A stretch of DNA of 64,000 nt, from assembly GCF_002113885.1 (NCBI RefSeq), contig NW_018407979.1:656226-720225 (forward strand), written 5' to 3'. The position numbers and the translations under genes were made by a program. Source of the stretch: Mizuhopecten yessoensis (taxonomy: Eukaryota). This document shows, one piece after another, positions 1 through 64,000 of the stretch (within the stretch, counting starts at the first letter, position 1; every line of letters starts with the position of its first letter). Below the pieces are notes generated by a model. It ran no database searches. It had not been told where the DNA came from and was given only the letters and a program-made list of their open reading frames with translations.

Positions 1-1030
1 GATCCCCGTAGGGTTCCACATAACACCAACAACTTACCCGAGTACTATCTGATCGTTCTTCATAAGGTACGTATATACTCCATCACCGCCTGTTAGCAAG
101 CATGTCGTGTGGTAGTTTGTGTGTGTGTGTATATGACTGTGTCGCACGTCTATATCAGGGTATATAAACATTTAAACGTTATCGCACAAACAGCTACACG
201 GCAGTATAGTACATAAATGAATATATACACACATTCATGGGATCAAAATCCGGTTCATAATGTTAAATTTTCGCTTTTTTTAACTGCACCTAAACACGTG
301 ATTGATAAAACTGTTATTGTAAACCAACATGACTTGTAAGATTTACTTATATTACGCACCTGTAAAACCTTACCTCTATTCTGTAGACAATACGCTCATT
401 ATCCAAGCTGCTGCTGTCTGTGGGGTTTAAATCACATCGCGTCCATGAAATACCAATCACATCTTGTAATGTAAATCATTGCATTTGATAAACCTGTTCA
501 CTGAATCGTCACACGAAAATGTTGAAGTAACGTGACTAAACGTATTCATATATGCGCAAATGACAAACATCTGTACACTAGCACACCTGTCGCCCCCCGA
601 TGATAAGGTGTTGATACGGGTTAGCGTTGCCTTGGCAACCTCATGCATTTTTTGTGCATGTATTTAAAGACTGCGTGTTATTTGGAGCAGTATGTAGAAA
701 AAAATAATAATAAATTAATTTATTAGAACTTTTTATTGAAGTTACCTTTTTTTTTTCTCTCTCGCCATAATGATTTTATTCAGGTAACCGTTTACCATGT
801 ATTAAAATGCGATTAATGTCCCCCTCCCCCCTCATAATCGAGGTTTTATTTTGTGCCTCCTGTTACGGTAAGCATTGAAGACACCAAAATCACAAGGAAG
901 CAAATACACCAGCAAATGACCTTAGCTGCTCATAAGAGCTCTCGGGCGCCGTCAACAATACACTGACGTCACGTCAACAATGCATTACGGCTTGTCAACA
1001 ATGTTTTTTAAGGAATGATTTTTATTTTTT

Positions 1031-1155
1031 CAACATTTATGAGGTCATAACAACAATGGGTTTATGGACATATTGAATGAATCGCGTTAGCGATTCATGT
1101 AAAATATGTCCAAAAACCCATTGTTGTTATGACCTCATAAATGTTGAAAAAATAA
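1031..1155. repeat. Near-perfect 125-bp palindrome (hairpin), possibly a MITE or foldback element
   Basis: Arms CAACATTTATGAGGTCATAACAACAATGGGTTT.TGGACATAT flank a central loop, ATGAATCGCGTTAGCGATTCAT, that is itself palindromic. It explains the overlapping opposite-strand ORFs 1077..1298 and 1095..1322. Confidence 0.8.
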
Positions 1156-2869
1156 ATATCATTCCTTATATTTACATTGACGAATCCTTTCAGTGGATCG
1201 ATATAACAACGAATAAAACAAATAAACAGGGTTTGTTCCTGCTTATACACGGGTGCAACGCAGTGGCGAGAACAGTGTTTTTTCGCGGGGAAATGTGACA
1301 CTATCGTGAGAGATCTTAGCAACCGTCAACAACAATAACACAACAAAATGTAGTTCCATATTCAATGTTTATTTGTAGCACAGGACACGTGAATACGTGG
1401 ATATTTCACAAAGCACAGTTCAATAATATTTTAAGATGTAAGAATTAAGCATCTAGTTCGGTCGTTCCGAGTGAGTAGTTTTTGTAGTGTATTACTACGC
1501 AGTGTGATCAGGTTACTATCAGTTCCCACGTGCTGAGATTCTATGAACACCTGTGTTATGCATTTATGAATGTAATTTTTGTCAATGGGTCTAAGCATAC
1601 AGAATGTAAATATTAGCCCGTAACGTCAATATTGCATTATATATATCAGGTTCTACAGGGTAAGACTAAAAGAATAATTTACCTCCTTGCCTCATGTTTG
1701 GCAATTTTGGCAATTTAAGAATCTGTCCCTTCGAGGTTTGAGGTCCCCTATCTCATCCCAAGGAGTGATTTTTTTTAATCCCACATGAGTGTTCTGTATG
1801 GGGCAAGTTATCTTACACCCATTACGTAGATATAGCGGTAATCAAGATCTGGCTCAGATACTGTTTGTAGATTTTTATCAATCTACCTGGCGACATTTTC
1901 CAATGACGTCATGACAATTTTAGGTTCATATAATAGTATTTCGTTTTCTACCTGACAGAGTATTTTTGACGTTGTTTGAGTATCTGGCGTATATATAATG
2001 GTGTACGTTTAATCAGCTATATGCTATTCTGAAATACCTACCTGTAGCAGTACAAACTCATCATCACTTGTTGTCAGTATGAGAATACTCGTTAAATTGA
2101 GAACGGCTTGAGAACAACGTAAGAAAGGATTTCCCCATTTGGTTATGTTTATGGTTTAAATAGAATGTCTGATCGCGGCAGATAAATATCAAGAACTGGA
2201 AATAGTACCCACACAAAGGTGTGCCATGTGAGAAAATAAAATAGTCTGTCGTGAAGAAATACTAATTAGATTATGAAAATATTATTGATATTGTGAGGAC
2301 TATCTTAGTTTAAAGGTTAATTGCATTTCTTCGCGCTGAACTTCTATTTATTAACATTTGTCACAGACCAACCGGGATCTCGATGACCATTAGGCCTTAA
2401 AAGACGGTTGAAAGATGTGATGCTAGTTGACTTTCAACGAATAGAGAAATATATAAGGTAGTAGTATATACGACAAACAGTGTATCATACAATGTTTTCA
2501 AGATTCATTGTGAGATTTTTTTTTTCATCTGGAGCACGTGTGTAGTAAAAAGGTAATAACAAGCTTAAGACACGATTATATGGGCCAGTTCACGTAAAAA
2601 CTGATGATATTCTAAATTTTGAAGAAGAAATTGTTTATGGCTTAATAATTATATCAACCACTGGTTCTAAACCCCCTTCAATTCTCTGTATTAAGGAATA
2701 TGTAAGATTTCCCGGGATTTTTTTCATTCCGTTTTTTTATTGAGTTCATGAGCAAAATACAACAGGTAGGCAAAACTTGCTCCATATGCTTGAAAGTATA
2801 TGATATTCAATTAGGAATAAGTAAATCAAAATATAAATGCATCATATATATATATATGATAGGGTTCCA

Positions 2870-3165
2870 TTTCGGGTACCAACACGTTACACTGCGACTC
2901 GCGGCACATCCGCTCAGCAATTATAAGCTTCTACAGCCGAACCAGCATGACACGTCGTGATAGGAAGTTCTCAGCTAGGCTTCTAAGGGAGATGTCCGCT
3001 CAGCAAGATTATACAGCCGAACCAGCATGACACGTCGTGAGAGGAGGTTCTCAGCGATGCTTCCAAGGGAGATGTCCTCTGAGCAAGCTTCTAAAGGCGA
3101 ACCAGCATGACACGTCGTGATAGGCGGTTCTCAGCGATGCTTCCAAGGGAGATGTCCTTGTGGTT
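2870..3165. repeat. Tandem repeat of about 60 bp, about 4.5 copies
   Basis: Units ...gagatgtccgctcagcaa..tacagccgaaccagcatgacacgtcgtgataggaagttctcagc.aggcttc.aaggga... Confidence 0.85.
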
Positions 3166-3779
3166 GTTTCAACCACTTCTGCCTCCCTTGTTATTGTACA
3201 GGGCGACGGTTTCAGAGTCTGACTTGTGACACAGCTTTATTCCTACACTGACAGCATTATTTTCAGCACTTGATCAAGTCTAGATGAACTCAGTCGTTAA
3301 CAGGAGCTTTTCCTGGTGACAGACTGTCAGTTGCCTTGTTGAGTTCCTAAGACTTTGGCTCAGGGTCTAATTAATCCCTAATGGGTAGATGGTCAATTGC
3401 GTCAAGTGCGCAGGGAACAGCTCAGAGAATTGCTCCGTCCATCTCTCCATCTGCTTTGTATACTTGGAATTATAGTAAACTTCAAAATGACGCTGATCCG
3501 ATTGCGTTCATAGCTATATGAACGCAATTTATTTTGGTAATGCTCATTAAAGAACTTGCAGTTGAAATGTAAATAATATATAAGATTGAGTAATGTTTTT
3601 TTCCTCTACGAACGGGATTGGTGAATACATTTTACGCATCTGTCTAAGATTAGTAAATGGTTTTAAAAACATCAATGTCATAGATAACGTAGTCTAATAT
3701 AAGGAGAATACTCTACAATGATGTCCAAAATATGTCGTGAAGTAGATAATGTACTCAAATGAAGGTTATACAGTAGTCT

Positions 3780-4030
3780 AAGATAAGTCGAAAGGTAGAT
3801 ACCGCTCCCTAATAAATGCCGATGACGTCGCTCATGATAAGCTTTCAGGCCTATGTAAACTGAGTACTCAATGACCTCATTAAAAATACGACGTCAGGTA
3901 AATAAAGTACTTGCAATCTCAATGACGTTATAAAAATAAGTCTTCAGGGAGATACTATAAGGTACTCTTTTATAGCCTAAAATCTCAATGACGTCATAAA
4001 CATACACCGTAAGGCAAAGAAAGTATTAAA
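3780..4030. repeat. Three tandem copies of about 60 bp, each carrying a CRE/AP-1-like TGACGTCA core (ctcaatgacgtcat)
   Basis: Motifs at about 3836, 3925 and 3988. Confidence 0.6.
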
Positions 4031-5654
4031 ATACTAAAATATTAACGTATTATAATGCTCAATAACAACGAAAAAAAAAAGGTTAAAATATATTAATATT
4101 TTTCCGTCACATGGTAGGATATAGTAGTGTTACCTGGAAAAACAGTGAATGAATAAATAAATACATATTAAGAAATGGTATCAAACAAGCACTAGAAAAA
4201 GTTATTCTATGAAAATAGTCTGATATGATGATAGGATAGGCAGCACGAGTTGGGGTGCCATAGGCGACTATATTGGTATTCACACATGCGCAAAATAAAT
4301 TAACATGATGTTAGTTTCTTTACGATGCATATACCATATAACATTGGACTGCTCTGCCCCTGTGAATTACAACCAGTTAAACAGAATAAAACCCCATAAT
4401 TTGAACTCAAATTCGATAAAACCAGTGCAGAATATGAATAAAAGAAAGATAAAAATAGAGACTTTTGAAAAAGTACAAGGCTAATATGGGTAGGTGTTCC
4501 AAAAGGGTAAGCGTCTATTGCGTCATCGACTTTTGCCATGTTAATCAGGGCCAAATCCAAATAATGTAACGTTCTCAATGCAGGTTCTGGGGTAGTAACA
4601 ACAAGGAACACTAATGAACACTAATATCGTCCTTCATAACAGACACAGAAATAACGTTTTCCCCAATAAGATCATGAGGGCCACCATACAAACTCGTCCA
4701 TAGTCTTCAACAACCTGAATCTTTGAACCCTCCCAGAGAGGAATTTACTAATAGACTGGCGCTGTCTTTTGTTGCGATCAACAAAGACACTTTACATAAG
4801 GTTATGCTTTCCCTCGCTAACCATTAACGACAGGAGTAAATCATGGTGACATTTTTAATTGCCAGAGTTATTTCTTTTAAGCAGTGATATACGCTTTTTA
4901 CTATTTGTCGAATTTCAAATAAACCTGAACCATGAGTCATAGAAGGACGAAACAGCTGTATGGTGCAGTGTATTTCTTTATTTGCATACTGGTTCCATTA
5001 TCAAATTTTAAAGGTACAATCCCCTGTGTTTATTTTACGTTCGTTTTATATATTGTAACCTTTTATGAAATATCAAAACATTGTACAAAAGTGGAAACGT
5101 CTATGGTATATTGTTTTAGTGGTTATAGCGATTTTTAAGCACTATTATATATATATATATAGCCTGATGGTGACATAAGACTCCTTATTGGTGGGTAGCG
5201 AAGCATGTCATAGCAAATCTCTGTTTAAAGGTTCCTGTACCACTGACGCTGAAACTGTAACGAAGTGCTGGAAACCTTCATTTGGTCGTGACTATAGCTT
5301 TGATAACTCCTTGTTTCTGGAAAGAACACCACCCCTTACGGGACTTTAATAGGAATAATGGAGATGAAATAAACAAAATATAACCAACAACAGTGTTCGG
5401 AGGGTACAATTCAGTGGAATTAGACCGGGATTTGAACCCTAGACTTAAGATTGTTATGTTATTGCTCTAACCGAGGGAGCTTCCTGGTCCATCCTTGCTA
5501 CAGCTAGATCCAAACGGAAGTTTGCTGTAATTGGGAAAAATCCACAGCGAAGTGGGGCAGGGATCCTTAAGTTTTGTAGCAACATACTATTTATAGAACC
5601 CCTGTATGTGGCGTACGTGATATACAATTTCACAGAATTAATTAACTATTTATA

Positions 5655-5774
5655 ATGACGAAGGATGTAATATTTGTTTGTGGTTCGTCTCGTAGTAGGA
5701 TTGCACCTGACCTTGCTAGAACGTGCCGAATGGACATCCAAGGTGAAGGACACGGGCTTGGATCAAAACAGGAG
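5655..5774 (+). CDS. Candidate first coding exon of argininosuccinate lyase (start at ATG 5655 or at the internal in-frame ATG 5730)
   Basis: Open frame ending ...GSKQE at a CAG GAG|gtatat donor in phase 0, which matches the phase-0 acceptor of the first recognisable ASL exon (7687). Locally GC-richer. A TATA-like 'tatttataa' overlaps the upstream ATG. No ASL homology in this short stretch. Confidence 0.25.
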
Positions 5775-6354
5775 GTATATAGATTACTGTTCATAATTAA
5801 CCATCAATTTATTTGACGTACATAAAAATTTCCTCGGTAAGGGGTGCCCAGCGTAAAAATACATTTAATTAAGTAATATTTAAAACCCATTGAGGATTCC
5901 GACGCAAAATTGCATTTGATGCCGAGAGTCGAATCTGTCCCTTCCAGGTATCCTACTAGATGTTATTACGGAGAGTCAAAAAAATCAGGTAAACTGAATT
6001 GAAATTGTATGGCATAGTCGTGACGAACAGATGATATCTTACCACAGTACTGATTTATTTTTCGTTTGCAATTTTCACGAATTCTTCTTGTATTTTTGAA
6101 AAAAGCAAACACACTATTTCGCGATGTTAACACTTTTAACATATACATATTCAAAAGATCTCATTTTTTGGTGTTCTAAAAATATTCAGTTTTACATTGT
6201 TCACCAGCTACGTTGCACACTCACTGTATTAAGCGATTAAACCGAATTAATACAATATAGCACATGTTTATGCGGTTTGGTTTTGTCGCCTTTTTAGCTC
6301 AACTTGCACAAAGTGCATGCGAGCTTATGGTTTGCTACAGTGTCATCCGTCCCT

Positions 6355-6570
6355 TACATCTTCAACTTTTTTTTTAAAGAACATCCCTATCAAAAACTAA
6401 AAGAATTAGGGAACTAATATTTGGCAAGTACATGTAGGTACCTAGGGCGGAATGCAAGACAATGGCGTAACATAATTGATTTTGACCTTTTGACCGACTT
6501 TTTCTTTTAAGAACATCCTCTTGAAAACTAAAAGATCCAGGGAAGTGATACTTGGCAAGTAGGTACCCGA
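6355..6570. repeat. Tandem duplication of about 115 bp (ttttaaagaacatcc..tcaaaaactaaaaga...ttggcaagta...)
   Basis: Two adjacent, roughly 80%-identical copies. Confidence 0.7.
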
Positions 6571-7010
6571 GATGGGGTGCTAGAATGTCTCGTTATAAAG
6601 ATGACCTAGACCTTTTGTCAAGGTTGCAGGTGGCTTAAATATGTTTAAAAAAATCGCGAACAACAAAAAGGTCTATGCTTTGTAGATTCAAAGTGTGATT
6701 TATTTTCTAACATATTTTGTCAGAAGTCAGCTTAGTTTAATGATACTAGGATATGATATGTATCTCCAGCAGTGATTTTTTAACGGAATATTGGTAAAGT
6801 CAAAGGTCAACATTGTCTACTGGCCAGGGTAAAAGTTTTACATGGGCTACAACAGGTAAAAAGAATGGGGGAATATTTTTCCATTGTTTCTTATATATCA
6901 AAGTGAACGATACAGGCGCTCTGGGCCTCTTGTTGTATTTGTCAATGTGACGCTTTACTGAAATCATTTGCAATAATAATTTTATAGAATAACACCATCT
7001 TACTATAGAT

Positions 7011-7100
7011 CACACGTATTCACGTTCGATCGGGAAATCGAACTCCGACCGCCTTAGTGAAAGACGAGTGCGCTATCCACTGTGCCACCAAACCATCCTT
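7011..7100 (-). other. tRNA-like / SINE-head-like segment (possible tRNA-derived repeat)
   Basis: The minus strand reads ...GGTGGCACAGTGGATAGCGCAC...GGAGTTCGATTTCCCGATCGAAC, with D-loop-like and T-loop-like motifs. I could not fold it into a canonical cloverleaf. Confidence 0.3.
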
Positions 7101-7195
7101 AAAAATGACGTGTTAACTGCGGTCTTTGGTCAATTCAATTCTATAAATAAATCACTTTTCATATGCAGCATGTTTCTTACATGTACATAGTTTAT

Positions 7196-7292
7196 GTAAT
7201 GCGCGTGAAGTAAATTATTACTGATGGGGTTTTTCGTGATCGTAGATATGTAATGCGCGTGAAGTAAATTATTACTGATGGAGTTTTTCGTG
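7196..7292. repeat. 47-bp direct repeat, 2 copies (atgtaatgcgcgtgaagtaaattattactgatgg.gtttttcgtgatcgtagat)
   Basis: Directly visible. Confidence 0.9.
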
Positions 7293-7686
7293 ATCGTAGA
7301 TATCCTTACCAATGTCGCTGTATCTAACGTCATTGTCAAATAACTATTGACTGTCACGGACCAATATCTCATTAGAACATTTATTTAGAGAATAAGCGTG
7401 AATGACAACATTTTTTGCAAAACTTTATCTCTTTAATTATTGGAAGAATTATAATATATTTGTATATTTAAAATTATTTGGAAAAATAATTGATTACGTA
7501 ATTGTAAACAGCTTCATCATGTGTCCAAGTCTACGCACTATAGAAAAAAGTATTGTTAGGTGGAAGGTTGGATTGAAATGATCGCAAAAATACTTTCGCA
7601 AACTAGATGTAACATAAGGCTTGAAAACATCATACCTTTGTTTGCTATTCTACCAGTTACCTCAGATGTGACTTTTGTTCCCACAG

Positions 7687-7794
7687 ACAGAGAAGTTATG
7701 GGGAGGCAGGTTCACAGGAAACACGGATCCGGTGATGGAAGCTTTCAATGCGTCTATTCACTATGACAAGCGGATGTGGCGAGCGGACATACAG
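7687..7794 (+). CDS. ASL: Argininosuccinate lyase exon ([36 protein letters not shown])
   Basis: Matches the ASL N-terminus (KLWGGRF...DPxMExFNxS...D). Acceptor cccacag|, donor CAG|gtttgt. Anchored on ORF 7675..7860. Confidence 0.85.
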
Positions 7795-8379
7795 GTTTGT
7801 CAAATTGTATTTGGAGCGATTTATTATTCTACCATCCGCCTTTACGAGTTTATATTGTAAACATGATCATAATGATAAAACAAAATGAAGAGAGTATCGT
7901 AGCGTAAACAAAAGAGGAGGGACGCTAGTCTAGTGGTAGGACGGTAGCCTAGTGGTAGGACGCCGGGTTCGTGATCGAAGGGTTAAAAGTGTAAAATCGA
8001 ACTCAAAATCGACGAAACAATAGTAAAAGATGAACAAAGTAATGATTTGCACTGACCCCTCTGGTGCGAGACGACAAAGAGTCCGTGTTCACGAAGAGGT
8101 GCTGGACATATAATATCCCGTCTGTTAATATTTTCCGAAATCGTAAATTATCAGACTCAAATGTGTATGGTGTTCAAACACGCAATGTGTTATTCACCGC
8201 ACCGGAGTGTTTAAAGTAACAGGAGTCTGCATGTCATGGTTGATAAACTGCACTAAAGTCGTTAAAGTAGCAGACTTTCATATGTCTTTTTGAGTGAAAG
8301 TATCAGAAGTTTAAAAACAAGTAAGTTCTGTGTCGTGTGTTACTCCAGAGACTTTTTATATCGGTTTACATGGCATAGT

Positions 8380-8880
8380 TGTTTGCATACGCCACAGAAT
8401 GTTCAGGAGTATTCATGCCACATATCAATCCATATTTCAGACCCTATTCTAAGTATTAGGAGTGCATTTGTAACCTGATGCACAACTCCAGAGCCTGTTC
8501 TAAGCACTAGTAGTTTACATGTCACAGTTAATTTGCTATTCACGAGTTTGTTTAAAATACCAGTAATTTATTCATCACAATTCATGAGTTTCCATGTCAA
8601 CGCTAATTTGCTATTGCAGACTCGGTTTAAGTGTCGGGAGTTTACATGTCACTGTTAATTTTGCTGTTACAAAATCTGACTTGTATAAAACATCTCAACT
8701 CTTGAGATTTCCTCAAGTCTAATATTTCCCATAGACAATACATTGCTTGAAATTTTCCTTATATTTGAGATGTTTTATACAAGTGGGCCCAGGAGCTCAC
8801 CTGTCACAGTTTAATCGCTATTCCAGTGCTCGCCCTAAGCAATAGAGTTTACATGTCAATGGCGATTCGCAGTACATAAT
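8380..8880. repeat. Degenerate tandem repeats of about 85 bp (agtttacatgtcac.gttaatttgctatt...), about 5 copies, with an embedded 19-bp-arm inverted repeat at 8680-8800
   Basis: The repeated motif and the palindrome are both visible (cttgtataaaacatctcaa ... ttgagatgttttatacaag). Confidence 0.7.
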
Positions 8881-9156
8881 ATGTACTCACAACTGTAGCT
8901 AAAGTAAACCATCGGGAAATTGATCAAGCAAATGAATGTGACATTTAAATACATTTTAAATAAACGAAAACATTCTGCAAAATGTTGGTGTCATACATCT
9001 GTCAATATGTGTAAACGTAGATTGAAAATTTTTCCTGTATATAACATACTCAAGTCATGACCATGGTCATCAGCCACAATATATACACAAACAAATGAGC
9101 TTAGGTTTAATCGATATTTTTGATTTAATGTTCTTTTATTCGACATAAAAAGCATA

Positions 9157-9372
9157 CTGTATAACATGAAATGTTCGCTGTGTATAGATATTCTAGGTTT
9201 TTTATGGTTCCTCTTGAACCTCGAAAATGAATACAACGAATTCAATTTGTATTCATGGCTTCTCTTTGTTTACATGGGAAACCCACGTATATTTGAACCG
9301 CGAAACAACCTTAATGGTCTCGAACCACGAACTAAAATACCCACGAACATTTCGTGTTATACAGTATAAGTA
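9157..9372. mobile_element. MITE, family B, copy 1 (in an ASL intron)
   Basis: About 22-bp terminal inverted repeats: ACTGTATAACATGAAATGTTCG ... CGAACATTTCGTGTTATACAGT. The internal sequence is shared with the copy at 18221. Confidence 0.65.
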
Positions 9373-9432
9373 TTTTCATTATGAAGATACTTTCTATTTA
9401 TTTAATTGTGCTGTAACTTTATATGGTTATAG

Positions 9433-9519
9433 GGGAGTAAGGCCTATGTGTCCGCCATACAGAAGGCTGGCTTGGTCACAGTCCAGGAGAGGGACGCCAT
9501 TCGCGAAGGACTAGACAAG
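9433..9519 (+). CDS. ASL: ASL exon (GSKAYVSAIQKAGLVTVQERDAIREGLDK)
   Basis: Aligns to human ASL [29 protein letters not shown]. Acceptor ttatag|, donor AAG|gtcagg. Phase 0 to 0. Confidence 0.85.
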
Positions 9520-10744
9520 GTCAGGTGCAGTTCAGCAAGACATGTTTTTATACAATATTGGGCTTTCATCTCTTGTTGAAAGAATGTGTCATAGTCCGTG
9601 ATAAGGTTCTTGGCAAGCATCACGAATGAATTCTGTAAATCATTCAATTTTCGCGAGCACATTGCGAGTTGCTGAATTACTGAAATGAGCTAAAACAAAT
9701 GTATAGCTATGTCTGAAGAGTAATACTAAACATGATAATTACAAGGGTCAACTCTCACGGGAGAGGCTTGTATAGGCATCACGCCTGTTGCCCAATTCCT
9801 TTTGAATTTGTATCAGTTACAATATTCAATGAAATCTTTGTCAAAATGAAAATAAACTCTCCCGGGTGCTAAACGTGAAAATTCCTATCACATAAAAGAT
9901 AAGGGATGTTTCATCATGGATAACATAGTATCTCCCATTGACTGATAAAAAACAATCCATTTTTTGCGGTTACCTGTCGGCTGATTATGACCTTTACGTA
10001 CACAGCTCTACCTGTGAGGCCATTCACAACAGACCCTCACATTTTCCCACCCCTAACCTGTTAATTGTCAAGCTACCATGCAGGAGACAGTTTTTATGTA
10101 AATTGATTCCATTATGGCATTTTGAACTGAGAACGTATGTTGGTTGTTGATTACACTCAATTATCCTATTTTTAGTATCAACAGTTACGGTAAACAACTA
10201 ACAAACCAAACACACACAATGGAAAAGATATTGTCTTCATCTCCTATGAGAATGATAAATCAAGGATTTTTTTACGTTTTTATCTTCTCTAAACTCAAAA
10301 CAGTTTTTTCATAAATCTCACAGGAAATGGAAACGATATATAATTCATCATATTACCAAGATGTATGCAAATACAGTAAAACCCCGCAAACTCGAACACG
10401 ATGGTAGGGTCCAGATCAATAGTTCGAGGAATACTTGGTATTAGACGAATCCGAGGTTTGACCGACTATCGTCAATTTTTCAACATCATTTTGATTTAAT
10501 GCCAGTTTGTTCAGGTCTTCAATACGATGTTGCAATGTCATAATTAACTTGATGTTCATGATAATACTTATGACGTCACATTTCAGCACGTGTTCCTACG
10601 TGTGGTAGCATTGAACAGCTTGACATAGTTGTATAACCACAAAACATGTGTGATAATTGAACTTACGATGCCACTTTAATCCGTGGACGTCCTTTTAGAG
10701 TATGACTTTTTCAATTTAACACAATTTCGTTTACTTCTTTAAAG

Positions 10745-10828
10745 GTTGCTGAAGAATGGGCAAACGACGTATTCGAGATACGACCAGGAGATGAAGATAT
10801 CCACACCGCGAACGAGCGGCGTCTGAAG
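10745..10828 (+). CDS. ASL: ASL exon ([28 protein letters not shown])
   Basis: Aligns to VAEEW...[14 protein letters not shown]. Acceptor ctttaaag|, donor AAG|gtagcc. Confidence 0.85.
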
Positions 10829-11436
10829 GTAGCCCTGCTCATTTCCCATGTTTATAACACGTCTAGCGCATTAAAGACTGATAACAAAAATGTAGTAAAA
10901 GATAGCAATCATTCTCCGCCTGCTTTCTTGTATTGCATTTGGTCCTCAATTTTATTCTATATTTCCCATTGCCCTAAGTCAATTACAGTACCTAGTATTA
11001 GTAAAATATTACCCCTCGTTTGATGTGATCCCCAATTTATTTCTTTGCCGAGTCCAAGCCCGTACGTAGCCCGTCAACCTGACAATCGAATATGTCAATT
11101 TCAAACGTTCAGGTGGACATAACAAAGGTTCACTGAGGCAGTGGGAGCATACACGATCTTAACGATTGCAAAATAACTTTTGTAACAACCAGAAAATTAA
11201 TAATGACAAAATGAAGAAATAAACCGATGTAGCAATGATGTAATAAGCAGTATTGGCTGTGTACTTTTGACTGTGGTCCAAAAGTACCAGATATTATTTC
11301 TTTCCTTTGTATATATTGGAAATTCGGTACCAATCGATTATTCAGGTTTGAAACTCTATATGACAGAACATTGATGATTTATTTACTGATTCTGTACAGA
11401 GACAAGGTGATATATCACTTATATCCATCGTGACAG

Positions 11437-11591
11437 GAGCTGATTGGACCTACGGCGGGAAAACTCCACACTGGCCGAAGTCGAAATGACCAGGTCACTA
11501 CGGACATGAGGCTGTGGTTACGTGACGCCCTTACAGAGCTGAAAACATGTGTCATTGACCTTATCAAAGTCATGATCAACAGGGCCAAACT
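11437..11591 (+). CDS. ASL: ASL exon ([30 protein letters not shown]...VMINRAK)
   Basis: Contains the fumarate-lyase signature [13 protein letters not shown]. Acceptor gtgacag|, donor CT|gtacgt (phase 2). Confidence 0.88.
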
Positions 11592-12094
11592 GTACGTAAT
11601 ATATTAAGTGTTTATGTTTCTAATCGCCACTCCAATTTATTACCATGATATTTTGATTTGGATTCATCTGTTTGACGTAAACTCTTATGACATAGAGACA
11701 TTGTTGTTAGACCTTAGTATTGACGCAAACTCTTATATAAAGTAGCCATTGTACACGTAACATTCGAATTGCGTTGGCTTTATATTAGAAAAAAAACACC
11801 TATATCAGCATCCACTGTCCATGTACATATGTTACATGCATATGATCGTGCTGTAATTCCTTCTATTTAGCATGATATATCTGCATGTTGATAAGCTAGT
11901 CGAGTCCCTCCTAATCACAATCTCTCATCATCATTAAGTTAGACACAGTGGAATTAGGAATCCTTATGAAGCACTCTCCGCAAAATAAGTAGTTTGATGT
12001 ATAAGATATAACTCCCGCAAATTAGAACGCGAGTAACGTGGATATTTTCAGATGTAAATTGAACTATGTTTTTATTCATGTTTTGTCCTTGTAG

Positions 12095-12172
12095 AGAAAT
12101 AGACGTGCTGATGCCTGGTTACACCCACCTTCAAAGAGCTCAGCCAATCAGATGGAGTCACTGGTTGTTAAG
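12095..12172 (+). CDS. ASL: ASL exon ([26 protein letters not shown])
   Basis: Conserved [17 protein letters not shown]. Acceptor ccttgtag|, donor AG|gtaacc. Confidence 0.88.
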
Positions 12173-12429
12173 GTAACCGTTTTATATCCATGTCCATTTT
12201 GGTCAATTTTTTCTTTATATTGAATAAAACCCACAAGTCTTAAAGAGTGATTCCCGCTTGTTTGCGGTATTTTCATTCATATAACCGTATTATTTGTTGG
12301 CATTGATAACAACTAAATAAAACACCGCAAAAACGACACCACCTTGTTTGCTTGCATTGGAAATGACAAAATCTTTTTTTGCAAGAATCGTAATTTTCAT
12401 TTATTCATATGTGACAGCCAATGTGCTTT

Positions 12430-13770
12430 TGTAGACTTGAAAATGTCATCTACGTACATGCACTACCCATATTCAATAACAAGGTAAATGGACACAGTAA
12501 ATATTTATCATCAATACACACAGTCAATACACAGAGACAATATTCACGTCAATACCCACCGTCAACATACACAGTCAATACAGACAGTCAATATACACGG
12601 TCAACATACACAGTCAATACCCACAGTCAATATACACGGTCAACATACACAGTCAATACCCACAGTCAATACAGACAGTCAATATACACGGTCAAATATA
12701 CACAGTCAATACAGACATTCAATATACACGGTCAAATATACAGTCAATACAGGTAGTCAATACCCACAATAAATACTATTCAATTATAGCCTTTGGCTGA
12801 GGTCGATACCTGTATTTATCAACCCGAGAAAAGATATATTAACCGAGGACGCAGTTAAAGTTAAAGGCTACAATTGATTTATTATTTTACAATATCATGT
12901 TAGCAATCTGAAAAAAACTCAACGAAAAAGCTTCGGAAGTGGGACGGTGCATCGTTTGGAGACACGTCATAATTTTATTTTTAGAAACACCCAGTCCTTC
13001 AACAAAAATCACGCGCTCCAAGTCAATATCGGTTTTTATCGGTGGACACGTGTTGCACTCCTGGCCAATCTCTTGTCGGAAATAATATGAAAAAATAATA
13101 AAATGTAAATAAAATGTCAATACAAGCAGTCATGACCTAAGACAATACAAAGCAATACAGGTAGTCAATACCCGCAGTAAATCGATGAAAATAAAATGTC
13201 AATACAAGCGGTCAATAACCTAGGTCAATACAAAACAGTACAGAAAGTCAATACCCACAGTCAACACAATGTCAATACTATTCAATTATAGCCTCTTGCT
13301 GAGGTCGATACCTGGATTTATCGACCCGAGAAAAGATATATTGACCTGGGACTGCGTCCTCAGTCAATATATCTTTTATCGGGTCGATAAATCCAGGTAT
13401 TAACCGAAGTTAAAGGCTACAATTGTTTTATTATTTTACAAAACGGTAATGTAAGCAATCTGGAAAAAAAACCTTCGGAAGTGGGACGGTGCATTGTTTG
13501 GAGACACGTCATAATTCTATTTTTAGAAACACCAAGTCCTTCAACAAAAATCACGCGCTCCAAGTCAATATCGGTTTTTATCGGTGGACATGTGATGCAC
13601 TCCTGGCTAATCACTTGTCAGGTATGTAAAAATAATACAGGAAGTCAATACCATCAGTCAATACAATGTCAATACTGGAAGTCAATACCCACAGTTAACA
13701 CAATGTCAATACAGGAAGTGAATACCCACAGTCAACACAATGTCAATGCACGGTCATCACACATGGTTAA
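12430..13770. repeat. Complex satellite in an ASL intron: a 13-bp microsatellite (CAGTCAATACNCA)n, a duplicated unit of about 250 bp, and a 40-bp perfect inverted repeat
   Basis: Microsatellite tracts at 12500-12770, 13130-13270 and 13640-13760. Two copies of a roughly 530-bp higher-order unit: 12775-13100 and 13277-13620 share the blocks ctattcaattatagcc... and ...ggaagtgggacggtgcat...cgcgctccaagtcaatatcggtttttatcggtggaca. A 13300-13400 hairpin pairs ATACCTGGATTTATCGACCCGAGAAAAGATATATTGAC with its reverse complement. Confidence 0.85.
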
Positions 13771-14096
13771 TAAGCAAGGTCACCAGGTAAGGTCAATATA
13801 CTTAATAACGACCACAAGCTGCTTTAATTAATGCTATGTAAAGTGTGACTGGTGAAATTGTTCAACGTTAAGGCGAGCTTCGCTGCTCGCTGTATTATCT
13901 GTTGTTTAAATGTTTTTTCATTATTATTTTTTACGGAAAGTTCAGAACATTTTTGAAACTAGAAAATAAAACATAACGTTTTTGTATTTGTAATGGTCAA
14001 CTATAGCCAGCTATAAGAGGGAACACAGAAGCATGTTGGTCTCTGTAACGTTCGGCTAGTCAATATCTATATTACTTTGTTTTCGTTATCTTCTAG

Positions 14097-14174
14097 TTAT
14101 GCCTGGATGTTAAAAAGAGACGTAGAGCGACTTATGGAACTATCTGAGAGGGTTAACATCCTACCACTTGGAAG
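14097..14174 (+). CDS. ASL: ASL exon (SYAWMLKRDVERLMELSERVNILPLG)
   Basis: Aligns to [27 protein letters not shown]. Acceptor ttctag|, donor AG|gtatgt. Confidence 0.82.
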
Positions 14175-14308
14175 GTATGTTGTTCTGTTCGAGGATCCTT
14201 TGACAAATAGAAATAACAGTTTTGATCACTAGAGAACATATATGAATCTTCCTGTATTATGTATTACTAGCAGTATCAAACATTAAATAAGAATCTTATA
14301 TCTTCCAG

Positions 14309-14361
14309 TGGGGCACTGGCAGGGAACCCTTTCGCTGTGGACAGAGACTTTCTAGCAAAAG
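14309..14361 (+). CDS. ASL: ASL exon (SGALAGNPFAVDRDFLAK)
   Basis: Aligns to SGAIAGNPLGVDRELLRAE. Acceptor cttccag|, donor G|gtagta. Confidence 0.82.
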
Positions 14362-14798
14362 GTAGTACATTGTATCACGAGTACCACTGTGATTACAACC
14401 TAAACCAATTTTGAGAATTAACCATGGTTAATATCACCATTGTGATGTCAAATCAAACATTACAGACATGACGTCATTCCACTATGACGTCACATTGTGA
14501 AAATATTCGACATAAGTAAAACGGTAAAGTGGAAGGGATTTAGAGAATTGCTTGTATTTAACGAATATACGAAAAGGGTAATCTGATAAAACATAATTCT
14601 AAATTTGTTCCCATTTATTCTGATTCCGTTAATCTCAACGATAAAATTGGTTCTTGTTGGAGATATATCTTATTTTCTTTATGATAAGTTTATTAACAAG
14701 TTGTTCTCTTATTGGAAATAAATGTGTAACGTATTGATGAAAATACAGCAGATTTTACATGAATTTGTGAGATATAACATTGTTATTATAACAAATTG

Positions 14799-14870
14799 TT
14801 TTTTTCAGAACTTGGATTCAGTCAGATATCAGGCAATAGTTTAGATGCAGTCAGCGACCGGGATTTTGTG
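14799..14870 (+). CDS. ASL: ASL exon (ELGFSQISGNSLDAVSDRDFV)
   Basis: Aligns to [23 protein letters not shown]. Acceptor tttttcag|, donor G|gtaaga. Confidence 0.82.
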
Positions 14871-15129
14871 GGTAAGACATTATTTTGATAGGTTTGCTTT
14901 GCTATGTATTCACAATATTTCCATAGTTGGTGGTTTATAAAATAATGGCCTGTCAATCAATCGCTATATCCTGGTTAACAGGTACAGGATGTAAAACTGT
15001 TACTACATCTATAATATAAATTGATTGTATTATAGTTTGATAATTACTTTTCGCATTTTAATAGTTAACACACGTGTTTTTGTTTGATTACCTAGTTCAT
15101 TATTTTATTATAACATCGGAGTACCAGTT

Positions 15130-15710
15130 GTAGGTCAAAGTGTTGAATAATACATTAATTTATTGTCACACCAGAGAACCAGTGTTGGTTCTCTGTATTA
15201 TACAGTATATCCTTTCATTGCCACAAGGAGTAATTCATCTGGGGAAGGAAATTGTCACAGCAGAGTACCTGGTCTGTGCTTCCTTTTTGGATAAAACATT
15301 GTTTTATTCTTAAAATGGGAGATCTGCACTGGTTCTCCGTATTAGGTAGCATCTTATTTTATAGCTGTACGGAATACCTATTCTTGGCCTCTTATTGTAA
15401 CGGTGGAATCCATGTTCTGTTTCTCGTTATCATGTGGTATACCATTATTTGTCAATGAGAGTACCTGCTCTTGTCCTTTTCTGCGGATAACTATCTGTTT
15501 TATTACCCCATAGAGTACCTGTCTAGGCTCTCATTTATAGATAAATCATTGTTGTAAAGTCTTAGTAGAGCGCCTGTCCCTGTTAGCTAGTACATGTATA
15601 TCATGTTATTGCCGCGAGGAGTACCTGTCCTGGGCCTCCTGTTATTGTCACAGAGAAATACCTGTTCTGAGACCCCTTTTTGATGAATAATTGTTTTGTT
15701 CTCGCAGCGG
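15130..15710 (+). repeat. Tandem array of about 8 degenerate copies of the ASL exon-I acceptor plus exon start ((A)GAGTACCTGTYCTGGGCCTC), lying in the intron immediately upstream of the real exon
   Basis: Copies at about 15136, 15263, 15372, 15461, 15521, 15571, 15621 and 15673. The genuine acceptor and exon (gcagCGGAGTACCTGTTCTGGGCCTCT) is at 15705. Units run 50-60 bp and are interleaved with ttttggataaaacattgttttatt-like spacers. Confidence 0.8.
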
Positions 15711-15822
15711 AGTACCTGTTCTGGGCCTCTATGTTAGGGATTCACCTGAGTAGATGGGCAGAGGATCTTATTCTTTACTGCAGTAAAGAGTTCGGTTTCA
15801 TATCACTGTCGGATGCCTACAG
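15708..15822 (+). CDS. ASL: ASL exon ([38 protein letters not shown])
   Basis: Aligns to [38 protein letters not shown]. Acceptor ctcgcag|, donor AG|gtaagt. Confidence 0.88.
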
Positions 15823-16273
15823 GTAAGTACTAGTTTGTCATGACTGGCAATTTCAATCAAACTGATTTCTCGTCATGCAATAGAGAGAATATTTGTGGAC
15901 TTTGGTTCGGAAATACTCACCTTTAGTTGATATATTATTTACAAGTTTCCCTTTGAATTAAACTATATTTTCATGAGTGAAGAACTAATATATTATTCAT
16001 CTGTGTAATAGCCTGTCATCGCGTGCGAGTTTGATATGTTCTATACTCTAGGGGGGAATATTAGAAGTCCCGATCTTGTTAACATGGAAACGTAAGAAAG
16101 GATGTTCTGTCAACAGGTATAAAAATCACGATGTCGAATTTTTCGACGTCGAGTGTGCTATTTTGTTTGTTTCACTATGTATGACTTTTCTTTCAGGAGA
16201 ATATTTATATAAAACAAGTGCCATATAAGGTTGAAGTATTTATGTTGTCATGCTTAACTAAAACGACGCTTAA

Positions 16274-16513
<240 letters not shown>

Positions 16514-16755
16514 TGAAAAAAATAAATAAAAAATCATACCCTTATATCATACAGAGCAAAAATATTGCATTTAATATATGAAACTCATTAATTCTTTTAC
16601 GCAAATCAATCGTAAAGTAATTTAGCGCGTGTACAATCCAATGTTTCAATAATTGCAAAAATGCACAAGAGTTTTGCTTTTTCAATGCGTTACGTATTTG
16701 TTTAAGATATATCGGGCTTAAAAGTATAATACTTTTTTCATTTGCGTGTTTTCAG

Positions 16756-16815
16756 TTTTCAGGTTTTATGATGACACTGAAGGGTTTACCTAGTACATAT
16801 AATAAAGATTTACAG
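16756..16815 (+). CDS. ASL: ASL exon (FSGFMMTLKGLPSTYNKDLQ)
   Basis: Conserved LMTLKGLPSTYNKDLQ. First of two tandem ttttcag acceptors. Donor CAG|gtacgt. Anchored on ORF 16768..16968. Confidence 0.88.
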
Positions 16816-17180
16816 GTACGTATGGCATTATACAATACGTTAATCATCATTCCCTTTATTAACTTTGATTTGACACAATCGGTTAGCCATTATTGGCTAG
16901 TGGAGTTGCATTCGTTTCAAAAATCTCAATTTTCGTTTATATCAATATATATTATAAAACTAGGGTGAGGATATAAAACTAGGATACATTTTTACGTAAT
17001 TATTCTCTCTAACATTTTAATATACTTTGAATAAACGAAGTATCTGATATAAAGCACTTTGTTCTTCATTTTGTGCCAAACTACATCTGTCACTATTTCC
17101 CTGAACAACAGGGTGTCAGACTTACCAATATATGCTCCTTGACCCTCTTTAATAATATGTGTTTAATGCTTTTCAAACAG

Positions 17181-17264
17181 GAAGATAAAGAGAGCATGTT
17201 CGATACCTATACTACTCTCAGTGGTGTACTTAAAGTATCCACAGGCGTTTTGTCTACGTTACAG
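17181..17264 (+). CDS. ASL: ASL exon (EDKESMFDTYTTLSGVLKVSTGVLSTLQ)
   Basis: Aligns to [28 protein letters not shown]. Acceptor aaacag|, donor CAG|gtaagt. Anchored on ORF 17073..17276. Confidence 0.88.
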
Positions 17265-17463
17265 GTAAGTCAATAATTTCCAAATCAAACTTCACAAACG
17301 AATTTAATGTTTCAGGTAACGCGTTTGAAACTTTTTTTTATTTAAAGTTACATGGTCAAATGGTCAAGTTAATCTCACGTTTGTTGTTTGGTGCTAAATA
17401 TAGAAAACCCTTAATTGATTCTGGACAATATCGTTTTTTTAAATCCACCACCGGTTCGGTTCC

Positions 17464-17465
<2 letters not shown>

Positions 17466-17497
<32 letters not shown>
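17466..17497 (+). repeat. Poly(G) homopolymer, about 32 nt, in an ASL intron
   Basis: Directly visible. It produces the GGGGGGGGGG run in ORF 17360..17557. Confidence 0.95.
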
Positions 17498-17848
17498 CTA
17501 TATGTTTGCACTCTGTCCTACCGTCCTTCCGTGCGAGTGTACAAGGACATCTTGTGATGACAGAGTGCAGAGTGAAAGAAAAAAATCACTATGACGTATG
17601 GCTTGACCTGTGACCCTTTGCTTTTGAACCAGTTCGTCTGGGGAATATCTTCTGTACTATTTCACCTGGAGTAACCAGATTTGGTATACAAGAAGTAGGT
17701 CACTATGACCTCAGTGTGAACTATGCTTCCTGACATACGTGTACTGTTTGTTAAATACAGAAATCGTTACCGATGGGGGACTATGGTTTGCCTTGCAATA
17801 CTTTGCCTTGTTTGTTAGGAGATGTTTTTTCTGATTGATAATTTTCAG

Positions 17849-17929
17849 ATCCACCCGGAGAAGATGAGGGGTGCGCTCAGTCCAGATATGCTAGCTACTG
17901 ACATTGCATATTACCTGGTTCGGAAGGGG
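17849..17929 (+). CDS. ASL: ASL exon ([27 protein letters not shown])
   Basis: Aligns to [27 protein letters not shown]. Acceptor attttcag|, donor GGG|gtatgt. Confidence 0.88.
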
Positions 17930-18039
17930 GTATGTTTATAAATTGTATTTTAATAAGACAGAATTCGAACATATGTTTTCTGCTTGTAAAAAAAAATAAA
18001 AAAGCTTCAACCTTCAAATTTCATAAATGCATGTGTTTC

Positions 18040-18110
18040 GTAATGACTAAAGCTACTGACATTGCATATTACCTTGCTCTGAAGGGAGTAAGCTCATAAA
18101 TTATAGTTAA
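18040..18110 (+). repeat. Partial duplicate of the 3' end of ASL exon M plus its donor region, about 190 bp downstream in the intron
   Basis: gctactgacattgcatattaccttgctctgaagggagtaagctcataaatt versus the exon gctactgacattgcatattacctggttcggaagggggtatgtttataaatt. Confidence 0.7.
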
Positions 18111-18220
18111 ATAAGACATAAACTGTTATGAGAACGAACTACATTCCAGCACTGTATTGTACCCGCTAATCATCTTGTTCTTCACAGTTCAGTAAAACAT
18201 GTAAAACACTTTGTGCTACT

Positions 18221-18413
18221 GTATAACATGAAATGTTCGTTGTGTATAACCATTCGTGGTTATTGTACCATGAAAAAAAAAAAATACAACGAAATTGAAT
18301 GATTTACCTATCTTCTGTTTGTTAATTTAGGATATCCACGAAAGTTTGTACCACGAAGCTATCTAAATGGCTTCAAACCACGAAGGAAAGTCCCCATGAA
18401 ATTTCGTGTTATA
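18221..18413. mobile_element. MITE, family B, copy 2 (in an ASL intron)
   Basis: Same TIRs (CTGTATAACATGAAATGTTCG ... GAAATTTCGTGTTATACAGT). Shares the internal motifs ...ccacgaa...aaccacga... with copy 1. Confidence 0.6.
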
Positions 18414-18670
18414 CAGTATCCATTAGTTAAGGGACTTGTACTGTATAACAATCTTTCGTGAGGGGCCTGTTCTTGAGTTGTCCAGTAAATATTTCGTGAG
18501 GATCGTTTTCGTAGAGTTGTCCAATATATGTTATATACGCTGACATATTAATACTCTTTGTGCTATCCCTTAATTAAGGAATCTGTATATTGCTATTTGG
18601 TAAGACTCTTTACTTTATATGAATTAATGTCTACTCTTCATTATAGCTTTTACTTATGTTCATTCCCTAG

Positions 18671-18777
18671 GTTCCATTCCGACAAGCACATGGTCTTTCT
18701 GGTACATGCGTGGCAATGGCGGAGACGAAACAGTGTCCGTTGTCCGATTTGACTTTAGAGGACTTAAAGAGTGTCAG
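18671..18777 (+). CDS. ASL: ASL exon ([35 protein letters not shown])
   Basis: Aligns to [35 protein letters not shown]. Acceptor ccctag|, donor AG|gtctgt. Confidence 0.85.
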
Positions 18778-19193
18778 GTCTGTATGTCGAACAAAACCAA
18801 AAGGAAAGAGTGTAGTTAATATTATATGAAACGAATCATACGAGTGTTATGACAAATCAGTTTTGCCAACTTTACGTCATTTTATAGGAAGAATGTAACA
18901 ATAACGTTAAAGGTGGCAAATCATGCATACACAAGTTAGCATTGGTTTTAAGTGTGATTTTTGGTCTTATACACCATGATAACGTAAACTCGTGAATTTT
19001 TTCTTTCCGTTCGAATATTATAACGCTTCTAAAAACGAAATGAATAACTAATTTAATAGATAATTATAAAAATCCTAAACAATCAAAACGTCTAATTAAA
19101 TAATGAATTATAAAAGATACCAAACTACGAAGAAGTTTTCACAAGATTTGGCAAGTTTTTATTGTTAAAATATTTGTTTTTATTTTGTACCAG

Positions 19194-19335
19194 CCCTTGT
19201 TTTGAGGAAGACATTGTTAAATTGTGGGACTACGACAATTCTGTCGACCAGTACAAGGCCTATGGGGGAACAGGGAAGGTCAGCGTCTCTCAGCAAATCC
19301 AAAGCCTCAGTACTTGGCTGGACAAGCTTCACTGA
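19194..19335 (+). CDS. ASL: ASL terminal exon (SPCFEEDIVKLWDYDNSVDQYKAYGGTGKVSVSQQIQSLSTWLDKLH*)
   Basis: Aligns to [36 protein letters not shown]. Acceptor tgtaccag|. TGA stop at 19333-19335. Confidence 0.85.
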
Positions 19336-22300
19336 AACTATGTGTGCTAAAATGACGTCATGGAATTCTGTAAACATGTTATTTCTTTGTATACTAAACA
19401 GAAATGGTTGCTTAAGAAATCAAAACTTTGCATTTGTAAAGTGCATTTTAAGATTAAGCAGAAAAATATCACCTATTGTATTAAATAGTCGTTATGAAGT
19501 TAAGTTATTCATACTTTGTTATTGTTTTACTGTCTGACAGTCATATTAAGAGTCCCGTACCACTGCAATGTAACTACGTCTTAGAAACCGTTTTCTTTTC
19601 TCCGACACGACACGACAATAACGTTGGTAAATTAGTTCTGAAAAGAAAACCATATCTTGCGAGATATTTATGAAAATAGTATTACGATGAAATAAAGAAA
19701 ATATAATTTAAGTGTAAAGATTTAGCTATCAGGTCAACAGGAGAGTCCTGGCCCAACTTTTTCTACGGTAGTATCCAAACAAAATTAAGGGGAGATTACT
19801 GAGTATACCAAAAACCGAAGTCCAGCGGGACAAGGATCCTTAAATGCGGGACTCTAATGATAGTTTGCAGAACCTAAATGTTCATGTTAATGTTATTACG
19901 GTCCAACTCAGTCGGGGATATTCAATATTGTGGTGGCGATCGCGTTGTCACGTACATTTGAATTTTCCCAAACAACGTTACAGTCCCGCAGTTAATTCAA
20001 CTAAAATCGCATTATAAAATATATTTATACATATGAAACATATTTAAAATGGCGACCAGTAATAGTAAAAACAAATACAATTATGTTTTTTTCTATCGTA
20101 TTGTACAGTTAAGCTTGTTAAGCTGAGTAATTACTATATGTCCTTATGTTAATGATTTTTAGTTAATTTACAATGTTAACAGTTCAGTATAAGAAGGATG
20201 ATTGTATAACTAACTACCTGGTACCCCTAATGATGGTTCGTTAATATTATACATCGGTGTTGGATATTTATTTTACAAATAAGTGCGTTCGTGCGTGCTT
20301 AAGATGCTTTTTATTTATGCTTACCGTTATTTTTTTCCTAATTGATAGTCGCATGAAATTGTCATCCAAACACACATACTAAACGGTGTGAAGGGAGCAA
20401 TGAATGTAATGTAAAATTATGATCACTTATGTATATTACACAAAAAAAAGGTTCGAAGAAAGTAGTGCATCAATACCACGTGTTTCTATTGGAATATTAG
20501 CTGGGGTTTATAAACTGAAATAATTAAATGATGGCAAAGCAATTTTATTGATCTTGTATGATTACACTTTGAATGTTACAAATTATAATTAGAACTTTAT
20601 GCAGGGATTGGTAGTAATTTAAAAACACCCACTATTTAACTTTTTAAACATTTGAAAGTATATTTCCTATTTGAAATAGTAAATAAGATAAGTTTGGAGG
20701 GAGGGATTTAAGATTTTTTCCTCTTTTCTTTCCTTTCTTCCTGAAGCAAATGATAATCATTGTTGTGAAGCAAAATATATGTATGATTAAAAGTGTTATT
20801 ATACGAGTTCTTCAGAGCATACTTACTTTTCAGTTAATAATTTAACAACCTTATTTCCTCATTTAGGTGTGAAACCTCCTGTCTATTGCGTATATACATA
20901 CATGTGTTGAATTATTTATAATGTGATTTAGTGCAATAATTTATCGTTTTACATGTGTTTGAATTTTACTCTGTGATATTATGACAATTTATACGTGAAT
21001 TAACGTATATTTAACATGTCTTTTGTTTTCCGTATATACGGGTTGAAATATTAGAAATATAAGTAGTAATATTCCTTGTAACAAATATTATAAATAAAAT
21101 CTTATGCATTATTATGTATTCTTATGTTACTGCTTAATAAAAACTAAATTGGGTTTTCTTAATCGTTTTCATTGCATCGGTTATCAGATAGAATGTACTG
21201 CTGTAAAAACTAAATAAGAAATTTTCGACATACAAATATACACAAGTGATTCACGATTACACTATAATGAAGCCTTAGATAGAATGTTGAACGCAAACAA
21301 TTAAAGTTCTGAATATGATCTTTTCAAATACAAAATCGGGCAATGACGCACTATACCACACATACCGAAGACACTCGTGTGTCCTTGCCATAGTCTATCG
21401 TATTTGCGACATTTTGTGCAATGAGGAAACAAAGAAATGCACCATCATTAAATGATTGAAGTAATATGATAGTATAGCAGGTTTCAACAATTTAAACAAC
21501 GTGTAAACATTTACATGGTTTTGTAACTACGGACTTTATCTATTAATAGTCAAGGTAGCTTTGACACCGGCACAGGTAACTTTTTTCTGTCACGTTACCT
21601 GTCAGGTTGTCTGTTCGTAATGGGTGACTCTCGGCCGTTCGCCCGTACCTTAAATGTCAAGCAGAATGCGTCAGGTATTTTGTTTCGCTAGGAAGCTAGA
21701 ATAAACCTAAAAAGGGTTGTCCCGACTACAGGGTCAGTGCATTGTCACCGTATCCTGTCTGTCGCCTTTTCTTTCATTTCTTTTTTCCTTTTTTTTGTCT
21801 TCTGGTATATATCTTATTACCACACGAAAACTTTTATTTTGAAATGAAATGGAAAGAAAAAGTGTACAGCAATATTTTGTTACATTAATTTACTTAATGT
21901 AGATGTCGACCTTATGTTTGACCCTGTCTGAATCACAGACCATCGAAATTGCATATCAGTCCTTATATATACGTGTAAAATAATAAAGAAATAATTATAT
22001 TTCTTTTTGTATTTTGCTCGCATGCTACTGATTATTCATTTTGCCAAATGCTGGACCGCCCATTTTGTGGGACCAACTTCATATTTTCCATTGGTTGCAT
22101 TTTCGTCAGACAACGAATTTCCATCATTTTTATTTTTAAATTTGACGTCACGCCATGTCAGTAAGACGATAAGATCTGAACATTTTCCAGGTTGGAGGCA
22201 TCCACGTGAAATAACAGCATTATTGGATGTTAAAAATTAGTTTTTTAACTATCCGCAATAGTTATCCAATAACGGATCTATATGAATGGTTTAATGTAAA

Positions 22301-24156
22301 ATACAAAATTAAACAGTATCTCATATGACATCAATGTTAAGTAAAACGCTGATCAAATGTTATTATTTGATAACTAAAATGTTGGAGGTGCAGCAACATT
22401 TTATGCATATGTCGAAGGAGAAAACATAAATAGAAACAAAGTTGAAAATGACAGTCATTATCTAAATGATTGAAATTTGACGAACATTTTAATAACATTT
22501 TTTTTTGTTGTTGGTAGAATTACGCAATTGAAGAGTGACAAATTAGGTGAAAGGGAGTATACTTGCAGTCCATGTTCAACTGTTTGTATTTGAGTATAAG
22601 AAGTAAACACTGGTTACTGATAATTGGGTTGAATTATCTTGTTCATGTGCATAGTGAAAATATGATAAAACGGAGTTCCACATTCCATTCTCAATCTTGG
22701 TGAACCTGGCTCACTGAGTTGCCGAATGAGATGTGTAGGGGAACAGTTAACGAGACTTAAACCCTAAGTAGATGTACATTTATTTACGGTTGAGGCATGT
22801 TTTGAAAGATTTAGATTCAATGTTCAATGTTTGTTTTATTCCGCAGGCCTTACAGCCATTAGTTGCAAATACAACATAAATATGTACATTATGAAACAGT
22901 ATTATAATTAACCCCTCAATCTATTCTTTCTTTGCATGAAATCCAAATGTACAAATTTTCCCTTTTTATTTTAGTCCTTAACATTGAGTACGCCTGATAG
23001 CCGAACAAAGTGGAATACACTAGGTTTTAGATACTGATAATTCTTAATATATGATTGAGTAGTTTTGAATGAAAGGAGCATTTTAGTAAAAAATGTAATT
23101 TTAACTTCAATTTCGGCTAAATTGCAGCATGTACACATTCTATCATGTCTCGAAATATTATCATGTCTACCTTTCTCTATTTCAAGATTATGCGATGATA
23201 GTCTAATACTTGATGAACATATTTTTATACTGAATCAATAACTTTACACAAATAATATTGTGAGCATAAATTATCACCTAAATGCTGATATAAGTACACA
23301 AATGGTAACCAAAAAATTTCGATAGCAATTTTGGTTGTATACTTACTTTTCTTATATTTTAATTGTTCAATTTTCCATCTTATTACCATACCATATATAC
23401 GCTTACCTGAATTTAGTTAATTCAGTTTTGAGATTAATAAACCTTTCGTCATTCCACTTAATTTTGTGTTATAAGCAGGCTTTTTAGACTCATCTTTTTG
23501 TACTTTTCAATTTCAACAAATATTTCAAAACTTTTAGTTTTCTTTCCTAAACAGTCGTAATTTAAAATACACAAATTCATTTTCTGTACATTTCTTGACT
23601 CGAAGTTGCTTCTTATAAAAAAATGTGTGAATTTTTTCCACATCTGGAGTTTATATGATATTTCACTTGCGCATGCCAAAAATACAAATACAGAGCGTTG
23701 AGTCTTTATATTAAAACAAGGACTTTTTAGTTTACTATTCAATAAAACAGTGAAAAACACGGGTTTCTACCTTGGTTAGCATCTTAATTTTGCGTTTGTT
23801 TTAGTTTTACGTTATGAGTGAATACTTTTCCAAGGTAGTTCAATGCATTAACCACACGTATATCCATCTAATTATAAAGCCAATATGATAAAACTAAAAA
23901 GAAGAAAAATGCAGAAAACAACTGCTACATTAGATAGTTTAATATCAGATAAGATGGACGCCATTTCCGTCTAGGTTATAATGATAATGGAAGCGACAAC
24001 CATTAGCGTCCGTCGCCAATAACACCGGAACTATAAGTCCAGTTTGGTTTATCGTTGTTCACTGAATGTCATTTAGTGAAATCAGCATTCATCACATAAT
24101 GCCTCGCCACATTCGATACACCACACGATGGCTGACCTTCTGACTTTGTCACTCTG

Positions 24157-24465
24157 TCAAACATCACAGAGTGTTGGATCACAACATTTAGTTGTAGAAA
24201 GGGACTTGTAAAGCGCGTTTAATGAGAAGTATTTGGCTATATCACACGCATTTGCATCTGGCACCAAGACGGAGTATCTGCATGCTGGACAGTCAAAGTG
24301 TTTGCCCAAATCTGATTCTTGTAGTCCATCAGATTCTATATATGATATTAAGCACTTCTCACAGAATGTATGTCTACGTGGTAACGATCTCGGCACTTGG
24401 TATTCATTATAGCACAACAGACAGAGCAAGGGTTCAGATCCCGTCATACCACTGACTGTCGCCAT
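24157..24465 (-). pseudogene. Lone RING-finger-like ORF of TRIM type (CLLCYNEY...HTFCEKC...FDCPACR). One zinc-ligand Cys is replaced by Arg, and the frame ends right after a B-box-like CCDPTLCDV
   Basis: C-x2-C...H-x2-C-x2-C...C-x2-C spacing in a 102-aa ORF starting with ATG. No downstream B-box, coiled-coil or NHL exons were found. The third Cys position reads Arg (LPRRHTFC). Confidence 0.35.
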
Positions 24466-25350
24466 TTAAAAAATCATTTACGAAGATAATCCAAGATACA
24501 CTCTGAAGTCACTGGACCTTACATGGTACATGCATATTTACAAGTGAAATCACTTTATATATACATAGTATTTTCCTCTACGTTACTATAGGATCACAGG
24601 TCGTCTCCAACTACGCAATGACCAATTTGTCTTCTACACCGAAAATACGAGTCTGTTCGAGATCCCAGCTTACATATATCAGCCGCCATTTCAGAATTTA
24701 ACTTCCTTATTGCTACCGCGCGGTTTTACCTGAACACGAAGCCTATATCATCACTAGTTTGTATGAAATGAATATCCCAGGTGACACATATATCTTACTA
24801 TAGGATAGAGTCTTAAATAAGGACGGACAAAAAAGAGCATATCCATGTGCATAGGGCGTATCGGTACGATGAATAGTTTCCAGTTTATATATAGAGACTG
24901 TTTAACATGTAAATGCTGGTATTTTCCCCGGTTAATGAATTATTTCATAATTTTCTCCTATCATAGCATTGTTTCAAACAGGAAACTTACAATTAAAGCC
25001 ATTGCATTCAGTGCGGAATCAGTAAGCATATTAACAGTTACACTAGTATTTACATAGCGACTACAAATATTCGAGAAGGTAATAGCACTTAAAGTCATAG
25101 ATACGAAGCAGAGCGTTTGGTCAAGGGAATTAAGCTGAAGTATTTGCAAGAATATTGTGATTTTTCTGCATCGTATATATTCGTGCTATCGTTCAAGAAT
25201 GAATTTCTAAACATCTCAAAAAGAAAATGTTTCATGGACTGGAGACTGTATATCTGACTGTTATGCACCATTGGTTGTTTGATCGATTTATTGATATCAC
25301 GCTTATGGGAGGGGTGATAAATTATCAATGAATGATGTTTAAAACCATTC

Positions 25351-25442
25351 CTCTACTGAAGTTACGTCCCTTGCATCACTTGAGCTGTGAGTTACGTTCC
25401 TTGCATCACTTAAGCTATGAGTTACATGCCTTGCATCACTTC
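25351..25442. repeat. 30-bp tandem repeat, 3 copies (gttacgtcccttgcatcacttgagctgtga)
   Basis: Directly visible. Confidence 0.9.
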
Positions 25443-28400
25443 AGTTCAGCTTTAATGCATATTCTTGTTTGTTTTATACCTATGAGGAGAGCGATGGCCT
25501 TTTAACATGATTAAATGAAATGTAATTTAAATATCTAAATAATGTTCCTAATATTCCTCATTTTTTAGAATGTCTAAAAGAATTCGATATTCTAAATCAC
25601 ATTTTTAGATTTAAAGGTTTACTGAATTAAAAGAAGAAGAAAAAGAGGAAGCAGAAGAAGAGGAGGGTGAAGAAACCTTTAGATGAAATTAATTCATATA
25701 CTAATATATACCTGTTAAGGCTCCCATTATATATGATATTGGAATAACAAAAAAGGATTTTTGCATTTATACAGTGTATTTTGTTTTCACACTTAAGTTG
25801 AAATGTCTTGAACGATTGAGTGGATTCCTTAACAAGATGGGAAATTATTTAACTGAGAGCTAATACATTATGAAAGATGACTTGACGAACTCAAACCGTT
25901 TATAATAGATTGGCCAATATTGTTTAACTTATTGCACCAAAGTTCAATTTTGACTAGCGCACCGTAAAAAAACAATCAAGCTCAAAGCTTGTCGTCAAAT
26001 AGAAATACAAATTATAAAAAAATAACACAAGATGGACTGTTTTCAATAGCAAATGAGGACAAGTTTAATTGAAACAAAATGACATATCTTTTTTTGTGAA
26101 TAAAACATATAAAATAACCATTAATTCACACGACAATTACTTATTCTGTATCACAATTTAACATGTTTTTCCAGACATACGTCTGTTAATTTGATTGTAC
26201 AAATGGGACAAATGGCACTACCGATCTATCATTGAACATTTCGATAAGAACATGATTAACAGTTATATGTACTTTGAAAGGGACAATAAGGCGATTTCAA
26301 TACAAATTGGAAACTTTGCCAAAGTCTTGAATACACATCCAAACGAAATGTATTATAATCTTGTATATTTTTCTTTTGTTAATGGTCTAACAAACCTAAC
26401 TAGATATCTGTATAACCGGACTGTTCGCCCTAAGGTGAATTCAAGTGTCGTTGGTTGCTCAATAACGCAAGAAAAAGATTTTATTCAGAAAAAGGAATAA
26501 TAAAATGTTCGTATAGAAGATCATTGAATGCCCTTTATATGTATAAAGTTATAATATACACTTTTATACATTATTGCTTTCTATTTAATAATCTATTTCG
26601 AACCCTTAAAATATAAGGAAACATTGTTACCCGAACTTGTATCAATATTTTGATGAAATGTAAAAGTCTTCGAAAGTGAAAAAAGTTCACTATTGATATT
26701 ATAAAACAACTTAAAGCACCAATCGATTTCGGATCTTAACATGACATTGGATAGTGGTTACCAATTATACAAAATAACTAATAGTATTTAAAGGACGATA
26801 ATTATTCAGTTTCAACGGTTTTGCAATAACCGTGGTATACAGTTTGTTTTAATCAAAAAACTAAAAACCAAAGCTCTTTCGTAGATAACCTTTGGAATAT
26901 ATTTGTTATATATATGTAGTGTATTGCCGTTTCTGTGGTTTTAGAATATTGCTTAAATGTAACCTGATTATGATAAGAACACAAAATAAATGGTATTGTC
27001 ACTTAAAAAGGCATGTAATACAATTAAAACAAATGTAAATATTTACCACACTATTTGGGCATATTCACTGATTGACTAAATGTAGAATATGAAAAAGAAG
27101 ACAAAAAGTTCATATAACCGTAAATAGTGACATTGTCGCGGCAACGTAACTTCCGTACAGAGTACGGTATTGAAATCCTAGAAACCTATACCGTACATTC
27201 TTTAGAGAAAAGTTTAACGACAAATCGCCAGAATTAAATATAATGCAAAATATTTAAATTTATAATACTGGAAAAATAACATTTTCGCGACAAACCTTTT
27301 GAATTGAATTGCTTGGTATATAACAGACTGAATAGGTTTAAGTTCGACGGGAAAAATAGAACATTGCAAAGACATATGCATTAAAATAAAGGAATCAGGG
27401 ACATAGTTTCCTGTCGAGAGATATGATATAAATAGAATGATCGGAGATAATAAGAAGTTCATATTGTGTACTGGGAAGCTTTCGCTTAATCAAACTTTCG
27501 CCCTGTACTGGTAAATACTTATTCGCCCAGTGGTATATTCGCCGGTGATGTGAAATTGCTTTTCGTAACATGTTGTGTATTGACGTTCGCCGTCACGATA
27601 CATTCACCTTCGTTATAGATTTGGGATAGGCGTATGTTAAACTGCAGAGAAAGTTTTCCAGTATACAGTAAGCCTTGGACCGAATGATAGTTGTATGTAC
27701 TTGCAAGTAGGAGGAAAGAAAAATCATACACAATCGCGTCATTAAATAGAGACAAGAAAGTACATAAAAATACACAAAAAAACAACCCACAGAAACTTAG
27801 ATATCAAAACTACAGGTAATACATCATAAAACTGTTGCACTTACAATGTAAGCGTTGCTATTCTTTACAATGGCAAACTGACGTACATATTTAAAAAATA
27901 CATTAACATCTGTAAGAGACGGAACTTCATCAAAATATTACTCATTTACTCTGTTCTGATTCGTGACCAATGTAATTGGCTAAACCAAAGCATTACTCAT
28001 TAAAACTCGTTACCAATATGGTTTGATCCAGTGTATACAAAAACTCCAACTGTCCTATCTCAGCAGCTTACCTCGATCAATTTTTACAACATGGTCGACA
28101 AGCACAGCTTTTAATTGCGCTGAATGATAAGCGAGAGGATTTTGATGTTTTTTATCGCAAAATATTCCCTTTCTTTATAGTTACATTTGTTGTCTCTGCC
28201 AATTAACGGTGTAAACGTGTTGCATCGTGATTCGAATTTTAACGTGTGTGCTACTGATATCACGATTTGCAACATAATGTTTCGAGATATACAGATTGAT
28301 AAAAGTCTAAGTTTCAATGTCGCCATTATGATCACATTATATTACTATAAGTGAATATCGATGTTTTGATTGTGTTATTTTCCTCCGGTTTGTTGATACT

Positions 28401-29133
28401 ATCCCGGGTTTAAATTTACTTGCATTTGACTTAGATTATCATGAAAGCTATCTCCAGTGAACAAAAAAGACGCTTAACCTTCCGGAACACCTTGTATTAC
28501 TCTCCTAGTAATTTTTCAAGGGTCACCGTGTTAACATTTCCTTTCCCTCTGCTTTTATGGTTTTGAGCTGAAACAGCTGTTCGGGTTTTCCTTGTTGCAT
28601 ATTGTAATGAAATGAATATAGAAAGATTGTCATCTTATCTTTTGATCAGTTAAGATGAAATAAAACAAATTCATTATATCATAAATAGAGGTTTCAATGA
28701 AAGGACACGAACTCAAAGTCTATGGAATGTGACGCCAAGGAAATTGCGAAAATACACAAATGTCAGGGAAAATAATTAAACCCAACAAAACACGAAATGT
28801 TTTCATGTGTTATGACAAAATGTTCACAAGGAAATACAATAAAAGGAAACAATTTGTCACAAAGTGTTTTTTTTCTATCACGTTACTAGCTTTTTGTTAT
28901 ACAAAAGGCAGATAATTGAAGGTCGATGTGACAAAAAGAAGGCATGGTTAGACCTGTTTTTCGTGTGTTTGTTCGTAATCTAGATAGGAAACTAATGTCT
29001 GTGTCGTACGGTTGGGTCGACAAATTCAAATGACGGAATTCGGGAAAGAGGTTGGGAGGGGTGGGTGTTGGTGGGAAAGGGAAGAAAGGGTAGATAAATG
29101 AGTAAAAGGAAAGAATTGTGACGACAATTATAA

Positions 29134-29472
29134 TCAATGAAACAGACAGAAAAGCATACATAAAGAAAGTAAAGTAGTGATAACAAGACTAGATGAGCTG
29201 TGAACTACTCCGTGGCCGATAACATTAAAAAGTTTGAAAGTTCCGTCATTTATTGACGGTTTCTCTGTTGTCACAGAAAGCGTTGGTAATGCAGGGACGG
29301 TGATGTCGACGGAGGACGGTGAGGGGTCTTCAGTCGTATATTTCATTGCTGCATTCTTCATCGCCGTCAGCAATGGGTAGGTACCATTGTCACAGTAAGT
29401 ACCTGAAAAGTCATCGTAATCGAAAGCCCAAAACATGACTCCACCCAATCCGAGATTGCCAGCGTAATTCAC
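29134..29472 (-). CDS. GH18 chitinase terminal exon: end of the catalytic domain (VNYAGNLGLGGVMFWAFDYDDFSGTYCDNGTYPLLTAMKNA), then a Ser/Thr/Pro-rich linker and a hydrophobic C-terminal tail
   Basis: Aligns to CHIT1 [38 protein letters not shown]. Acceptor ctttacag|. Anchored on ORF 29134..29496. Ends ...LVITTLLSLCMLFCLFH*. Confidence 0.85.
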   Translation of the reverse strand: MNYAGNLGLGGVMFWAFDYDDFSGTYCDNGTYPLLTAMKNAAMKYTTEDPSPSSVDITVPALPTLSVTTEKPSINDGTFKLFNVIGHGVVHSSSSLVITTLLSLCMLFCLFH

Positions 29473-30080
29473 CTGTAAAGGTAATTCAATTGACATTTAA
29501 AAAAGTCACATGATATAATTTAACTAGCGTCGAACGTTTAAACATAGGAGTATACCTGATAAATATAAGGGTACTTTCAATAAATGTATCTCAACTCCTT
29601 TTTAGAAATGTAAGAATATTTAAAAGGATAAAGAACCAATTGTATTTATCTAAAATATTCCGAGATAGGCTGCAATCTCAAAGATTCCTCCCCTTCTATA
29701 TAGTTCTAGCACTTAGCGCCAACAACAGCTACGATATGAAAAGAATGTCTTTTAAAATACCCTTCTTAAATCTGCTCTGAATGAGAGATGAGTCATACAA
29801 TTTTGCAACTATTTATGTTTTGCCTTTTTTCTCTTATAAAGAAAGCAACACTGAAAAAAGAAAGTTTATATAACTTGTCTTATTAACTTTATATTAAAAA
29901 GACATCAAATATTATGTTATGGCTGCTATACATTTCGCGATGAAACAGTGATATATATACTTATGAACGTTAAACGGACTAGTATGTGTCTAATGTGGCG
30001 TTATATTATACTTTAAACGAATGCACCACAGGGCAGATGTACAATAGCAATGGTATACCATTACAAATTAGTATCTGTTG

Positions 30081-30266
30081 TTCCGTCTTTGCGTATTGCA
30101 GAGTTATCTGCTCTTGTGAGCAGGTATTGATTGTTATGTCATTTTTTTGTGAGAGTAACGTCATACATTTTTGAGAAAACGACGTAATTTTCTCACACAA
30201 ACTAATGACGTAACAATCAATACCTGCTCACAAGAGCAGATAACTCTGCAAAACGAAAAGACGGAA
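30081..30266. mobile_element. Palindromic MITE, family A, copy 1 (in a chitinase intron)
   Basis: About 186 bp with near-perfect terminal inverted repeats (TTCCGTCTTTGCGTATTGCAGAGTTATCTGCTCTTGTGAGCAGGTATTGATTGTTA...). It is almost a complete hairpin, and it explains the paired opposite-strand ORFs 29986..30174 and 30006..30200. Confidence 0.8.
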
Positions 30267-31025
30267 TAAACCATCGACGGATCACTTTGTAAGTCCGTAT
30301 TCATGTCTGTGTTTTATTACAAATATATAAGATCCAAGAAAAGTTTTGTTTACAGATTGGTAGCGTTTCACCTGATACATTGTGACTTCATTTAACAGTT
30401 GACCGTTGTTAAGGTATTTCACACAAAAACAATTATAGATTATCACACAGTATTTTCTCATCTCGATCACGTGGATTTAAAATATCGAGTCCACCTGCGA
30501 AAATTGTTCATGCGAGAAACCTTGAAACTATGTGTGATAAACTGTTTATCATCTTTATACTTCTACCTTATGTATTTAAAAAACAACCCAGTTGAATACC
30601 ACATTTTTAGACCAATCTTAAGGTCTTGTGATAAAGGAGATCATCTATCAGTGACAAATATAAACAAATACAAGTCTACCACAGGGGAATACCACGAACC
30701 TTAAAACCAATTAGAAAGACATTTTTAAGGCTTCTCCAAATGCATATTTAATTGGGTTGTCATCCTCATAATATTATTTTTCATAATTTTGTAATGATTT
30801 GTTTATGACGAACAATTGTCTTACGCGGGATACTAGACATCATCTGGCGCAAGAAGACATGTTATTTTGAGAAATCTATTTTCAAGTTTTTCTCAAATCG
30901 TGCTGACCTTCTTATCGAATACTCTCATACTGACAAACCGTGGTAATACATTAATTATGCTAAGGTAGGTACATGTAGTATAAAGTACTATATAGATGAT
31001 AACAAAAAACATCACACAGCCTGAC

Positions 31026-31148
31026 CTTTTCCACTACACTCCTGGTATCGTCATATCCTACCCACTGATCTTCCATGTAAGCATAATTGCTCTTTTGTTC
31101 ATCATCCCATACCGTTGTCGCCCCTTTGTTTATCAAATCAAAGCATAT
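31026..31148 (-). CDS. GH18 chitinase exon (ICFDLINKGATTVWDDEQKSNYAYMEDQWVGYDDTRSVVEK)
   Basis: Aligns to CHIT1 VCSWKGATKQRIQDQKVPYIFRDNQWVGFDDVESFKTK. Acceptor ttttgcag|, donor AAG|gtcagg. Anchored on ORF 30960..31187. Confidence 0.85.
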
Positions 31149-31442
31149 CTGCAAAAAAAAGTCATAGGCATTTTTGGGATATTTCATTGAGATTTTATAG
31201 TAATTTGGAATAACAATAATTTCTATTTACATGTACTAAATAAAAATGAAAACATAAAAACGACAAAAATTAAGTCTGTTTGCATAATCGTATGGCGTAT
31301 ATTTTTTAAGTCTAACTGTTTATTTTACTGATTCAATTATATTTTCTTCTGTTGTCAGTTTTTTGAAGCTGGGGACAGCGGATGATTGGGTAGGCAAACA
31401 TTTTCCTTAAGCATGCAAAACATATTTGTCAATTTTGTTTAC

Positions 31443-31631
31443 CTCATAATAAGCAAGATGACCTTTCAGCTGTCTCACTGACCCCTTATTGCCCCCTCCT
31501 ACGATGACAGGTGCCCCCACATCGTGTTTTGAGGAGTCTTTAAGAGTGAATGAAGCCCCCGCCCCACGGACTCCCATTACGAGCTTCTCTTTTGGAGCTC
31601 CCAATGCTATATAGTGATTCATAGTCCAGTT
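31443..31631 (-). CDS. GH18 chitinase exon (NWTMNHYIALGAPKEKLVMGVRGAGASFTLKDSSKHDVGAPVIVGGGNKGSVRQLKGHLAYYE)
   Basis: Aligns to CHIT1 ...[54 protein letters not shown]. Acceptor tttcag|, donor GAG|gtaaac. Anchored on ORF 31407..31622. Confidence 0.88.
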
Positions 31632-32325
31632 CTGAAATAAAAAAGAATTACCAGTATTTACAATATAATTCTGAAAGTTATTAAATGCAATACTCCGAGT
31701 ACACGCTAATAAGCAAAGTAAATACTGTATACCAGTAAACGTTTAATTGGTCAAATTTTAGTCCTTCACTGGTAGAATCTATTTTCTCAGTGGTGCCTTT
31801 CACACGTGTTTTTTCTATGCATAGTATGCTTTGTGTTTATTTAATTCTCTCTCATTACGGAAAAAACGAAAGTTAAACTTCGACAAAAATGTCTCAGTAT
31901 ACAGTACTTTAAGTAGAATAAAGTAGATATAGCGTCAACATAAAAGAACAAAGTTTCTTTAATTAACAATAGGAACCGAGCGAACATCGAAACTAAACTG
32001 AAGACCTCATTAACTAATGTATAAAAACGTGTCATGATGACGGCCTTTACATTTCAGTTAAGTTGAATGAGGACTCTTTGGTAGGAAACCTTGGCTAAGT
32101 GGATTATCAGTCAACATTAGGCATCATCTTTCAAGGTATTCCGATACTTGGAACAAGTTCCGCAATAGCAAATTTATGTATTTGATGTTTTGCGACTGCT
32201 AGCAGAGTAGTAGTATGATGAATGTTTGACATAATTCATGACTTGTATTTGTTCAATACAGTTATCATATACGTATTGAGAATCACACTCAAACGTGCAA
32301 TCGTTTGTATCATATGAACCTATGT

Positions 32326-32512
32326 ATTCCGTCTTTGCGTCTTGCAGAGTTATCTTCTCTTGTGAGCAGATATTGATTGTTACGTCATTGGTTTGTGTGA
32401 GAAAATGACGTCGTTTTCTCAAAAACTGATGACGTTACTCTCACAAACAAATGACGTAACAATCAATCCCTGCTAACAAGTGCAGATAACTCTGCAATAC
32501 GAAAAGACGGAA
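32326..32512. mobile_element. Palindromic MITE, family A, copy 2 (in a chitinase intron)
   Basis: About 90% identical to copy 1. Flanked by TA on both sides (gTA|TTCCGTC...GACGGAA|TAg). Confidence 0.8.
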
Positions 32513-32681
32513 TAGTGTAATGGGTATCTCATCTACATTTTTTCAGAAACTTTGTCTTTGTTATTGCATTATAAGGTCATAATATTAAAAAGAATTCTTT
32601 TCCAACCATTTCAACGATATTTATTTCTAGTTTGACTTTTTAATGAATTTGCGTATCTTTCGCTCTTTTCTAGTAGTCTAC

Positions 32682-32805
32682 CTGTGAGTTTTCCGGATTA
32701 AAGAGAGGGTTTGACAACCTCGAGTACAGTGGAGATCCAAAACCTGCTATCTGGCTCCAAGTACCAGCATAGTCATACGCCATAACGTTGAAAAAATCGA
32801 CATAT
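32682..32805 (-). CDS. GH18 chitinase exon (YVDFFNVMAYDYAGTWSQIAGFGSPLYSRLSNPLFNPENSQ)
   Basis: Aligns to YxDFxNLMxYDFHGSW...TGHNSPLY. Acceptor catttcag|, donor CAG|gtagac. Phase is consistent with both neighbouring exons. Confidence 0.82.
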
Positions 32806-33924
32806 CTGAAATGAAAGAAATGGATATAATCGCACTCTCTGTATATGTTGCTTACTTAAATTAGATATAACTACTATAGGAGAAATGGAAAAATGCAAGG
32901 TAACATAATAATGAATACATTGTACATTCCTGATATTAAATGTATATTTGACATATGGTTTTGAGATCATTCTTCTGTTCCGTAAAAGGACGGAGGAATA
33001 TACTACTGCATCCAATTCTCCAAGTTATCTGTCATGGTGTCCCTCAGAACCGATGGGACGACTGCAAATCAAAATTCGTCTGCTGGATTCATTTCGGTTA
33101 TTATTCTCTTCCCCCTACTTTGCATATTTACGATAGACATTTCTTATTCGAGAAACTCATGTGTAATACGTAGATTTCACTGGGGTGTACTCCGTCACCT
33201 TTAATATTTTGACGTTGCAATCAGATGACGGAGTTTTTCATGACGTCACGTCACGTCAAAACGTCGTTTGACTGATTGCGACAATCTAGCTGTCTATGAC
33301 AGTAATAACATAACATAACATCGGAGTTGTTTTCGCTAGCTTGAGAAATAGCGTTGCTATACAGTGCTTAGTTTCTTCCTTTTTCCAAATATGGCCTTTG
33401 TTTGTGTATACATTTTATTGAAGAAAGATACTTTAGTGTTTCATTTTCATTATCCTTGTAGACTTTTACCGAAAGGTATGCGGGATATAGGGATATGGAT
33501 AATCTACTCTCAGAAGGAGAATTTGGCGTCCGAACCGCGGCAAAGTCTCGGTACTGGACAACATTCTGCAACCTCTAGTCGAATTTCCATATCAAACATA
33601 CATACACACATACCTATAAAAGACTCTTATTAGGTATAGATTCACACATTTTATGTTGTTTGATCCATTTCATTGTGCTGATAGGCCAGTAAGTTATAAC
33701 AGAAGAACATCTGTCTAGAAACTTATATAAGGATACTGAAAATATGGACAGATATCGGTAAACCAATCAAATGGTATCGGACACAGCGAAAGGGATTGGT
33801 CAGGTTTTTATTTTATTCAACGTACTGTAAAGCTAAGGTATTTATAGAATGTGCCTTAATATGTGTACGTGCAGAGTATGTTGATGTTTTCGCCTCCTTG
33901 TGAACACTCGGAACTCCTCGGCCG

Positions 33925-34205
33925 ATGGGAGGAACTGTAATCGGGTAGAGGTGTTCCGAATGCCTTGTGATAGCACGGATTTAATGCCGACCAAACTGAA
34001 ATACCGAATGCAGTCAGCACAGTATTTCACTCGGTCATATAATACTAAAATCGGGTCAACTAGTTGTTACAATAACCCTATATGCTGAACGCTAAACAGG
34101 GAATAACAACTACCCTTTTGAAGGACTTTAGGATGTCCCGGCGTGGGGATGAAACCCATCGCCTACTCTACTTGGTTGAACGTCTAATACTTAGACCAAA
34201 ACAGA
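33925..34205 (+). mobile_element. SINE-like dispersed repeat, copy 1 (in a chitinase intron)
   Basis: About 270 bp, roughly 75-80% identical to 36170-36420 in the same orientation (TTGATAGCRCGGATTTRATGCCGAC...CACAGCATTTC...AATGCTGAACGYTAARCAGG...AGGACTTTGG...CCCGGC...CATYGCCTAC...). Confidence 0.55.
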
Positions 34206-34267
34206 TACATTGTATGACATGGCATTAAATCCCTCCCACCTAAAACAGAAAACTCTAGATGGCTTAC

Positions 34268-34392
34268 TTTGATATTTCTGTCATGTTGTACGAGGTGTCA
34301 ATATTGTCCTTCCCGGCCGCCGTAGCTATAGTCAGTATTAAACGTGACTGTCCTTCATTAAGGGTTTCATCATCAAAAACCTCCCTCATAAC
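34268..34392 (-). CDS. GH18 chitinase exon (VMREVFDDETLNEGQSRLILTIATAAGKDNIDTSYNMTEISK)
   Basis: Aligns to the segment after the catalytic Glu (LVKELREAF...RLLLTAAVAAG...IDxGYxIPEISK). Acceptor tgttcag|, donor AA|gtaagc. Confidence 0.8.
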
Positions 34393-34633
34393 CTGAACAA
34401 ATGCCAATGAACAAAAAGCAAGTGACAATGTCTCCACGATGGAATTTATCTATATTTCATTGAACCCATTGCAACAATTACAAATAAACAAATAAACATA
34501 CTGTCTGTATGATATGATTGTAATATCGAAGAATGTTTACATCGCTTTTCGTTAAAGTGAATGAATTTATGGTCAGACAATTTTTTTTTTTTTTACATTT
34601 TTTTTTTACATTTTTTTTTTTTTTATACATTAC

Positions 34634-35061
34634 CTTTAATAACTGTGTAAAGTCATCCCTTGAGGCACTTTGTGGAAATTCCCAGTCGATATCAAGACCG
34701 TCGAAATTTCTATCACGTAGAAAGATTTTGCAGTTTTGTGCAAAAACCCTCAAAACATGTGAAGCGACCACTTTTGGGAAGACTGCAGATAAAGTCTCCC
34801 CTCCAACTGAGAGCAGAGTTTTCAATTTAGGATTTTGTGTTTTCAACCCTGTGAACTTAAAGTAATTTCCACTTCTGTCGTCACCCAACATTCCATTGTC
34901 GTCATCGACTTCTGTTCTGGCAAGTTTCTTCTCACTAATGTCTATTCTTGCAAATGCATAGATAATGTGTGTACACAAATATGGGTCGATGGTTTGCACG
35001 TAGAAATTCCCCAGATGATTTGACCAATTTGTATGGTAACAAACTCTGCGAAACTCGCTCC
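34634..35061 (-). CDS. GH18 chitinase large exon with the catalytic motif (…RVCYHTNWS…YAFARID…KLKTLLSVGG…FDGLDIDWEFP…TQLLK)
   Basis: Carries the canonical GH18 motifs: CYxTNW, LLSVGG and DGLDIDWE with an intact catalytic Glu. Acceptor ctttcag| (phase 1), donor AAG|gtaatg. Anchored on ORF 34478..35083. The upstream exon with the start codon and signal peptide was not located. Confidence 0.88.
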
Positions 35062-35669
35062 CTGAAAGTAATGAAAAAAACAATCAGATTCGATATACAT
35101 AGGCAAATATCGTGAAATAGTTGCAAGTAACAATAAGTTAACAACTCAAAATGATAGGTTAAATAGCCGTCCTAACTTAAGCAGTTAAATCACTCTGAAC
35201 TTATACAAACCATTCCTTTTAACCTCAGCCATTCATAAAATCGGACAATAATTTGCCTTGATTTCTTTACATGTTTTTGTTCTATTTATGATTGAATAGT
35301 CGTGTTATACTTATATACAATCCAGCATTGTGCCTGGGACTACATAAACCACGACATTATAATATGGAATAATTGTAGTTAATATGTTTCTGTTTCTTCT
35401 CTGAATTTTCAAAACAGAAGTACAGCAAAAAAAAAAAAAAAAATTGAAATACATACATTTCAAATACTCCTAACAGTATGACTAGGCTAATTTTGCTATC
35501 ACACGGACGACTGATGCACGCTTAGTAATGTGGCATTCGTCATCACATGAACTCCTTTCTATATCCGTGGCCTACACTTTCGTGTGTTTAAATCTGAGAT
35601 CATGTCGAATACGGAACACCTTTATTTGTTTATCTTCTGTTATCTTTCATTTTGTTGTATTGTTTGCAT

Positions 35670-36050
35670 ATTCCCATTTGTTCATGCTACACAGTTTGCA
35701 CAAGTGTGTTTTCTCTAATTCATTTCATTATATTTTGGTGTTAATATACGAAACACTTCCTTGCAGTTCGTTCTTCAGCTTACGAAAAAAAATAAAAAAA
35801 ATAAATAAAAATACGTCAAACATTTTTTCGTGTGTACGTCTCTGTTCGTACAAGCTGTTTCCGCATTTCCATTTGTACATGTAACATATTATTCATATTG
35901 AGCTTGTGTTTCCTCTTATTCATTTCACTTTAGTTTGGTGATTATATACGAAACATTGCCTTGCAGTTCGTACTTAAGTTTACAAAGAGAAATTAAAACA
36001 ACAACGTCAATGCCAAAACTTTGTCGGGTGCGCGTCTCTGTTTGGTTTGG
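35670..36050. repeat. Tandem duplication of about 195 bp, upstream of the chitinase 5' end
   Basis: Two copies, roughly 80% identical (ccatttgt.catg.tacac...ttcatttcat.ata.tttggtg.t.atatacgaaaca.t.ccttgcagttcgt.ctt.ag.tt...). Confidence 0.75.
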
Positions 36051-36169
36051 TCTAATTTTGTTTAACGTCCTACGAACAGCTATAGTAATTTAATAACGTG
36101 CCTCCATGTGTGTAGTGTATGCTTGCTTGCGTAGGTGCATGCAGGAGACAGGGTATGTTGGTGTGCTTG

Positions 36170-36420
36170 CCTCCTTTTGATAGCGCGGATTTGATGCCGA
36201 CTTTATAGTGCTATCTCACTGAAATGCCATGCCGAAGGCACCAAGCACAGCATTTCGCCCGGTCACATGTTACCATTCCCCGTAATGCTGAACGTTAAGC
36301 AGGAAATAAAAACTATCATCTTGTTAGGACTTTGGTATGCCCCGGCCTGAGGACAGAATTCATTGCCTACCTCACCTAGGCGAACGCTCAACATCTAGCG
36401 ATTTGCTTGGCGCATCTCTG
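36170..36420 (+). mobile_element. SINE-like dispersed repeat, copy 2
   Basis: See copy 1. Confidence 0.55.
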
Positions 36421-49407: not shown

Positions 49408-50300
49408 TAGAGTAAATTCAAGTCCTTTGTTTGGTGCTTGTTAACTAGACAAAACTTGAAAAACATTGATAAGTACTTTGATAGTATTAAAAAGTCGCTC
49501 ACTGAAAGTACTCCCTTGATACTCCAGTGGTTACGCTCACTTTCGCTCTCTGCACCCCTCGAATATGTCATAGCAATATTGAAGGCACGCGACAAGCTAT
49601 TTGATTGGGTTCAGGTAAAAACAGCTGAACAAATCGATAAGTTTGATTCCTGTCCTTTGAAGATACAGAAAAGCGACACCGACTTCAAAGCCAGTCAATT
49701 TTTCCGTTACGCGATAAAACTATCTTCTCACCTCATCCACAATATTGCACACACTAAGCCTTCTATTTTGCTATGACATATTCCGAGGGTGCAGAAAGCG
49801 AAAGTGAGCATAGACGTAAACATATAATCGCAGAAATCAAATAATGCTAATATCAGAATTTCTGTTTTATTTATATATTAACTAGATGGTTGACTCTGCT
49901 GGTGGATTTCTTAATTCCCAAAGTTTGCTTTTACCTTGATGGCCACAGTTGTCTGTTTTGAGTAACTAGTGGCACGGTTCTTAATGTAAACACTCCACTG
50001 AGTAATTTGGTGAAATTAACTAGCACTCCTGTAAAGTTAGTTGGAAATTCATAAAATTAATGAGTATGTACCTGCCTTCTGTTTCAACTTAAGTTCAGAC
50101 AAATTTAATTTCATTGCCCCTGACATCAGGTGTATGCTGGAATTTACAGTGCATTATCAAATATAAAAGTCGCAATCACCAGTGTGTTTGTGTGTTACGT
50201 TTAACTTCATGTGGTCTTTTATCAGGGCAGTCTATCATTGTAATGTATGTTTTTGTACTATTTCAAAGTGTATAAAATTTGCTTGACTTAATATTTCAAG

Positions 50301-50393
50301 GCCATACCACGCATGTCAATGCATCTACCAACCCAAAGACGAGAAGGGAAAATGGATGGGTTGAAGTAGGTTTCGACTTTACAGTATCACCAG
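50301..50393 (+). CDS. GH10 xylanase exon 3, CBM continued (SHTTHVNASTNPKTRRENGWVEVGFDFTVSPG)
   Basis: Acceptor tttcaag|, donor CAG|gtaaga. Only one frame is open, and its phase is consistent with exons 2 and 4. GW...G.F is the conserved CBM core. Confidence 0.6.
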
Positions 50394-51045
50394 GTAAGAT
50401 AATTACAGGTATATATGACATTTACAGCAAAACTATCATAAGGTGATATCTGTATACACTTAAAAAAATACAACAAATGATACCATTTGTTTTGGACAAT
50501 ATCGTTCTCCCTTTATTTACAGAATGATCTCCCGTTTTATACATTGATGTTTATCTCTGTCAACTCCTAAGGTATGACAGATATGACGTAAAAAGAAACA
50601 ATAGTCTACTCTTGAATAGTCTTCGAAACAATAGGATATGACGTCACAATCAGCTCTCGACAGAAAAAGTCCTATGTAAATCATGATAAAACATATTCCA
50701 AATGCTGGAAACTATTGTTCTCCATATAGTACATGTGTGGGATTGATCGGAGAAAAATAATCACCCACTGTTTTGAAGATGTAACCAAGAAATCTCTAAC
50801 CCTCGCAGAGTCTCCAGTTATACAACCAAAACATAACCCCACGGGTTAGATATTTCCCTGTGACATCATCGAGATAGGGGGGGATTATATAAGTCACACC
50901 TTTAAGCTCTTAAATAAGAATTTATGCTGTAGTTAGATTTTTTTCTGCGTGTATATAAACGGATGGGCAGTGAAGTGGGAGTTTCAAAACATGGTCCCAG
51001 CCAGGTCAAGTTTGCTAAATTATCGGTTATATACTATATTTGCAG

Positions 51046-51202
51046 GTATCCATCAAATTTCCATTTTCTTTGCCATCAACGAACAACAGGTAAACTACAT
51101 GGTCGATGACGCAAGTTTCGAGGAACTCACTTACGATGCTAACTGGAAGTCCGAAGCTAACTCCCGGATTACCAGTATCCGGAAAGCTCCTATCACAGTT
51201 AA
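51046..51202 (+). CDS. GH10 xylanase exon 4, CBM C-terminus (GIHQISIFFAINEQQVNYMVDDASFEELTYDANWKSEANSRITSIRKAPITV)
   Basis: Acceptor tttgcag|. The motif VNYMVDDASFEEL matches the CBM4/9/22 C-terminal DFYVDDVSL. Donor AA|gttagt. Anchored on ORF 50949..51212. Confidence 0.65.
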
Positions 51203-52055
51203 GTTAGTGTAATACTACTTCAGAAACTGATAACAGATAACAGATAACGGTAGTTGACCCCATACTTTATCACGTCCGAAATAGTTAGGACTACGGTGAC
51301 GTTGAAATAGGTTTATTATGACATTGGGAAAAAGAACTATTAGAAAAAGAATGTGTTCTGTGACAATTTTTTTTTTTTTTTTGGATGAGTTGATGTCCTT
51401 TTGTGAGTCCTCTATTCTTGCTGTTTCCACTATCCGTGCCTCATTATAAGCCATAGTGTTTTTAGGAGCTTATGTTATATTGGATTACCCTTTGTTTGAT
51501 GTTAATCTTGCCTGAAAATCGTCAGATTAATAGTGTTTTAGTGGATCACACCTCGGACGTTATTTCAGTGATTAGTCTTTAAATTATGATGTCAAGTTAC
51601 AATGCTTTGCGACGTCATCTTCCATTGTGACGTCATAGCTTCAATCGTTTCCCCAATCTGAAACAGGACATTCCTGGAGAATCATGGTTTTCTAGATATA
51701 GTATATTAACGTTTTGGAAGAAAAGGGTAATTAAACTTCGTGATGGTTGATTATCATGTTTATCTTACTCGAGTTAGTAAGTTTTAAAATTAAAAACACA
51801 CTCAGTTTTACAGTGTGTCTTTCTAATCAGTCGTTGGGGAACATCTATTAGACTAAACGTGTGTCCTCTCTTTTAAATTACACGTGTGCCCCCCTCTATG
51901 ATACTATACGTGTGGCCCCTCTTTTCGACTTAACGTGACGGTGTGCCCCCTGTATTAGACTATACATGTGCCTAATTAGAGTAAGTTCTGAAAAATGATG
52001 ACCAGATACACAAGTGTATTGAGTGTCTTTTAATTTGTTTTTCATTTTGTTCCAG

Positions 52056-52092
52056 TTTTCAAAATCTCCATGGATCTGGTTATACTGTTGAG
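52056..52092 (+). CDS. Candidate 37-nt linker micro-exon of the xylanase gene (NFQNLHGSGYTVE)
   Basis: Good acceptor (ttttgttccag|) and donor (GAG|gtcagt). It is the only open frame, and it restores phase between exon 4 (ends in phase 2) and the catalytic exon at 58261 (phase 0). No homology support. Confidence 0.4.
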
Positions 52093-52489
52093 GTCAGTAA
52101 CACAATAGGGTGACGCATCCTCACTGATATCATTTGATTACATTTTACATGTACTGTAGATAGCTTATCATACACACTAGTTATTACATAACAAAACACC
52201 TCAAACGTACTTTTAAAACGTATTTTATCAACCCTACTGATAAAGTCTGCATTACTCATCCATACATTTGTACCGCCTAAACGTACTTGGTATTGCTAAA
52301 GTTCAGGGCTATTTTAGCTTCATTTGTACAAACATAATACATATCTGTACAGTTTTTTTTTTAAATAAACAAGAAATGCACATTACCAGATAAAGCATTT
52401 ATCTACAACAAAAATTAATGCGTGTATACTTAGAGTCAAGTTTTTTTTCTTCTTTTCTTATTACACACAATTTTACATAATTTTACATT

Positions 52490-55400
52490 CCACTAACATA
52501 ATTTCACCACAAAAGCATTCCAAACAATCTTACACACTTATATATTCAACACAATCCTACATAATGTAACATCACTCACAATCCTACATAATGTAACATT
52601 ACACACAATCATTCACAAGGTAACATCACTCACAGTCCTACATAACGCAACATTTCACACAATCCTACACAAGGTAACATCACTCACAATCCTACACATG
52701 GTAACATCACTCACAATCCTACACAAGGTAACATCACTCACAATCCTACACAAGGTAACATTACACACAATCATACATAATGTAACATTACACACAATCC
52801 TACATAATGCAACATTACAAACAATCTTACATAATGAAACATTACACACAATCCTACATAATGCAACATTACAAACAATCTTACATAATGAAACATTACA
52901 CACAATCCTACATAATGCAACATTACAAACAATCTTACATAATGAAACATTACACACAATCCTACATAATGCAACATTACACACAGTCCTACACAATGTA
53001 ACATTACACACAATCCTACATAATGCAACATTACAAACAATCTTACACAATGTAACATTACACAAAATCCTACATAATGCAACATTACACACAATCCTAC
53101 ACAAGGTAACATCCGTCATAATCCTACATAATGTAACATCACTCACAATCCTACACAAGGTAACATCACTCACAATCCTACACAAGGTAACATCACTCAC
53201 AATCCTACACATGGTAACATCACTCACAATCCTACACAAGGTAACATTACACACAATCCTACACAAGGTAACATCCGTCATAATCCTACATAATGTAACA
53301 TCACTCACAATCCTACATAATGTAACATTACACACAATCATTCACAAGGTAACATCACTCACAGTCCTACATAACGCAACATTACACACAATCCTACACA
53401 ATGTAACATTACACACAGTCCTACACAATGTAACATTACACACAGTCCTACACAATGTAACATTACACACAATCGTACATAATGTAACATTACACACAAT
53501 CCTACATAATGCAACATTACAAACAATCTTACATAATGAAACATTACACACAATCCTACATAATGCAACATTACAAACAATCTTACACAATGTAACATTA
53601 CACAAAATCCTACATAATGCAACATTACACACAATCCTACACAATGCAACATTACACTCAATCCTATATAATGCAACATTACACACAGTCCTACACAATG
53701 TAACATTACACACAGTCCTACACAATGTAACATTACACACAATCGTACATAATGTAACATTACACACAATCCTACACAATGTAACATTACACACAATCCT
53801 ACACAATGCAACATTACACTCAATCCTATATAATGCAACATTACACACAGTCCTACACAATGTAACATTACACACAATCCTACACAATGTAACATTACAC
53901 ACAATCCTACATAATGCAACTTTACACACAATCCTACATAATGTAACATTACACACAATCCTACACAAGGTAACATCCGTCATAATCCTACATAATGTAA
54001 CATCACTCACAATCCTACACAAGGTAACATTACACACAATCTTACACAAGGTAACATCACTCACAATCCTACATAATGTAACATCAAACACAATCCTACA
54101 CAAGGTAACATCACTCACAATCCTACATAATGTAACATTACACACAATCCTGCACAAGGTAACATCACTCACAATCCTACACAAGGTAACATTACCCACA
54201 ATCATACACAAGGTAACATCACTCACAATCCTACACAAGGTAACATCACTCACAATCCTACACAAGGTAACATCACTCACAATCCTACACAATGTAACAT
54301 TACTCACAATCCTACATAATGTAACATTACACACAATCCTACACACGGTAACATTACGCACAATCATACATAATGTAACATTACACACAATCCTACACAA
54401 GGTAACATCACTCACAATCCTACACAAGGTAACATCACTCACAATCCTACACAAGGTAACATCACTCACAATCCTACACAATGTAACATTACTCACAATC
54501 CTACATAATGTAACATTACACACAATCCTACACACGGTAACATTACGCACAATCATACATAATGTAACATTACACACAATCCTACACAAGGTAACATCAC
54601 TCACAATCCTACACAAGGTAACATCACTCACAATCCTACACAAGGTAACATCACTCACAATCCTACACAATGTAACATTACTCACAATCCTACATAATGT
54701 AACATTACACACAATCCTACACACGGTAACATTACGCACAATCATACATAATGTAACATTACACACAATCCTACACAAGGTAACATCACTGACAATCCTA
54801 TACAAGGTAACATTACACACAATCCAACACAAGGTAACATCACTCACAATCCTACACAAGGTAACATCACTGACAATCCTATACAAGGTAACATTACACA
54901 CAATCCTACACAAGGTAACATCGCTCACAATCCTACATAATGTAACATTACACACAATCCAACACAAGGTAACATCACTCACAATCCTACATAATGTAAC
55001 ATTACACACAATCATTCACAAGGTAACATCACTCACAGTCCTACATAACGCAACATTTCACACAATCCTACACAAGGTAACATCACTCACAATCCTACAC
55101 ATGGTAACATCACTCACAATCCTACACAAGGTAACATCACTCACAATCCTACAAATGTAACGTCACTCACAATCCTACACAAGGTAACATGACGCACAAT
55201 CATACATAATGTAACATTACACACAATCCTACACAAGGTAACATCACTCACGATCCTACATCATGTAACATTACACACAATCCTACACAAGGTAACATCA
55301 CTCACAATCCTACCCAAGGTAACATCACTCACAATCCTCCACAAGGTAACATCACTCACAACCTACATTATGTAACATCACTCACAATCCTACATAATGC

Positions 55401-56960
55401 AACATAACACACAATCCTACACAAGGTAACATCACTCACAATCCTGCACAAGGTAACATCACTCACAATCCTACATCATGTAACATTACACACAATCCTA
55501 CACAATGTAACATCACTCACAATCCTACACAAGGTAACATGACGCACAATCATACATAATGTAACATTACACACAATCCTACACAAGGTAACATCACTCA
55601 CAATCCTCCACAAGGTAACATCACTCACAACCTACATTATGTAACATCACTCAAAATCCTACATAATGCAACATTACACACAATCTTACATAATGTAACA
55701 TTACACACAATCCTACACAAGGTAACATGACGCCCAATCATACATAATGTAACATTACACACAATCCTACATAATGCAACATTACACACAATCCTACATA
55801 ATGCAACATTACAAACAAACTTACATAATGCAACATTACACACAATCCTACACAATGTAACATTACACACAATCATACATAATGTAACATTACACACAGT
55901 CCTACACAATGTAACATTACACACAATCCTACATAATGCAACATTACAAACAAACTTACATAATGCAACATTACACACAATCCTACACAATGTAACATTA
56001 CACACAATCCTACATAATGCAACATTACAAACAAACTTACATAATGCAACATTACACACAATCCTACACAAGGTAACATCACTCACAATCCTCCACAAGG
56101 TAACATCACTCACAGTCCTACATAATGTAACATCAAGCACAATCCTACATAATGTAACACTACACACAGTCCTACATAATGTAACATTACACACAATCCT
56201 ACACAATGTAACATTACACACAGTCCTACATAATTTAACATTACACACAATCCTACACAATGTAACATTACACACAATCCTACATAATGTAACATTACAC
56301 ACAATCCTACACAAGGTAACATCACTCACAATCCTACACAAGGTAACATTACCCACAATCATACACAAGGTAACATCACTCACAATCCTACACAAGGTAA
56401 CATTACCCACAATCATACACAAGGTAACATCACTCACAATCCTACACAAGGTAACATCACTCACAATCCTACACAAGGTAACATGACGCACAAGCATACA
56501 TAATGTAACATTACACACAATCCTACATAATGCAACATTACACACAATCCTATATAATGCGACATTACACACAATCCTATATAATGCGACATTACACACA
56601 ATCTTACATAATGCAACATTACACATAATCCTACATAATGTAACATTACACACAATACTACATATTACAACATTACACACAATTCTACATAATGCAACGT
56701 TACACACAATCCTACATAACGCAACATTACACACAATCTTACATAATGTAATTTTACACACAAATTCACCAGAACTTGTAAACTTACATAATTTAACACG
56801 ACGCGCAATCTTACATAATTGAACATTACCCACAATCTTACATAATTCAATATTACATAATCTTACATAATTTAGCATAACACTTTATCTCACATAGTTC
56901 ATGTTTTACGTAATTTTCAATTAATAATATTACTGACAATCTCACATAATTCAGTATTAC
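52490..56960. repeat. 27-bp minisatellite (consensus TCACAATCCTACACAAGGTAACATCAC), about 165 copies over about 4.45 kb, with higher-order repeats
   Basis: Strict 27-nt periodicity. It is a multiple of 3, so it generates the 820-aa, 557-aa and 413-aa artefact ORFs on both strands. Blocks of 189 bp are repeated 3 times (54181-54720), and blocks of 54 bp 3 times near 52800-52960. Confidence 0.95.
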
Positions 56961-58260
56961 ACACAATCCTACATACTCCAGTTTTTCGACTTTATTGGGA
57001 TTACACGATTCTCCAAAATCGAACGGATCTACTTTTTCAATATTTACTTGCTGATAATTTTAATGTAACCCACAAACAGGAACAGCTTAAAAATACGGCT
57101 GTTGGACTTTTGACATTTTTCTACTAAAACTGATTTTGGATGGAAAAAGTGTTTTCGATTTTTATTAAATTAATAAATTTTCACGCACGCATAACGTCAT
57201 TTTCTGGTATGAGATCGCTTAAAAGACGTAGGCCCATGCTACCGCGAATATATATTGTTTCTGCTTGACGTTTATTTGAAATGTATGTGTTTTGGGTGTT
57301 AATACCGTAAATTCCTAGTGATAATAGAAATCAAAGACAGTACGCTTGGTGGTTAAAAGCAGGATTTTTTTTAAAGATCGATAGTGGTATATCTCTTAAT
57401 AACATTGAGTAAACCACAGGAGTTTTAAATCTGTCAAAATTAGTTTTTTTGTATTATTACTGCTATTATTTTTTTCGAAATTTTAGACTCATATGACTTA
57501 GCAAAGATTCCTTGAGTGTTAGCTAGCTAACCTAGCTTTGTTTAAACTAATGGGCCTCGCCTTTGCCTAAATTGGAGGATCACAGATGTGATAAATGTTT
57601 GCAAACAGTATTGAAAAGCATTTGGGCTATACAGGCCCACACCAGTCAATATTTCTATCAGAAAGGTGATACTTGGAATTGGATAGTTAGGAGTATTGGT
57701 CTATATCAATATTTATGATCAAGTTAAACATTGTGAATTGAGGCTAAAAGTATATGAGCTTCGCATATCAAGTCAGTATCTAATCATGCATGTATCAAGT
57801 AAAGGTTTTGCTTATTCCATCGGATTTCTATAAAAAGCTCATTAATTGGTATATGTACAGTACCAGATTTTGAGTCCTTTCAAGACTTTGATTTTTATAA
57901 TCGTATGACAGAAACCCCCCCCCCCCCACTAAAATAACGAATGTCTTCAGTGGATAGGAATTGTTGTTTATAGAACTCTAATGAATGCCGAGTTCCCTGG
58001 TGTATATTTAACTCAACATTTAAATACTAATTATATCTATTTTTTTTAAATTTATATATCGTTTTTATCTTTAATAAATATATTTGTACGTTTGTAATTG
58101 TATACATAAAACTCTATTTCAATATCTTCTCAATTTAGTCGCAATAGAACTACCGAATTTTGCCCAGAACAGAATAACATTGCCATTTAACAAGAAGCAG
58201 AATTCAATCCTCAATTTACATGTATCTAATTATATAAACAATTTTCTTTGTTTATGACAG

Positions 58261-58419
58261 ATTCAACAAACAGGGAGCAAATTTGCATTCGGCTCAGTTG
58301 TGGACGCTGCCATGATCGTTGATTCAGTACATCGTCCATACCAACAGTTTTTCTACGACAACTTTGAGTGGGGAGTTCTCGGGAACGCTCTCAAATGGCC
58401 ACAGACGGAACCCGTTCAG
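58261..58419 (+). CDS. GH10 xylanase catalytic-domain exon (IQQTGSKFAFGSVVDAAMIVDSVHRPYQQFFYDNFEWGVLGNALKWPQTEPVQ)
   Basis: GH10 N-terminal consensus: FGTAV...FN.ITPENEMKW...EP. Acceptor tttatgacag|, donor CAG|gtgtgt. Anchored on ORF 58300..58590. Confidence 0.8.
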
Positions 58420-59671
58420 GTGTGTAACAAACAAAACAAGGTCGAGTTGAATTTTAAAGAAATACTTTTACACAATGACTGTAAATCAAAACATTTGTCG
58501 ATGTCTGGAATAGATATATTTAAAAAGTATACTCACGGTAGCTCTGTGACCAAAGGTACACCCCACTGTTGCTGTGTCAACATTGTATGATTTTAATAAA
58601 AAGAGTTTTCGTTGACAACTCTAGATTACGCTTTGCATTTTTAAATGGGTTCATAAAAGTATAGAATTATCGTGTTGACACACCTCCAATCCCCACATCA
58701 AAAATGTAATCGAAATGAAAAAAATATTTTTGCGTTTAAGCATCTTTCATAGTTTTCATTAGACTGTTTAAATCTAATTTTAACAAGTCTTGTTAGCAAA
58801 ATGTAATGCCAAGTAACATTTACCCTTGCGTCCTCGAATAGATATATATTGTTTGTTTATTTTATCTGCAGGCCGTTATCATTTCGAGTTTCGTGACATG
58901 AGTAGTCGATTTTTAAGCTTTAGTAGTCCTGACATTATCAGTGATTCGGAACTGTACAAAAAAGATTTGATAAAACTTTAAAAATCTTTCATACAATTTC
59001 CAATACAACGTATTTTAACATGTATACATGTTCAAGTTAGATAATACGCTACTTTACACGTTATATATTATATTAGCATTAGTGTTTCAACGTATATGCT
59101 ACTTTAACTGGTGTACCTGTAATTTGAGCTAGAATTAATACAATATGTTGTATTCCTAATACATCTGAGATATAATAGATTAGGTTACAGTTGTATAACA
59201 CACCTTTTATCTTATATTTTTCATTTGTGTTTGAGTTTATCTTATATCAAGCATTACACTTTATATGTGGTGTTTGTGGTATAATTTAGTTTACACGCTA
59301 CATTCCACATGATCTATTCTGTGTTTTTGAGTTAAATTAACTTGATTTGCCACACTGTACCTGTAATTTGGAATACAGTAAGGTTTCATATTAACTTATG
59401 TGTCCAACCTTTTGGTAGAGGTACGTTGTAGCTCTACTTGCATAATTGTAATAAGCGTTATCTGATAATCAATATTGACTGGGGTTTTTCGTGTCCCTTT
59501 GTCACTTTCAAATTCATGTCAACGTACTAACCATATCCAGATGTACATTTACAAAAGTCGTTTAGTTTACAAATCCTGGACAATGGAAATTAATCTCACA
59601 GTAAGGTAACATCATATACTTCAATTGTAGTTATCACATTTTACTTACTTATCTATAACTTTGTTTTCAAG

Positions 59672-59727
59672 GGACATCCAAACCTAGATAATGCTATGAT
59701 TGCCGTGAATGCCCTTCGAGCTAAGGG
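59672..59727 (+). CDS. GH10 xylanase exon (GHPNLDNAMIAVNALRAKG)
   Basis: Corresponds to the GH10 ...G.FNFS.AD..V.FA.ANG block. Acceptor ttttcaag|, donor GG|gtgcgt. Confidence 0.7.
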
Positions 59728-60611
59728 GTGCGTACTGCTTATGAAGATTTAACAGACTGCTTTTAAATCCACAGCCGACATTATAATTACACAAAGAAGT
59801 CCTATTAAATCTGTTTTTTTTTAATATTCACATGAAATAATTTTAAATAATTTTGAGACGCTGTTACATTGATGTCAACAAACGAGCCTCATCATTTTAT
59901 TGTGATAAACATGTATATATATAATTATGTGTAAAGTGTTTGCAGATTGATAATGAAAGCGCCCATGCTTTACAGATCTACGTGATTCTGAATTAGTTTT
60001 CAAACTTTTCATATATTTACCGGACAATGAGGACAGAATATATATTTTGGTGTATAATTATGAAAAAACAAAAAGTTTCATAAATCCAATAATAAAAATC
60101 GTGATTGATAACTTTTGAACTAATGCTGCCCAAGTCATGATACCTGATGTTAATATATGTACCACATGTACCGTACGCTGCATTTCATCGAAATATATGA
60201 CACTATAAAATAAATGTATCACTCAATGGCACTGCCGCTTTATTACCCTCCCAGGTTCAGATGGCATTCATATCAGCTATGAAGGTCATAGCCAACGTTT
60301 TATTACTATGACGTAAAAATTGTAACATTATATACCACTGACCTAACCCTTGAGAACAGCTATTTTGTTAAACATTGAACACACATACAATACATACATA
60401 TATTTGAACCAAATACTGCAAGAATTTTTTTTTTTCTATGCGGTTAGAAAATGTAAAATATAAGTATTGAACAGCTTTTAGTTGGTATTCATAGTCAATT
60501 TGTCACTGTTCAGTGCATACGTATAATAGTCTATGTCGGCTGGTGATTGGGTCTGGTTTTTTTTTATTATTATTTCATAAAATATATATTAAGTTATCAT
60601 TGTGATTACAG

Positions 60612-60752
60612 GAAGAAGATGCGCGGACACAACATGTTCTGGGGTAACGCTAAATACACCCATCCTAGATGGCTTAACGGAATGAATTCAAGCGAAATCA
60701 TACAATCAATGCACACGCATATCAATGATGTCATATCGCACACACGGGGAAC
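60612..60752 (+). CDS. GH10 xylanase exon (KKMRGHNMFWGNAKYTHPRWLNGMNSSEIIQSMHTHINDVISHTRG)
   Basis: GH10 consensus RGHTLVWH.Q.P.W...S...L...H.I..VV.RYKG. Acceptor attacag|, donor AC|gtaagt. Anchored on ORF 60547..60756. Confidence 0.82.
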
Positions 60753-61582
60753 GTAAGTGTATTGAACCTTAATACACATTCATAGGTATTTTTAGCATAT
60801 ATCTAATACATAGAAATAAATATGCAATTAATTGTTACAATTATTAAAATATGAGGATATTGCCGGACTGCCTTATGCCGCTTACCGCTGATCGGGACCG
60901 GGCTTCTAATGATTATAGTAAGCAATCATTATAATAATGAATTATATATATATATTATTTATTTTAAAGATAACAATTATCAGACAATACAAATACTATA
61001 TGTTACCTGTAACTGATCGAGATCGGTTTATCTCAGTTGAGGGCTAAGATTATGATTAAGATTATAATCCAAACCGAGGTGTAAGCCGAGTTTGAGATGA
61101 TACAGAGTCTTACCCCGAGACTGAGATAACCCGATCCCACTCTATTACAGGTAATTATTGTTTTTTTCGCACCTTTTAAGGTTATACTCATAAGTATCCC
61201 GTCTGGGGCCTCAAATGAATATGGCCTCTACACTACTATAACAACATGTTATTGCTTCCGCATTAAAATGTAGTTTGTCCTTACAAAGAAGACAACGTAT
61301 TTCACAGCGTAAAATATATTTTATCTACAACAACAGGAATCTAACAACATCAAAAAAATACTAATAATGACAACATTGAATATTTCTAATGCAGATTGTC
61401 AATTTCGAGGCGTAAACGCGCGGATGAATTCATCGCTGCGTAAAAATTCCGCGAAATGTCGCAAACAGGTTACAGACAGATCGAATGAGATAGAACAATC
61501 TAGTATGAGTTATGACGTGAGATATCCTTATCTGAGGTGCAAGATGATACGGGATGAGTGACTAAAATTATCATCCATCTAG

Positions 61583-61754
61583 GTTGGAGCACTGGGATGT
61601 TTACAACGAGAACCTTCACGGGATATACTTCGAGGAAAGTACAGGTCACGTGAATATCACCAAGGAGATGTTTTACTGGGTCCACCATGCAGAGAGAGGA
61701 GTGAAATTGTTCCTCAATGATTTTGCTGTGGCATCGTCCAGTAAAATGACAACT
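61583..61754 (+). CDS. GH10 xylanase exon with the acid/base Glu (LEHWDVYNENLHGIYFEESTGHVNITKEMFYWVHHAERGVKLFLNDFAVASSSKMTT)
   Basis: WDVYNEN aligns to the GH10 WDVVNE catalytic acid/base. FYWVHHAERGVKLFLNDF aligns to FRWAHEADPNAKLYYNDY. Acceptor catctag|, donor ACT|gtgaga. Anchored on ORF 61584..61820. Confidence 0.85.
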
Positions 61755-62216
61755 GTGAGAGCAATGTTCACTTCATGCTTTTCAAATACATTCCTCAATA
61801 ACATTCGCAATTTCTATTGAGAGAAAAAAAAGTTTTTGTACAAATGTTTAAGTCAGCTTTATCTTGTTCCTTTCATATTTTTCTTGCTTTATTCATCGCA
61901 TAAAAGTAGTTGTTATGGATTCTAACGCTACTTTAACAGTTCTTGATTGTTAACAAATGTATGATTCTGTATATGGACTCCAGAAAAATTATTGTTCTTT
62001 ATTAGTCTAATTTAATATCAATTATAATTTAGGGAGAGAAAATGAAAAGAAAAAAAACTCATCAAATTTGTCGGTGTTTTTGTAGGTTAAATGTTTCGTT
62101 TTTGTGCCATCATTGATTTTATGATCTGATACCCTCTCCATAACAAATGTTTGCCAAAGGGCTAAATTTCAATTTTGCATTTTTAATGCAAACCAATGTT
62201 ATCATTAATATCCTAG

Positions 62217-62321
62217 GCGTATAAGAACCAGGCGCTGACAATGAAGAATGCTGGAGTCCCCATTTACGGAATTGGTATTCAGTGTCACACCAACGCTCAA
62301 CTTAATATCTCCTCCTTAAAG
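62217..62321 (+). CDS. GH10 xylanase exon (AYKNQALTMKNAGVPIYGIGIQCHTNAQLNISSLK)
   Basis: GH10 consensus ...LV..L...GVPIDGIGMQ.H. Acceptor tcctag|, donor AAG|gtacgt. Confidence 0.82.
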
Positions 62322-63509
62322 GTACGTGATTTCATTTCATCAAATTTTATTGACAAGATGTCGTAGTCAATTGGATTGAATAACAGGCAAAGCTTACATG
62401 AATTCTCTCCGTCAAATTGCCAAAGTGGAATAAACAATGAGACATAATATTTTAGACATGTTGTAAATGAAAAAATTAACACAAAATATTTCATATTAAC
62501 ACAAGGCTAAGGGGAAGTAACTCATGAAGGAAACATCTCACACACCTCATACACACTTACACACACATACAAGTACATGTACAAATACATTTATTTCAGC
62601 ATATATATACACTATCCTAGACAGATATTGGCAGGCTTAGACCAAAAGTCCATGTGATGACGAAACAAGTTATTAAGGATACCTGTACCAATGTCAAAAA
62701 CGAACGTTGTAACCATAAATTGGAAATACTTGACTTGTGTATCAATAGCTTTACATAATCATTTGTAAAAACGAAATCCATTCCTTGCAGAATCATTTCA
62801 TTTAAGATTTTTTCATGTGAAATGATAAGTTGGTAGGTTGTAAAGGATTTAACTTCCTAACAACAGCTAAGGCCATTTAAGGGCGTAAAATGATAATAGT
62901 GAAAGTAACAAGTATGGAATTAATATGGTAAAATAAAAATAAAAAGTGTTGTAGAAGTAAAACTGCGATGTGACTAGTCCAGAATTTGAAGCCTGTACCC
63001 TACTCTACTCTAACCAGCTGACCTACCTGATAGACGTTATTTCCTTGGTCCTATGACACTTCAGTTATATTCCAAATGAAATTCAGGGGAGGTTACTGTA
63101 GGAAAAAAAAACACTTTTTGAAGTTGTCTATTGTTTTGTCTACAGTTGGACGGGGATTGTTCCCCCTTAATAAGTAAATTTAATAAAGTTACTATGGCCA
63201 GTTTTTGGATCATTTCTTTAGAAGTGATTTGATTTAAACTTCGGTTTAAAACATATTTAGATATCGACAACATCAGATACACCTATATGTATAATGCATT
63301 TGATCATTATATGAAAAGGTAATGTAAGTGTTATCAAGGGATAAAACTTTCAACATATAATATAGATCGTGACGCTCTTTCAAAAGCATTATGCATCATA
63401 TCAACAAACTATTAACTAGCTGTGATGGATTAATCGGTACTCTACCAAATATTTTTCTTACTTCCTAATTTTACCAAAAATATATTGCATTTTTTTTTTT
63501 TTATATTAG

Positions 63510-63725
63510 TATCGGTTAGATAAGATAGCAGAGGCTGGTCTTCCTATCTGGATCACCGAGTTCACTGTTGAAGAGTCGAATGAAGCTATTAAAGCCGATG
63601 CACTAGAGGACATGCTAACACTGTTCATTAGTCACCCGGCCGTGGAGGGCGTCCTGCTCTGGGGCTACTGGGACGGTCGGATCTGGATACCCGAATCGGC
63701 CTTGGCTACTGGCCATAATGTGGAG
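63510..63725 (+). CDS. GH10 xylanase exon with the nucleophile Glu (YRLDKIAEAGLPIWITEFTVEE...GVLLWGYWDGRIWIPESALATGHNVE)
   Basis: ITEF aligns to the GH10 ITELD nucleophile motif. LLWGYWD..W aligns to VWGFTDKYSW. Acceptor ttatattag|, donor GAG|gtattg. Further 3' exons and the stop codon were not resolved before the window ends. Confidence 0.85.
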
Positions 63726-64000
63726 GTATTGCATAATTGAGGCATAATTGAGGCATAATTGAGGCAAAAGGTCTCAGTTTCTGTTTCTTCTGCAATTGTT
63801 CATGATTGCAGCCTACCTGTATTGCAACTCTGTTTTGTATTTCACATAGAAAGGCACAGCATGAATCTTAGCAAAGAAAAAGGCTCTGACCCCGGATAAG
63901 GTAAATCTATGGATTTTAATAGCCTGGTCCTTTTCAACTGGGAACTCAAGTGGCTCATGGCAATGGGTCGAACTCTCTTCTAGACGTTCAAATGTTTCGA

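Follow-up and report, generated by a model that had tools for sequence, protein, structure and literature searches.

A degenerate boundary-spanning minisatellite upstream of exon 10 in the argininosuccinate lyase gene of Mizuhopecten yessoensis, with a homologous array in Pecten maximus

How does an exon come to be preceded by a long row of imperfect copies of its own beginning, and do these copies matter for splicing? This question is raised by the argininosuccinate lyase (ASL) gene of Mizuhopecten yessoensis, which comprises 16 coding exons and is located on the + strand of the 64 kb stretch of DNA analyzed here (hereafter the window). Intron 9 of this gene extends from 14872 to 15707, and over about 600 nt its 3' portion (15099-15707, + strand) consists of 12 units in tandem, each a diverged copy of the boundary between intron 9 and exon 10, an arrangement of the type termed a "mirage" minisatellite. 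A sequence-only reading of the window had counted about 8 copies starting at 15130; the tandem array itself was confirmed, but its start had to be moved to about 15099 and the number of intronic copies raised to 12.

The gene structure around the array was derived from exact spliced mapping of the annotated protein P0001 and from tblastn. Coding exon 9 (14809-14871, + strand) ends with LGFSQISGNSLDAVSDRDFV in phase 1. The 5' part of intron 9 (14872-15098, + strand) is unique and free of boundary copies, as judged from the lack of matches to the boundary queries and to the position weight matrix (PWM) described below. It aligns weakly, in collinear order, with the region that precedes the boundary copy in Ylistrum balloti; 14 of 500 shuffles reached at least the same score. 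The authentic polypyrimidine tract and acceptor, ttgttttgttctcgcAG, occupy 15692-15707 (+ strand) and obtained an acceptor PWM score of 11.2. P0001 maps exactly with the acceptor at 15707/15708, and coding exon 10 spans 15708-15822 (+ strand). The unit alignment identified the first 22-38 nt of this exon as the 13th and terminal unit of the array.

Tandem Repeats Finder (TRF) reported nothing in the region 14000-17000, nor in the intron of Pecten maximus. With an identity of only about 50-90% between copies and an uneven spacing, the array escapes this program, and it was analyzed instead by custom mismatch searches, a PWM, an HMM and a lag analysis. The 20-mer at the start of the exon, GAGTACCTGTTCTGGGCCTC, had four matches in the window with at most three mismatches, and none in 100 shuffles. 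With the 22-mer CGGAGTACCTGTTCTGGGCCTC, both strands of the 64 kb were searched. All 10 matches with at most seven mismatches were found on the + strand within 15117-15708, and thus were confined to 600 nt out of the 128 kb searched; at up to nine mismatches, 12 matches were present within the same interval. The boundary PWM was built exclusively from the 11 clear intronic copies, and the authentic boundary was left out. It scored the authentic boundary with 36.6 bits and yielded 12 hits of at least 12 bits on the forward strand of the window, all of them in the array, as well as two hits on the minus strand (12.0 and 13.3 bits), both inside the array. An HMM, again trained on the intronic copies alone, picked out the authentic boundary of M. 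yessoensis (E=1e-5), and both copy-trained models also recognized its counterparts in P. maximus and Y. balloti. A survey of 45 ASL introns from the three scallop species found multiple copies of the start of the next exon in this intron alone; the 44 controls were negative. These results showed that the tandem copies at this place are non-random, and that the exon is, as had been proposed, the last member of the minisatellite. Because the exon start encodes the ancient LFWAS motif, the boundary must be the source of the copies rather than their product.

All units have the same orientation and are arranged head to tail. Relative to the acceptor, each represents the boundary from about -16 to +38: the alignment runs from about -16, with a context of the ttattgtcacag type, to +22, and the longer units reach about +30 to +38. 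The earlier description of the unit as the acceptor plus 20 nt of exon thus captured the boundary span, but not the length. In the following, the mismatches to the 22 nt of the exon start are given for each unit; all units are on the + strand. The first unit, U1 (15101-15155, core 15117), has 6 mismatches and lacks an AG at the homologous position. U2 (15156-15209, core 15172) has 7, and its AG, for an exon start at 15175, scores 9.0. The U2 core is also a perfect 10-bp palindrome, CAGAGAACCA/TGGTTCTCTG. U3 (15210-15244, core 15226) is a short unit with 9 mismatches, U4 (15245-15299, core 15261) has only 4 and a triple AG in the context attgtcacag, and U5 (15300-15353, core 15316) has 9. The short U6 (15354-15387, core 15370), with the sequence CGGAATACCTATTCTTGGCCTC, has 3 mismatches, U7 (15388-15440, core 15404) has 7 and no AG nearby, and U8 (15441-15494, core 15457) has 6. 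U9 (15495-15549, core 15511) has 7 mismatches and an acceptor-like ccccatag, with a score of 6.8 for an exon start at 15514. U10 (15550-15600, core about 15566) is the weakest unit, with about 11 mismatches in a hand count, and was recognized from its register and from GAGCGCCTGTCC; its AG, for a start at 15569, scores 8.5. U11 (15601-15637, core 15617) is short, has only 2 mismatches and a PWM score of 43.1 bits, and is the youngest-looking copy. U12 (15638-15691, core 15654) has 6 mismatches, and its cacag/AG scores 8.9. The authentic boundary follows in register, 54 nt past U12, at 15708. Overall, the mismatches to the exon range from 2 to about 11 per 22 nt, and the mean column identity across the units is 58%.

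The spacing of the cores follows a pattern of 54-55, 54 and 34-37 nt, i.e. every third unit of a base period of about 54 nt is cut to 34-37 nt, which results in a higher-order unit of 143-144 nt. The sequence-only reading had named periodicity beforehand as the feature on which it would stand or fall, and self-comparison yielded peaks at lags of 54/55, 144, 196-199 and 247-251, far above those of shuffled sequences.

Each copy had also been regarded as a potential cryptic acceptor, and this applies to a part of the array. In 10 of the 12 intronic copies, an AG lies at most a few bases away from the homologous position; the exceptions are U1 and U7. About four copies (exon starts at 15175, 15514, 15569 and 15654) score like real ASL acceptors with a crude local PWM; the values for several M. 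yessoensis copies are 8.5-9.0, compared with a median of 8.4 for real acceptors. In P. maximus and Y. balloti, some copies even outscore the authentic site (14.0, 11.4 and 11.0 versus 10.9 and 9.9). Since copies score like or above real acceptors, weakness alone does not account for their silence. The five highest-scoring intronic AGs tested in M. yessoensis, four of which are in array copies, would all lead to a stop codon within 5-40 codons. The U12 site, 54 nt upstream of the authentic acceptor and in frame with it, reaches a stop at codon 5. The public annotation of M. yessoensis ASL contains a single isoform that uses the authentic site, which suggests that the upstream copies are not used as acceptors. 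No donor-like site within the range of real donors was found in the array (best score 6.0, median of real donors 9.0), and decoy exons were therefore rejected. Two further candidate functions were also dropped. No Rfam match at E<=1 was obtained for 14500-16300, and folding of the array RNA was only slightly better than that of shuffled sequences (z = -1.7), which argued against a structured RNA; the TGTTCT in the core is reminiscent of a half-site for steroid receptors, but its spacing is unsuitable.

Independent sequences of M. yessoensis were sought in several ways. Exact look-ups of the ORF spanning exon 10 gave no match, a search with 120 amino acids retrieved no fragment with more than 77% identity, an exon-sized search retrieved only an oyster contig and a metagenome fragment, and a metagenome scan with the exon pattern had no matches. 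The Tyr codon of exon 10, discussed below, and the splicing pattern thus rest on one assembly and its annotation.

The comparison with orthologous introns, which the sequence-only reading had suggested, was informative. In P. maximus, the final approximately 380 nt of the same intron are a homologous array of about five blocks with a period of 77-87 nt, and the authentic boundary is again the terminal unit, in register. The copies of P. maximus and M. yessoensis share copy-specific characters, namely GTAY versus ATTC in the exon and a TGTCAC context. Y. balloti has a single copy, 80 nt upstream of the authentic site, and no array is present in an oyster. The divergence was gauged by the dS of the ASL coding sequence, in place of published Pecten/Mizuhopecten dates; the values between the scallop genera are 1.0-1.2 and thus near saturation. 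Copy number (12, about five blocks, and 1), period (54 versus 77 nt) and unit sequence differ between the species. Together with the spread from 2 to about 11 mismatches per 22 nt, at a nearly saturated dS, these differences fit continuing turnover and not a fixed design. As judged from the shared characters, the array most likely predates the split of Mizuhopecten, Pecten and Ylistrum and would have turned over separately in each lineage, although arrays of independent origin may exist in the scallop genera. In addition, constraint could explain why two genera have kept an array at one boundary. Counted by hand, the Y. balloti copy agrees with the authentic boundary of M. yessoensis at 13 of 14 positions in the intron and at 14 of 18 in the exon. 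In 45 comparisons, real acceptors at orthologous boundaries agreed less well, at 5-12 of 14 intronic positions. By this measure, the copy is more conserved than expected for a neutral relic at a dS of about 1.2.

The sequence-only reading had considered such an arrangement not commonly described, but its kind is already known. The original mirage description is reportedly that of Canestro et al. 2002. In amphioxus, mirage minisatellites have been found in Adh3, TnC, the globin genes BflGb6 and BflGb9, and PGBD5, and normal mRNA is still produced (PMC3087553, PMC3902484). They share with the scallop array the minisatellite-like tandem duplication of a unit that spans an intron-exon boundary, the terminal position of the authentic boundary, and AG/GT signals that are retained in many, but not all, copies. 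[quoted passage not shown] However, the units of the amphioxus globin genes are young, 81-100% identical and haplotype-polymorphic, whereas the scallop copies are 50-90% alike. We take this low identity to reflect age rather than kind; the scallop array is an old, degenerate example. The three-unit higher-order structure and the diverged sharing between genera are features of the scallop array that set it apart from those of amphioxus. The searchable literature contains no report of a mirage in a mollusc, and boundary-spanning mirages are reported there only for amphioxus and, as a mirror image, for one human gene.

This mirror image is the 37-bp VNTR in intron 7 (IVS7) of human F7, of which the terminal element spans the exon-intron boundary and the pseudo-sites are normally silent; 5'-to-3' scanning was shown experimentally to underlie selection of the authentic site (PMC1557585). 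Both systems have a terminal repeat element across the boundary and a row of intronic pseudo-sites. F7 represents the donor side, the first unit is the real one, and the pseudo-sites are downstream and identical. In contrast, the scallop array represents the acceptor side, the last unit is the real one, and the putative pseudo-sites are upstream and diverged. A further relative is the Rogers model as cited in PMC3087553, in which introns are gained or boundaries shifted by tandem duplication of AG/GT segments; a potato RdRp gene is reportedly such a case (PMC4974935). There too, extra splice signals arise beside a coding boundary, and copies can change roles later. The scallop case differs in that no new intron is present and that at most a swap of the copy serving as acceptor would have occurred.

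From these observations, we favor, with a probability of about three in four, the view that the array is a degenerate mirage-type minisatellite born from duplication of the scallop ASL intron 9/exon 10 boundary. A segment of about 54 nt, from about -16 to +38, would have been duplicated via unequal crossing-over or replication slippage. The upstream copies would have become intronic. Growth of the array would have followed, in part by amplification of the 143-144 nt block of three units, together with decay of the copies. Only the last copy runs into the intact exon, and it is this copy that the annotated protein uses. The other copies may be silent due to a poor AG or polypyrimidine tract. 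Alternatively, they may be outcompeted by the site closest to the branch point and the downstream donor, or transcripts with premature stops would presumably be degraded. Most likely, the array is no device; it would be a by-product of repeat instability at this locus that the gene tolerates. A second, single boundary duplication exists in the same gene (17893-18121, + strand): the last 37 nt of exon 14 and the first 34 nt of intron 14 (17893-17963) were copied 158 nt downstream (18051-18121) with 85% identity. Together with the many tandem repeats of the window, this duplication indicates a repeat-prone background. Intron 6, for example, contains an array of 13-nt repeats, and a 27-nt satellite in the window comprises 157 copies. 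The second duplication within one gene also hints that mirages outside amphioxus need not be rare.

Splice-site-like intron sequences can also be functional. Mammalian decoy splice sites and decoy exons promote intron retention and are defined by function, i.e. by splicing-factor binding and regulated retention. The scallop array resembles them as presumably non-productive, splice-site-like sequence near a real site, but it has no donor-like partners. If the copies served as functional decoys, U2AF/U2 would be engaged ahead of the authentic acceptor, ASL would be tuned via transcripts removed by NMD or via retention of intron 9, and selection would keep the array. The acceptor-like scores, some of them above that of the authentic site in P. 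maximus and Y. balloti, would suit such a role, as would the premature stops from all five high-scoring M. yessoensis AGs tested, the occurrence of an array at this boundary in two genera and of one copy in another although neutral divergence is saturated, and the unusual conservation of the Y. balloti copy. However, copy number, period and unit sequence vary across the species, two M. yessoensis copies lack an AG at the homologous position, the array offers no donor-like sites to make decoy exons, and the public annotation lists one isoform. Moreover, amphioxus mirages leave splicing undisturbed (PMC3087553, PMC3902484). On balance, we regard this role as unlikely.

Much less probable still is that the array represents an unrelated satellite within the intron, or a repeat internal to a mobile element, whose likeness to the exon start would be coincidental or secondary. 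Bivalve genomes carry many element-associated satellites, and the window is rich in tandem repeats. Against this origin, the 54-nt unit was not found outside the array on either strand of the 64 kb, up to 20 of 22 nt of the LFWAS-encoding sequence recur in the copies, as does the acceptor context, the copy-trained model finds the authentic boundary in three species, and this boundary is in register as the final unit in two of them. That a pyrimidine-rich intron resembles the exon by chance, or that the assembly is faulty, would agree with the silence of TRF and with the occurrence of the array in one M. yessoensis assembly, but both are extremely improbable: no shuffle gave a match, 10 of 10 matches lie in 600 nt of 128 kb, the periodicity is far above that of shuffles, a homologous array is present at the same place in an independent assembly of another genus, and the units are too diverged (50-90%) for a collapse or expansion artefact. 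Remnants of tandemly duplicated, mutually exclusive copies of exon 10 would likewise be tandem, on the same strand and opened by an acceptor-like context, but the copies span at most about 38 of the 115 nt of the exon (a third at most), the remainder of the exon and a donor site are absent from all of them, and the short units are just 34-37 nt long, which leaves this origin next to no credibility.

The array may also have affected the exon itself. A Tyr-type TAC codon is found in the copies of all three scallops. At the corresponding position, the exon encodes Phe in 118 of 120 animal ASLs, and Tyr in Mizuhopecten. We tentatively consider that the copies and the authentic boundary exchanged sequence or roles during scallop evolution, a proposal that we hold to be possible but rather doubtful. 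In the Mizuhopecten lineage, unequal crossover or gene conversion could have transferred an upstream copy to exon 10. This event would have installed the acceptor context of the copy, ttttgttctcgcag, which is found elsewhere only as the Ylistrum decoy, and its TAC codon as well, changing Phe to Tyr. It is equally parsimonious that the copies are relics of a Tyr-bearing ancestral scallop exon, and that the Pecten/Ylistrum clade later reverted to Phe. Polarization by the consensus context of the copies, ttttattgtcacag, was non-discriminating, because it matches the real acceptors of Pecten/Ylistrum and the real acceptor of M. yessoensis alike at 11 of 14 positions, as counted by hand. The argument that two derived changes of the exon match the copies was weakened, since oysters also have GAG, which leaves the T-to-A change (Phe to Tyr) as the only one specific for M. 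yessoensis. In a stronger version of the exchange, unusually conserved copies may have been kept as decoy acceptors that regulate ASL.

The locus provides a natural test bed for the choice of 3' splice sites, with a dozen near-copies just upstream of the acceptor in use, several of which score as real sites. It is thus an acceptor-side counterpart of the human F7 system that demonstrated directional selection of 5' sites. On the practical side, boundary arrays are a trap that can mislead gene predictors and the interpretation of variants near exon ends. Mirage repeats reach beyond amphioxus, and they persist, turned over, across genera with otherwise unalignable introns. The Tyr/Phe pattern suggests that such arrays can record past states of an exon or feed changes into the coding sequence.

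The ASL gene was located with a human ASL protein probe, which placed the exons on the + strand at about 7.7-19.3 kb of the window. This bait served for exon location only; the exon positions were then verified with database proteins, which were mapped exactly. A protein search identified the gene as the argininosuccinate lyase of the Yesso scallop Mizuhopecten yessoensis, and its annotated protein (P0001) was 99% identical to the rough splice. Exact mapping of P0001 onto the window yielded 16 coding exons, including exon 9 (14809-14871) and exon 10 (15708-15822), which are separated by an intron 9 of 836 nt (14872-15707; all + strand).

The start of exon 10 recurs upstream of itself. A 20-mer from this start had four matches with at most three mismatches in the window, compared with none in 100 shuffles. 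When both strands of the 64 kb were searched with the 22-mer CGGAGTACCTGTTCTGGGCCTC, all 10 matches with up to seven mismatches were found within 15117-15708 on the + strand, and up to nine mismatches gave 12 matches in this interval and orientation. A weight matrix was built solely from the 11 clear intronic copies, leaving out the true intron 9/exon 10 boundary, and nevertheless assigned 36.6 bits to that boundary; all 12 forward-strand matches of at least 12 bits in the window belonged to the array. An HMM of the same intronic copies recovered the true boundary at E=1e-5. Periodicity was quantified by a lag analysis, the numerical counterpart of the self-dot-plot proposed in the sequence-only reading, and peaks far exceeding those of shuffles were found at 54/55, 144, 196-199, and 247-251 nt. 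As a control, 45 ASL introns of three scallop species were each checked for recurrence of the next exon's start, and repeated recurrence was confined to M. yessoensis intron 9, with nine copies. Tandem Repeats Finder did not report the array in the M. yessoensis ASL region owing to the divergence and uneven spacing of the copies. The initial observation of tandem boundary copies, with the real exon as the last member of the minisatellite, thus stands, as does its location; the proposed number of about 8 copies starting at 15130 has to be revised to 12 intronic copies starting near 15099.

The cores of the intronic copies (U1-U12), that is, the 22 nt homologous to the exon 10 start, begin at 15117, 15172, 15226, 15261, 15316, 15370, 15404, 15457, 15511, ~15566, 15617, and 15654, and that of the real boundary begins at 15708, the true exon 10 start (all + strand). 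The resulting spacings are 55, 54, 35 / 55, 54, 34 / 53, 54, ~55, ~51, 37 / 54 nt, so that the base unit comprises about 54 nt and some units measure only 34-37 nt. Every third unit is short in the first two blocks, generating a higher-order block of 143-144 nt. The real boundary fits the consensus obtained by aligning the units, TTTTATTGTCACAG-GGAGTACCTGTTCTGGGCCTC; the units thus contain not only exon sequence but also an acceptor-like context. In the longer units, similarity to the exon extends to about +30 to +38 (...CTCTGTATTA... versus ...CTCTATGTTA...). Within the core, mismatches to the exon range from 2 of 22 in U11, 3 in U6, and 4 in U4 to a maximum of 9 and about 11. The exonic portion codes for LFWAS, a motif of ancient origin, and the boundary is therefore the source of the copies rather than their product. 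The U2 core (15172-15195) forms a perfect 10-bp inverted repeat (CAGAGAACCA gtgt TGGTTCTCTG), of which U5 carries a weaker version; one may speculate that such hairpin-prone units favour slippage. Folding in comparison to shuffles revealed no notable RNA structure of the array, and the region matched no known RNA family.

Several other repeats were observed. The exon 14/intron 14 boundary (17893-17963) recurs 158 nt downstream (18051-18121) with 85% identity over 71 nt. The duplicate takes in 37 nt from the end of exon 14 and 34 nt from the start of intron 14, including the donor (...|gtaagc), and represents a second boundary duplication in ASL, a single-copy 'mirage' on the donor side; when intron 14 of Pecten maximus and Ylistrum balloti was checked with a 22-mer, no counterpart emerged. 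Intron 14 also contains 1.9 copies of a 38-nt repeat (18450-18523) with GAGGGGCCTGTTCT, the loose likeness of which to the array core GGAGTACCTGTTCT is probably due to chance. Intron 6 carries repeats at 12511-12776, 13103-13261, and 13634-13747, namely a 13-nt minisatellite (TCAATACACACAG, ~20 copies) together with related repeats of 37 and 83 nt, all CACAG-rich and none copying a boundary. Intron 13 contains an unbroken run of 32 G (17466-17497). Further downstream are five tandem tRNA-Ser genes (47519-48782, minus strand, spacing ~294 nt; anticodon TGA in four and CGA in one) and a 27-nt satellite (CATTACACACAATCCTACACAATGTAA, 52516-56763, ~157 copies, 87% identity), which accounts for the strong GC skew (about -0.6) at 52-57 kb.

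The copies were scored as candidate acceptors with a crude, small, and local matrix trained on 42 real ASL acceptors of the three scallops, excluding intron 9. Real ASL acceptors had a mean score of 8.7 and a median of 8.4, whereas the 95th percentile of other intronic AGs was 6.0. The real acceptor, which yields normal ASL (exon start 15708), scored 11.2. High scores were also obtained for the AGs of U2 (exon start 15175, 9.0), U12 (15654, 8.9), U10 (15569, 8.5), and U9 (15514, 6.8); their usage is predicted to result in stops at codons 19, 5 (in frame), 40, and 14, respectively. A further high-scoring AG, the fifth, is located outside the array at 15065 and would also lead to an early stop. 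Several copies are therefore potential cryptic acceptors, but the original claim that each copy is one was too strong, as U1 and U7 lack an AG at the homologous position. Donor scoring revealed no convincing donor in the array, and thus no decoy exons are on offer.

The ASL loci of P. maximus (L001) and Y. balloti (L002) were fetched, and their proteins mapped exactly. The comparison with orthologous introns that had been suggested thus covered three scallop genomes, including one M. yessoensis sequence, and an oyster contig, and revealed an array in P. maximus, one copy in Y. balloti, and none in oyster. The P. maximus intron 9 comprises 1503 nt, of which the last ~380 nt are an array with a period of 77-87 nt and the true boundary as its last unit. 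Its units have cores such as CGAAGTACCTG and CTGAGTATCTG, with AATGTCAC in front of them. Of the five matches to RAGTAYMTG in the 15.6-kb locus, four lay within this array, and with the M. yessoensis copy HMM four P. maximus units ranked next after the true boundaries. An isolated relic copy is present at L001 8052-8076. In Y. balloti the single copy lies 80 nt upstream of the real site, and the 425-nt intron of the oyster contig (L003) lacks an array. The last P. maximus copy (L001 8845-8922) scored 11.4, compared with 10.9 for the real acceptor 78 nt downstream; it is in frame and free of stop codons, and its usage is predicted to result in a 26-residue insertion, not a truncation.

The ASL coding sequences of the three genera differ by a dS of 1.0-1.2 and a four-fold-site p-distance of 0.44-0.50, and their neutral sites are nearly saturated. 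Apart from the intron 9 region, the ASL introns are almost wholly unalignable between genera. Copies of different genera share GTAY for ATTC and the TGTCAC context, neither of which is present in the exons of P. maximus or Y. balloti. These shared features point to a single origin of the array before the genera split, followed by separate turnover in each lineage; an independent origin at the same boundary retains some residual probability. The youngest M. yessoensis copies, with 2-4 mismatches, must either have arisen after the split or been renewed with exon sequence.

The third residue of exon 10 (EFLFW) is Phe in 118 of the 120 best-matching ASL proteins, all of them animal; the other two have Ile (Capitella) and Tyr (M. 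yessoensis only). The codons here are GAA TTC in P. maximus, in Y. balloti, and in a fourth scallop transcript (P0004) and GAG TTC in oysters, while the intronic copies of all three scallops have TAC or TAT at this codon position. The real acceptor contexts of Pecten and Ylistrum both read ...attattacag and match at 12 of 14 positions. That of M. yessoensis (ttttgttctcgcag) is unlike these and resembles the Ylistrum copy (ttttgttctcgtag); a hand count from the alignments of the M. yessoensis real boundary with this copy gave 13 matches in 14 intronic positions and 14 in 18 exonic ones, and the alignment score was 41, compared with a shuffle maximum of 28. Orthologous real acceptor pairs in these genes match at 12 of 14 positions at most (mean 8-8.7). 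Two histories require the same number of steps. Tyr may have been present in the ancestral scallop exon when the array was born, with Phe restored in the Pecten/Ylistrum clade, in which case the copies would preserve an earlier exon state as fossils. Alternatively, the founder copy may have mutated, and a later crossover or conversion between copy and exon in the Mizuhopecten line would have installed both the context and the TAC of the copy. A rough binomial estimate, dependent on the assumed per-lineage divergence, gave a chance of 0.003-0.03 that the Ylistrum copy would retain such similarity as a neutral relic. As judged from the alignments, its likeness to the Mizuhopecten boundary exceeds what would be expected of such a relic.

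According to the best-supported interpretation, the array is a minisatellite that spans the boundary and has degenerated. It would have arisen when a ~54-nt segment underwent unequal crossing-over or slippage, and growth would have occurred partly as three-unit blocks. It would be tolerated since an intact exon follows the last copy alone. On general knowledge of splicing, the real site would be favoured by features of the last spacer (a nearby branch point and the pyrimidine tract), as well as by the AG-free final 34 nt and the downstream donor. A regulatory decoy function of the copies is possible but unsupported. A mobile element or unrelated satellite, chance resemblance, an assembly artefact, and exon-duplication remnants are all contradicted by the data presented here.

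Similar arrangements have been described. The amphioxus globin gene BflGb6 contains duplications of the intron 3' end together with the 5' part of the next exon, AG/GT signals are kept in many copies, and the gene still yields normal mRNA (PMC3087553, PMC3902484). In human F7, the first element of a 37-bp VNTR spans the exon 7/intron 7 boundary, and the pseudo-sites served to demonstrate directional site selection (PMC1557585); this donor-side VNTR is the mirror image of the acceptor-side scallop array. We found no mollusc case of a boundary-spanning minisatellite in the searchable literature, the coverage of which is incomplete. The kind of repeat is thus already known, and the scallop array, which has the structure of a mirage, the amphioxus minisatellite type with a unit spanning an intron-exon boundary, is a further member. 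Unlike the amphioxus mirages, it is old and degenerate, has a higher-order structure, is common to several genera, and occurs in a mollusc.
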